Program-made: the position numbers and the translations under genes | The notes under the pieces: model-generated | What the model was told of the DNA's origin: nothing | The model's database searches: none | What the model saw: only the letters and a program-made list of their open reading frames with translations | Shown: positions 1 to 17,893 of the stretch, piece after piece | How the letters are laid out: each line of letters begins with the position of its first letter | How positions within the stretch are numbered: position 1 is the first letter of the stretch | Sequence record: ON470621.1 | Length of the DNA: 17,893 nt | Reading direction: 5' to 3' (one strand) | Source of the DNA: Escherichia phage vB_EcoS-716R1

Positions 1-8420: not shown

Positions 8421-9639
8421 CGTTCTTTTCCTCTTTGCCTTTCGTATCTTTAAAGTTATTCAACGGATTTGCTGCATTTACGCTGACCAGCATTTCATCC
8501 AGACCGTCAACCGGGTTCATATCCTCAAATGCCCTGGCTTCATTCCGACTCATCCAGCCATCTGTAATGGCAAAGTGATAGAACTGCGCACGCTCCTGTG
8601 GGGTCCCACGGAGCAACCCCGTGAGGTTAAAACGAACGTAATACCCGGCAGCCCGTTCTGTACGGGTAAACAGGCGACGGTTAAGCTCCTGCTCCCAGTT
8701 CGCAACCCAGGGCATCATCGTGTAGCGAACAAACTGAATCGCCTGCTGCGTAATATTCGAAAATGTGGCTTTTTCCAGGTCATTAATCATGTGCGCCGGG
8801 ACATTAAAAATCCCTGCAATCATCGACCTGTTCAGCTTGGTCATATCAATGATCTGAGCATCCACCGGAGAAACTGTCAGAGCGCGGTAATCCAGTTGCG
8901 CAGGCAACAGCATGGTTTTATTTTCCTGGCTGCGAAGCGCTGTCACCGCCCGCTGCCACATATTTTTAAGCCTGCCCCAGCTCTGTTCGTTCAGTTCATT
9001 TTTCACAGAAATAATACCGGCAGGACGGGCATTACCGTTAAAAAAGGCGCTGGTATACTGCTGGCCACTCATTCCCATACCAATGGTTTCAGCATGCTGC
9101 ATGATCGGGCTCAGTCCCATTTTCTGATTGTTTCCCAGCGCCCTGATATGGATCATGTCGTCCGGACTTACCGCAAATGCACCCTCTTCGTTATACACCC
9201 CGTAAGTATGACGCCCACCGGTGTTAAGTAACGTGGTTTCCCATGGCATACAGCATTCAAGGCTGGTAACCTCTCCACGACGATTACGTTTTACCCACGT
9301 ATAACCATTGCCCCACCCCAGCACATGACGCTGCTTCAGTTCCCGCCACTTATAGCTGGTCTGCCAGGCATTAGGTTCATCATGAACGAGCCAGAACAAC
9401 GGATGATCGCGTGCAGGCTGAACATGCTCATTCGTTTTTCGCATCACATGCAGGGGCATCTGAGCCACACTGGATGAAATAACATAAATACAGGCATAGA
9501 CAGCAGCCAGCTTCATGGATGTTTCCGGACTGACATACACATCCCGGGCAAAAATATTATCCGTCTCAGCGGCCTCTCCGGTTACCGGAACCGAGGGATT
9601 TTCCAGAGACTCACTGCGAAACAGAGCATCAAGAAGCAT
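8413..9639 (-). CDS. Portal protein (HK97 family)
   Basis: 408-aa ORF between the large terminase and the prohead protease. Size, position and sequence character fit the HK97-family portal. Confidence 0.9.
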   Translation of the reverse strand: MLLDALFRSESLENPSVPVTGEAAETDNIFARDVYVSPETSMKLAAVYACIYVISSSVAQMPLHVMRKTNEHVQPARDHPLFWLVHDEPNAWQTSYKWRELKQRHVLGWGNGYTWVKRNRRGEVTSLECCMPWETTLLNTGGRHTYGVYNEEGAFAVSPDDMIHIRALGNNQKMGLSPIMQHAETIGMGMSGQQYTSAFFNGNARPAGIISVKNELNEQSWGRLKNMWQRAVTALRSQENKTMLLPAQLDYRALTVSPVDAQIIDMTKLNRSMIAGIFNVPAHMINDLEKATFSNITQQAIQFVRYTMMPWVANWEQELNRRLFTRTERAAGYYVRFNLTGLLRGTPQERAQFYHFAITDGWMSRNEARAFEDMNPVDGLDEMLVSVNAANPLNNFKDTKGKEEKNDE

Positions 9640-9769
9640 GTTTTCTCCTCATGGACACTACCAGTGCATAAAGCAGCAACAAACAGCCCGACAGCATCAG
9701 AGACGCTGGCAGACCTGCATACAGATAAACGCCAGCAGTGAGCAAACCGAAACCGATCAGCCCGGTCAT
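9629..9769 (-). CDS. Possible small hydrophobic protein (46 aa) between large terminase and portal
   Basis: ATG at 9769, stop at 9629-9631, encoding MTGLIGFGLLTAGVYLYAGLPASLMLSGCLLLLYALVVSMRRKHAS with two hydrophobic stretches. It fills an otherwise unexplained 147-nt gap. No convincing Shine-Dalgarno, and too short to appear in the supplied track. Confidence 0.3.
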   Translation of the reverse strand: MTGLIGFGLLTAGVYLYAGLPASLMLSGCLLLLYALVVSMRRKHAS

Positions 9770-9786
9770 ATCAGTAATAAGCTGTT

Positions 9787-11544
9787 TCACAGAATTAACA
9801 GGTCCTCATCAGGATCAAGCGTGGACAGAAAGTCATTCACGCCCCCGCCATTTACCAGAAAGCGGCTCATGGCCGTAAAAAGCGCAACAGGGCCGTCGAT
9901 TTTGGCTTCAGGCGTGGATTTATTCGGGAAGATGTTGTCGTTTTTGTCCGGTTTTACCGTAACGTTAGACATCATCCAGTTCATGACCGGATGATTGCTG
10001 TGATGGAAACGCCCGGCATAAACCAGTGATTCCGTTTCCTTCATGGCCTCTGACAGATTGCGGACCGTCTGCGGAACCTCCACCAGCGGTATCCCTTCTT
10101 CAGCCAGTGCCAGGCTGAACTGCATTGCGCTCCACGGGTCAAATCCCAGTTCCCTGAGGTTTTCACCGCCAATCCATTCCAGTAAGTCACTTTTTATCTG
10201 AGCATGATCGATAACATCACCATCCGTCAGGATGAGCTTATCCATCTCCGCCCACTTCCGGTAAAGTTCTGCCTGCTGCCGCGAGCATCGCTCCAGCCGT
10301 CCTTCCGGAAGCCAGAATTTAAAATCAGCATGAACATGTCCGTTATCGGTTCGCCAGAGTTTTGCCGCCGCACAGATATCAATCTTATGAGCAAGGTCGA
10401 CGCCGACCCACATGGGATATGTTTTCAGCTCATGTTGTGGAGCAATGTATTCGCACTTCTCCCACTTAATCATATCCATCCAGGCAGATTCGGCAGTGAC
10501 CCACACATTCATGTGTTTGGTAAAAAAATTCACCCGCGCAGAGACCTGCTCCTTCGCTTTTTTCGCCAGACGACGCAGATCATCCCAGCGTTTACAGATG
10601 CCCAGGCCAGGATTCGCTTTCTGCCAGACCGTTTCATCAAACGGATCATCTCCCTCATCGAGCGTGTAAATGATCGCAAAGTAGGAGTCGTCTTTTACCG
10701 CGCCCTCCACGTCGCTGTTATAGCCTCGCAATACCTTAATGGCGTAATCGCGCTGCTCGTAGCAAATCCCTTCCTTGTTAAAGCCAGCCGTGGTGATGCC
10801 AAATAACAGAGACTGCAGACGGGCACCGGTTGCCGTTTCCAGAACGTCCCACACGTCACGGGTTTTATGAGCATGCAGCTCATCAATAATGGCGCAGTGG
10901 ATGTTCAGACCGTCCAGGTTGTTTGCATCCGAGGAAAGCGGTTCAAATTTTGATGCGCTCTGCTCCTGGTAAATCGCCAGCTTGTTGAAATCAAACAACC
11001 GCCCGAGTGTCGACCGGGCTTTTCTGACCATATTTTTGGCGTCTTCAAACACAATTCTGGCCTGGTCACGCGTGGTTGCGGCTGAATACACCTCAGCCCC
11101 GCCTTCACCATCTGCCCCCGTCATATACAGACCGATACCCGATGACAGGGTTGATTTTGCGTTTTTACGGGCAACTTCGTTGTATGCTGTCCGGAACCGG
11201 CGCACCATCACCGGGCGTCCACTGCCATCGCTGCGCATGACAACTTCCCCGGTTTCTTCATTCACCAGCGGAATGACAAAACCAAAAATATTAATGAGGA
11301 TAAACACATGCCAGTCCATCAACTCAATGGGCTGACCTGCCAGCGCCCCTTTCACATGGGGTACAAATTTGTAGAAATTAAGGATGTGCTGTGCACGGGG
11401 TTCACTGAAATAAATCCCCCGCTCTTCGCCGTACTTCAGATCATCAAGAAAACGCTGGCAGGCCAGACGGACAAATTCGCCAGCAACAATTTCTCCTGCA
11501 ACAACACGTTCGGCGTAGCGGATCCCGTCAGCCACTTTTGCCAT
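9787..11544 (-). CDS. Terminase large subunit (Terminase_1 family)
   Basis: 585 aa with RRFRTAYNEVARKNAKST (ATPase P-loop region) and EVYSAATTRDQA motifs, and a C-terminal nuclease-like region. Start overlaps the small subunit stop. Confidence 0.9.
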   Translation of the reverse strand: MAKVADGIRYAERVVAGEIVAGEFVRLACQRFLDDLKYGEERGIYFSEPRAQHILNFYKFVPHVKGALAGQPIELMDWHVFILINIFGFVIPLVNEETGEVVMRSDGSGRPVMVRRFRTAYNEVARKNAKSTLSSGIGLYMTGADGEGGAEVYSAATTRDQARIVFEDAKNMVRKARSTLGRLFDFNKLAIYQEQSASKFEPLSSDANNLDGLNIHCAIIDELHAHKTRDVWDVLETATGARLQSLLFGITTAGFNKEGICYEQRDYAIKVLRGYNSDVEGAVKDDSYFAIIYTLDEGDDPFDETVWQKANPGLGICKRWDDLRRLAKKAKEQVSARVNFFTKHMNVWVTAESAWMDMIKWEKCEYIAPQHELKTYPMWVGVDLAHKIDICAAAKLWRTDNGHVHADFKFWLPEGRLERCSRQQAELYRKWAEMDKLILTDGDVIDHAQIKSDLLEWIGGENLRELGFDPWSAMQFSLALAEEGIPLVEVPQTVRNLSEAMKETESLVYAGRFHHSNHPVMNWMMSNVTVKPDKNDNIFPNKSTPEAKIDGPVALFTAMSRFLVNGGGVNDFLSTLDPDEDLLIL

Positions 11545-12026
11545 CAGTCTCTCGCTTTTAAAAGCTCTGCCAGCGGATCAACATCATCCGGTCCGGCGGT
11601 ATTTACTTTCGCCCGGCTTGCCGGTGACATACCAAACTCTGCAAGCATCGCCCGAATCCGCTTCCAGGCATCAGCCTTCATCGCAGCAGCCGGGTGTGCC
11701 TTGATCAGCACATCGCCATTCTGCGTTTCCGTGCGGTAGGTATAACCCTCAACATCGAGTATTTCGCAGTGATGCCGGTATTCGGTGTAGGCTTCCACCA
11801 GTAACTCGAGCGCACGTGCATCGAGCTGAGAAATGATCCCTTCCGCATTCAGCTCTTCCGCCATTCGCCTGAACCAGTACTTCCCCTGCGCCCCTAAATG
11901 TTGCGGAATTTTAGGGAGACCTTTTTCATCCTTTTTAGCGGTTTTTTTGGAGTCTTTAACTGGCCGCTTTGAGGGGTTACCTCGTATCAAATGCAGGCGT
12001 GGCGGGGTTTTCGGGGGTCCAGACAT
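11544..12026 (-). CDS. Terminase small subunit (P27 family)
   Basis: 160 aa with a basic N-terminus (PPKTPPRLHLIRGNPSKRP), placed directly upstream of and coupled to the large subunit. Confidence 0.8.
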   Translation of the reverse strand: MSGPPKTPPRLHLIRGNPSKRPVKDSKKTAKKDEKGLPKIPQHLGAQGKYWFRRMAEELNAEGIISQLDARALELLVEAYTEYRHHCEILDVEGYTYRTETQNGDVLIKAHPAAAMKADAWKRIRAMLAEFGMSPASRAKVNTAGPDDVDPLAELLKARD

Positions 12027-12173
12027 AATCGATTTTACCTATCAATCATTTAATCACATTCCAAAAAAAAGTTTTCGAACCTGCGGCGATGCGAGGAAAG
12101 GTCAGGCGGCGGTACTGAGCAGCCAGGGTTGCAGAGATTTGACCTGCCCCTCCCCTACAGATGGGAACTGTTA

Positions 12174-12524
12174 TCAATTGAGGCGTTCGCGCGCTGTTTT
12201 TGCTTTATGACAGGGCCAGCACAGACTCTGCAGGTTACTGTCTGCATCCGTGCCACCATGAGCTTTCGGAATGATGTGGTCCACAGTTCTGGCTTCAACG
12301 GCTCTCCCATTGCGCAGGCAGTTCTGACACAGATGATTATCACGCTTCAGTATGCGCGCACGTATGGCATCCCATTTCGAGCCATAGCCACGCTGGTGGC
12401 GGCTCAGTCCGCGTTGATGCTGTACCCATCCTTCGCCACGATGTTTATCGCAGTAACCAGAACTGTCTGTGGTTGTACCTGCACATCCACGCTTACGGCA
12501 GGCGCGTGGGATTCGTGGGGGCAT
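12174..12524 (-). CDS. HNH endonuclease
   Basis: Cys/His-rich with an HNH-like core (DHIIPKAHGGTDADSNLQSLCWPCHKAK). Start set at the ATG at 12524, which follows a GGAG; the track ORF begins further upstream at 12623. Confidence 0.8.
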   Translation of the reverse strand: MPPRIPRACRKRGCAGTTTDSSGYCDKHRGEGWVQHQRGLSRHQRGYGSKWDAIRARILKRDNHLCQNCLRNGRAVEARTVDHIIPKAHGGTDADSNLQSLCWPCHKAKTARERLN

Positions 12525-12644
12525 ATGTACTCCAATGAAGAAGCCACCGACATAGCCTCCTCCATTCATAGTGAAACTATTTTCATCTACCCAGTAATGA
12601 ATTCTTTGTAGAGTTGTGATCAATACAACTCACTAATGGAGAGG

Positions 12645-12681
12645 CTTGTCCAACACGTTGGACAAGTTTCCTGTTTGATTT
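12645..12681 (+). terminator. Perfect 10-bp inverted repeat followed by a T-rich run (terminator or operator)
   Basis: CTTGTCCAAC-AC-GTTGGACAAG followed on the plus strand by TTTCCTGTTTGATTT, in the divergent region between HNH and the plus-strand small ORF/bor unit. Confidence 0.3.
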
Positions 12682-12746
12682 ACTGGACACTATAGAAGGA
12701 CAGAATGCCTTCATCACTCGAATAACATCAATTAAGGAGGTTCAAC

Positions 12747-12869
12747 ATGTTTCATTCCACAAATCATCAGGCTGTAATTATGGCTGCATCAGCTTGTGCC
12801 ACAGACCTTTTCCGCTTCACTTTGAGCCTGATTCATTTCTACCTGACCGGCTCGCCTCTATCTTTTTAA
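12747..12869 (+). CDS. Small ORF (40 aa) with near-consensus Shine-Dalgarno
   Basis: TAAGGAGG, 6-nt spacer, then ATG. Encodes MFHSTNHQAVIMAASACATDLFRFTLSLIHFYLTGSPLSF. Same strand as and upstream of bor. Confidence 0.35.
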   Translation: MFHSTNHQAVIMAASACATDLFRFTLSLIHFYLTGSPLSF

Positions 12870-13049
12870 TCCCCGCTTTATCCAAATTGCATTGCCAGAA
12901 TGCCGACAACAGACTGACATTCAAATCCTGACTACCTCCAATAGGCTGAGCATCCACCTATATAGTTTTAATTTTCATCAATCCATTTAACTATCGTTTA
13001 ATTGTTGTCACATAGGATTCTGCCGTTTTTAACAATGCAGGATAATAAG

Positions 13050-13343
13050 ATGAAAAAAATGTTGTTTTCTGCCGCTCTGGCAATGCTTATTACAGGATGT
13101 GCTCAACAGACGTTTACTGTTGGAAACAAACCGACAGCAGTAACACCAAAGGAAACCATCACCCATCATTTCTTCGTTTCGGGAATTGGACAGGAGAAAA
13201 CTGTTGATGCAGCCAAAATTTGTGGCGGCGCAGAAAATGTTGTTAAAACAGAAACCCAGCAAACATTCGTAAATGGATTTCTCGGTTTTATTACTTTAGG
13301 CATTTATACTCCACTGGAAGCGCGTGTGTATTGCTCACAATAA
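13050..13343 (+). CDS. bor: Bor/Iss-family outer-membrane lipoprotein
   Basis: MKKMLFSAALAMLITGCAQQTFTV...ETITHHFFVSGIGQ...VDAAKICGGAENVVKTETQQTFVNG...IYTPLEARVYCSQ is a near-match to lambda Bor as I remember it, with an LITGC lipobox. Convergent with Rz, as in lambda. AGGA Shine-Dalgarno before the ATG. Confidence 0.9.
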   Translation: MKKMLFSAALAMLITGCAQQTFTVGNKPTAVTPKETITHHFFVSGIGQEKTVDAAKICGGAENVVKTETQQTFVNGFLGFITLGIYTPLEARVYCSQ

Positions 13344-13374
13344 TTGCATGAGTTGCCCATCGATATGGGCAGCT

Positions 13375-13836
13375 CTATCTGCACTGCTCATTAATATACT
13401 TCTGGGTTCCTTCCAGTTGTTTTTGCATTGTGATCAGCCTCTCTCTGAGGGTGAAATAATCCCGTTCAGCGGTGTCTGCCAGTCGGGGGCTGGTTGCATT
13501 ATCCACGCCGGAGGCGGTGGTGGCTTCACGCACTGACTGACAGACTGCTTTGATGTGCAACCGACGACGACCAGCGGCAACATCAGCGCGCAGAGTTTCA
13601 TTTTCAGCTTTCGCATTGGCTAATTCTCTCGAGTACTTTGCATCGAGTGCAGCAACATCACGCTGACGCTGCTGCATGTCAGCGATAGTGGCGATCGCCT
13701 GCTTCAGCTCACTGACTTTTTTATCACGCTGTTCTTTGTAGGCGATGGCGTTATCACGGTAATGATTGACCGCCCACGACAGGCAGACGATGATGCAGAT
13801 AACCAAAGCATAAATAATCGCGGCGACTCTGCTCAC
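13375..13836 (-). CDS. Rz: Spanin inner-membrane subunit Rz
   Basis: Very close to lambda Rz ([29 protein letters not shown]...[63 protein letters not shown]). Probable GTG start at 13836 overlapping the endolysin stop. Confidence 0.9.
13434..13616 (-). CDS. Rz1: Spanin outer-membrane lipoprotein Rz1, embedded in Rz in the +1 frame
   Basis: [59 protein letters not shown] closely matches lambda Rz1, including the VVGC lipobox and the penta-proline stretch. Confidence 0.85.
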
Positions 13837-14366
13837 TGCTCTATCCCCCAACAGGCTAATGCGCTTTCCTGGTCACGACGAATAACCTGTCCATAGCAGT
13901 TATTTGAACGTATGCGGCAATCGCGCCCACCATCTTTTATCCACCAGCGAATCGCCTCGCATGCGCCCTTACGATCACCGGCATTCAGCCGCTTATAAAA
14001 CGTCGACGGGAAACACTTACCGGGGCCAATGTTATAGGGACAGAATGACGCTATACCCGCTTTTTGTGGTTCGGTCAGTAGTACTTTAATATTGCGCTCC
14101 ACCCATGCCAGCGCCTTATCACGCTCAATGGCGTTGACCTGGTCGCATTTTTCCTTCGACAGTTTCATACCGGGAAAAACGGGTTTTCCATCCACCATCG
14201 TGGCACCCCGACAGATGGTCCAGATGCCGGACCCATCGCGGTATGCCGTTGTGTGGTTACCTTCTTTTTCATCCAGAAACTGGTCGAGAATATCAGGCGC
14301 GGGCGCACCGACGGCAATCAGTGCCAGAACGGCAGCCGACAGGCCGTATCTGATTTTTGCGTTCAT
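13833..14366 (-). CDS. SAR endolysin (T4-lysozyme-like, GH24)
   Basis: The N-terminus [18 protein letters not shown] is a weakly hydrophobic Gly/Ala-rich signal-anchor-release segment. It is followed by E...D...T catalytic spacing ([19 protein letters not shown]) of T4-type lysozymes. Confidence 0.85.
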
Positions 14367-14429
14367 GGATATTTATCAGGATTTATCGGTTTCTGCCCAC
14401 GGACAGGTTTATCTGTTCCGGTCAGTGAC

Positions 14430-14780
14430 TTAAGGTTGTGATTCCGGAGGAGTCTTCAGAGAACCAGTAATTCTTCCCGGTAGCTTTCCTTTGTAGGTTA
14501 TCCATACATTCTGCGCCTCTAAAATTACGGGGCGCTTTTCCGGCGACTGCTCATCCCCTTCACATAACCCGGCAGCAACATCCAGGAAGACCTGTCTGAT
14601 ACTCATTCTGGCTGCTGCCTCATAAAACTCCAGCGCGGCACCTTCAACACGGTCCAGCGAGATGTCCAGGTCAAAAATTTCACCGTCAAAGCGTTTTTTG
14701 TCCCGTAACGCTAAAGTTACCGTAACTTTATTCTCAAAATTGCGGATCCCTTTCACAATCAGTTCATAGTTTTGAGTCAT
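14430..14780 (-). CDS. Hypothetical protein (116 aa) inserted between holin and endolysin
   Basis: The ATG at 14780 is 4 nt after the holin TAA and preceded by GGAGAG. No transmembrane segment or motif I recognise; acidic, soluble-looking. A 63-nt gap separates it from the endolysin start. Confidence 0.6.
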   Translation of the reverse strand: MTQNYELIVKGIRNFENKVTVTLALRDKKRFDGEIFDLDISLDRVEGAALEFYEAAARMSIRQVFLDVAAGLCEGDEQSPEKRPVILEAQNVWITYKGKLPGRITGSLKTPPESQP

Positions 14781-14784
14781 TGAA

Positions 14785-15000
14785 TTACTCTCCCCGTGCC
14801 GCCTTACGACGGTCCTCTCTGATTTTGAAATACAGGTTAGTCAGATATGTCAGCAGCCCAAACAGCAGACTCCCCAGCACGCCTATTGCCGCCCACTGAG
14901 ACGGGGAAACCCTGTCCAGCAACTGCAGGAACCAGTAGCCCGTTCCCACCGCTGACGTGGTGTATGACACACCTGTTGTGATTTTTTCCATCTGGTCCAT
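14785..15000 (-). CDS. Pinholin, S21 class, with dual-start motif
   Basis: [71 protein letters not shown] closely matches phage 21 S as I remember it. There are two in-frame ATGs (M1, M4) for antiholin/holin, two transmembrane segments, and GGAG upstream. The track ORF extends upstream from a GTG. Confidence 0.85.
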
Positions 15001-15307
15001 ACCCCGTCTCCCGTTATCCGGAAGCTGACAACAATAAAAAAGCCACCAGTTAACTACTGATGGCTCTGATAACTCATGCAAGCGTCTCAGACGATCCACT
15101 GACACTACCGGTGAGTTTAACGATACCTTCCATTTGACTGGCTCACTTTTTATGATGATGCCGGTGTATTTATCTCCAGCACCAGACTTTCTATCTCAAC
15201 GCCATACGTTGCATTTTTGGTAATATCCGTCAGCGTCAGTGCATTTAGTCCCACTGCCAGACCGTCTTTTATGGTCTGGAATGCCGGGCCAGTACGATGA
15301 CGTAGTA

Positions 15308-15496
15308 TCACTCCGGCTCAGTTGCACCACTGACCACCACATCACCTTCTGCTGCAATCGCCTGCATCAGGGTATAAGGGGTTATGGCCACCGGACTACC
15401 AAACGGCTGCCAGCCCTCTTTCAGTTTATGTGTCAGCTTTTCCGCAAGATCTGACGGCGGCGCCGCCCTGACAACATCATAGTGTTTAAATGCCAT
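15308..15496 (-). CDS. Conserved lambdoid-prophage hypothetical protein (DUF1737-like) upstream of the holin
   Basis: 62-67 aa ORF (MAFKHYDVVRAAPPSDLAEKLTHKLKEGWQPFGSPVAITPYTLMQAIAAEGDVVVSGATEPE). The family assignment is from memory. The start is ambiguous between the ATG at 15511 and the ATG at 15496. Confidence 0.5.
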   Translation of the reverse strand: MAFKHYDVVRAAPPSDLAEKLTHKLKEGWQPFGSPVAITPYTLMQAIAAEGDVVVSGATEPE

Positions 15497-15756
15497 GGTT
15501 CTTTCCACCATCTGAAAAATAATTCTTTAAAATACCAGACATGTAACACAGAAAAAACACAAAACCATACCTTAAATAGAAACCTGATCATCAAGCAGAT
15601 ATGCATGGATAAACTACAAGACGAGATATAAACCACCCTGCATTTAAATAAACAATAAACAACATCAGAAAAATAATTCTGCTCTATGGTTTATATTCAA
15701 AAATATCATTTATACTTTTCAGAACATCACCAGCAAGGCATAAACAAGGAAGCTAA

Positions 15757-16092
15757 ATGAAGTGGATTGTAATTGATACAGTTATCCAGCCATCATGCGG
15801 AATATCTTTTTCAGTCATATGGAGTAAAGTAAAATTAATAATCTGGTATCAATCGGATGCTTTCTTACCTCCTGAAAGTATATTTACACTGACTCACACA
15901 GGTATCATGCTCAATAACAAAGTGCTACCTGTAACCATTTACAACGTAGTACCATTCAATAAAACATTCTGGAATTTAATCAAAAACAGCCAGGAATGCC
16001 CTACAAATACAGATAACGTATTGAATGAATGCTTTAATAACCGTTGCATTCTGCAAATATGTCCTTATGGACTAAAACAACAAAGTCCATAA
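15757..16092 (+). CDS. Hypothetical protein (111 aa) in a low-GC island, opposite strand to the late operon
   Basis: AAGGAAG Shine-Dalgarno 5 nt before the ATG. A 111-codon open frame in very AT-rich DNA is unlikely by chance because stop codons are AT-rich. Cys-containing C-terminus ([16 protein letters not shown]); no recognisable family. Confidence 0.45.
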
Positions 16093-16109
16093 GGAGTTTA
16101 CTCACATCT

Positions 16110-16320
16110 GACAAAATCAATATAAACAGCCCCTCCGGAGAGGGGCTGGAGAGTGGCGCTATGTGCCATTGCATGGTGCCGGGTGCCTCCCGGTGAATTC
16201 AGTACCAGCACCTGAATCCGCGATTATCCCATATACCTACTCGCTGATTACCCCTCCGCACAGGGGGATTCACCATGCGAAATTTTTTAACAAACTTCCC
16301 GCCGGCCAGACAATAATCGC
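16110..16320 (-). repeat. Copy 1 of a ~200-bp structured repeat unit (candidate sRNA gene with promoter-like box and intrinsic terminator)
   Basis: Shares with copy 2 the blocks GCATGGTGAATCCCCCT, ATTCAG...CTGAAT stem, ACCGGGAGGC.CC.GGCACCATGC, and an identical hairpin AGCCCCTCTCCGGAGGGGCT followed by a T-rich run (minus sense). Upstream conserved TTGTCTGG...TTTGTTAAAAA box. Confidence 0.6.
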
Positions 16321-16584
16321 CAGCCTGAATTATGAGCAACGTGGCATTTTACGGGAAAACTGTTTTCTGCAGTAAAAAGGCCCGCCGGAGCGAGCCTGGA
16401 AGGATAGCGGTCATGTGATGCCGGTTTCCCGGTAACTCAGCATCGGTATCTGAGTCAACGTTTTCTCTACTGGGTCATTTCCGATACGTTCCGCCTTCCG
16501 GCAGACTTTCATCACGTCAGAAAATATAGCACCCTGAGTAACAGGACAGTACTCAGAATTCAGGAAACTGTGACACATCCTGCA

Positions 16585-16790
16585 CAGAAAAGCCCCTCCG
16601 GAGAGGGGCTGAAGTATAGCCTAATTTCTGTCTGTCGCATGGTGCCAGGGGCCTCCCGGTAAATTCAGCCTGTCTACTGAATTTGCATGTTCTCTGGATC
16701 ATACACTTTGCCAGATGCCCCGCCGCTGAGGGGGATTCACCATGCGATGTAATTTTTAACAAATTCTCCGGCAGCCAGACAATCATCAAG
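16585..16790 (-). repeat. Copy 2 of the same structured repeat unit
   Basis: Same conserved blocks and the identical 20-nt hairpin as copy 1. The internal region diverges with indels, while the ATTCAG/CTGAAT stem is kept with a different loop. Confidence 0.6.
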
Positions 16791-16967
16791 CTGTGGAATT
16801 GTGAGGTATTTAAAAATTTCAACGGGTAACTGATACCCTGCTAATCGCCTGATGCTTTCTTTTTCAGCAACGGGAAAGCAACAACCACACACCCGCCACC
16901 AAAACACCATCAGACAGCACCGACATTATCCGGCTGCTGAAGTCCACCATCACCACCAGAAACAACA

Positions 16968-17025
16968 GGAGTGCAACCACAGCTGCTTAGAAGGCAATTG
17001 CTCTGCCCGGCTGAGCTAACAACGC
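16968..17025 (-). other. Degenerate tRNA-Arg(UCU)-like remnant (D-arm and anticodon arm only)
   Basis: Minus sense TTAGCTCAGCCGGGCAGAGCAATTGCCTTCTAAGCAGC resembles the 5' half of an argU-type tRNA (GCTC/GAGC D-stem, CTTCTAA anticodon loop). No T-arm and no complementary acceptor 3' strand follow. Confidence 0.3.
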
Positions 17026-17125
17026 TGAATACCGATAATGGACCGCCATCGGGGACCCGCCCCCGCACCAACAACCCTGTTATCGTGTCGTCTGCTCTTC
17101 CTGATAAGCTAATGGCGGTTTGTGA

Positions 17126-17201
17126 TGGTGGCCCTTGCTGGATTTGAACCAGCGACCTGGCGATTATGAGTCGCTCGCTCTCACCACTGAGCTAAAGGGC
17201 C
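17126..17201 (-). tRNA. tRNA with CAU anticodon, most like the minor isoleucine tRNA (ileX/ileZ type)
   Basis: Minus sense GGCCCTTTAGCTCAGTGGTGAGAGCGAGCGACTCATAATCGCCAGGTCGCTGGTTCAAATCCAGCAAGGGCCACCA folds as a cloverleaf (7-bp acceptor GGCCCTT/AAGGGCC, GCTC/GAGC D-stem, GCTGG/CCAGC T-stem, encoded CCA). Overall similarity is to E. coli ileX rather than to a Met tRNA, judged from memory. Confidence 0.8.
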
Positions 17202-17237
17202 GGGAGTAGAATAATAACGGTCCGTAATTAATTCCGC

Positions 17238-17262
17238 AATAAAAAACCCGCTCGGCGGCGGG
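17238..17262 (-). terminator. tR'-like intrinsic terminator downstream of the late promoter
   Basis: Minus sense CCCGC-CGCCGA-GCGGG followed by TTTTTTATTG, about 50-70 nt downstream of the pR'-like promoter. Confidence 0.6.
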
Positions 17263-17311
17263 TTGTAGAAACTCTTCTAACGTCAGGCATAAAAAGCCCA
17301 TTATTATGACG

Positions 17312-17339
17312 AATTTACCACAGATTCCGGAAAAATCAA
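17312..17339 (-). promoter_or_regulatory. pR'-like late promoter (Q-dependent late transcription start region)
   Basis: Minus sense TTGATT, 16-nt spacer, TAAATT, immediately downstream of the Q stop codon. Lambda pR' has the same TAAATT -10 hexamer and the same placement. Confidence 0.6.
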
Positions 17340-17344
17340 CCTTG

Positions 17345-17893
17345 TTACCTAGTTACCTTTTTTAACTGCCGCTCAGCCCATGCTTCTTCAATATCAAACC
17401 GGGTCACCAGCGCATCATAGAATTTCTTAACTGTTTTTTCCCATGACGCGCGTGTTATCTGGTTTGTCACCTCGCATATAGCATTAAATGTCTCCGTTGA
17501 TGGTAGTCTTTCATAGCCACGACCACCACAACGCTGGCAGTCTCTGATAACAGGCATACCACGTTTTACCGACTCTTCACGATGAATGGCGACACCACGC
17601 CCACGGCAATCCTTACAGGCGGTGGAAACCTCACCCTTTCCGCCACACTCCGGACAGGCAACTTTTACCACCTCCCTGACTTTTTTCCATTCTTCCCAGT
17701 AAGACGAATACACACCTTTCGTACACTTTGCCCATACCGGCGGCTTACCATCCGGATACTGGACCTTGTTTGTAAAAACTACGCTTTCAATAAATTTTTC
17801 CCCATAGCAACAAGGGCACTGCTTTTTACTCGCTGCGCTGCGGGCATAATCCTCAAAAGCGTACGAATGCGTATTTTCATGAAAGGAGATCAC
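17345..17893 (-). CDS. Q: Late antiterminator Q (lambda Q family); 5' end beyond the window
   Basis: The C-terminal two thirds align with lambda Q (YAFEDYARSAAS, zinc-finger cysteines CPECGGKG...CKDCRGRG...CQRCGGRGYERLP, WEKTVKKFYDALV, ending KVTR). The ORF is open to the window edge at 17893, so the N-terminus is missing. Confidence 0.85.
   Translation of the reverse strand: MISFHENTHSYAFEDYARSAASKKQCPCCYGEKFIESVVFTNKVQYPDGKPPVWAKCTKGVYSSYWEEWKKVREVVKVACPECGGKGEVSTACKDCRGRGVAIHREESVKRGMPVIRDCQRCGGRGYERLPSTETFNAICEVTNQITRASWEKTVKKFYDALVTRFDIEEAWAERQLKKVTR

Follow-up and report, generated by a model that had tools for sequence, protein, structure and literature searches.

Where do the ends of the packaged DNA lie in a temperate Escherichia coli phage whose HNH endonuclease gene stands directly beside its terminase genes, and what in the DNA between those genes would specify the cut? 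The question is raised by 17,893 nucleotides of Escherichia phage vB_EcoS-716R1 (ON470621.1), a stretch referred to throughout as the window, in which all genes at the locus lie on the minus strand and which reads antisense to the late operon. Along that strand the HNH endonuclease gene (12174..12524, 116 aa, Pfam HNH) is followed by a non-coding spacer (12027..12173, 147 bp from the HNH stop codon to the terS start codon), the P27-family small terminase gene, terS (11544..12026, 160 aa), the large terminase gene, terL (9787..11544, 585 aa, of HK97 type, with ATPase and nuclease domains, Pfam TerL_ATPase and TerL_nuclease), and the head-assembly genes (6590..9639) for portal (8413-9639; Phage_portal PF04860, 3e-100), prohead serine protease (about 7822-8238; Peptidase_S78 PF04586, 4e-27) and HK97-fold major capsid protein (6590-7807; Phage_capsid PF05065, 2e-70). 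The families of these last three genes, as assigned by Pfam, show the module to be of HK97 type. The first-pass annotation described the HNH gene as adjoining terS on the same strand across a spacer of 147 bp, which is exact by sequence reading and Pfam, and from that gene order alone it had argued for a cos site. Immediately beside the terminase genes and co-oriented with them, the HNH gene is placed as in an HNH-assisted module of HK97 type, and none of the packaging, head and tail ORFs in the window is interrupted or shortened. The HNH-cos-terminase arrangement is a textbook one for HK97-like phages, of which the window is an ordinary case.

The HNH ORF begins with an ATG at 12524, has a GGAG Shine-Dalgarno sequence 6 nt upstream and ends in a TGA stop (12174-12176); a longer mechanical ORF, extending up to 12623, is unused by the homologues, all of which are 116 aa long. 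Its product matches Pfam HNH PF01844 over the full profile (1-47 of 47, E 3.3e-16), and the translation reads as an N-terminal zinc ribbon (C9, C14, C25, H28) followed by an intact beta-beta-alpha-metal domain (C66xxC69, D82-H83, N97, C102xxC105-H106). It is 90% identical to phiP27 L34 and 74% to the mEp235 HNH protein, whereas identity to HK97 gp74, which has no N-terminal zinc ribbon, is 37% and covers the catalytic core only. Among solved structures the best match is 5h0m, the HNH nicking endonuclease of GVE2, aligned at full length (residues 1-114, E 1.1e-14). A zinc ribbon joined to an HNH domain, together with full-length homology to a characterised nickase, places the protein among the zinc-ribbon HNH nicking endonucleases found next to cos and terminase genes, such as N.phiGamma and GVE2 HNHE (Xu & Gupta 2013). 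For zinc-ribbon HNH enzymes linked to terminases, the one from Geobacillus virus E2 among them, the reported nicking site is AC^CG (equivalent to CG|GT), whereas HK97 gp74 is reported to be non-specific (PMC3592412). According to the accounts in PMC13595911 and PMC9410871 of Kala et al. 2014, gp74 is a packaging factor, and a need for, or stimulation by, an HNH protein in cos cleavage has been shown for gp74 only. The closest phage records, for example ON470619, label the HNH gene ‘homing endonuclease’.

The two terminase subunits relate to HK97 in different ways. The small terminase (ATG at 12026, end at 11544) belongs clearly to the P27 family by both Pfam Terminase_4 PF05119 (E 1.7e-25, 89.7 bits against a cut-off of 24.7) and NCBIfam TIGR01558 sm_term_P27 (107.5 bits, cut-off 45.6). 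Identity to the corresponding proteins is 73% for mEp235 and about 20-24% for phiP27 and SfV. Against HK97 gp1, BLASTP gave no alignment and hhalign with a 17-sequence profile of the small terminase gave a probability of 0.1%; gp1 has no Pfam match, whereas the small terminase of the window is PF05119. A single-sequence AF2 model of the protein reached a pLDDT of only 69, and Foldseek returned nothing below E 0.29 against the PDB. The large terminase, for its part, is 28% identical to HK97 gp2 over 466 aa (BLASTP, E 8e-41), 36% to that of SfV and 87% to that of mEp235, and in the PDB it has a single relative, that of HK97 (6z6d, E 1.3e-35). A lambda-type terminase of the Nu1/GpA families is ruled out, as the Pfam scan gave PF05119 only for the small subunit and PF03354 plus PF20441 only for the large one.

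Phages with defined ends provide the comparison on which a cos site in the spacer can be placed. The HK97 record terminates in ...ATGAC CGCCGCCAAA and restarts with GTTTGAATTT, and its numbering fits the published positions of cleavage and of small-terminase binding (T16, a C:G pair at 21, an A-tract at 24-29; PMC11331095). The SfI record terminates in ...CCGGAC TGCCCGCCCC, where TGCCCGCCCC is the 10-nt gap that run-off sequencing revealed in virion DNA and that points to a 3' overhang (PMC3636060). In phiP27, CGCCCGCCCC is annotated as the cos-site and follows GGGAC directly. When the spacer is aligned to these sequences, and to the cos regions of SfV and SfIV, the match to HK97, SfI and phiP27 is column for column, with CGCCGCCTGA of the window occupying the columns of CGCCGCCAAA, TGCCCGCCCC and CGCCCGCCCC. 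Because the spacer aligns with defined ends and the sole solved relative of the large terminase is that of HK97, cos very probably lies inside the spacer; that 12027-12173 holds the cos site of an HK97-like temperate E. coli phage is, from these alignments, a conclusion we hold with considerable confidence, and the window very probably runs across the point where the right and left ends of the virion DNA join. The annotated claim of an HK97-like cos thus survives on homology to the three sets of ends, but the likeness to HK97 fails for the small terminase, a P27-family protein with no detectable relation to gp1.

Within the spacer, the alignment predicts a 10-nt 3' cohesive end, CGCCGCCTGA, at 12102..12111 (minus strand, packaging sense), flanked on the left of the cut by GTAC (12112..12115, minus strand), which with the first CG of the overhang gives AC|CG. 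The minus strand would probably be nicked at 12102/12101 and the plus strand, which reads CG|GT there, at 12111/12112; AC|CG coincides exactly with this predicted plus-strand nick. The cos core ACCGCCGCC, common to HK97 and the window, has a single occurrence in the 17.9-kb window, where 0.17 would be expected. Among the relatives examined the core G(T/G)AC|CGCCGCC is invariant, as is the left flank G(G/T)AC in all relatives; the offset of ACCGCC is the same in 32 distinct genome sequences and in 116 distinct IMG/VR sequences, these being all 116 of the distinct IMG/VR sequences that carry the block downstream of the cut described below, each with G[GT]ACCGCC. By contrast, relatives differ in the last three or four bases of the predicted overhang (TGA, TAA, TAG, TTA, CAA), which sets a strong constraint on the left edge only. 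A circumstantial support for the predicted left end comes from the virion-derived assembly of Fraca, which has a chimeric join at the predicted left-end +1 column, within 3 nt. Among 120 IMG/VR loci, most of them prophage-derived, no contig starts or ends at the predicted cut; the mEp235 record, opened at the start codon of terS, carries no end information; and a full-text literature search for the overhang sequences returned unrelated primers only.

These data bear on the alternative that cos does lie in the spacer but that the nicks lie a few bases away from the prediction, or that the overhang is 9-12 nt long, with this type of small terminase positioning the nuclease differently. The drifting right edge of the overhang would suit such a shift, the small-terminase type of the window does differ from that of all three phages with defined ends, and one HK97 paper quotes both 10 and 12 nt. 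Yet those three phages, with two small-terminase types among them, place a 10-nt overhang in the same alignment columns, the distance from the G-rich upstream block to GAC is constant in all three and in the window, and the Fraca join falls at the predicted position, so that we regard a displaced cut as unlikely, though the most credible of the alternatives.

The G-rich block, GGGGAGGGGCAGGTCAAATC, lies at 12136..12155 (minus strand), 30 bp upstream of the cut, and is conserved in HK97, SfI/SfV/SfIV, phiP27, mEp235 and Klebsiella, Morganella and Proteus prophages, whatever the type of small terminase. Between its GGTCAAA and the GAC at the cut there are 30 bp in HK97, SfI, phiP27 and the window alike, and the G-block ...GGGGATCAAATC is shared with HK97. 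Where the DNA upstream has been replaced, for example in locus L052, the G-block is retained at the new junction, and in longer spacers the extra DNA is always inserted upstream of it. We infer that it is a candidate docking or termination element for the large terminase or the HNH protein, comparable to cosQ.

Downstream of the cut, the first 41 nt of the predicted left end (12061..12101, minus strand) form a block consisting of CCTTTCCTCGCATCGCCGCAGGTTCGAAAAC, T8 and GG, which includes an invariant core, CGCCGCAGGTTxGAAA (12073-12088), and a T-tract (12063-12070). The mean majority fraction is 0.96 for this core and 0.61 for the linker; the conserved non-coding blocks as a whole, at 0.92-0.96, exceed the third-codon positions of terS, at 0.80. 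The distribution of the downstream block follows the small terminase: it occurs only with the small-terminase type of the window (mEp235, Klebsiella, Morganella, Proteus, Fraca, CharmingMan) and is replaced by sequence of the ACCCGCGAAA type in phiP27, SfV and SfI and by CTAACCCGATTTTTT in HK97. It thus changes with the type of small terminase, whereas the G-block and the core do not. In HK97 the mapped small-terminase site is at +15..+29 and requires an A/T tract (PMC11331095). The downstream block is likely, by analogy with that site, to be the small-terminase recognition site, a candidate counterpart of cosB; as the small terminase of the window is not detectably related to gp1, the HK97 binding geometry is here transferred by analogy.

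In phiP27 (an Stx2e phage), SfI, SfV and SfIV the order is likewise HNH, cos, P27-family terS and terL, with the small terminase in the same Pfam and TIGRFAM family; the phiP27/SfI group has the same G-block, the same spacing to GAC and then a 10-nt C-rich overhang. Their overhang, in phiP27 and the Sf phages, is (C/T)GCCCGCCCC rather than CGCCGCCTGA, and downstream they have a T-tract followed by ACCCGCGAAA, where the window has CGCCGCAGGTTCGAAAAC followed by T8; DNA similarity between phiP27 and the window breaks off within cos, between G-block and core. HK97, too, has the HNH gene last before cos and terS first after it, and large terminase, portal, protease and capsid of the same families, with identical spacing from G-block to core; it differs in the distance from the HNH stop to the cut (319 bp, against 62 bp in the window) and in its small terminase, which has no detectable sequence relation to that of the window. 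Coliphage mEp235 (Nochtlivirus) and the related Klebsiella, Morganella and Proteus prophages have the same small-terminase type, three-block spacer and downstream block. Their spacers have GGTTAGAAA, a GGGGTCCCC palindrome and an AGGAG Shine-Dalgarno sequence, all altered in the lineage of the window, where GGTTCGAAA replaces the otherwise invariant GGTTAGAAA, the palindrome after the T-tract is lost and the terS Shine-Dalgarno sequence is AGGTA, weaker than AGGAG. Since these changes are fixed across E. coli copies, they look like those of a lineage variant and not like decay.

The spread of the locus was gauged from homologues of the small terminase of the window in a collection of species-representative genomes, which yielded 31 loci. 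An HNH gene lies upstream of terS on the same strand in every one of them (31/31), in more than 25 species that include many Enterobacterales, and the adjacency is not due to chance; the offset from core to downstream block is fixed at 29 nt in all 31. In E. coli itself the spacer of the window is present in 890 of 5426 complete genomes, about one in six, among them that of E. coli M217 (NZ_AP019189), whose copy is 100% identical, and the cos blocks are nearly invariant across divergent copies. The identical sequence has been deposited as Escherichia phage vB_EcoS-813R8, in a record labelled partial genome.

Such abundance in chromosomes allows a second alternative, namely that the site is intact in a cryptic prophage which has lost the ability to package DNA, so that this copy has no virion ends at all. 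Defective elements are common among such prophages, the phage record with the identical sequence covers only part of a genome, and the terS Shine-Dalgarno sequence is weaker than in relatives. The state of the window's packaging, head and tail ORFs, none of which is interrupted, the near-invariance of the cos blocks in E. coli, and the deposition of vB_EcoS-813R8 as a phage nevertheless speak against loss of function, and we judge it improbable, somewhat more so than a displaced cut. The remaining alternative treats the HNH protein as a homing endonuclease and the spacer as ordinary intergenic DNA that carries the ribosome-binding site of terS; DNA would then be packaged either from another site, such as one in the 410-bp non-coding stretch 12525-12936, or by the headful mechanism. 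This reading can appeal to the name given to the HNH gene in the closest records and to the conserved non-coding stretch upstream of it, but is hardly credible given an HNH gene of constant place and orientation in all 31 loci across many genera, spacer blocks more conserved than synonymous sites and aligned with the virion ends of HK97, SfI and phiP27, a large terminase that clusters with the HK97 cos terminase, and the packaging role of HK97 gp74. The sporadic spread expected of a free-standing homing endonuclease is absent, and headful packaging is rejected along with it, the conserved spacer blocks matching defined virion ends.

Returning to cleavage in the spacer at the predicted positions, the following course of events may be proposed. 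During packaging, the late transcript and the concatemer would run from HNH through cos to terS and terL. The P27-family small terminase would bind the lineage-specific block at 12061-12101 (CGCCGCAGGTTCGAAAAC and the T-tract), just downstream of the cut, and, once bound, would bring the HK97-type large terminase, along with the HNH protein, to the core GTAC|CGCCGCCTGA|CC. A pair of staggered nicks, 12102/12101 on the minus strand and 12111/12112 on the plus strand, would then leave 10-nt 3' overhangs, the left virion end starting at 12101 and reading into terS, the right end closing with CGCCGCCTGA after the HNH gene. The G-block at 12136-12155, common to HK97, would be part of the cos site.

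Which nuclease would make which nick is a matter on which the coincidence of AC|CG with the plus-strand position invites a guess. It is conceivable, if speculative, that the HNH protein makes the plus-strand CG|GT nick and the large terminase cuts the other strand. Extended to the whole group, cos might be a three-part device of fixed geometry in which the HNH protein nicks the plus strand at AC|CG, the large terminase cuts the other strand 10 nt away, and the G-block docks the pair of large terminase and HNH protein rather than the small terminase, a proposal that we put forward tentatively and consider rather doubtful as a whole. If true, this division of labour between two nucleases would account both for the indispensability of the HNH protein in vivo and for an overhang that does not vary at its left edge but drifts at its right.

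The logic recalls that of lambda cos (cosQ-cosN-cosB, with gpNu1/gpA and IHF), in which a nicking site, a downstream region for the small terminase beside the terminase genes, and an upstream element are likewise combined. Lambda differs in its terminase families and in its overhangs, which are 12 nt long and 5', and the window has no sequence similarity to lambda cos. Lambda also has no HNH factor.

The practical value of these predictions is modest, and consists of a base-level forecast of the virion ends for a prophage family found in about one-sixth of complete E. coli genomes. Such a forecast helps to orient and close phage assemblies, two deposited relatives being visibly mis-assembled at the cos spot, and should be of use in designing cos-plasmid or satellite packaging experiments. 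The anatomy of the blocks (G-block, 30-bp phasing, AC|CG and downstream block) moreover offers a cheap experimental handle on HK97-type packaging, in particular on the assignment of nucleases to nicks and the role of the upstream element.

The rest of the spacer is unremarkable by the searches applied. Neither a sigma-70-like promoter nor a minus-strand terminator was found in 12027-12173, and their absence on the coding strand is consistent with read-through of the late transcript. The spacer has no Rfam match, its single-strand fold is not unusual (z = 0.61), and its repeats include nothing notable beyond short chance pairs. Between the T-tract and terS, on the plus strand at 12040..12052, TATCAATCATTTA matches the IHF consensus WATCAANNNNTTR; beyond the E. 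coli lineage the match is not conserved in relatives, and as the sole match in the window, where 0.74 would be expected, it marks a candidate IHF site that we regard as a weak lead.

The late operon of this phage runs antisense to the window, and all packaging genes discussed here lie on the minus strand. An HNH endonuclease gene (12174-12524; 116 aa; Pfam HNH, E 3e-16), with its ATG at 12524, a GGAG 6 nt upstream of it and its stop at 12174-12176, is followed by a 147-bp spacer (12027-12173), by the small terminase gene terS (11544-12026; 160 aa; Pfam Terminase_4, 1.7e-25; TIGR01558 sm_term_P27, 107.5 bits for a cut-off of 45.6 bits) and, directly after it, by the large terminase gene terL (9787-11544; 585 aa). 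The first-pass annotation, which had placed the HNH gene, the spacer and terS on one strand, was exact in these coordinates. Genes for portal, prohead serine protease and HK97-fold capsid lie downstream of terL, and those for Rz, lysozyme and holin upstream of the HNH gene. The region is 100% identical to that of Escherichia phage vB_EcoS-813R8 (ON470619), and a 211-bp query across the spacer (window 11990-12200) matched 890 of 5426 complete E. coli genomes, nearly always in the chromosome. The packaging region is very probably an HNH-assisted, HK97-type cos packaging module, a finding ordinary for phage biology. Its closest described parallels are the Stx2e phage phiP27 and Shigella phages SfI, SfV and SfIV, and the closest among sequenced phages is mEp235, whereas HK97 proper differs in that the small terminase here belongs to the P27 family and is not gp1-like.

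A lambda-type cos/terminase arrangement was rejected. The reading of the HNH gene as a mobile homing endonuclease gene was weighed against its distribution: scanning the small-terminase protein against one genome per bacterial species returned 31 loci (more than 25 Enterobacterales species and one Pseudomonas assembly), and an HNH homologue, 63-81% identical, stands upstream and on the same strand in all 31, a pattern unlike that of such mobile genes; this reading was rejected. One Symbiopectobacterium purcellii genome (NZ_CP189882.1) carries five copies of the HNH-cos-terS module (L044-L048), with which we group the Serratia sp. L9 locus (L040).

The spacer was aligned with those of phiP27, SfV, SfIV, HK97, mEp235 and several Klebsiella, Morganella and Escherichia phages, and again across 32 distinct sequences from the genome scan. 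Three conserved blocks appear on the minus strand, read in the direction of packaging: a G-rich block, GGGGAGGGGCAGGTCAAATC (12136-12155); after about 20 variable bases, a core, G(G/T)ACCGCCGCC followed by TGA (12105-12115); and a downstream block, CCTYTTYYCRCATCGCCGCAGGTTAGAAAAC followed by a T-tract (12061-12101). The majority base reaches a fraction of 0.92 in the core and 0.96 in CGCCGCAGGTTxGAAA; for third-codon positions in the first 20 codons of terS the figure is 0.80, and for the linker 0.61. The offset from core to downstream block is fixed at 29 nt in every locus, and among the 116 distinct IMG/VR sequences retrieved by a pattern search for the downstream block every one has G[GT]ACCGCC at the fixed offset, the window version, GTACCGCCGCCTGA, being the second commonest; ACCGCCGCC is present once in the whole window. 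No promoter-like site, coding-strand terminator, Rfam match or unusual fold was found in the spacer, as would suit a DNA site that late transcription passes through. In some relatives the HNH-terS distance is 350-890 bp, and the extra DNA always lies upstream of the G-block (350-890 bp inserted between it and the HNH stop in L052, L021, L042, L044, L045 and L048), so that the functional site is bounded on its left by the insertion point. Even in L052 (E. coli STO_Bone1B, 51-800), where an unrelated segment with an opposite-strand ORF of 171 aa and no assigned function replaces the upstream DNA, the conserved unit still begins at the G-block.

Phages with defined ends connect this anatomy to a cut. 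The HK97 record, whose numbering agrees with the published map, ends in ...CAAATGAC CGCCGCCAAA and starts with GTTTGAATTTAACGCTAACCCGATTTTTTTAG; cleavage occurs between -1 and +1 (PMC11331095), and the ends carry 10-nt 3' overhangs (PMC9410871). When SfI virion DNA was sequenced by run-off, 10 nt of the prophage sequence, TGCCCGCCCC, were missing (PMC3636060), and such a gap rather than an overlap is, we infer, the expectation for 3' overhangs; the SfI record ends in ...CCGGAC TGCCCGCCCC and restarts at GTCGTTTTTTT. In phiP27, CGCCCGCCCC, directly after GGGAC, is annotated as cos-site. The window's CGCCGCCTGA (12102-12111, minus strand) shares alignment columns with the 10-mers of HK97, SfI and phiP27, and the distance from GGTCAAA to GAC is 30 bp in all four (GATCAAA in HK97; TAC in the window). 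These shared columns and spacing predict a minus-strand nick between 12102 and 12101 and a plus-strand nick between 12111 and 12112. The left end of the virion DNA would then begin at 12101 and continue down into terS, and its right end would close with the overhang, 62 bp past the HNH stop. The column alignment supports the earlier proposal that cos, and with it the mature ends, would lie inside the spacer, to which the present analysis adds a base-level prediction of the ends and the three-block anatomy.

The blocks may have different readers. The downstream block tracks small-terminase type across the spacer alignments, being CGCCGCAGGTTAGAAAAC-Tn with mEp235-type small terminases, T-tract-ACCCGCGAAA with those of phiP27/SfV type and CTAACCCGATTTTTT in HK97; the G-block and core are common to all, HK97 with its small terminase of unrelated sequence among them. 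The HK97 protein binds +15 to +29, where it contacts T16 and the C:G pair at position 21 and where the A-tract at 24-29 is essential (PMC11331095). Most simply, the downstream block would be the site bound by the small terminase, as the HK97 map has it, and the G-block and core would be recognised by large terminase and HNH protein, the conserved pair. The HNH side is phiP27-like (HNH, 90% amino acid identity; DNA, about 82%, ending between G-block and core), while the terminases are mEp235-like (small 73%, large 87% identical), with identities of just 20-36% to their phiP27 and SfV counterparts. A mosaic junction in the linker (12116-12135), phiP27-like on the HNH side and mEp235-like from the core onward through terS and terL, places the recombination boundary between lysis/HNH arm and head arm within the packaging site.

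The HNH protein is of the zinc-ribbon type (C9, C14, C25 and H28 plus the HNH domain), and its best solved relative, aligned at full length, is the nicking endonuclease of Geobacillus virus E2 (5h0m; E 1e-14). Xu and Gupta reported nicking at CG|GT (AC^CG) by this enzyme and its relatives, whose genes adjoin cos and the terminase genes (PMC3592412). On the plus strand the predicted nick lies precisely within CG|GT, and all relatives keep the AC|CG step (32 genome-scan and 116 IMG/VR sequences), SfI having AC|TG. This coincidence suggests that the HNH protein would make the plus-strand CG|GT nick and the large terminase the other, a division already proposed for HK97 (PMC11331095). The HK97 HNH protein, gp74, has no zinc ribbon and has been called non-specific (PMC3592412).

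Relative to other members of the group, the window's E. coli lineage has GGTTCGAAA in place of an otherwise invariant GGTTAGAAA, lacks the GGGGTCCCC palindrome after the T-tract, and has AGGTA rather than AGGAG as the terS Shine-Dalgarno sequence; since divergent E. coli copies have all three deviations in common, they look like a lineage variant rather than decay. The IHF consensus WATCAANNNNTTR is matched just once in the window, between T-tract and terS (12040-12052, plus strand), and this match showed no conservation outside the E. coli lineage in the spacer alignment of relatives.

Three records are anomalous at the predicted cos. That of Fraca (LR597645.1; L015, 1-131), whose small terminase is of the window's type, opens with 127 nt from the phage's own terL (translating to ...HVHADFKFWLPEGRLEKCSRQMAELYRKWAEMDKLIL) joined through the microhomology CCT to CCTCTTTTCACATCG..., the column predicted as left-end +1, and has an intact, complete cos region at its right end (L176); the join is probably an assembly chimera at a free physical genome end. 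Evi (LR597642.1; L177, about 781-911), 96-98% identical to the window, is without the equivalent of about 12071-12252 (HNH from codon about 90, G-block, core and the downstream block for the most part, up to the T-tract). Inverted sequence copied from the 5' part of terS takes the place of all this, the predicted cos included, and is joined at a T-run, with the result that two 'terminase small subunit' CDSs are annotated; a mis-assembly across cos, where virion reads do not bridge, is likely. In CharmingMan (PP925830.1; L014, 492-513), 17-22 bp with the core are exactly inverted with respect to a near-identical prophage (L018, from position 1107), giving TTAGGCGGCGGTCCTTTGGCGC instead of GCGCCAAAGGACCGCCGCCTAA between near-identical flanks, and this could be either a true inversion of the nicking site or an assembly artefact related to a genome end. 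The three anomalies all centre on the same few bases; none is proof.

Upstream of the HNH gene, about 410 bp (12525-12936) separate it from bor, with no convincing gene; its counterpart in SfIV, between Rz1 and HNH, shares 85% identity. A hairpin with a 13-bp stem (12641-12670) lies in the interval, as does a plus-strand ORF of 40 codons (12747-12869) that follows an AAGGAGG and has no match in NCBIfam. The bor lipoprotein gene (13050-13343), on the plus strand, runs counter to the late operon; together with its upstream region (12935-13343) it is 100% identical to phage lambda isolates, and the low GC of this patch (0.39-0.44) is what a moron that entered between lysis genes and HNH gene would show.

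Follow-up and report, generated by a model that had tools for sequence, protein, structure and literature searches.

A prophage cassette of Escherichia carrying two orphan phage-polymerase promoters and a conserved small reading frame, possibly switched on by infecting T7-like or SP6-like phages

T7-like and SP6-like phages shut off host transcription within minutes, defeating defences that need new transcripts from the host polymerase. Late transcripts of the T7 group often begin with a 5' stem-loop similar to the one described below (e.g., T7 phi10). Chen and Schneider reportedly described, in 2006, 12 clusters of tandem T7-like promoters (150-620 bp) within islands of 4-13 kb, where they would transcribe two to five genes, and are said to have proposed a satellite-like behaviour for the islands bearing them. 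A phage-triggered suicide cassette built from a Lactococcus phi31 promoter and LlaI was reportedly engineered by Djordjevic et al. in 1997.

The locus compared here with these systems lies in Escherichia phage vB_EcoS-716R1 (ON470621.1), within a stretch of 17,893 nucleotides that was analysed as a whole (hereafter the window), and comprises two candidate promoters (P1 and P2), a stem-loop, and a 40-codon open reading frame (ORF40). From -17 to +2, P1 has the same sequence as phi4.3, the promoter that the record of Erwinia phage FE44 (Berlinvirus, KF700371) places upstream of gene 4.3, and the two loci also share a G start, a hairpin from +1, a TAAGGAG-type Shine-Dalgarno sequence (SD), and an ATG; genes of Berlinviruses begin with this same order of promoter, +1 hairpin, leader, TAAGGAG, and ATG. 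Unlike phi4.3, however, the locus resides in a temperate HK97-like/lambdoid prophage without a cognate polymerase gene, a second promoter of other specificity follows 57 nt downstream, and the driven gene has no homologue in those phages. P2 resembles the promoters of the SP6 group (SP6 consensus ATTTAGGTGACACTATAGAAG; Vectrevirus type ATTTACTGGACACTATAGAAG), matching at 23/23 positions a promoter-motif site that lies at 13244 in ACG-C91, an SP6-like coliphage, and its allele in phage SfIV has a single mismatch to the SP6 consensus; in contrast to such promoters in their own phages, it is a single orphan copy in a prophage, antisense to the late operon. With the islands of Chen and Schneider the locus shares two tandem promoters, the lack of a polymerase gene, and an origin in phage-derived enterobacterial DNA, but it differs from them, as they are said to be built, in having two promoters only 57 nt apart, a full-size prophage around them, and a single ORF of 40 codons. 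The sit region of CFT073, which has been linked to the paper on these islands, has no homology to the cassette, and all that the sit island has is a weak GCTCACTATAGG core ahead of sitA. As in the engineered suicide cassettes, a promoter used only by the invader would lead to a product harmful to the infected cell, here a putative one, whereas the present cassette is natural and has dual specificity. A full-text literature search, with Chen & Schneider 2005 and 2006 outside its scope, returned no report of this cassette or of a natural defence driven by phage-polymerase promoters.

A sequence-only reading of the window had placed a palindrome and a small ORF in a divergent region between the HNH/terminase operon and bor, and the RefSeq annotation of an identical E. 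coli locus agrees, with the spacer lying between a minus-strand HNH endonuclease gene and plus-strand iss/bor (Table 1). The HNH product matches the Pfam HNH family (E = 1.9e-16) and its gene starts at window position 12524; a TTG-initiated ORF reaching up to 12623 was rejected as the HNH start because a 1-nt deletion breaks its frame in SfIV-type alleles, and the N-terminal extension that it would encode is not conserved. A cos site upstream of HNH was also rejected: the SfIV genome ends 58 bp past the HNH stop, and cos is therefore placed between HNH and terS (12027-12173). The spacer itself is mosaic. Window positions 12560-12936 are 85% identical to SfIV and positions 12935-13060 are 100% identical to the region upstream of lambda bor, with the junction to this lambda-type DNA near 12935/12936. 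At the corresponding position RM10466, CFSAN061762, MS 69-1, and SfIV all have an intact annotated lysC, and by this comparison the 3' part of ORF40 is DNA that once lay antisense to the lysC (Rz1-like) gene, a relationship that the sequence-only reading had overlooked.

Table 1. Features of the cassette region and its neighbours (window coordinates)
Feature	Coordinates	Strand	Remarks
HNH endonuclease gene	12174..12524	-	First gene of the HNH-terS-terL packaging block; cassette boundary; RefSeq (identical locus)
P1, orphan T7-group (Berlinvirus-type) promoter (predicted)	12621..12643	+	CAATACAACTCACTAATGGAGAG; -17..+6; predicted +1 = G12638
P1-transcript 5' stem-loop	12638..12672	+	Stem 12641-12653 with 12658-12670; G12638/G12639 with C12671/C12672
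T-rich tract	12667..12681	+	TTTCCTGTTTGATTT; overlaps 3' end of stem and upstream end of P2
P2, orphan SP6-group (Vectrevirus/K1E-type) promoter (predicted)	12678..12700	+	ATTTACTGGACACTATAGAAGGA; predicted +1 = G12695
P2-transcript leader, 52 nt	12695..12746	+	5-bp hairpin at +1 (GAAGG..CCUUC, 12695-12712); SD TAAGGAGGT at 12733-12741
ORF40, 40 aa	12747..12869	+	Variable N-terminal half; invariant C-terminal LFRFTLSLIHFYLTGSPLSF (20-21 residues)
lysC (Rz1-like o-spanin) 3'-end remnant	12817..12957	-	Antisense to 3' end of ORF40
iss/bor lipoprotein gene	13051..13343	+	Downstream of P1, P2, and ORF40, in the same orientation, in the window mosaic

When up to three mismatches are allowed, P1 alone in the window matches the T7 core, and no match appears in shuffled sequence (0/200 shuffles). 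Its 18-mer recurs several times per genome in T7-like contigs of 38-40 kb, including those of phages 285P, FE44, and BSP161. Scored over 23 bp (-17..+6) with a position weight matrix (PWM) from FE44, P1 reaches 27.9 bits and falls within the range of that phage's own promoters (18.7-36.6 bits, leave-one-out), the next best site in the window reaching 10.9 bits on a background of -29 +/- 9. The window copy has an A at -11 and deviations at +3..+6, and T7 polymerase itself may not use it. P2 is likewise the only window match to the SP6 consensus at up to three mismatches (0/200 shuffles), which assigns it by consensus to the SP6-group promoters (Molineuxvirinae: Vectrevirus/Zindervirus). With a PWM from 11 ACG-C91 motif sites, which themselves score 21.7-37.0 bits, P2 obtains 36.5 bits and the next window site 6.4, so that both promoters lie inside the leave-one-out range of their reference sites. 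The exact P2 sequence is repeated in SP6-like contigs of 43-45 kb, and its two alleles correspond to two real promoter classes, CTG to the Vectrevirus type and GGT (SfIV-type alleles) to the SP6 type. Some alleles are changed at positions expected to matter (P1, -6 A>G; P2, -5 C>G with G at +3), yet these mismatch-carrying promoters still score 23-29 bits. In complete SfIV, where the cassette is on the strand opposite all late genes, the two sites are again unique, with 32.7 and 23.5 bits versus 13.9 and 9.9 for the next best. Vector contamination is ruled out by the spacing of the two starts on the same strand, the natural allelic variation, and the occurrence in hundreds of complete genomes. 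A scan of GTDB genomes with the P2 21-mer returned only two contig-end matches in unrelated taxa, which are probably SP6 promoters of cloning vectors.

A Pfam scan of six window ORFs recovered no RNA polymerase, and the annotation of the related phage SfIV (complete genome, 54 CDS) contains none either; P1 is an orphan, outside any autographivirus, because the cognate polymerase gene is absent. To our knowledge, E. coli itself makes no polymerase of the T7/SP6 type. A promoter scan of both strands over 12000-13500 detected no sigma-70 promoter, a weak negative because the scan is insensitive and also misses the bor promoter located there. A search of the whole window against Rfam at the gathering threshold found no family in the cassette region, its matches being two STnc100 copies and one tRNA elsewhere. 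As judged from their sequences, these two consensus-grade phage-polymerase promoters, which the sequence-only reading had overlooked, make a single unit of the palindrome and the ORF.

The palindrome is as that reading described it, with arms at 12645-12654 and 12657-12666 (10 nt each, 100% complementary, 2 nt between) and a T-rich tract behind. No other perfect inverted repeat in the window reaches 10 bp with a loop of 6 nt or less; since 18/200 mononucleotide shuffles contain at least one such repeat (mean 0.11), the palindrome by itself is only mildly unusual, and its significance derives from covariation in relatives. Positions 12645-12666 are the core of a larger stem-loop that is, from its position, the 5' stem-loop of the predicted P1 transcript, starting at +1. 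The folding energy of the region is -18.3 kcal/mol (z -3.28) as plus-strand RNA, whose stem runs from P1 +1, versus -13.8 for the minus strand; the fold starts at +1/+2 in 6/6 variants tested, and 5/11 FE44 promoters have the same layout with a hairpin at +1. Over 11 variants, pairing is found in 94.4% of cells for the plus strand versus 81.1% for the minus strand. Double (compensatory) changes occur at three stem pairs, one pair passes through the series U-A, U.G, C-G among variants, and the observed covariation score is reached by 0/500 shuffles, the shuffle controls ignoring the relatedness of the sequences. At its outer end the stem has four pairs (G.U, A-U, or G-C) that are non-palindromic as DNA, and the G.U pairs fit plus-strand RNA alone. 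The stem-loop is maintained as a plus-strand RNA structure; the stem starts at P1 +1 and the compensatory and G.U pairing is confined to the plus strand, which implies a role for plus-strand RNA that starts at or passes this point. A minus-strand ORF of 44 aa also crosses the palindrome (12583-12717); the frame is likewise open in SfIV, many of its residues being different there from those of the window.

These observations bear on the two functions that the sequence-only reading had suggested for the palindrome. An operator for a dimeric DNA-binding protein controlling HNH/terminase or ORF40 would explain the perfect dyad symmetry of the DNA, and symmetric changes in the two arms could also reflect co-evolution with such a protein. 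A palindromic operator is expected to show strand-neutral symmetry and a nearby regulator, but the pairing favours the plus strand and runs 4 bp past the DNA palindrome through G.U pairs available only to plus-strand RNA, one-sided U.G intermediates occur, and no regulator gene adjoins the cassette in the RefSeq annotation of the identical locus or in the annotation of SfIV. Late genes of lambdoid phages are, in addition, under Q antitermination rather than local operators, and we consider an operator highly improbable. The idea of a plus-strand terminator fared better, in that the structure is one of plus-strand RNA, but it occupies +1 to +35 of a T7-type promoter and nothing upstream on that strand needs terminating. 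In its fuller form this alternative makes the stem-loop mainly a terminator or insulator for the host polymerase, stopping stray antisense transcription from the HNH/terminase block before ORF40. A terminator scan does flag 12641-12670 on the plus strand (13 pairs, only 5 of them G-C; tail CTGTTTGATT), and the structure is specific to plus-strand RNA; against this, the site is a weak intrinsic terminator at best because the U-run is interrupted (CUGUUUGAUU), the tail is not kept as a U-run in SfIV-type alleles (SfIV reads CCTACTTGATTT), plus-strand genes are absent upstream for more than 12 kb, and the stem begins exactly at P1 +1, as in real T7-group promoters. The part of the T-rich tract that is conserved, TTGATTTA, belongs to P2. 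Termination is rather unlikely as the main role, and as a second role it is compatible with activation of the cassette by an infecting phage.

The strong ribosome-binding site and the 40-codon ORF reported by the sequence-only reading were both recovered. The site, TAAGGAGG at 12733-12740, is present in a single copy in the window on either strand and precedes the ATG at 12747 by 6 nt, and the ORF encodes the peptide MFHSTNHQAVIMAASACATDLFRFTLSLIHFYLTGSPLSF. In an independently anchored scan, the exact leader and SD pattern ending ATTAAGGAGG is kept in 108/111 loci. The reading frame is intact in related prophages: the 24 distinct coding sequences from 104 loci are all 40 codons long, and none contains a stop or an indel. 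Selection is unevenly distributed along the gene: codons 20-40 have a pN/pS of 0.09, with variable sites 2/0/8 by codon position (8/10 at third positions), and codons 2-19 have a pN/pS of 2.08 and show no purifying selection. Read in the lysC frame, the same DNA (ORF40 codons 20-40) shows nonsynonymous changes only, and the one other frame there with a low pN/pS is full of stops. A preserved frame and in-frame purifying selection over codons 20-40 are the marks of a protein-coding gene; ORF40 is probably a real gene, and its SD and C-terminal half are, by these comparisons, under purifying selection.

What the peptide might do is less apparent from homology. A homology search found no relatives outside this same element, comparisons with Pfam, PHROG, and PADLOC gave no match, and, promoter and SD apart, nothing in the leader or ORF40 is significantly similar to FE44 or ACG-C91. 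ORF40 is absent from RefSeq annotation and appears as a hypothetical protein in one phage record. An AlphaFold2 model predicts one helix (residues 3-34, pLDDT 82.9), and the best 19-residue hydropathy value, 1.40 for the peptide encoded here and 0.90 for that of SfIV, falls short of the threshold usual for transmembrane segments. The sequence-only reading had suggested a small membrane protein or toxin-like moron; a membrane location is poorly supported by these values, and a moron- or toxin-like function would fit the data. In its 40 residues, partly hydrophobic composition, predicted single helix, and very strong SD, ORF40 resembles small prophage and type I toxins, but unlike type I toxin-antitoxin systems it has no antisense RNA antitoxin, host promoter (by the scan for sigma-70-like promoters), or family match (including Rfam) that could be found, its hydropathy is below threshold, and its antisense strand is the lysC remnant, not an sRNA gene. 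ORF40 might nevertheless be an ordinary moron or type-I-toxin-like small protein, expressed by the host polymerase in the lysogen or during the lytic cycle of the prophage, with the promoter matches irrelevant. The strong and conserved SD, the purifying selection on the C-terminal half, and a location used by morons such as bor, with the lysis module on one side and the packaging module on the other, agree with such a role; however, the scan detected no sigma-70-like promoter, neither an antisense sRNA nor an Rfam family turned up, RefSeq annotates no such gene, and two unique, correctly oriented, consensus-grade promoter matches upstream would be left unexplained. We regard this explanation as unlikely.

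The cassette is present in ~14% of complete E. coli genomes, and its family is shallow (at most ~15% divergence) and restricted to E. coli/Shigella prophages; its conservation is partly due to the recency of the family. Diversity is nonetheless uneven, the least diverse segments being P1 (pi 0.039), the leader and SD (0.029; 12701-12746 is the lowest of the spacer), and the C-terminal half of ORF40 (0.029), versus 0.10-0.17 in the flanks. The promoters might be inert relics of an old recombination with an autographivirus, kept through the youth of the family, with the palindrome a remnant of a phage 5' leader. The shallow, taxonomically restricted family, the 21-nt identity of P1 to the FE44 phi4.3 promoter region, and the promoter mismatches in some alleles are what such relics would leave, but relics would hardly account for tandem promoters from two different phage subfamilies, the lack of similarity to FE44 and ACG-C91 beyond promoter and SD, compensatory changes that preserve the stem, a diversity of P1 and the leader 3-5 times below that of the spacer flanking them, or two P2 alleles that follow two real promoter classes. 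A relic origin without function is quite unlikely on this evidence.

In the ancestral arrangement (SfIV type), the promoters read antisense into the lysC, i-spanin, endolysin, and holin genes, an orientation that might point to another purpose, at the level of RNA. The cassette might then act as RNA or DNA, either through massive antisense RNA over the prophage lysis genes or through invader-primed replication or packaging of prophage DNA, a satellite-like hijack resembling a promoter-based T7 replication origin. That orientation speaks for such a role, as does the satellite-like behaviour that Chen and Schneider are said to have proposed for other islands with T7-like promoters. On the other side, a translated product is indicated by protein-level selection on ORF40 and by the perfect, conserved SD, neither a packaging signal nor an AT-rich tract like that of an origin was recognised, and T7-like phages degrade host DNA. 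Action at the RNA or DNA level is very unlikely.

The reading that we favour, with a probability of about one half, is that 12621-12869 is one plus-strand cassette switched on by an infecting T7-like or SP6-like phage, whose peptide would abort or exclude the infection. In this scheme the region would be a plus-strand expression unit without a detectable sigma-70 promoter and with two tandem promoters for single-subunit phage polymerases. From P1, of the Berlinvirus type found in 285P and FE44, a transcript would start at G12638 and fold immediately into a stem-loop of 13-15 bp; from P2, of the K1E-like Vectrevirus type (SP6 type in the SfIV allele), a transcript would start at G12695 and open with a small hairpin, its leader being 52 nt long. 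Both transcripts would bear the perfect SD and ORF40, a predicted helical peptide with invariant C-terminal 20-21 residues. Because neither the prophage nor E. coli makes the polymerase, the cassette would be silent in the lysogen and fire only on T7-like or SP6-like infection. An invader making its own polymerase would then produce the peptide in bulk, most likely causing early cell death or a block of the invader, and the resulting abortive infection or exclusion would spare the clonemates of the lysogen. We infer transcription by phage polymerases, synthesis of the peptide, and its function from sequence comparisons. The N-terminal half without purifying selection, the lack of a homologue of known function, and the unconvincing transmembrane segment count against this reading. 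A more far-reaching version, offered tentatively and at somewhat less than even odds, sees the cassette as a natural 'promoter trap', in which consensus promoters of two unrelated virulent groups (Berlinviruses and Vectreviruses) would let the polymerase of the invader express a lethal or inhibitory peptide during host shut-off, P2 alleles would have been retargeted between promoter classes, and the N-terminus of the peptide would be diversifying in an arms race, the trigger being promoter mimicry and not the sensing of protein or nucleic acid.

A prophage gene wired to the polymerase of the invader would escape host shut-off and need no sensor protein. If activation by infecting phages is correct, promoter mimicry would add a very compact trigger principle to the known anti-phage mechanisms, and would explain the retention of an unannotated 250-bp spacer in ~14% of complete E. 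coli genomes. The cassette would also be relevant to therapy of extraintestinal E. coli with K1E/K1-5-like and T7-like phages, and would supply natural, orthogonal, infection-inducible expression parts. In the mosaic represented by the window, P1 and P2 also point into iss/bor, a serum-resistance gene, whose expression could shift during such infections.

Two blocks in an alignment of eight variants of the cassette (plus strand, 12621-12869) resemble promoters of single-subunit phage RNA polymerases. They were the clue to P1, a match to the T7 group (Berlinvirus type), and P2, a match to the SP6 group (Vectrevirus type). P1 is the sole site in the window within three mismatches of the T7 core, as is P2 for the SP6 consensus, and neither kind of site occurred in any of 200 shuffles (0/200 for each). 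T7-like contigs of 38-40 kb (e.g., Escherichia phage 285P, Erwinia phage FE44 (Berlinvirus), and Salmonella phage BSP161) each carry several copies of the P1 18-mer, and from -17 to +2 P1 is identical to the FE44 promoter upstream of gene 4.3, annotated in the FE44 record as a phage-specific promoter (CAATACAACTCACTAATGGGACA, 5' of gene 4.3). P2 agrees at 23/23 positions with a promoter-motif site in vB_EcoP_ACG-C91, a K1E-like coliphage (Vectrevirus) whose record carries no promoter annotation and whose 11 sites were located through the shared motif. With position weight matrices of 11 sites per phage (FE44; ACG-C91) and leave-one-out reference ranges, P1 scores 27.9 bits (reference sites 18.7-36.6; next best window site 10.9) and P2 scores 36.5 bits (reference sites 21.7-37.0; next best window site 6.4). 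Judged by sequence, both are member-grade matches to known promoter classes, but orphans.

The two promoter matches form a tandem pair pointing the same way, with two polymerase specificities, a +1 hairpin after each, and a shared path into a perfect, conserved Shine-Dalgarno sequence (SD) and the 40-codon ORF40. The hairpin at the 5' end of the P2 transcript is small (GAAGG..CCUUC) and is kept by G.U-compatible alleles. In the complete genome of Shigella phage SfIV the cassette is again the sole site (32.7 + 23.5 bits versus 13.9 + 9.9 for the next best), on the strand opposite to all late genes. No RNA polymerase is found among the 54 annotated SfIV genes (0/54) or in a Pfam scan of six window ORFs, and an insensitive scan detected no host-type promoter at the cassette. 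The SfIV-type P2 allele (ATTTAGGTGACACTTTAGAAGG) has the SP6 specificity triplet GGT, confirmed in promoters of SP6 itself, and the window-type allele has the Vectrevirus triplet CTG; some alleles carry substitutions within the promoters, the most degenerate P2 being that of E. coli AH19E045 (GACAGTATAGGAGG). It is likely that P1 and P2 would serve T7-like and SP6-like phage polymerases, respectively.

The sequence-only reading had noted a perfect 10-bp inverted repeat followed by a T-rich tract, and had proposed an operator or a plus-strand terminator. The repeat is as described, with fully complementary arms 2 nt apart and TTTCCTGTTTGATTT directly after it. No other short-looped inverted repeat in the window reaches 10 bp without a mismatch; since 9% of shuffled windows contain such a repeat, this alone is only mildly unusual. 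RNA from the predicted P1 start, G12638, has a folding energy of -18.3 kcal/mol (z = -3.3) and forms a stem from +1, in which the palindrome forms the inner ten pairs and G.U, A-U, and G-C pairs extend it outward; the minus-strand RNA folds worse (-13.8). Eleven stem variants occur among 104 loci: inner pairs change jointly (C-G/A-U to U-A/C-G), one pair runs through the series U-A, U.G, C-G, and one lineage has G-C in place of the outer G.U pairs. Double changes at three pairs give a covariation score reached by 0/500 shuffles, which is supportive but not decisive because the shuffle control ignores relatedness. Independent of that control is the strand asymmetry of pairing (94.4% of cells on the plus strand versus 81.1% on the minus strand), which makes an operator unlikely despite the perfect symmetry of the repeat. 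Since all six stem variants tested fold from +1/+2 (-15 to -24 kcal/mol) and 5/11 real FE44 promoters yield transcripts with the same +1 hairpin, the palindrome is read as the 5' stem-loop of the P1 transcript, and probably is one. T7 late transcripts (e.g., phi10) start with a similar stem-loop. What survives of the terminator proposal is that the stem-loop may, secondarily, terminate host-polymerase transcription weakly or act as an insulator.

The ribosome-binding site previously singled out as strong is a single copy in the window, 6 nt ahead of the ATG. An independent locus scan anchored on the C-terminal DNA of ORF40 gave 111 loci, and the exact leader pattern ending ATTAAGGAGG is found in 108/111 (TAAGGAAG in the other three), so SD conservation is not an artefact of locus collection. 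The coding sequence occurs in 24 distinct versions, each 40 codons long and free of stops and indels. Variable sites at codon positions 1/2/3 number 9/10/4 in codons 2-19 and 2/0/8 in codons 20-40, with pN/pS values of 2.08 and 0.09, respectively, summed over sequence pairs that are not phylogenetically independent. In codons 20-40 the third positions of ORF40 coincide with second positions in the lysC frame that overlaps it, where all changes are nonsynonymous, and the one further low-pN/pS frame, antisense with third positions in common, is full of stops; protein-level purifying selection therefore acts on the C-terminal [D/E/Y]LFRFTLSLIHFYLTGSPLSF. Conservation of the peptide in related prophages thus holds for the intact frame and for codons 20-40, but not for the N-terminal half, which is relaxed or diversifying. 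Nucleotide diversity (pi) is 0.029 in the leader and in the C-terminal half of ORF40, 0.039 in P1, 0.074 in P2 (mostly the specificity triplet), 0.101 in the upstream spacer, 0.116 in the N-terminal half, 0.146 in the stem arms, and 0.165 in the lysC remnant. ORF40 has no homologues beyond this element and no match in Pfam, PHROG, or PADLOC. AlphaFold2 predicts a single helix (residues 3-34, mean pLDDT 82.9), and hydropathy is under the usual transmembrane threshold. ORF40 is likely to be a real gene. An imperfect inverted repeat of 14 nt (79% complementary) joins 12556-12569 with 12727-12740, setting the complement of the SD (CCUCC in the minus-strand late mRNA) against a GGAGGAGG run just 5' of the HNH start, and may form a long-range structure within the 5' UTR of HNH.

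Positions of the cassette elements and neighboring features in the window
Feature	Position	Strand	Remark
Portal, capsid, tape-measure genes		minus	
Large terminase gene	9787-11544	minus	
P27-family small terminase gene (terS)	11544-12026	minus	
HNH endonuclease gene	12174-12524	minus	
P1	12621-12643	plus	CAATACAACTCACTAATGGAGAG
Palindrome arms	12645-12654, 12657-12666	plus	
P2	12678-12700	plus	ATTTACTGGACACTATAGAAGGA
SD of ORF40	12733-12740	plus	TAAGGAGG
ORF40	12747-12869	plus	40 residues
lysC (Rz1-like o-spanin) 3'-end remnant, truncated	ORF 12817-12957	minus	junction near 12935/12936
iss/bor	13051-13343	plus	
Embedded 60-aa ORF	13434-13616	minus	within Rz 13375-13851; lipoprotein-like signal at start
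Holin, endolysin, Rz/Rz1 genes	about 15105-13375	minus	
111-aa ORF	15757-16092	plus	
STnc100 (Rfam sRNA family), two tandem copies	16118-16306, 16582-16775	minus	132.5 and 138 bits
Prophage tRNA-Met gene	17126-17201	minus	anticodon CAT; upstream of STnc100 copies

The window belongs to an HK97-like/lambdoid E. coli prophage, and its 526-bp HNH-to-iss spacer is a mosaic. The segment 12935-13060 is 100% identical to the bor upstream region of lambda and relatives, and 12560-12936 shares 85% identity with SfIV DNA located between the o-spanin and HNH genes. The older arrangement in E. coli prophages runs holin, GH24 endolysin, DUF2570 i-spanin, lysC (Rz1-like), a ~290-nt spacer, HNH, terS, terL. 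In this lineage an SfIV-type lysis module was swapped for a lambda-type lysis (Rz/Rz1) and bor module, with the joint inside lysC and the spacer retained; the lysC remnant is a clean case of a mosaic joint within a gene. RefSeq annotates no feature in the spacer, and ORF40 is a hypothetical protein in one phage record. In E. coli MS 69-1 only, an extra hypothetical ORF of ~64 codons (positions 1203-1397 of locus L009) separates the cassette from the HNH gene, so the spacer tolerates insertions. In E. coli AH19E045 the HNH gene beside the retained cassette is truncated, and the terminase is a different one (DUF1441 with large subunit).

Elsewhere in the window, the 60-aa ORF encodes the Rz1 o-spanin belonging to the lambda-type module and has no separate annotation in the RefSeq locus. 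The cos site probably lies in the 147-bp gap from the HNH stop to the terS start (12027-12173); the linear genome of SfIV begins 67 bp ahead of terS and ends 58 bp past its HNH stop. The STnc100 pair lies upstream of the holin/lysis cassette, roughly at the expected site of the lambdoid late promoter leader. Between the lysis cassette and that pair is the 111-aa ORF, a plus-strand moron annotated as the anti-adapter protein IraM in an identical E. coli locus and without a Pfam match.

The segment 12525-12935 is matched in 750/5426 complete E. coli genomes. The cassette family is shallow (at most about 15% divergence) and confined to E. coli/Shigella, and no cassette copies turned up when GTDB species representatives were scanned. 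Exact SP6-type promoter 21-mers at the ends of about 5-kb contigs (L235 5040-5060, Methyloglobulus morosus; L236 10-30, a Rhodobacteraceae bacterium) look like cloning-vector contamination of the assemblies. Orphan T7-like promoters in enterobacterial phage-derived DNA are an already-known kind, to which the cassette belongs. Its closest precedent is the set of tandem T7-like promoter regions in enterobacterial genomes reportedly described by Chen & Schneider 2006, said to be clusters of 150-620 bp in 4-13 kb islands that drive several genes; the cassette locus may be among them. The CFT073 sit region associated with that work has no homology to the cassette. At the end of a lambdoid prophage in E. 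coli CFT073 (L238 10160-10185, minus strand), a T7-like promoter core (GCTCACTATAGG) immediately precedes the start codon of sitA; the Berlinvirus model gives it only 6.7 bits, and it may be related to those islands. The cassette brings three new elements: dual T7/SP6 specificity, the architecture of its leader, and a small ORF that stands alone and is under selection.

The cassette would stay silent in the lysogen until a Berlinvirus-like or SP6/K1E-like phage infects the cell and transcribes it with its own polymerase. Such phages shut off the host polymerase, and transcription of the cassette would fall in that period. The ORF40 peptide, made in bulk, might then abort or exclude the infection. 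This is the best explanation overall, at a probability of about 0.5; the anti-phage role itself is tentative, at rather less than an even chance. Full-text literature searches turned up no natural defence triggered via a phage-polymerase promoter. Engineered lactococcal suicide cassettes use phage promoters as drivers. Action of the cassette at the RNA level is also possible, since reading from P1 and P2 runs antisense into the lysis genes in the ancestral arrangement and, in the mosaic of the window, would also run sense into iss/bor.

Follow-up and report, generated by a model that had tools for sequence, protein, structure and literature searches.

The ydfR-family (DUF1327) gene between holin and endolysin of an Escherichia coli prophage: an optional late-operon passenger with a tentative link to RNase E

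Gene organization of the lysis cassette

We analysed a stretch of 17,893 nucleotides from Escherichia phage vB_EcoS-716R1 (ON470621.1; the whole stretch is called the window below). Its lysis genes are on the minus strand, and a gene of the ydfR family lies between the holin and the endolysin genes. The features of the cassette are listed here in the direction of transcription.

14785..15000, minus strand: S21-type class II holin (pinholin), 71 aa; PF04971, 9e-33; annotated 'class II holin family protein'
14788..14793, minus strand: GGAGAG Shine-Dalgarno, 7 nt upstream of the ydfR ATG; read from the sequence, within the last holin codons R-G-E
14430..14780, minus strand: ydfR-family gene (DUF1327), 116 aa plus stop codon; ORF list, PF07041, PHROG 406/2091, WP_000193264.1
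14559..14780, minus strand: conserved N-terminal domain of the ydfR product, codons 1-74; AF2 model, alignment and dN/dS
14433..14558, minus strand: variable middle/C-terminal segment, codons 75-116; alignment, pLDDT < 50, dN/dS 0.3-0.6
14367..14429, minus strand: non-coding spacer, 63 nt; junction comparison
13833..14366, minus strand: SAR endolysin, rrrQ-type allele ('MNAKIRYG...'); PF00959; annotated rrrQ lysozyme
13375..13851, minus strand: Rz spanin gene; PF03245
13434-13616, minus strand: Rz1, embedded in Rz; PF06085

The ORF list places the ydfR-family ORF on the minus strand from 14780 to 14430, with an ATG start and 116 codons for amino acids. We read the junctions directly from the sequence. 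The ATG (14780-14778) is preceded by a TTCA gap (14784-14781) and by the TAA stop of the holin gene (14787-14785), and the minus strand reads GCA CGG GGA GAG TAA, then TTCA, then ATG ACT CAA. At the other end, the ydfR stop codon occupies 14432-14430 and the endolysin ATG is at 14366. The GGAGAG element was kept in all the cassettes compared.

The first-pass annotation of this DNA had described a 116-aa ORF with an ATG start 4 nt after the holin stop, having its own GGAGAG Shine-Dalgarno and separated from the endolysin by a 63-nt spacer. We found the ORF as described, on the minus strand, which had been left unstated. The 4-nt distance agreed with the direct read, GGAGAG is present at 14793-14788 inside the 3' end of the holin gene, and the spacer, 14367-14429, measures 63 nt. 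The neighbours had been named as a holin and an endolysin, and the Pfam matches (PF04971 and PF00959) gave the same assignment. The protein was also correctly portrayed as acidic and devoid of a transmembrane segment: its pI of 5.2 is mildly acidic, and over 19-aa stretches its Kyte-Doolittle hydropathy peaks at 1.03, vs 1.70 for the holin used as control.

A consensus scan for promoters and terminators covered the minus strand from 15000 to 14367 (holin start to endolysin) and gave no site, and an Rfam search gave no family within the lysis cassette. With no such signal for the gene alone on its strand, it is read from the late lysis transcript, in line with the earlier suggestion that it is expressed at lysis. 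We concluded that the Q-dependent late transcript carries ydfR and that translation of the gene starts at the holin-embedded GGAGAG.

Several other elements were observed around the cassette. A strong hairpin resembling a terminator (a 12-bp stem and then a T-run; 15039-15067, minus strand) lies ∼40 nt upstream of the holin ATG. It precedes the holin gene, and therefore a Q-modified polymerase would need to read through it to reach the lysis genes. Two full-length copies of the STnc100 sRNA (16118-16306 and 16582-16775, both minus strand; 132 and 138 bits) and a tRNA-Ile (17129-17201, minus strand) lie between the Q gene and the lysis cassette. The cassette is also flanked by cargo genes on the opposite strand, the iss/bor serum-survival lipoprotein gene (13050-13343, plus strand) and the anti-adaptor gene iraM (15757-16092, plus strand).

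Several complete E. coli genomes contain a prophage that matches all 17.9 kb of the window with 100% identity. In the annotation of one such identical genome (L021), the prohead protease gene carries a frameshift, and the genes for the DUF1737 protein and the Q antiterminator are truncated (7822-8420, 15311-15496 and 17345-17866). Because of these lesions in the annotation, we take the window's copy of the prophage to be probably defective, and the lysis genes in it might not be expressed at any time.

The gene belongs to the YdfR (DUF1327) family

The protein matched the Pfam family DUF1327 (PF07041) with 142.4 bits (cut-off 25; E = 5e-42), and the match spanned residues 1-112 of the protein and positions 1-92 of the 93 in the profile. 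It also matched PHROG 406/2091, which is labelled 'unknown function', while an NCBIfam search gave no model for it. In the 100% identical genomes, the NCBI pipeline has placed the RefSeq entry WP_000193264.1, 'YdfR family protein', at exactly 14430-14780. The first-pass annotation had assigned the protein to no recognised family, and this has to be revised: the gene is the long-catalogued E. coli prophage gene ydfR, whose family and position were already known. That annotation had also considered a match to a lysis accessory protein already described at this position. In identity, there is such a described protein, YdfR in the same slot of the K-12 prophage Qin; in function there is not, as no lysis role has been described for it.

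The gene is abundant. Of the 5,426 complete E. coli genomes searched by megablast with the ORF, 4,314 (∼80%) have a copy, and some have as many as nine; tblastn found DUF1327 in 100 phage records, which were mostly Stx1a and Stx2c phages, H-19B, BP-4795, YYZ-2008 and temperate phages induced from ECOR strains. Only 90 relatives came back when 1.84 billion representative proteins were searched with a profile. The literature under the family name DUF1327 came to a genomics paper only, and 'YDFR' is used in publications mostly for a melanoma cell line. Having a Pfam family, a K-12 name and routine NCBI annotation, and being present in most E. coli genomes, the gene is of little interest as an 'unrecognised' one. 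Its interest is rather that DUF1327 is among the most widespread E. coli prophage genes annotated without a function, and that it sits in the late operons of Stx phages.

Lysis cassettes with and without ydfR

The gene order in the window is that of the K-12 prophage Qin, namely essQ (holin), ydfR, rrrQ (lysozyme) and rzpQ/rzoQ, and the Qin junction is identical in form (GGAGAG-TAA-4 nt-ATG). The same slot holds ydfR in H-19B, Perceval, HannyBb, PhiR12_2, Stx1_499, Evi and Stx2-86; in H-19B the homologue is unannotated in the gap between S and R. Many lambdoid prophages of E. coli and Shigella have this gene, for a small soluble protein, directly behind an S21-type pinholin gene. Among inducible, plaque-forming relatives, PhiR40_1 and PhiR49_2 encode a protein 97% identical to that of the window. 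In all the E. coli phages examined, the 5' end of ydfR lies 3-5 nt after the holin stop. Its 3' end and its distance to R vary among them, from an ATGA overlap up to ∼500 nt.

The first-pass annotation had asked whether holin and endolysin are adjacent in relatives, and this is the case in two cassettes. In DLP12 of K-12, essD and rrrD abut without ydfR, and the Stx2 phage VT2phi_272, which has no ydfR either, starts its lysozyme gene 4 nt behind the holin stop, at the same GGAGAG-TAA. Among phage records, 426 carry an S21-type holin vs 100 with DUF1327. Because cassettes with the same type of holin work without it, ydfR is dispensable for lysis, and we regard it from this comparison as an optional passenger of the late operon that the lysis machinery does not need.

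We also compared the region preceding the endolysin. The 3' ∼27 nt of the spacer (within 14367-14400, minus strand) are a conserved AU-rich leader, GAAACCGATAAATCCTGATAAATATCC, placed before the rrrQ-type endolysin and found in every DUF1327-bearing cassette compared. A Shine-Dalgarno scan before this endolysin gave none (best 2/6). We counted 89 phage records with the rrrQ-type allele and the leader, and they are distributed over organisms in nearly the same way as the 100 DUF1327 records. In K-12 Qin and in HannyBb, the ydfR stop overlaps the endolysin start (ATGA).

Distant relatives of the family are stand-alone N-domains of 72-76 aa in prophages of Yersinia, Sodalis, Salmonella and Cronobacter. 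They lie between the tail genes M (PF05939) and L (PF05100) or follow a lambda tail-I-like gene. A tandem-domain form is found between Q and a holin of the Phage_holin_2_3 type. As the N-domain is present in tail modules and beside another type of holin, the domain is not specific to lysis. Judged from these positions, the N-domain is a passenger of late operons at several mosaic joints. The presence or absence of the gene among otherwise collinear phages, at module junctions, is the behaviour of a moron.

Convergent reverse-strand ORFs were observed downstream of some DUF1327 genes. Only three of the nine are related to each other, and none has a Pfam match. The three are ∼100-aa ORFs that are 61-75% identical (L012, 696-1001; L016, 693-992; phage Evi (L008), 2244-2540; all minus strand); L012 and L016 are tail-module loci, and the Evi copy is in the S-R gap. 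The remaining six are unrelated. These positions suggest that a DUF1327 gene and the ∼100-aa convergent ORF may have moved between late-operon positions as a two-gene unit. We rejected a single partner family for the downstream reverse-strand ORFs, as only three of the nine are related and the window has no such ORF.

A conserved N-terminal domain is followed by a variable tail

In the AF2 model, residues 1-75 have a mean pLDDT of 89.7 and a pTM of 0.74, and the predicted N-domain is a beta-beta-beta-helix arrangement with antiparallel strands (residues 5-14, 18-27 and 34-43; helix 50-74). In the full-length model, residues 75-116 are at pLDDT < 50. In an alignment of 33 sequences, Y53-E54 are invariant, even in members that are only 25-30% identical, and Y5, L7 and A57 are nearly so. 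The start of the helix carries the invariant (F/Y)YE motif of DUF1327, which is present in the window protein.

Pairwise Nei-Gojobori comparisons with diverged homologues (dS from 0.4 to >1.5) gave a dN/dS of 0.24-0.32 for the N-domain. The middle segment is under weaker constraint than the N-domain, with a dN/dS of 0.3-0.6. The profile match (PF07041, E = 5e-42), the N-domain dN/dS of about 0.25 and the confident AF2 model argue strongly that the ORF is a genuine protein-coding gene and not a chance ORF. In the H-19B subgroup (L002, L006, L007 and L009; codons 1-72), non-synonymous differences exceeded synonymous ones (13-14 vs 2-4.5); the dN/dS was 0.9-2.1 with the changes clustered in residues 26-48, and the counts are too low to claim positive selection.

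The tail formed by residues 75-116 is common to most family members and absent from K-12 YdfR. The window copy is without the extra coiled-coil-like extension of 60-70 aa that is found in the 176- and 183-aa forms, and other DUF1327 members have further domains and reach 287 aa. These alignments indicate that the tail of the window protein is one among several interchangeable, recombining tails.

A related arrangement was seen in the Stx2a phage Stx2_14744 (L019, 1529-2014), whose post-holin gene has no DUF1327 N-domain and carries the coiled-coil and C-terminal modules present at the end of long DUF1327 proteins (Stx1_499, P0126). This gene has the C-terminal modules without the N-domain, and the modules are therefore separable. 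In the same phage, a 233-aa unannotated reverse-strand ORF (1763-2464) overlaps the post-holin gene region. The database also contains ORFs in which holin and YdfR are fused (PF04971 + PF07041; P0025, P0034, P0041, P0083, P0090 and P0111), YdfR proteins in which the N-domain is duplicated internally (P0073 and P0096) and a YdfR-Rz1 fusion (P0066). These forms may be artefacts of assembly or frameshift, or real rearrangements.

Searches for a function and the RNase E lead

A sequence search of the PDB with the ydfR protein gave nothing at E <= 1. Foldseek gave no significant match when the full-length model was compared with the PDB and BFVD, or the N-domain model with the PDB. We discarded the Foldseek matches to PTP sub-structures, to de novo designed sheets and to PURA/dsRBD as partial and insignificant, those to PURA/dsRBD being weak (probability <= 0.2). 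The sequence and structure comparisons showed no likeness to RNase E- or RNA-binding folds (RapZ, RraA, Dip, Hfq, dsRBD and PUR), and the defence HMMs of PADLOC-DB gave no family at E <= 1.

The only experimental lead that we found on YdfR function is the work of Göpel et al. (RNA Biol 2026, PMC13232886). In their two-hybrid screen, a T25 fusion to residues 1-72 of K-12 YdfR was recovered three times. This fragment gave a signal with Rng, with full-length Rne and with Rne1-597, while full-length YdfR gave a signal only with Rne1-597 and was negative with Rne-FL, Rne1-498 and Rne1-415 (PMC13232886). Chromosomally encoded Rne1-598-FLAG co-eluted with Strep-YdfR and not with the PtsN control, and DNase-resistant nucleic acid co-purified with YdfR in amounts comparable to RapZ; the authors allow a contaminant as the source of this RNA (PMC13232886). 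As the lysates received no nuclease treatment (PMC13232886), the contact between RNase E and YdfR could be bridged by RNA. When YdfR was overproduced, growth was not slowed and few transcripts changed (PMC13232886), which argues against RNase E being strongly affected in cells that are not infected. Hardly any ydfR reads were obtained from K-12 grown under standard conditions (PMC13232886).

These RNase E tests used K-12 YdfR, whose C-terminus differs from that of the window protein. Over the interacting fragment (residues 1-72), the two proteins are 80% identical and 95% similar. The N-domain has a pI of 4.9, and such acidity is unusual for an RNA binder. Two further reports were considered. 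The gene is cited as being among the envelope-integrity genes of a genome-wide screen (PMC13232886), and we did not find ydfR in the main text of that screen's paper. One screen lists a 3-fold increase in streptomycin MIC on ydfR overexpression, which we judged too weak to build on.

Weighing of the possible roles of YdfR

The position of the gene invites the idea, already put forward in the first-pass annotation, that YdfR is a lysis-timing or accessory protein acting on the pinholin or the SAR endolysin. In E. coli phages, the gene always comes directly behind an S21-type holin at a constant distance of 4 nt, it is tightly linked to one endolysin allele, and the envelope-integrity listing reported in PMC13232886, although not found in the screen's main text, would fit as well. 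The linkage is, however, what adjacency alone predicts. YdfR has neither a TM nor a SAR segment, unlike antiholins and releasins, and neither a growth nor a lysis phenotype was seen when it was overproduced in K-12 (PMC13232886). The gene is absent from about three quarters of the phage records with an S21-type holin, whereas a lysis regulator would be expected to accompany its cognate holin consistently (100 vs 426 records). The conserved domain also occurs in tail modules (between M and L), beside unrelated holins and in other genera. These observations weaken the idea, and we consider such a role quite unlikely. About equally doubtful to us is that the ORF serves as a cis-acting translational device, which would bring ribosomes to an endolysin start having no Shine-Dalgarno of its own, the length and distance of the ORF setting the holin:endolysin ratio and the protein being secondary. 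The rrrQ-type endolysin start lacking a Shine-Dalgarno (best 2/6), with its conserved AU-rich leader, and the ATGA overlap of the ydfR stop with the R start in Qin and HannyBb are in its favour. So is the finding that in ydfR-less cassettes a different R allele starts at this 4-nt distance and uses the GGAGAG within the holin gene. But the gaps of 50-500 nt between ydfR and R in the window and in many phages, sometimes with reverse-strand genes inside, make direct coupling impossible there; moreover, the amino-acid sequence of YdfR is under purifying selection, and its conserved domain, predicted to be well folded, is also found far from any endolysin.

A defence, anti-defence or superinfection-exclusion cargo (a moron) is somewhat easier to defend, and we still hold it to be unlikely. 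Such a cargo would fit the presence/absence polymorphism, the hypervariable and module-shuffled 3' part, the convergent reverse-strand ORFs often found alongside at known moron hot spots, the small and acidic protein, and the excess of non-synonymous over synonymous differences in the H-19B subgroup (13-14 vs 2-4.5, low counts). The defence role proposed in the first-pass annotation found no match in PADLOC, though, and late expression is atypical of anti-defence genes. With almost no ydfR reads in growing K-12 (PMC13232886), expression in the lysogen is not obvious, and the consensus scan gave neither a promoter nor a terminator for the window copy. An autonomous moron was rejected for the window copy, the scan being empty on the gene strand in the cassette. 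Still more remote, and in our estimate hardly credible, is that ydfR is a functionless, decaying hitch-hiker kept by its linkage to the lysis genes. The defective look of the window prophage (protease frameshifted, Q and DUF1737 truncated), the many truncated, fused and duplicated DUF1327 forms and the poorly constrained tail region (residues 75-116) could be read in this way. The N-domain, on the other hand, keeps a dN/dS of about 0.25 across lineages with dS > 1, the ORF is intact in plaque-forming phages, and the domain is conserved in several genera.

The best explanation in our view, put forward tentatively and with less than even confidence, is that the YdfR N-domain is a late-phase binder of RNase E and/or RNA. 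We favour it because, over the interacting fragment, the window protein shares 80% identity with K-12 YdfR. By binding the catalytic N-terminal half of RNase E, RNA or both, the N-domain would tune the processing or decay of particular transcripts late in the lytic cycle, the likeliest target being the long phage late mRNA. In this view YdfR would be an adaptor or shield with specific targets and not a global inhibitor of RNase E. The place of the gene beside the holin would then reflect the time of its production and the mosaic joints, rather than a role in breaking the membrane or the wall. If this RNase E/RNA lead were true during induction, YdfR would add a temperate-phage member to the few phage manipulators of the host RNA degradosome, and it could affect late-gene expression, including that of stx-linked genes. 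A narrower version, which we regard as very improbable, is that the YdfR adaptor brings RNase E to the mRNA of the lysis cassette or blocks it there, one conceivable site being the AU-rich leader without a Shine-Dalgarno, and in this way sets the holin:endolysin ratio and the time of lysis. If true, this would be a new class of lysis regulator working via host RNA decay and not via the membrane.

Comparison with known systems

The closest known relative is K-12 YdfR (b1555, P76160) of prophage Qin. It belongs to the same family and lies in the same essQ-rrrQ slot, with the same 4-nt gap and GGAGAG, and the two proteins share 80% identity over residues 1-74. Past residue 74 the tails are unrelated (116 aa in the window vs 103 aa in K-12), and the 63-nt spacer of the window contrasts with Qin, where the ydfR stop overlaps the endolysin ATG. 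The S-R ORFs of Stx phages (H-19B, BP-4795, YYZ-2008 and Stx2-86 orf5), which are unannotated or hypothetical, resemble the window gene in position, family and segment 75-113. They differ in having ∼63% identity and a different strand-2/3 region (EIGGYPSLLLPDV), and some of them carry 60-190 aa of extra C-terminal modules compared with the window copy.

Lysis accessory proteins include the antiholins S21-71 and T4 RI, the releasin of phage Mu and the spanins, and they have TM, SAR or lipoprotein anchors. Like them, ydfR is encoded in the lysis cassette and co-expressed with holin and endolysin. Unlike them, YdfR has no TM or SAR anchor, is optional, and has its domain also outside lysis cassettes.

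Known phage modulators of RNase E include T4 Srd, T7 gp0.7 and phiKZ Dip. The window protein is unlike RNase E partners in having no likeness in sequence or fold to any solved structure. With these and with the host proteins RapZ and RraA/RraB, the likeness is in the proposed mode only, namely a contact with RNase E in which RNA would be presented or shielded. Göpel et al. (PMC13232886) grouped YdfR with the RapZ-like binders of the catalytic half of RNase E.

Follow-up and report, generated by a model that had tools for sequence, protein, structure and literature searches.

A low-G+C island in the late region of a lambdoid prophage carries iraL, a probable RssB anti-adaptor gene, in a slot adjoining that of stx

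[quoted passage not shown] 2014, mBio, PMC4045071). In two-hybrid and co-purification experiments CFT073 IraL bound the N-terminal domain (NTD) of RssB, whereas IraM binds both RssB domains; in log phase, in LB medium, IraL raised both the level and the half-life of RpoS (~5 min, versus ~2.5 min in the deletion mutant) (PMC4045071). Placed in K-12 under its native promoter (−100 to +33), the gene is also functional, and the 5′ end of its mRNA in CFT073, mapped by 5′ RACE, reads ACATCACCAGCAAGGCATAAACAAGGAAACCA (PMC4045071). Later transcriptome papers recorded iraL mRNA in CFT073 by RNA-seq, with increased levels at 37 °C and in a fur mutant. A second iraL copy in JJ1886 (iraL2) carries a point mutation in the −35 element, the effect of which was left open by the authors (PMC4045071). 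In the same study, iraL was delimited by ≥95% nucleotide identity over the whole CFT073 coding region with no overlap with iraM matches, and its upstream region by ≥96% identity to CFT073 from position −100, together with the mapped start site (PMC4045071).

Mg2+ starvation induces the K-12 homologue IraM (YcgW), which binds to both domains of RssB. In the structure of the IraM–RssB complex (PDB 8TWD), contact cluster I of IraM (I4, I6, W22, K26, and I42) binds the RssB receiver domain at its α4-β5-α5 face, where RpoS is held, while clusters II and III touch the C-terminal domain (CTD) and the linker of RssB (PMC10844676).

We compared with these systems a locus contained in 17,893 nt of DNA from Escherichia phage vB_EcoS-716R1 (ON470621.1), hereafter the window, which represents the late-region end of a lambdoid prophage with its late genes all on the − strand. 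In late-strand order these comprise the Q antiterminator (17893..17345, −; Pfam Antiterm), a tRNA with a CAT anticodon (17201..17126, −; Met according to ARAGORN, Ile in the RefSeq annotation of the identical gene), a small DUF3927 gene (~16980..16864, −; from the RefSeq annotation of an identical sequence), a P21-type holin (15105..14785, −), YdfR/DUF1327 (14780..14430, −), and a lysozyme (14366..13833, −), the last three assigned from the ORF list and Pfam, with Rz also among the late genes. A homologue of the tRNA in a phage record is labelled Ile or Ile2, i.e. a lysidine-modified tRNA. CFT073 and Stx phages have two extra tRNA-Arg genes here, which the window prophage does not have.

Between DUF3927 and the holin, the late strand is interrupted by a stretch of very different composition. 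The initial annotation had described an AT-rich island at 15520–16100, and this description holds: the G+C content of that segment is 32.4%, against 50.2% for the window as a whole, making it the lowest in G+C among all 581-nt segments (the minimum itself starting at 15510). Non-overlapping segments of the same length have a mean G+C of 0.508 (sd 0.028, minimum 0.394), which the island undercuts by ~6.6 sd. Both edges are sharp when followed in 60-nt steps, with G+C falling from 0.53 to 0.33 at ~15490–15520 and rising from 0.35 to 0.58 at ~16090–16130, and the island can therefore be delimited at ~15512–16117 (~32% G+C, no strand assigned). Homology to the flanks of phage Lyz12581Vzw ends at 15497 and returns at 16128. 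The island so defined is made up of a 245-nt upstream region, one gene, and 25 nt downstream, and is bordered by the start codon of a DUF1737 ORF on one side and by the 3′ end of an STnc100-family sRNA copy on the other. A second, milder low-G+C island is present at 12550–13350 (~39–41% G+C); it contains a bor/iss lipoprotein gene (13050–13343, +; named Iss in the RefSeq annotation of the identical sequence), which lies on the strand opposite to the late genes just downstream of Rz and is a classic lambdoid moron.

The two flanks of the main island could both be assigned. On the left, the DUF1737 ORF (67 aa; 15308..15511, −; Pfam PF08410, E = 4e-17) shares 56 of 62 residues with the N-terminus of the 631-aa YjhS protein of phage Stx2_EH1910, and by this match is the N-terminal remnant of a late-operon sialate O-acetylesterase gene of the nanS-p/yjhS type. 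RefSeq marks the ORF as a partial pseudogene within 15150–15511 (−), where it is followed by a 53-aa hypothetical ORF. On the right, an STnc100-family sRNA copy occupies 16118..16306 (−; Rfam RF02076, 132.5 bits, gathering score 47), with its terminator hairpin, found by terminator scan, at 16148..16127 (−), and two further RF02076 copies follow at 16371–16546 and 16582–16775 (−). The repeat units that had been noticed beside the island are these copies, of which two are strong (132.5 and 138 bits) and one degenerate (30 bits, below the gathering score of 47), each closed on the late strand by a G+C-rich terminator hairpin. According to a 2026 preprint, STnc100 is related to the PasD sRNAs found in Stx-type prophages.

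The sole long ORF in the island runs from 15757 to 16092 (+), starts with ATG, and is intact at 111 codons plus stop. It is preceded by a Shine-Dalgarno sequence, AAGGAAG (15746..15752, +; read from the sequence), 4 bases 5′ of the ATG, so that its earlier description as a well-signalled reading frame stands. The orientation reported for it, opposite to the late operon, is likewise correct, since every gene from Q through lysozyme is on the − strand. The ORF has a G+C of 0.339 and a GC3 of 0.32, versus GC3 values of 0.45–0.58 in Q, holin, lysozyme, and Rz.

The product had been described as lacking any recognisable family, and here the initial annotation must be corrected. The protein scores 162 bits against NCBIfam NF007393 (anti-adapter protein IraM; cutoff 121 bits) in a full-length match covering residues 1–110 and profile positions 1–113 of 114. 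Its only significant match in the PDB is 8twd_A, the IraM chain of the IraM–RssB complex (E = 8.7e-32, residues 1–78), and the identical gene is annotated in RefSeq as ‘anti-adapter protein IraM’ (WP_001333560.1). The ORF gave no hit in Pfam-A, even with the E-value limit set at 1. The nearest characterised sequence is CFT073 iraL (L003:33465–33800), with 109 of 111 residues and 332 of 336 bases identical (98.8%, four differences); the two amino acid differences are V25 and I98 here for I25 and T98 in CFT073. Identity remains at 98% over a 631-nt alignment to CFT073 that includes the island with its 245-nt upstream region, while K-12 iraM is only 63% identical in protein and 71% in DNA. With 98.8% coding identity to CFT073 iraL and 71% to K-12 iraM, the gene falls within the published coding-region definition of iraL, and with 98% upstream identity, including one substitution inside the candidate −35 hexamer, it also falls within the upstream one. 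By homology, then, the island ORF is iraL, a member of the IraM/IraL/RssC family of RssB anti-adaptors, and so a gene already known, characterised experimentally and annotated in RefSeq. A spurious reading frame in AT-rich DNA was also considered, and is ruled out by the homology, by conservation within the family, and by the published experiments.

The locus is widespread. Of 5426 complete E. coli genomes, 1429 contain at least 80% of an 851-nt query that covers the island (window positions 15400–16250), and three deposited records of E. coli phages or prophages match 2.3 kb around the locus with 100% identity.

Homology to CFT073 also locates the start of transcription. Positions 15724–15755 agree with the CFT073 RACE sequence at 30 of 32 bases; the two mismatches fall in or just past the Shine-Dalgarno sequence. 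By homology, the 5′ UTR would thus extend over 15724..15756 (+). A sigma-70-type promoter is placed at 15690..15716 (+) by its position relative to the mapped start, sigma-70 dependence following the CFT073 study (PMC4045071). The −10 element is TATACT (15711–15716); our candidate for the −35 hexamer of the published promoter is 15690–15695, which reads TTTATA here and TTTACA in CFT073, with a 15-bp spacer. The −10 element, the start site, and the Shine-Dalgarno sequence are unchanged relative to CFT073, and one base differs at −1. The iraL promoter escaped a strict sigma-70 consensus scan; the only promoter called nearby, at 15649–15677, was rejected as it does not fit the mapped start site. 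On the + strand past 16092 we found no T-tailed intrinsic terminator, the only hairpin (16127–16148) being the terminator of the convergent sRNA. As the iraL stop and the 3′ end of the first STnc100 copy are 25 nt apart and the genes converge, iraL read-through would be antisense to the sRNA. Independence of the late operon, which had been proposed from orientation, gains support from the homology to a mapped start and from an upstream region 98% identical to the CFT073 promoter, and probably applies to this copy as well.

Taken together, the island is very probably an iraL cassette of a lambdoid prophage, acting as an RssB anti-adaptor that stabilises RpoS. Both RssB binding and RpoS stabilisation are attributed to the window protein on the strength of its 98%-identical CFT073 counterpart, and the host RssB gene itself is absent from the window.

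The base at 15694 (T here, C in CFT073) is a promoter polymorphism that bears on how far this reading extends to the present copy. G+C around the iraL promoter is 22–30%, and such low G+C is typical of H-NS targets. The gene could thus be pictured as an intact but effectively silent passenger, with a −35 element weakened from TTTACA to TTTATA and a coat of H-NS, and with no current effect on RpoS. The T at 15694 may be the same change as the ‘−35 mutation’ of JJ1886 iraL2, and whether −35-mutated copies are expressed was left open (PMC4045071). Exact 45-mers containing the T allele, however, occur in 284 complete genomes and those containing the C allele in 259–308, and with counts so similar both promoter alleles must be regarded as common. 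An ORF kept intact with two conservative changes only, downstream of an unaltered −10 element, start site, and Shine-Dalgarno sequence, likewise argues against silence, which we consider unlikely, if the most serious of the alternatives. We infer that the T allele would be expressed at a useful level here. The near-equal frequency of the two −35 alleles among complete genomes bears on which strains express IraL.

The upstream region holds one further candidate signal. A pattern search identified a PhoP-box-like direct repeat, TGTTTATTGTTTATTTA, at 15645..15661 (−), with one mismatch to KGTTTA-N5-KGTTTA, situated 63–79 nt upstream of the iraL transcription start. CFT073 shares the repeat base for base, and the more diverged upstream region of the iraM-like gene of Stx2_EH1910 (72% identical) preserves it at the corresponding position, though with another mismatch. 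Such a match also turns up in 3.5% of dinucleotide shuffles of the AT-rich 245-nt upstream region. We regard the repeat as a regulatory lead that is suggestive only, second to and independent of the C-terminal tail described below.

The gene might alternatively be an equivalent of K-12 IraM, i.e. silent in log phase, induced through PhoP/PhoQ on Mg2+ starvation, and binding both RssB domains; the repeat speaks for this, and IraM is indeed the name that RefSeq and NCBIfam give to the ORF. The databases, however, apply that one name to the whole family, and identity to K-12 IraM is far below the 98–99% found for IraL. Alignment of the upstream regions of K-12 iraM and iraL revealed no meaningful similarity, for which reason the two promoters are treated as unrelated. 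IraL has moreover been shown to be active in log phase in LB medium (PMC4045071). Functional equivalence to IraM is accordingly very improbable, and the iraL reading is retained.

At the protein level, residues 1–78 of the iraL product form a barrel and residues 79–111 a tail. In an AlphaFold2 (AF2) model built from a nine-sequence family alignment (mean pLDDT 64), residues 1–78 are predicted to adopt a PmrD-like antiparallel β-barrel, with strands within 2–66 and a helix at 69–77; pLDDT in the N-terminal domain is 66–82, and residues 82–111 fall below 50, with no confident structure. In Foldseek comparisons the model superimposes on IraM of 8TWD with a TM score of 0.85 (rmsd 1.7 Å) and on PmrD (4HN7) with a TM score of 0.77, in line with the predicted membership of the IraM fold. 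That the protein acts like PmrD on another response regulator such as PmrA, as this second match and the homologues' precomputed Pfam label (PF11183, which we take to be the PmrD family) might hint, is extremely improbable given only 12–16% sequence identity to PmrD, 98% identity to a protein shown to bind RssB, and identical RssB-NTD contacts.

Those contacts are fully retained, as all five cluster I residues (I4, I6, W22, K26, and I42) are identical in the window protein. Among the residues that face the RssB CTD and linker, four are changed relative to IraM (T13S, L75I, H63N, and I64V). We infer that this pattern, NTD contacts kept and CTD/linker contacts altered, would fit the NTD-only binding of IraL. 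Because the cluster I residues are all identical and the predicted fold matches that of IraM, the most likely mechanism is occlusion of the RssB face that binds RpoS. In a lysogen, host RNA polymerase with sigma-70 would transcribe iraL from its own promoter, starting at ~15724 and running counter to the silent late operon. The IraL barrel would then bind the receiver (N-terminal) domain of RssB, the ClpXP adaptor, and cover the face used to hold RpoS, so that RpoS would not be handed to ClpXP. The half-life of RpoS would rise, and the general stress regulon would be partly switched on even during exponential growth.

The C-terminal tail is strongly conserved, and no other part of the locus is left without an explanation in the searchable papers. 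The initial annotation had noted only that the product contains cysteine. It carries the motif C81-P-x9-C92-x4-C97-x4-C102-P-Y-G (codons 81–105; 15997–16071, +), recognised in a family alignment of 63 full-length representatives taken at the 50%-identity cluster level; an exhaustive profile search at E up to 0.001 had yielded only 93 cluster representatives. Each of the four tail cysteines is kept in 52–58 of the 63 full-length members, most exceptions appearing to be frameshifted, and the motif C81-P82 ... C92 ... C97 ... C102-P103-[YF]104-G105 is among the best conserved features of the family. Conservation is much lower at two RssB-contact positions, with I4 found in 14 and W22 in 10 of the 63. 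Judged from this alignment, the cysteine tail is a family-wide feature and not one peculiar to the window. In the structural work on IraM the tail was cut at residue 78, as full-length IraM was proteolysed, and was called less conserved and flexible; the IraM–RssB structure paper makes no mention of its cysteines or of zinc (PMC10844676). Among the searchable papers, none was found that bears on the zinc or cysteine chemistry of IraM. We tentatively raise the possibility that the four cysteines constitute a functional metal-binding or redox-sensing module, such as a zinc knuckle or a thiol switch. If so, the tail could govern how stable or active IraL, IraM, and RssC are, tying RpoS proteolysis to metal or oxidative status.

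How the cassette is placed among related phages was resolved by comparison of the Q-to-S interval, in which the gene is present in CFT073 and Stx2_EH1910 and absent from Lyz12581Vzw. In the latter, an ordinary Stx2 phage, homology to the window is found at the 5′ end of nanS-p/DUF1737 (15389–15497) and again at an STnc100-like sRNA (16128–16294); between these flanks lie 232 unrelated bp of 49% G+C without iraL, and stx2AB is located farther on, between the STnc100-like sRNA and the tRNAs. In Stx2_EH1910 the order is Q, a methylase, three tRNAs, stx2A, stx2B, an iraM-like gene on the opposite strand, and yjhS/nanS-p. The stx2AB genes therefore sit between the tRNAs and the sRNA, and iraL between the sRNA and nanS-p/DUF1737. 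With the gene absent in Lyz12581Vzw and both slots filled in Stx2_EH1910, the island represents a true presence/absence cassette beside the stx slot. The statement that it occupies the position where Stx phages carry stx is thus right as to the Q-to-S interval and needs amending as to the slot, which is a distinct one adjoining that of stx. Its interpretation as horizontally acquired cargo is upheld by composition, by orientation, and by presence or absence between conserved flanks; together with the promoter homology, these observations support iraL being a separately transcribed cargo gene (moron) in the Q-to-S interval of a lambdoid prophage.

The iraM-like gene of Stx2_EH1910 (LC567834.1, 3964–4287) is immediately downstream of stx2B, on the opposite strand. 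As stx2AB and this gene are on one phage, toxin and RpoS-stabiliser cargo can be co-inherited.

What had appeared as an unknown cargo gene is therefore a known anti-adaptor, one that would let a prophage raise RpoS in growing host cells, a trait linked to uropathogenic E. coli and Shigella strains. This mainly corrects the record; what it adds is modest, namely the exact placement of the iraL slot with respect to stx, the STnc100 sRNAs, and nanS-p, the near-equal frequency of the two promoter alleles, and the strongly conserved four-cysteine tail.

Set beside the known systems, the locus resembles the polymyxin resistance connector protein PmrD only in fold and in the general scheme of a small protein binding the receiver domain of a response-regulator-type protein; PmrD differs in sequence, in being without the four-cysteine tail, and in its target, which is PmrA and not RssB. 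With K-12 IraM it shares NF007393, the PmrD-like barrel, the RssB-NTD contacts, and the four tail cysteines, while IraM, at 63% amino acid identity, differs in its length (107 aa, without the QQSP end), in having an unrelated promoter, and in adjoining e14 instead of lying in the Q–S interval. The iraM-like gene of Stx2_EH1910 (a Stx2a phage) occupies the same slot, directly upstream of and divergent from nanS-p/DUF1737 and on the opposite strand, and its island, upstream region included, aligns with that of the window at 72% over 1 kb; its product is 73% identical and 107 aa long, and here stx2AB fills the neighbouring slot. As cargo of atypical composition in or beside the late and lysis region, iraL is comparable to stx, to nmpC of DLP12, and to bor/iss, with nmpC and bor also on the opposite strand. 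The parallel with nmpC that had been drawn is a fair analogy, as nmpC lies between quuD and essD, opposite in strand. The products of these genes are unrelated, however, and stx, on the late strand, needs Q read-through, whereas iraL, in its distinct slot, would be served by a sigma-70 promoter of its own. The closest correspondence is with CFT073, which shares the antiterminator, tRNAs, DUF3927, a small partial ORF, iraL on the opposite strand, the DUF1737 fragment, holin, YdfR, and lysozyme. CFT073 differs in its lambda-type head genes, three tRNAs, and an IS200, where the window prophage has a P27-type terminase with HK97-type head genes, iss/bor, and one tRNA. The same neighbourhood combined with different head genes indicates that the cassette moves between mosaic lambdoid phages together with the Q-to-lysis module.

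Follow-up and report, generated by a model that had tools for sequence, protein, structure and literature searches.

A tandem array of three STnc100-family small RNA genes at the Q-to-lysis site of a lambdoid prophage

STnc100 and related RNAs of lambdoid prophages

Small RNA (sRNA) genes have been described at the Q-to-lysis site of lambdoid prophages (PMC4104026, PMC7873438). Among them is the STnc100 group (Rfam RF02076, curated gathering score 47 bits), which includes EcOnc05, EcOnc06 and EcOnc27/sRNA103 of E. coli O157, with PasD1 and PasD2 as more distant members or relatives. In E. coli O157 Sakai, EcOnc05 was crosslinked to Hfq, with a CRAC peak that spans helix P3 to the linker as these elements are defined below, and appeared on Northern blots as an RNA of ~222 nt (PMC4104026 supplement). 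All 11 of the 11 STnc100 copies of strain EDL933 had RNA-seq reads and one, STnc100_4, was Northern-positive; ribosome coverage was high for several copies, with values up to 3.2, and 0.04-0.24 for others (PMC5331693). Overexpression of sRNA103/EcOnc27 affects fimZ and espA without an established mechanism, and a statistical association with disease outcome is reported for variants of the STnc100 copy that lies downstream of stx2 (PMC12711010). The literature reports no validated target for any STnc100 member.

Two further groups are relevant for comparison. PasD1 and PasD2 of EPEC E2348/69 (Pearl Mizrahi et al. 2021; Zhu, Shabalina and Storz, 2026 preprint) are Hfq-dependent and Hfq-stabilised RNAs that form RIL-seq chimeras with many mRNAs and carry a predicted seed, UGUGAG, in their 3′ linker. 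AsxR and AgvB (RF02703, RF02702) occupy the same prophage niche, bind Hfq and convergently abut STnc100 units in EHEC phages, but are unrelated to these units in sequence, are 51-60 nt long and lie on the opposite strand.

Three tandem units between Q and the lysis genes

The window, by which we mean the whole 17,893-nt stretch of DNA that was analysed, contains three STnc100-family sRNA genes at 16118-16775, arranged in tandem on the minus strand with a period of ~230-240 nt. They are located between the Q antiterminator gene with its tRNA and the holin and lysozyme genes, on the strand of late transcription; as annotated for the identical region of E. coli M217, the order runs Q, tRNA-Ile, DUF3927, the units and, farther on, holin and lysozyme. 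The convergent neighbour of the array is an iraM-like CDS (15757-16092), and neighbouring tRNA-Arg genes are decayed. Each cassette consists of an upstream block of ~65 nt, a 5′ domain of ~105 nt, a linker of 15-26 nt and an intrinsic terminator, with the following features.

16798-16803, minus strand: CACAAT box upstream of unit A, within the TCACAATTC block and conserved in most upstream types; alternative candidate -10
16754-16782, minus strand: promoter-like box of unit A, read from the sequence (TTGTCT at 16777-16782, 17 nt, TTAAAA at 16754-16759)
16582-16775, minus strand: unit A, full-length STnc100-family sRNA gene, the copy closest to Q (RF02076, 138 bits, E 7e-31, model positions 1-206)
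16637-16745, minus strand: structured 5′ domain of unit A, with closing helix P1, P2, variable P3, P4 and P5 (86.9 bits on our domain model R1; covariation)
16611-16636, minus strand: linker of unit A, GACAGACAGAAAUUAGGCUAUACUUC, candidate seed and Hfq-contact region, largely unpaired in the minimum free energy fold
16586-16610, minus strand: intrinsic terminator of unit A, stem-loop at 16591-16610 followed by UUUUC (terminator scan; repeat family D1)
16523-16531, minus strand: extended -10-like motif of unit B, TGCTATATT, read from the sequence at the position equivalent to the box of A and C
16371-16546, minus strand: unit B, diverged STnc100-like sRNA gene between A and C (RF02076, 30 bits, E 4e-4)
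16413-16517, minus strand: structured domain of unit B, with P1, P2, P4 and P5 (fold)
16373-16397, minus strand: intrinsic terminator of unit B, AGGCUCGCUCCGGCGGGCCU followed by UUUUU, stem-loop at 16378-16397 (terminator scan)
16329-16334, minus strand: CATAAT box upstream of unit C, alternative candidate -10 that would give an RNA of ~200 nt (sequence; conservation)
16285-16313, minus strand: promoter-like box of unit C, read from the sequence (TTGTCT at 16308-16313, 17 nt, TTAAAA at 16285-16290)
16118-16306, minus strand: unit C, full-length STnc100-family sRNA gene (RF02076, 132.5 bits, E 2e-29, model positions 1-206)
16171-16278, minus strand: structured 5′ domain of unit C, with P1 to P5 (115.2 bits on R1)
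16149-16170, minus strand: linker of unit C, AAUGGCACAUAGCGCCACUCUC, folding into a small hairpin with a C/U-rich tail; candidate seed
16122-16148, minus strand: intrinsic terminator of unit C, CAGCCCCUCUCCGGAGGGGCUG (terminator scan)

The initial annotation had described units A and C as a pair of candidate prophage sRNAs on the minus strand and had called for a Rfam search, folding of both copies and a covariation analysis of homologues. Both units are real, and the search placed them above the STnc100 threshold with E-values of 1e-29 to 1e-31; the count, however, is three, the diverged unit B having been overlooked. The sRNA reading was right, and as the family is already catalogued the word "candidate" undersells it. 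We regard it as nearly certain that the segment consists of STnc100-family sRNA genes; the element is an ordinary one and the finding is already known. The same annotation placed the copies in the Q-to-S segment, where Shiga-toxin phages carry sRNAs and toxin cargo. The Q-to-lysis position stands; the host prophage is a non-Stx lambdoid one whose units occupy the Q-to-lysis "moron" site, and it carries no stx gene. It differs from the O157 copies also in its convergent partner: no anti-sRNA gene of the AsxR/AgvB type abuts the units on the opposite strand in the window, where the iraM-like gene is convergent instead, and a Rfam search of the window gave no AsxR or AgvB match even at E-values up to 5. 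Convergent STnc100/AsxR and STnc100/AgvB pairs were observed directly in relatives.

Units A and C are full-length STnc100 members with the common fold, terminator and Q-to-lysis position. Unit C differs by one base from the EcOnc05 locus of Sakai prophage Sp4, from GCATGG in P1 to the terminator stem, and matches the EcOnc05 Northern probe at 35 of 35 positions (16215-16249); the Hfq crosslinking and Northern detection of this close homologue support the sRNA reading. Unit A has a variant form of the linker found in the Stx2-phage copy, the target of the EcOnc27 probe. Unit B, at 30 bits, falls short of the gathering score, and differs from STnc100 in that the conserved P2 and P5 loops are replaced by GNRA-type loops; a UTI89 variant of it, ~86% identical, scores 30.1 bits. 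The trio is present at ≥99% identity in 341 E. coli genomes, and unit B was found in 673 of 5426 complete E. coli genomes. The three RNA genes are unannotated in RefSeq genomes, except for a partial pseudo-CDS over unit C, and deposited GenBank phage records label the trio "hypothetical protein".

A covarying domain, its 3′ modules and its 5′ end

The three units have a common fold in which P1 encloses P2, a variable P3, P4 and P5, followed by the linker and intrinsic terminator. Single-sequence folding gave -68 kcal/mol and a z-score of -3.7 for unit A and a z-score of -3.1 for unit C, with a shared shape, and unit B folded alone into the same architecture (z -2.95). The repeats are not due to chance, given their Rfam E-values and folding z-scores of -3.1 to -3.7. 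The structural elements first noticed in A and C were all recovered, namely an identical 20-nt terminator hairpin (AGCCCCTCTCCGGAGGGGCT, at 16128-16147 and 16591-16610), an outer helix of GCAUGGUG with CACCAUGC (plus-strand positions 16171-16178/16271-16278 and 16637-16644/16738-16745) and an inner AUUCAG/CUGAAU stem whose loops differ between the copies. P4 is AAAUUCAG/CUGAAUUU in unit A and GGAUUCAG/CUGAAUUC in unit C; P5 is CCGGG-AGGCC-CCUGG and CCGGG-AGGCA-CCCGG, respectively, and P2 of unit C is CCCCU-GUGCGG-AGGGG. The helices of unit B are P1 GUGAUG/CAUCAC, P2 CUGCC-GGAA-GGCGG, P4 ACUCAG/CUGAGU and P5 CCGG-GAAA-CCGG, with GNRA-type loops capping both P2 and P5. Its P1 and P4 show compensatory changes relative to the canonical units, and P2 differs between the window and UTI89 on one side of its pairs only, with pairing maintained.

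Covariation among homologues supports this structure. In a MAFFT alignment of 27 domains, 94% of cells were paired and 11 pairs were changed on both sides, as against 3.7 in shuffles, while slid controls were only 37-48% paired. In a model-based alignment of 52 distinct sequences, 95.3% of cells were paired and 18 of 26 pairs were changed on both sides, including all eight pairs of P4. P1, P2 and P4 are thus backed by covariation, P5 is mostly invariant, and several unpaired positions of the domain are highly conserved. RNAalifold, run on the MAFFT alignment, proposed a long-range fold that pairs the 5′ arm of P2 with the 5′ arm of P5; we did not adopt it, because the four-helix structure is 94-95% paired and its double changes greatly outnumber those of slid or shuffled controls, and because the proposed pairing is impossible in the dicB and kilR leaders described below. 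A loop-loop contact between P2 and P5 was likewise dropped, as the loop changes in unit A and in a relative (L114) are uncoupled.

Relatives exchange upstream, domain and 3′ modules as a mosaic: 70 unique units comprise 11 upstream, 12 domain and 15 3′-module types in 22 domain-3′ combinations, and linkers are exchanged as cassettes, in many cases with retention of the terminator stem. In the window the linkers are predicted to be largely unpaired in all three units and differ in sequence from unit to unit; by analogy with PasD, that of unit A is a candidate seed. The unit C terminator has a weak U-tract with interruptions (UUUAUAUU), a point against strong termination and against Hfq binding at the 3′ end.

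The comparison with PasD delimits what is shared. Its 5′ end, P1, P2 and P4 are homologous to those of the units, as is its promoter region (TTGACT, 17 nt, TTAAAA) to the window boxes, and a DUF3927 gene precedes both. PasD scores 38-41 bits on the STnc100 model, below threshold; it has no P5, a different and longer linker bearing the UGUGAG seed, and a different terminator. Neither the PasD probe sequence nor the seed is present in units A, B or C, and by alignment the homology is restricted to the 5′ domain. Unit B was considered as a PasD homologue and rejected, since it retains P5 and has a different linker and terminator.

The 5′ end of the RNAs can be placed in two ways, both of which fit the sequence. 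The TTGTCT-17-TTAAAA box is indeed located upstream of both A and C, as initially proposed, and the region is conserved family-wide; it may act as a promoter. In unit A it overlaps an extended -10-like motif (TGnTAAAAA), and in unit B the equivalent motif, TGCTATATT, is invariant between the window and UTI89, with diverged sequence farther upstream. A consensus promoter scan did not pick up the box, since position 6 of its -10 is not T. The box is homologous to the promoter region of PasD, for which RNA-seq puts the 5′ end at GCAUGG, where the outer helix begins with its first base. The alternative is the upstream CA(C/T)AAT box, from which unit A would yield an RNA of ~205 nt. Northern sizes of EcOnc05 (~222 nt) and EcOnc27 (~235/247 nt) exceed by 50-70 nt what a P1 start would give, and the promoter-like box may therefore lie inside the transcript in this upstream type; these homologue sizes suggest a start 45-65 nt farther upstream, near the CA(C/T)AAT box. 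EcOnc13, of which PasD is said to be a homologue, was set aside as evidence on the 5′ end, as the probe listed in the supplement of Tree et al. mismatches the PasD-like locus of Sakai Sp3 and matches the upstream leader of another unit type.

Unannotated copies of the four-helix domain are also present in the dicF-dicB intergenic region and ahead of kilR in Qin-like and Rac-like prophages. In these leaders compensatory changes maintain the helices, and P5 retains its AGGCA loop; the Rfam STnc100 model gives a local match of 38.8 bits to the domain only. The leaders have no terminator or linker of their own and lie in a cis context, inside the mRNA ~30 nt before the start codon, and in K-12 the P1 of the leader domain extends with its flanks to a duplex of ~25 bp. 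We tentatively raise the possibility, which we consider less likely than not to hold, that the domain is an autonomous RNA module used in two lambdoid-phage settings, late sRNA cassettes and terminator-less dicB/kilR leaders after DicF. As a leader it could act on processing, stability or translation, or serve to bind a factor.

Possible roles of the array

Our preferred explanation is that the Q-to-lysis site carries three trans-acting sRNA cassettes, to which we assign a probability of roughly 0.75; this figure covers the whole statement, identity and role together. The conserved upstream block of ~65 nt would carry the promoter of each cassette, and the RNAs would base-pair in trans through linkers that differ between the units, so that their targets would differ too, with the 5′ domain as a body that confers stability or binds a factor. 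A further possible role of the three terminators is to help silence the lysis genes until Q-modified polymerase reads through. Published work shows that lysogens transcribe close homologues as discrete RNAs, which crosslink to Hfq. That base pairing in trans is the main role we hold to be only slightly better than an even bet: a domain of ~105 nt with covarying helices and conserved unpaired positions exceeds what a typical Hfq sRNA needs, and its occurrence as a terminator-less mRNA leader means that base pairing may not be its primary role.

One may postulate instead that the array acts in cis, its three terminators insulating the lysis cassette and making it strictly Q-dependent, the domain serving the late transcript as a module for processing or stability and the discrete RNAs being by-products. 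Three strong terminator-like hairpins are indeed oriented with late transcription, where ~2 would be expected by chance in the region, the terminator-less domain precedes dicB, kilR and a P7 gene by ~30 nt as a leader, and the lack of a validated STnc100 target would be accounted for. We nevertheless consider this scenario unlikely. Without induction, lysogens already accumulate homologues in the form of discrete RNAs bound to Hfq, the RIL-seq chimeras of PasD are specific, a single terminator would suffice for insulation, and the swapping of linkers around an often retained terminator stem is the pattern expected if the linker carries specificity. Rather less probable still is that the RNAs are anti-sRNAs that titrate core-genome sRNAs in the manner of AsxR and AgvB, rather than regulators of mRNAs. 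The genomic niche is common to both, with convergent partners in EHEC prophages, and Hfq binding of the homologues is compatible with such a role; however, the window has no AsxR or AgvB match, the known anti-sRNAs are short (51-60 nt) and unrelated in sequence, and the RIL-seq partners of PasD are mostly mRNAs.

Two further readings deny the units a role as regulatory RNAs. That they are functionless repeats left by lambdoid phage recombination is disfavoured and, in our estimate, highly improbable: the region is highly mosaic, the adjoining tRNA-Arg genes are decayed and the U-tract of unit C is weak, but 95% of cells remain paired, with numerous double changes, the trio persists nearly unchanged in hundreds of E. 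coli genomes, unit B is kept as a ~86% variant too, and homologues are expressed. Least probable of all is that the units encode peptides, whether from an AUG in the 5′ arm of P1 (MVNPP...), from a second one in the 3′ arm, behind the GGAGG of P5, or from the antisense "hypothetical protein" ORFs. ORFs of 14-89 codons do overlap the units, the GenBank phage records call the trio hypothetical proteins, and several EDL933 copies have high ribosome coverage (up to 3.2). Other EDL933 copies, however, have coverage of only 0.04-0.24, and the sense ORFs vary in length and sequence among units or pass the terminator without a stop. The longest ORFs are on opposite strands, as had been pointed out, plus over unit C (16163-16375) and minus over unit A (16553-16822). 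A Pfam search gave no match for any of the ORFs that cover the units. Domain lengths among relatives range from 99 to 129 nt and differ by non-multiples of three between conserved flanks (remainders modulo 3 of 13/8/6), and substitutions across the helices are compensatory. On the basis of length variation, compensatory changes and the Pfam result we rejected these small ORFs as genes, and the covarying helices and domain lengths agree with the original reading of an RNA under structural selection and not a protein gene.

For the window itself, the sRNA cassettes matter mainly as annotation, and unit B is of a kind that escapes Rfam-based pipelines. STnc100 is among the most abundant sRNA families of enterobacterial genomes and is without an established function, and its modular build, which joins a constant structured domain to upstream and linker-terminator modules that can be exchanged, suggests a way in which phages generate diversity among regulatory RNAs. 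The link to the dicB/kilR leaders provides a new handle on the role of the domain. If the domain is indeed an autonomous module, the units in the window would exemplify one use of an undescribed cis-acting element that ~85% of complete E. coli genomes possess, with unit B standing for a subfamily of its own within that element, one that scores below threshold.

Three tandem STnc100 units and their shared fold

Scanning the window against Rfam returned full-length matches to RF02076, the model of STnc100 (gathering score 47), at both copies that the initial annotation had described, while a permissive scan recovered a diverged third unit that its count of two had missed.

Units of the array, with their RF02076 matches
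16582-16775, minus strand: unit A, full-length, 138 bits, E 7e-31
16371-16546, minus strand: unit B, 30 bits, E 4e-4, permissive scan, below the gathering score
16378-16397: terminator of unit B, its own hairpin
16118-16306, minus strand: unit C, full-length, 132.5 bits, E 2e-29

The three units repeat with a period of ~230-240 nt. The array is an already known family, STnc100, plus one unlisted diverged member, unit B, and we put the probability that the units are STnc100-family sRNA genes at about 95%. The sequence features described earlier for A and C were all located in both copies: an identical 20-nt terminator hairpin, an outer helix GCAUGGUG/CACCAUGC, an inner stem AUUCAG/CUGAAU with differing loops, and an upstream TTGTCT-17 nt-TTAAAA box; the proposed element length of ~200 bp is reasonable with either 5' end considered below.

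Folded alone, A, B and C share one architecture, in which P2, a variable P3, P4 and P5 lie inside the closing helix P1 (single-sequence z-scores of -3.7, -3.1 and -2.95); all three continue with 15-26 nt of unpaired linker and then the terminator. Unit B retains each helix with other letters than A and C.

Helices of unit B
P1: GUGAUG/CAUCAC
P2: CUGCC-GGAA-GGCGG
P4: ACUCAG/CUGAGU
P5: CCGG-GAAA-CCGG

Relatives were gathered by scanning viral contigs with a 16-mer of the 5' end and extracting the units, and 27 diverse domains were aligned. In this MAFFT alignment the four-helix structure paired 94% of cells, with 11 both-side pair changes against 3.7 in shuffles and seven of the eight P4 pairs changed on both sides; when partners were slid by 1-3 columns as a control, pairing dropped to 37-48%. 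Searching 100 sources with a covariance model of the domain gave 126 matches, and the 52 distinct sequences showed 95.3% of cells paired and double changes in 18 of 26 pairs, in an alignment that is fitted to the domain model itself. In most sequences, P1 and P2 have their 5' arms fixed by the seed pattern. Members without the seed pattern were also recovered by the model search. Both alignments contain the compensatory base-pair changes expected of the structured RNA initially proposed. An alternative fold suggested by RNAalifold for the MAFFT alignment was rejected, as the four-helix structure pairs 94-95% of cells with far more double changes than the controls, and the alternative pairing is not possible in the dicB and kilR leaders described below.

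The earlier view that the element is not a protein gene was borne out: domain lengths among relatives range over 99-129 nt (remainders modulo 3 of 13/8/6), the sense ORFs either differ between units or read through the terminator without a stop, and a Pfam search of all ORFs overlapping the units gave zero matches. No codon-periodic conservation was seen among the relatives.

Published relatives and the 5' end

E. coli O157 EDL933 has 11 STnc100 copies, all with RNA-seq reads and one confirmed by Northern blot, and ribosome coverage differs widely between them (PMC5331693). In eight Sakai prophages, Hfq-crosslinked sRNAs occupy conserved positions downstream of PR', often as convergent dyads whose antisense partner is the anti-sRNA AsxR or AgvB (Tree et al., PMC4104026). 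Judging from the Northern probes of that study, STnc100 units include EcOnc05, EcOnc06 and EcOnc27. The probe for EcOnc05 matches unit C at 35/35 positions (16215-16249), and its Sakai Sp4 locus is one base off unit C from GCATGG to the terminator stem; the Hfq-CRAC interval of EcOnc05 spans P3 to the linker (PMC4104026). The EcOnc27 probe lies on the P1 3' arm and linker of the Stx2-phage copy, a variant of whose linker is the linker of unit A. We saw AsxR and AgvB directly adjoining STnc100 matches convergently in relatives; neither matched in the window in standard or permissive Rfam scans, and the anti-sRNA place of EHEC prophages is here taken by an iraM-like gene.

PasD1 and PasD2, two Hfq-stabilised EPEC RNAs 172-173 nt long, have RIL-seq chimeras that map to the 3' part and a predicted seed UGUGAG (PMC8550237). 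A common structure, and probably a common ancestor, of PasD and STnc100 has been reported (2026 preprint, 10.64898/2026.05.13.724894), and PasD scores of 38-41 bits on RF02076 reproduce this kinship; PasD keeps P1, P2 and P4 as in STnc100 but lacks P5.

The promoter-like box noted earlier is real, and its homologue in PasD is the promoter region TTGACT-17 nt-TTAAAA, for which RNA-seq puts the 5' end at the first P1 base (PMC8550237); however, a consensus promoter scan did not call it, and the Northern sizes of homologues are too long for such a start. As the span from P1 to terminator is only 155-171 nt, versus ~222 nt for EcOnc05 and ~235/247 nt for EcOnc27 (PMC4104026), units that have the conserved block TCACAATTCAG upstream, A and C among them, may by analogy start 45-65 nt further upstream. 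The RF02076 model itself starts 30 nt ahead of P1. At the box position, TGnTAAAAA occurs in many relatives; unit B has TGCTATATT there, a motif unchanged in UTI89 relative to the window despite diverged sequence further upstream.

Prophage setting, mosaicism and possible roles

Many non-STEC E. coli chromosomes, that of strain M217 among them, match positions 15700-17350 with 100% identity. The RefSeq annotation of M217 assigns the array to a lambdoid prophage and, within it, to the late region, which is transcribed on the window minus strand. The array lies between Q/tRNA and the holin/lysozyme genes in that annotation, in agreement with the Q-to-lysis location first suggested.

Genes around the array
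17345 onward, minus-strand late region: antitermination protein Q (RefSeq annotation in M217)
17126-17201: tRNA with anticodon CAT, Met by ARAGORN, Ile by PGAP
16864-16980: small DUF3927 gene, between tRNA and array
15757-16092, plus strand: iraM-like gene, convergent, beyond the array on the lysis side

Past the iraM-like gene, the M217 annotation continues with holin, lysozyme, a spanin-type lysis protein and iss. It contains no RNA feature over the array; all that it shows there is a partial pseudo-CDS overlapping unit C. GenBank phage records ON470607, ON470612 and ON470619, which are 100% identical to 16100-16830, present the array as two or three "hypothetical protein" CDSs; these, like the pseudo-CDS in RefSeq E. 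coli, are probably mis-annotated RNA genes.

Several observations concern the flanks. Just downstream of Q, a strong minus-strand terminator, AACCCGCCGCCGAGCGGGUU then UUUUUAUU (17245-17264, within 17238-17344), sits where tR' and the short PR' transcript are located; in Stx phages that transcript is the StxS sRNA. The Rfam match in this place, to Trp_leader, is weak and at chance level. The UTI89 prophage has a tRNA-Ile, tRNA-Arg, tRNA-Arg cluster to which positions 16984-17220 show 88.7% identity, and in the window both tRNA-Arg genes appear decayed, because the CAT tRNA is the sole one still found there by ARAGORN and Rfam. It is probably of the lysidine-modified ileZ type, which is known in Stx phages. 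The iraM-like anti-adapter gene, convergent to unit C and with its own hairpin (16062-16095), takes its name from PGAP, and a Pfam search gave no match; it is possibly RpoS-stabilising cargo adjoining the array. Elsewhere, a phage contig (L065, 1321-1954) carries three tandem STnc100 units, all above threshold, and another contig (L057, 372-633) a unit followed by a tRNA with zero gap; arrays and tRNA adjacency therefore recur at the prophage site.

Among 70 unique units we distinguished 11 upstream, 12 domain and 15 linker-plus-terminator types; domains and 3' modules form 22 combinations, in which the domain type of unit C is joined to six 3' modules. Two variants of unit B (>=99% and ~86% identical) together account for its presence in 673 of 5426 complete E. 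coli genomes, and in both arrangements examined unit B is flanked by two canonical units, which differ: the order is A-B-C in the window and C-type, B, another type in UTI89. Mosaicism and the arrangements of unit B fit cassette exchange at shared P1/P5 and terminator sequences, and the mosaic pattern also fits a linker that carries target specificity.

By analogy with homologues, for which lysogen transcription, own termination and Hfq binding have been shown, the array would comprise three autonomous sRNA cassettes transcribed in the lysogen, each ending at its own terminator and yielding an Hfq-bound sRNA. A, B and C would then act in trans through their differing linkers, with stability or a binding surface supplied by the structured domain; we lean slightly towards trans base pairing as their main role. 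In the literature, proposals for STnc100 such as pairing with stxB are unvalidated predictions, and effects on fimZ/espA are reported from overexpression only. From what terminators downstream of PR' are known to do, the three in the array should in addition keep transcription from running on into the lysis genes before Q acts.

The same domain upstream of dicB and kilR

The domain model and RF02076 also match outside any late region, in the DicF-dicB intergenic region, where the RF02076 match (38.8 bits, E 8e-7) is confined to model positions 21-154, the domain without the terminator.

Leader copies and their helices
E. coli K-12 MG1655 (L133, NC_000913.3), 456-581: STnc100 four-helix domain, dicF-dicB intergenic
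Comparison sequence L096, 4762-4887: four-helix domain without terminator
Comparison sequences L127-L132: four-helix domain without terminator
Leader P1: AUGCGGUG/CACCGCAU
Leader P4: GGCGUUAA/UUAACGUC or GACUGUAA/UUGCAGUC
Leader P5: CCUGG-AGGCA-CCAGG

These helices differ from those of late-region units by compensatory changes. The start codon of kilR or Kil (in Rac-like phages), dicB or a P7 gene follows ~30 nt after the domain. At the dicB and kil loci, though not in P7, a DicF-like terminator precedes the domain by ~15 nt. In K-12, P1 and its flanks form a predicted ~25 bp duplex reaching the dicB Shine-Dalgarno region (z -4.4). The 161-nt dicF-dicB region is present in 4633 of 5426 E. coli genomes, with almost no annotated feature beneath it among the matches listed, and we found no description of the dicF-dicB/kilR domain in the searchable literature. 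Its presence without a terminator in the dicB, kilR/Kil and P7 leaders suggests, from sequence comparison, that the four-helix domain is an independent module.

Follow-up and report, generated by a model that had tools for sequence, protein, structure and literature searches.

Gene content of the late region

The window, by which we mean the whole 17.9-kb stretch of DNA that was analysed (17,893 nucleotides), is the late region of a lambdoid prophage, with the minus strand as its reading direction. Between the antiterminator gene Q and the lysis genes it carries a tRNA island that ends in half a tRNA gene, a remnant of the membrane-peptide gene tciB, and two copies of the small RNA STnc100 (Table 1). 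A prophage of E. coli M217 is colinear with the window (20 mismatches in 17,893 bases), and the induced-phage records vB_EcoS-733R4, -640R1 and -813R8 are identical to it across the tract and half-tRNA region described below. PGAP flags the HK97-family prohead protease of the M217 prophage as frameshifted, a change that would render that prophage defective.

Table 1. Features of the late region and their positions in the window
Feature	Position	Strand	Basis or remark
Antiterminator Q	17893..17345	minus	
PR'-to-tR' short unit	17241-17326	minus	directly downstream of Q
Intrinsic terminator, tR' type	17264..17245	minus	AACCCGCCGCCGAGCGGGTT-TTTTAT
tRNA ileZ	17201..17126	minus	after tR'; first gene of the tRNA island
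argN-like pseudo-tRNA	17039..17119	minus	alignment to argN of Stx2a_1447
argO 5' half	16984..17025	minus	41/42 identical to intact argO
Deletion junction	16983..16984		blastn against intact relatives
tciB (DUF3927) remnant	16864..16983	minus	Pfam, PHROG, DNA identity, PGAP
1-nt deletion site and old tciB C-terminal codons	16841..16890	minus	alignment, three-frame translation
STnc100, two copies	16775..16582 and 16306..16118	minus	Rfam
Terminator-like hairpin	16378-16397	minus	AGGCTCGCTCCGGCGGGCCT-TTTTAC
IraM-like gene	15757-16092	plus	WP_001333560.1
Truncated DUF1737/esterase gene	15311-15496		annotated without C-terminus
iss	13050-13343	plus	adjoins lysis cassette
Prohead protease, HK97 family	7822-8420	minus	colinear position of the gene flagged in M217
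Holin, lysozyme and structural genes			beyond the DUF1737/esterase gene in minus-strand order

The short unit that runs from PR' to tR' has weak, sub-threshold Rfam likenesses (isrK, 14 bits, E 1.7; Trp_leader, 20 bits), and by its position it would correspond to the short Q-regulated leader transcript of lambdoid phages (lambda 6S RNA, or the StxS RNA of Stx phages). The genuine elements of known sRNA families in the region are the two STnc100 copies, which score 138 and 132.5 bits against a Rfam gathering score of 47. About 470 bp separate the two, both of which end in a GC-rich hairpin, and the stop codon of the tciB remnant lies 89 nt before the start of the first. STnc100 has been related to the EPEC sRNA PasD, which is normally found upstream of a sialate esterase gene (preprint 10.64898/2026.05.13.724894). 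A further terminator-like hairpin lies between the two copies, outside both Rfam hits, and may mark the end of another short transcript. On the opposite strand within the moron slot of the late operon, between the second STnc100 copy and the truncated DUF1737/esterase gene, is a gene for an IraM-like anti-adapter of the RssB inhibitor family, and next to the lysis cassette stands iss (increased serum survival lipoprotein, Bor family), a known virulence-associated moron.

A truncated tRNA gene at the end of the island

One of the three tRNAs of the island, ileZ, is left intact. It has a CAU anticodon and is of the tRNA-Ile2 type; ARAGORN labels it tRNA-Met(cat), its match to the Rfam tRNA model scores 72.5 bits, and PGAP annotates it as tRNA-Ile in identical genomes. 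The argN-like pseudo-tRNA that follows can still be aligned to its counterpart at the acceptor and D-arm ends, while its anticodon arm has been exchanged for other sequence and its T-loop lacks TTC; it receives no ARAGORN call and no Rfam tRNA match at E<=10. This decayed version of argN is common to phiP27, mEp460 and the prophage of O157:H7 F8797.

The third tRNA gene is represented by its 5' half. An earlier note, made by a model from the letters and a list of open reading frames, had seen a likeness to the 5' half of a tRNA-Arg(UCU) at this place, and a base-by-base comparison with the intact 77-nt argO of an O157:H7 prophage (L015) bears this out: the minus-strand sequence matches nucleotides 1-42 of the 77 with a single mismatch, whereupon the likeness stops abruptly and nothing similar follows. 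The half retains the 5' strand of the acceptor stem, the D arm, the anticodon stem-loop with the loop CTTCTAA and, on the 3' side of the anticodon stem, four of five nucleotides. Missing are the 3' 35 nt, which hold the fifth of these nucleotides and, beyond it, the variable loop, the T arm and the 3' side of the acceptor stem. What Rfam returns is a partial tRNA match (16982-17016, model positions 10-42 of 71) of 13.9 bits against a gathering score of 29, and ARAGORN, run across the window, finds ileZ only and calls no tRNA at the argO half.

The half thus agrees with the argO of the ileZ-argN-argO island in Stx and related lambdoid phages in 41 of 42 nucleotides, in its CTTCTAA loop and in its place after ileZ and the argN remnant, but unlike that gene it cannot form a cloverleaf. 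Alignment with the tRNA cluster of Stx phages accordingly gives a truncated argO behind the argN remnant, not an intact tRNA. The suggestion that a tRNA gene had here decayed or been disrupted stands in its second part and falls in its first, the gene having been truncated through a deletion and not worn down gradually.

The deletion junction

In the prophages of E27 and O157:H7 F8797 the order of genes is ileZ, argN (or decayed argN), argO, a spacer of about 170 nt, tciA, tciB and, farther on, the esterase gene. Both flanks of the break are colinear with these relatives (loci L014 and L015), and 653-654 bp of the relatives are missing between them. By blastn, the right flank (16984-17202) aligns with the F8797 prophage at 98.2% identity without a gap and the left flank (16716-16983) with E27 at 89%; the break falls precisely between 16984 and 16983 in both comparisons, and megablast also places its boundary at 16984. 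The junction reads ...CTTCTAAGCA|GCTGTGGTTGC... on the minus strand, and no microhomology or repeat was found at it. What was taken away comprises the 3' 35 nt of argO, the spacer, the whole of tciA, and the start and first three codons of tciB.

The earlier note had offered, as a fallback, that the tract might be the scar of a recombination event, and the comparison with intact relatives gives this a definite form, a single deletion of 653-654 bp. This junction is present, at >=99% identity, in 285 of 5426 complete E. coli genomes (about 5%). The closest relatives of the two flanks differ (JLK-2012 and E27 at 89-95% on the left, F8797 at 98% on the right), so that no exact parent was identified and the reconstruction of the event draws on mosaic relatives.

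A truncated and frameshifted copy of tciB

Beyond the junction, the CA-rich tract is occupied on the minus strand by an ORF of 38 aa with a GTG start (16980..16864; MVALLLFLVVMVDFSSRIMSVLSDGVLVAGVWLLLSRC), within a tciB-derived segment that spans codon 4 (GCT) to a premature TGA. The ORF matches Pfam DUF3927 (PF13064) with E 5.8e-11 and 42.6 bits against a cut-off of 25, over profile positions 11-39 of 53, and the 'TciB-like' PHROG 1470 with E 2.4e-13. In a 'distant' DNA search the remnant is 94.8% identical to tciB of phage JLK-2012. The feature is already known, being annotated in public records: the ORF is labelled 'TciB' in ON470619 and 'DUF3927 family protein' (WP_000226111.1) in RefSeq by PGAP. 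Aligned with the proteins of P1, JLK-2012, Evi, Actinobacillus phage pPE4 and E. coli D3, it shows the core motif DF[ST]S..(L/M)SVL[AS]DG..LV between two hydrophobic segments, with the invariant S, V, L, D, G, L and V all in place; its GRAVY is 1.79 and both hydrophobic segments are largely kept.

As a reading frame for TciB, however, the copy is incomplete, with tciA and tciB codons 1-3 deleted and the C-terminal tail out of frame. An in-frame TAA, which derives from the anticodon loop of the tRNA, stands two codons upstream of the GTG, so that the native start cannot be replaced from upstream and the GTG is the sole start left there. The nearest Shine-Dalgarno match to this GTG is poor (AAGCAG) and merely 2 nt upstream. 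For identical sequence in two genomes PGAP chose different starts, giving 38 aa in one and 28 aa, from an internal ATG, in the other, and the start call is therefore arbitrary.

At the other end, the last 15 codons of tciB have been thrown out of frame by the loss of 1 nt at about 16888 (GGTGT-GTGG); the single-base gap is seen when the window is aligned with either JLK-2012 or mEp460. In a three-frame translation the codons of the original C-terminus (VVVAFPLLKKKASGD-stop) are intact and can be read in frame +2, which suggests that inactivation was recent. The other ORFs that overlap the tract (plus 16852-17019, 55 aa; minus 16910-17074; minus 16737-16910) have no Pfam match at E<=1.

TciB and its relatives

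TciB (DUF3927) is a hydrophobic membrane peptide of about 50 aa and two helices, the partner of the TerB-family TciA. The gene stands directly behind a TerB-family tciA in JLK-2012, Evi, PPyecE_EH1910, an Actinobacillus phage and P1, and the two coding regions overlap by 1 base in P1 and by 4 bases in the others, an arrangement that suggests translational coupling. The P1 protein is 44-50% identical to the rest of the family and has the DF[ST]S..(L/M)SVL[AS]DG core in common with it. The name 'Tci' is given only 'by homology' in the GenBank notes of P1, and in a CRISPRi screen tciA, tciB and tciC of P1 were non-essential (PMC10695390). Complete tciA-tciB pairs are found in 790 of the 5426 complete E. 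coli genomes. A tblastn search of our phage collection with TciB gave no matches, probably as the low-complexity filter masks so hydrophobic a peptide.

Over 33 alignable codons, pS and pN are 0.467 and 0.082 between the tciB genes of JLK-2012 and Evi, and 0.255 and 0.042 between JLK-2012 and the window. Judged by these substitutions, the TciB family is truly protein-coding, with purifying selection acting on the protein; the pattern informs on the family and on the ancestor of the window copy, and not on the current function of that copy.

A third layout, common in E. coli, has an intact argO followed by about 500 bp of unrelated, unannotated DNA and then a 43-aa variant of DUF3927, as in E. 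coli D3 (L007, 1186-1893) and mEp460 (L005, about 2125-2700). The variant has a different N-terminus (VIAYCFCEWHC...) and no tciA, and its Pfam score of 95.6 bits is above that of the complete JLK-2012 TciB. Recombination boundaries seem to recur in the middle of tciB. Set beside the TciB of P1 and lambdoid phages, the window copy is alike in its HMM match, its core motif and its late-region slot between the tRNA island and the STnc100/esterase module; it is unlike them in having no start, no first three codons and no upstream tciA, and its product, if there is one, would have 38 aa where theirs have 50-55.

The source of the strand skew

The tract had been singled out in the earlier note for a plus strand made up largely of C and A over 16870-16990, and this description is accurate: the composition there is A44 C44 G21 T12, a C+A fraction of 0.727, and the two strings quoted as examples were located at 16880-16922 and 16944-16969. 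At all scales from 40 to 121 nt the C+A peak of the entire window sits in the tract. The 121-nt maximum (16863-16983) reaches 0.744, where the window mean is 0.528 with a standard deviation of 0.055 (z about 3.9), and 0.15% of 121-nt windows attain the value of 16870-16990.

This most skewed stretch coincides with the tciB-derived segment. Valine or leucine accounts for 18 of the 39 residues of the remnant peptide, T is at the second position in 23 of its 40 codons, and its sense strand is 0.75 G+T. The plus-strand excess of C+A arises because the coding strand is rich in G+T through its Val, Leu, Gly, Phe and Met codons, and the antisense of intact tciB genes is skewed too, with C+A of 0.62-0.67; the window copy exceeds these because the polar ends of the protein have been lost. 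The skew is beyond chance, yet it is fully accounted for by amino-acid content.

Comparison with phage-borne regulatory RNAs

CA-rich tracts in phage late regions bring to mind AgvB and AsxR, convergent primary transcripts of 51-60 nt encoded behind a moron CDS (PMC4104026), and the earlier note had proposed an Hfq-type sRNA or a sponge of the GcvB type. The proposal is not supported, the tract being the antisense of a DUF3927/TciB coding remnant in which the signals of an sRNA are absent. It does resemble AgvB and AsxR in broad location, all of them lying in the moron slot that follows Q and PR' (PMC4104026), and it recalls the CA-rich 5' end by which AgvB pairs with the GU-rich R1 seed of GcvB. 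AgvB and AsxR, however, own a conserved 3' module of about 42 nt with an intrinsic terminator, and this is absent from the tract and from the window. With the AgvB and AsxR sequences from the supplement of PMC4104026, a pattern search for the module with up to 3 mismatches gave 0 matches in the whole window, and blastn-short gave chance matches of 8-13 nt only. CACAACA, the GcvB-target motif of AgvB, does not occur in the tract. At gathering level, a Rfam scan of the window that included AgvB (RF02702) and AsxR (RF02703) returned only ileZ and STnc100, the latter twice. Identity with AgvB or AsxR was rejected on the agreement of pattern search, blastn-short and Rfam, all without a match.

Pairing energies were no more distinctive. 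The plus-strand tract pairs with R1 of MG1655 GcvB at -25.6 kcal/mol (RNAduplex), a value that 119 of 888 window segments also reach, as do 33% of shuffles that preserve the composition. Of 298 window segments none pairs better with the dppA leader than the sense tract, a result to be read by rank alone, as duplexfold with 120-nt partners inflates energies; 17% of its own shuffles do equally well, so the signal is one of composition and nothing more. Specific pairing was rejected for both, the match to GcvB R1 being unremarkable against window segments as well as shuffles and the match to dppA against shuffles.

Nor is the tract bounded like a transcription unit. Scanned from 16300 to 17400, the region yields a single weak promoter-like site, on the plus strand (9/12 matches), where 1.1 are expected, and no terminator in or just past the tract on either strand; no promoter/terminator pair bounding it was found. 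The predicted folding of the two strands does not stand out from that of their shuffles (z -1.1 and -0.4). Hfq-CRAC and RIL-seq data have been published for other strains (PMC4104026; bioRxiv 10.64898/2026.05.13.724894).

Origin and status of the tract

We consider it very probable that the tract is simply the antisense of a truncated and frameshifted tciB fused to half of argO, an ordinary deletion scar of a prophage with no function of its own. The ancestral minus-strand order would have been Q, PR'/tR', ileZ, argN, argO, tciA, tciB, an RNA of the STnc100/PasD type and the sialate esterase gene. One illegitimate deletion of about 0.65 kb then fused nucleotide 42 of argO to codon 4 of tciB, destroying the tRNA and eliminating both tciA and the start codon of tciB, and a deletion of 1 nt, probably later, shifted the last 15 tciB codons out of frame. 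The comparisons establish the homology, the breakpoints, the frameshift, the source of the skew and the spread of the junction; beyond these we infer that the remnant is carried passively, transcribed only within the Q-dependent late transcript and without a function of its own. Hitch-hiking on a successful prophage would account for its presence in 285 of 5426 genomes, though neutrality is not proven by spread.

Against this reading of the tract as a scar stands the fact that the 38-aa ORF (WP_000226111.1) is a PGAP CDS without a pseudogene flag. It might be alive, as a shortened DUF3927 mini-membrane protein whose translation starts at the GTG or at an internal ATG (codon 11) and which acts without TciA. 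Its score passes the Pfam gathering threshold (42.6 against 25 bits), it has kept the most conserved motif of the family (DFSSRIMSVLSDGVLV) and two hydrophobic segments, and the natural 43-aa variant of D3 and mEp460 has likewise had its N-terminus replaced and does without tciA. The window ORF, however, has lost the native start, which overlapped the tciA stop, neither candidate start has a usable Shine-Dalgarno sequence upstream, and PGAP is inconsistent between 38 and 28 aa on identical sequence; the conserved C-terminal [WF]P[LIV][LI]K and basic tail are out of frame, their codons still intact. We regard a live mini-protein as unlikely. More doubtful still is a bolder version, in which the deletion created a new chimeric unit of half tRNA and GU-rich stretch that acts during induction, as a TciA-independent peptide of 38 or 28 aa or as a GcvB-like pairing surface, and was spread by selection. 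Were it true, the transcript of the unit would start with an unprocessable half tRNA, and the roughly 5% of complete E. coli genomes that carry the junction would reflect selection and not hitch-hiking; we hold this to be quite improbable.

We give very little credence to the tract as an Hfq-dependent RNA, whether a CA-rich plus-strand sponge like AgvB or a GU-rich minus-strand seed that mimics GcvB. Anti-sRNAs are indeed known from phage late regions downstream of Q (PMC4104026), and the sense strand of the tract is the best dppA-leader partner among the 298 segments, but strong pairing is what composition alone predicts, and shuffles match the GcvB R1 and dppA pairings in 33% and 17% of cases. 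Neither CACAACA, nor the AgvB/AsxR 3' module, nor a gathering-level Rfam hit is present; the lone promoter-like site is at chance level, no terminator follows, the folds are unexceptional, and substitutions within the family show the pattern of codons rather than that of an RNA. A different origin for the half tRNA, as the attachment site of an integrase through which a mobile element was inserted in argO, has in our view next to no chance of being right. Integration at the anticodon or T loop of a tRNA gene is usual for many integrases, and the break does lie within the 3' strand of the anticodon stem. After site-specific integration, however, the tRNA has its 3' part restored from attP and the fragment left over is a second copy of that 3' part; what stands alone here is a 5' half. 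The flanks are moreover colinear with uninterrupted relatives, 653-654 bp are missing rather than inserted, and there is no repeat or microhomology at the junction; between Q and the lysis genes there is neither a matching argO 3' fragment nor an integrase gene. An origin through an integrase was rejected on the grounds that DNA was lost, not gained, between colinear flanks.

Conclusions

Two practical points concern the reading of such regions. In RefSeq the remnant passes for an ordinary 'DUF3927 family protein', and its start codon varies among genomes. For scans that work from sequence only, the locus is a caution that a strong strand skew of the purine/pyrimidine type over about 100 nt can be the antisense of a gene for a Val/Leu-rich transmembrane peptide, and that tracts skewed in this way will always appear complementary to GU-rich sRNA seeds such as GcvB R1. 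The biological weight of the finding is small: it is a small example of the erosion that lambdoid prophages undergo in the moron slot between Q and the lysis genes, here through a single deletion that cut into a tRNA island and a TerB/TciB cassette and whose product spread with a common E. coli prophage.

Follow-up and report, generated by a model that had tools for sequence, protein, structure and literature searches.

A putative lambda-type late-control cassette with an adjoining tRNA-Ile2 module behind the Q gene of Escherichia phage vB_EcoS-716R1

In the window analysed here, i.e. the whole stretch of 17,893 nucleotides from Escherichia phage vB_EcoS-716R1 (ON470621.1), a gene for an antitermination protein is followed on the same strand by a tRNA gene and a long series of lysis and structural genes, which raises the question of how transcription of these late genes is controlled, and whether the tRNA gene is subject to the same control. 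An earlier note, drawn up from the letters alone, had read the interval behind Q as a pR'/tR' unit of the lambda type, consisting of a TTGATT/TAAATT promoter after the Q stop, a strong intrinsic terminator shortly past it, and a tRNA resembling the minor isoleucine tRNA; all features of cassette and tRNA were recovered on the minus strand, at the positions the note had assigned to them. Late-control cassettes of this kind have been defined by the succession of Q gene, PR', SDPE, terminator and late genes, with PF03589 representing the Q-lambda family (PMC9388147). With the features compiled in Table 1, the locus can be read with high confidence as the cassette by which a lambda-like E. coli prophage with a Q protein of the Q-lambda family controls its late genes, and behind which a tRNA module appears to have been inserted.

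Table 1. Features of the late-control locus and the tRNA module; positions are those of the window.
Feature	Position	Strand	Basis
Antiterminator Q, 3' part (182 codons and stop)	17345..17893	(-)	PF03589
-35 hexamer TTGATT	17334..17339	(-)	read from the sequence
Spacer TTTCCGGAATCTGTGG, 16 nt, candidate Q binding element by position	17318..17333	(-)	
-10 hexamer TAAATT	17312..17317	(-)	same as the -10 of lambda pR'
Putative sigma70-dependent pause element AATAATGGG	17297..17305	(-)	in register with lambda AACGATGGG
tR'-like intrinsic terminator	17238..17264	(-)	terminator scan and folding
Candidate tRNA-module promoter, TTGCGG (17239-17234), 17 nt, TATTAT (17216-17211)	17211..17239	(-)	homology to Stx-phage modules
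tRNA-Ile2 gene ileZ, CAU anticodon, encoded CCA, 76 nt	17126..17201	(-)	ARAGORN, Rfam
Degenerate argN-like pseudo-tRNA	17039..17119	(-)	alignment with argN of Stx2a_1447 and with phiP27
5' half of argO (tRNA-Arg UCU)	16984..17025	(-)	identity to argO of phiP27 and Stx2 phages stops at 16984

The edge of the window cuts off the N-terminus of Q, whose stop codon TAA occupies positions 17347-17345. Compared with PF03589, the remaining fragment gave an E value of 1e-30 and a full-length copy one of 1.2e-54, the latter with two PF03589 stretches. In identical records the complete protein comprises 273 amino acids, as opposed to 207 in lambda Q, and it carries extra CxxCxGxG zinc motifs. Residues 83-182 align with residues 108-207 of lambda Q (PDB 7UBM and 4MO1, E about 1e-15), and a phmmer comparison with PDB 7UBJ, 4MO1 and 7UBM returned E values from 6e-16 to 1.4e-15; the annotation "antitermination protein Q" is found in ON470607.1 and in RefSeq. 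Judged by these matches, the protein is a member of the Q-lambda family, homologous to lambda Q in its C-terminal domain, and we know of no study of a tandem-domain Q of 273 residues. Downstream of the cassette and on its strand (minus, 15105 to 1) lie the genes for holin, YdfR, lysozyme, Rz, terminase, portal, capsid and tail proteins.

The -35 hexamer TTGATT begins 6 nt past the Q stop, and together with the -10 hexamer it matches 8 of the 12 positions of the sigma70 consensus. The sequence between the two hexamers, TTTCCGGAATCTGTGG, holds near its end the TG of an extended -10 element (17320-17319, TGg before TAAATT). A generic promoter scan of the window did not list the TTGATT/TAAATT pair, and the promoter-like sites that it returned were not in excess (2 as against 2.5 expected). 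With hexamers of this quality and a scan of this outcome, the promoter call cannot rest on the hexamers alone, and since the pair was absent from the scan, conservation was used as evidence instead. On the late strand from 17893 to 16000, no promoter-like site reached the threshold of the scan between Q and 16000.

From the -35 hexamer onwards, the order of elements is TTGATT-16-TAAATT-cgtcat-AATAATGGG in the window and TTGACT-17-TAAATT-tgactc-AACGATGGG in lambda (NC_001416), with a gap of 6 nt between the -10 hexamer and the pause element in both. The putative pause element is laid out as a -10-like hexamer at predicted positions +1 to +6, succeeded by a discriminator-like GGG triplet. In lambda, AACGAT likewise represents +1 to +6, sigma70 re-binds at this hexamer, the resulting pause at +16 is needed by Q, and the GGG that follows AACGAT is discriminator-like (PMC4005639). 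By this register, the transcription start is predicted to be the A at 17305, which lies inside the range of 17300-17310 considered in the earlier note, and the pause is predicted at about +16/+17, i.e. at 17290/17289. The window contains the composite motif TANNNT-N6-AAYRATGGG a single time, where 0.01 occurrences would be expected from shuffled sequences.

Conservation was surveyed with relatives of Q of 40-98% identity, taken from 16 genomes, plus two phage relatives, F1055, lambda, and K-12 Qin. With the pause element taken as the anchor, 18 loci could be aligned without a gap from the -35 hexamer to the GGG of the pause element; these loci stem from E. coli, E. albertii, Salmonella phage F1055, Kosakonia, Mangrovibacter, Buttiauxella, K-12 Qin and lambda. 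The -35 column reads TTGAYT or TTGCNN across the alignment (TTGACT in lambda), and AACGATGGG is invariant in 15 of the 18 loci, with Q identity going down to about 40%. A hairpin with a T run is located within about 25-60 nt past the pause element in the 17 non-lambda loci, that of lambda being situated far further downstream. A scan of viral contigs for the promoter of this Q clade returned at least 120 contigs. It is the rarity of the composite motif, the register kept in 18 loci, and these at least 120 viral contigs that together place the promoter call above chance.

One might hold that the hairpin is simply the end of the early (pR/Q) operon, that TTGATT/TAAATT arose by chance, and that the late genes are driven from elsewhere. 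Terminators are possible at any gene end, and the 8 of 12 consensus positions, the failure of the generic scan to list the pair, and the missing excess of promoter-like sites would all be in keeping with such a view. Against it stands the fact that -35, -10, the 6-nt gap and AAYRATGGG keep their register in 18 loci whose flanks differ widely, among them lambda, for which each of these elements has been defined experimentally (PMC4005639), whereas 0.01 composites would be expected per window; moreover, the stretch of late strand scanned down to 16000 offers no other promoter-like site from which the late genes could be driven. This explanation is very improbable. At the level of sequence, a predicted sigma70 promoter is present directly 3' of Q and on the same strand, and the lambda-type unit put forward in the earlier note has held up well, with a Q of the Q-lambda family, the -10 hexamer of lambda, the pause spacing of lambda, and conservation over 18 loci. 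No experimental mapping of a promoter for this Q clade was found in the literature. The arrangement is that of the lambda textbook and the tRNA gene behind it has been named before, such that nothing departs from a kind already known; the significance goes little beyond correct annotation, in that a textbook Q-dependent late switch, with its pause element, can be read from sequence. For practical purposes, TANNNT-N6-AAYRATGGG in combination with a terminator may serve as a locator for late promoters of PF03589-type Q proteins across Enterobacteriaceae.

The hairpin of the terminator, AACCCGC/cgccga/GCGGGTT at 17264-17245, comprises 7 base pairs, five of them G-C, and a 6-nt loop; on its 3' side a T run extends to 17241 and is followed by an A and by TT through 17238. 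Folding gave -11.2 kcal/mol with a z score of -2.4. Substitutions in stem and loop among the relatives leave the hairpin intact, and of 120 contigs among the matches listed, 116 have the last T of the run at +64 to +66. The strong intrinsic terminator that had been announced shortly past the promoter is thus present, past the pause site and ahead of the late genes, with a predicted efficiency; the terminated RNA is predicted to extend from 17305 to 17241-17238, i.e. over about 65-68 nt. A minus-strand ORF of 45 aa (17164-17301), which runs from the pause element through the terminator into the tRNA, was judged spurious.

The following sequence of events can be envisaged for this locus. RNA polymerase with sigma70 would initiate at TTGATT-16-TAAATT, at about 17305, whereupon region 2 of sigma70 would re-bind the AATAAT that occupies +1 to +6 ahead of GGG, and hold the complex in a pause at about +16/+17. 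Without Q, escape would be slow, transcription would end 40-65 nt further on, at the hairpin with its U tract, an RNA of about 66 nt would be released, and the lysis, head and tail genes of the minus strand would remain off. Once supplied by the early operon, Q would bind the spacer DNA between -35 and -10 and load onto the paused complex; the polymerase modified in this manner would pass tR' as well as the terminators at 16610, 16397 and 16148, and read the whole late operon. At the end of the U tract would begin a mobile tRNA module with a weak promoter of its own, from which the ileZ tRNA could be provided; C34 of this tRNA would be converted to lysidine by the host TilS, such that AUA is read, and ileZ would act as a third gene copy of the scarce AUA decoder.

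With regard to the site of Q binding, one should recall that the QBE of lambda sits between -35 and -10 (PMC9388147). The 16-nt spacer of the window has no similarity to the lambda QBE, and the Q site is therefore assigned by position only. Inside this Q clade the spacer is almost invariant, reading TTTCC[G/C]GAATCTGTGG, and other Q clades have a different spacer. Such clade-specific conservation fits with clade-specific recognition by Q, for which the spacer is a candidate site.

The pause hexamer itself is variable. In the at least 120 viral contigs listed, AACGAT was counted 102 times, AATGAT 10 times, and AACAAT and AATAAT 4 times each. AATAAT, the allele of the window, is rare in this set and, with five of six positions, nearer to the consensus TATAAT than is the AACGAT of lambda with three of six. 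In lambda, substitution towards the consensus led to stronger binding of sigma and to more pausing and arrest (PMC4005639). By analogy, AATAAT could strengthen pausing and arrest instead of acting like the wild type. The four natural alleles represent a ready series in which the strength of a sigma-dependent pause may be set against the loading of Q. The pause element had not been mentioned in the earlier note, though it is the most diagnostic part of the locus.

Since early on a parallel to the Stx phages had been drawn, in which the short pR'-tR' transcript is a regulatory RNA, it has to be considered whether the RNA predicted here might, in addition to its place in the cassette, be a trans-acting and probably Hfq-binding sRNA, made constitutively in lysogens. 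The precedent is StxS, a transcript of 258 nt from pR' to tR' which RNase E shortens to 74 nt, and whose discoverers proposed functional short RNAs from other antiterminated late promoters (PMC7547250). The layout of the predicted RNA is sRNA-like, with a single-stranded U-rich 5' part, small hairpins, and finally a terminator and its U tail. Conservation of the first 30 nt reaches across Q clades whose proteins are only about 40% identical, and Salmonella phage F1055 has 81% identity over the short RNA with diverged flanks. The conserved 5' part coincides, however, with the pause element and about 20 bp past the pause, for which a role in Q-dependent escape at the DNA level has been described (PMC4005639), and by this overlap a DNA-level function explains the conservation sufficiently. 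The fold of the whole RNA is ordinary (z -1.5), and no Rfam family reached its gathering score on 17238-17305; at a permissive threshold, the only overlap in this interval was with Trp_leader, at 25.7 bits (gathering score 41) and in all likelihood by chance.

As to homology with StxS, a blastn-short comparison with the Q-to-ileZ interval of Sakai Sp5 gave only a terminator-like match of 24 nt (21/24), and the body of StxS as well as its 3' 74 nt had no match to the RNA of the window in the same type of search; homology was rejected. The parallel to the Stx phages stands for the position of the RNA, in principle a short constitutive transcript of an antiterminated late promoter that ends at tR', and falls for its sequence and size (about 66 versus 258 nt), StxS belonging to a different type of Q and pR' (PMC7547250). 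A second prophage sRNA of matching length, the newly described HnrS of 66 nt, is assigned to Sakai Sp9, Sp10 and Sp12 (PMC13502914). A link was likewise rejected, as Sp9, the one of these three prophages that was compared, has a Q of the Q21 family (PF06530/DUF1133) and lacks the RNA of the window. On balance, a trans-acting role for the predicted RNA is unlikely, and the more specific proposal that the about 66-nt RNA is a constitutive sRNA of the StxS kind, with AATAAT tuning both the amount of RNA and the Q dependence of the late genes, is to be regarded as somewhat less likely again.

The tRNA gene behind the terminator gave an Rfam tRNA score of 72.5 bits (E 1.6e-15) on 17201-17126. By anticodon alone, a CAU tRNA may be labelled as elongator tRNA-Met, and it is in this manner that ARAGORN and the records ON470607.1 and ON470612.1 (tRNA-Met-CAT) name it. 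The gene is, however, 100% identical to ileZ of Stx2a_1447, 92.1% identical to ileY and 89.5% to ileX of K-12, but only 67.5% identical to metT/metU. The acceptor stem GGCCCUU/AAGGGCC is the same in ileX and ileY, whereas that of metT/metU is GGCUACG/CGUAGCC. In particular, the pairs C4:G69 and C5:G68 are present, in place of the U4:A69 and A5:U68 of tRNA-Met, and these pairs are major identity elements for E. coli TilS (PMC11947777). Identical copies in RefSeq genomes are labelled tRNA-Ile. The assignment to tRNA-Met is barely tenable in the light of these data; judged by its sequence, the CAU tRNA is tRNA-Ile2 (ileZ), for which modification to lysidine and charging with isoleucine may be expected. 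The resemblance to the minor isoleucine tRNA noted earlier is borne out by the comparison with ileX and ileZ, which places the tRNA with the Ile2 type and away from the Met elongator, and the label "tRNA-Met" in deposited phage records should read tRNA-Ile2 (ileZ). A27/C43 is a mismatch in this tRNA, in contrast to G27-U43 in ileX and ileY. Rfam matches to Plastid-ycf2 and SNORD103 on the plus strand were discarded as mirror images of the tRNA.

Similarity to the tRNA clusters of Stx phages and of phiP27 begins at 17241, i.e. at the end of the T run, and extends to 16984. The cluster concerned is ileZ-argN-argO (933W/Sakai Sp5 type; ileZ-argO in phiP27), which shares with the window the identical ileZ, the 40 nt upstream of it (about 87-92% identity over the module), and a location between the late promoter region and cargo and lysis genes. 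In the window the module adjoins tR'; in Sp5, about 160 nt with a remnant of a methylase gene are inserted between tR' and ileZ, and phiP27, Stx2a_1447 and Sp9 have an entire methylase gene ahead of ileZ. No stx genes are present here, in contrast to the Stx phages. The argN-like sequence can still be recognised by its acceptor, D and T arms, but another sequence stands in for the anticodon arm, and the T loop carries mutations; it folds into a cloverleaf-like structure with a 3-nt "anticodon" loop, received no call from ARAGORN or Rfam, and is degenerate in phiP27 as well. The argO gene is truncated just past the anticodon loop, where a block of DUF3927 small-ORF and STnc100 cargo takes its place, and a close relative has an intact tRNA-Arg(TCT) at this position. 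With argN degenerate and argO truncated, one working tRNA, ileZ, would be left, its expression being predicted.

In the earlier note everything from the tRNA onwards was made dependent on Q-mediated readthrough of tR'. For the late genes this agrees with the cassette as described, but for the tRNA it probably does not apply. The 40 nt on the 5' side of ileZ accompany the tRNA in all occurrences of the module, after the methylase gene in the Stx phages and after tR' here; TATTAT is invariant in this segment, and a C-rich leader of 9 nt separates it from the tRNA. By dRNA-seq of Sakai Sp5, a primary start was located between tR' and stx2AB, which has been assigned to the tRNAs and appears to serve them (PMC7547250). 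As TTGCGG-17-TATTAT travels with the module and a start of this kind is reported for Sp5, a promoter of the module's own is proposed, from which ileZ would probably be expressed in lysogens without Q. That the element is inactive and ileZ is expressed wholly through readthrough of tR' is less likely than not. In favour of this alternative, the -35 hexamer TTGCGG is weak (three of six positions) and overlaps the U tract of tR', and an Entomohabitans locus has a tRNA-Arg directly past tR' without an obvious promoter. The constant upstream segment with its invariant TATTAT and the start assigned to the tRNAs in Sp5 argue for the module's own promoter.

In the earlier note, the tRNAs of Stx phages were said to supply rare codons for late and cargo genes. 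Counted over 21 late genes (4564 codons), AUA occurs at 7.0 per 1000 and makes up 14% of the Ile codons, with AGA at 6.6 and AGG at 5.0 per 1000; in six small lysis-proximal genes AUA rises to 16 per 1000. Averages in E. coli K-12 are roughly 4-5 per 1000 for AUA, 2 for AGA and 1-1.5 for AGG, and by these values AUA is only modestly enriched in the late genes. The enrichment of AGA and AGG is stronger, although the Arg tRNAs are defunct here. The plural "tRNAs" does not hold for this locus, in view of the degenerate argN and the truncated argO.

A CAU tRNA follows tR' in 36 of 120 contigs among the matches listed, and the other 84 of these 120 have a different module at the same junction. As different modules set out from one junction, the site past tR' would be a boundary at which cargo is swapped, and the position right past tR' can be taken as a module boundary, with tRNAs, methylase, small ORFs and STnc100 as exchanged cargo.

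Compared with lambda, the window thus combines a homologous C-terminal domain of Q, the same -10 hexamer and gap, a -10-like pause hexamer with GGG, and an intrinsic terminator ahead of lysis and structural genes on the same strand with a pause hexamer of its own (AATAAT instead of AACGAT), a short terminated RNA of about 66 nt, where the terminator of lambda is much further downstream, and a tRNA module past the terminator, which lambda does not have. A further cousin is found in K-12 Qin (ydfT/quuQ), the Q protein of which belongs to the same family at about 40% identity. The layout is alike, TTTGCA-17-TAAAAT-6-AACGATGGGC with a terminator about 35 nt later; Qin differs by another Q clade and spacer, by the absence of a tRNA module, and by cold-shock gene cargo that comes next.

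The module from the 3' end of Q through ileZ is present at a coverage of at least 80% in 1238 of 5426 complete E. coli genomes. About one in four complete E. coli genomes accordingly has a cassette that would make a short RNA as predicted above, the cousin being that of K-12 Qin. Escherichia phage vB_EcoS-733R4 and its relatives are near-identical to the window, and mEp460 has 99.3% identity over the 417 query bases, out of 501, that could be aligned.

The pause hexamer downstream of Q (17305-17297 on the minus strand of the window) varies exactly at +3 and +4 in the viral contigs that carry the promoter of this Q clade. Among the at least 120 contigs listed, AACGAT occurs 102 times, AATGAT ten times, and AACAAT and AATAAT four times each; all four transition combinations at +3/+4 are thus represented, the search pattern itself having been restricted to Y at +3 and R at +4. 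Alleles other than AACGAT occur mostly where the cassette carries the tRNA, in 15 of the 18 matches listed with such an allele.

Elements downstream of Q in two prophages of the Sakai strain are compiled in the table with the other features. The hairpin and T run of Sp5 match the terminator tR' of the window at 21 of 24 positions, and despite this likeness StxS, the pR'-tR' sRNA of Stx phages, was reported to be 258 nt long and to extend through this hairpin (PMC7547250). For Sp9, as for Sp10 and Sp12, a terminator-ended sRNA of 66 nt, HnrS, has been described in the late genes (PMC13502914); it may be the pR'-tR' RNA of the Sp9 region listed in the table.

Features downstream of Q in the window and in two Sakai prophages
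Feature	Location	Strand	Remarks
Hairpin and T run, terminator-like, AACCCGCCGATGCGCGGGTTTTTTT	L012 (Sakai Sp5) 1066-1096		Few tens of nt past the Sp5 Q gene
Promoter-like region and strong terminator, GCCACCGGAAGGTGGTTTTTTT	L150 (Sakai Sp9) 15392-15520		Immediately after ECs_1778 (Q21-family Q)
DUF3927 ORF, hydrophobic, 38 aa	16864-16980	-	E 5.8e-11
STnc100, full length	16582-16775	-	RF02076, 138 bits (gathering score 47)
STnc100-like copy, weak	16371-16546	-	30 bits (same gathering score)
TTAACA-16-GACAAT, promoter-like	16756-16783	+	Antisense to STnc100-like copy
TTAACA-16-GACAAT, identical	16287-16314	+	Antisense to STnc100-like copy
IraM-like anti-adapter gene	15757-16092	+	Late-operon cargo region, opposite strand
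Head maturation protease, two ORFs	7822-8238 and 8256-8420	-

Beyond the tRNA module, the DUF3927 ORF starts directly past the end of the argO similarity at 16984, and RefSeq annotates it in identical copies. It is followed by a full-length match to STnc100, a prophage sRNA family, and by a second, weaker copy; the terminators closing the two are nearly identical (16610-16591 and 16397-16378). The two identical plus-strand promoter-like sites lie 469 nt apart, antisense to both copies, which points to a direct repeat of the complete sRNA unit. PF03589 Q genes have been linked with STnc100 and PasD in a 2026 preprint (10.64898/2026.05.13.724894). A third, similar terminator is located at 16148-16127, beyond both copies. 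In the IraM-like gene, AUA accounts for 5 of the 13 isoleucine codons.

The head maturation protease is represented by two CDS in the related phage record ON470607.1 as well, and the split could reflect a frameshift or be a sign of a defective prophage. The window and ON470607.1 are near-identical and not the same record, since they differ by a 9-bp length change at 12026-12174 of the window, in the interval from the terminase small subunit to the HNH endonuclease gene.
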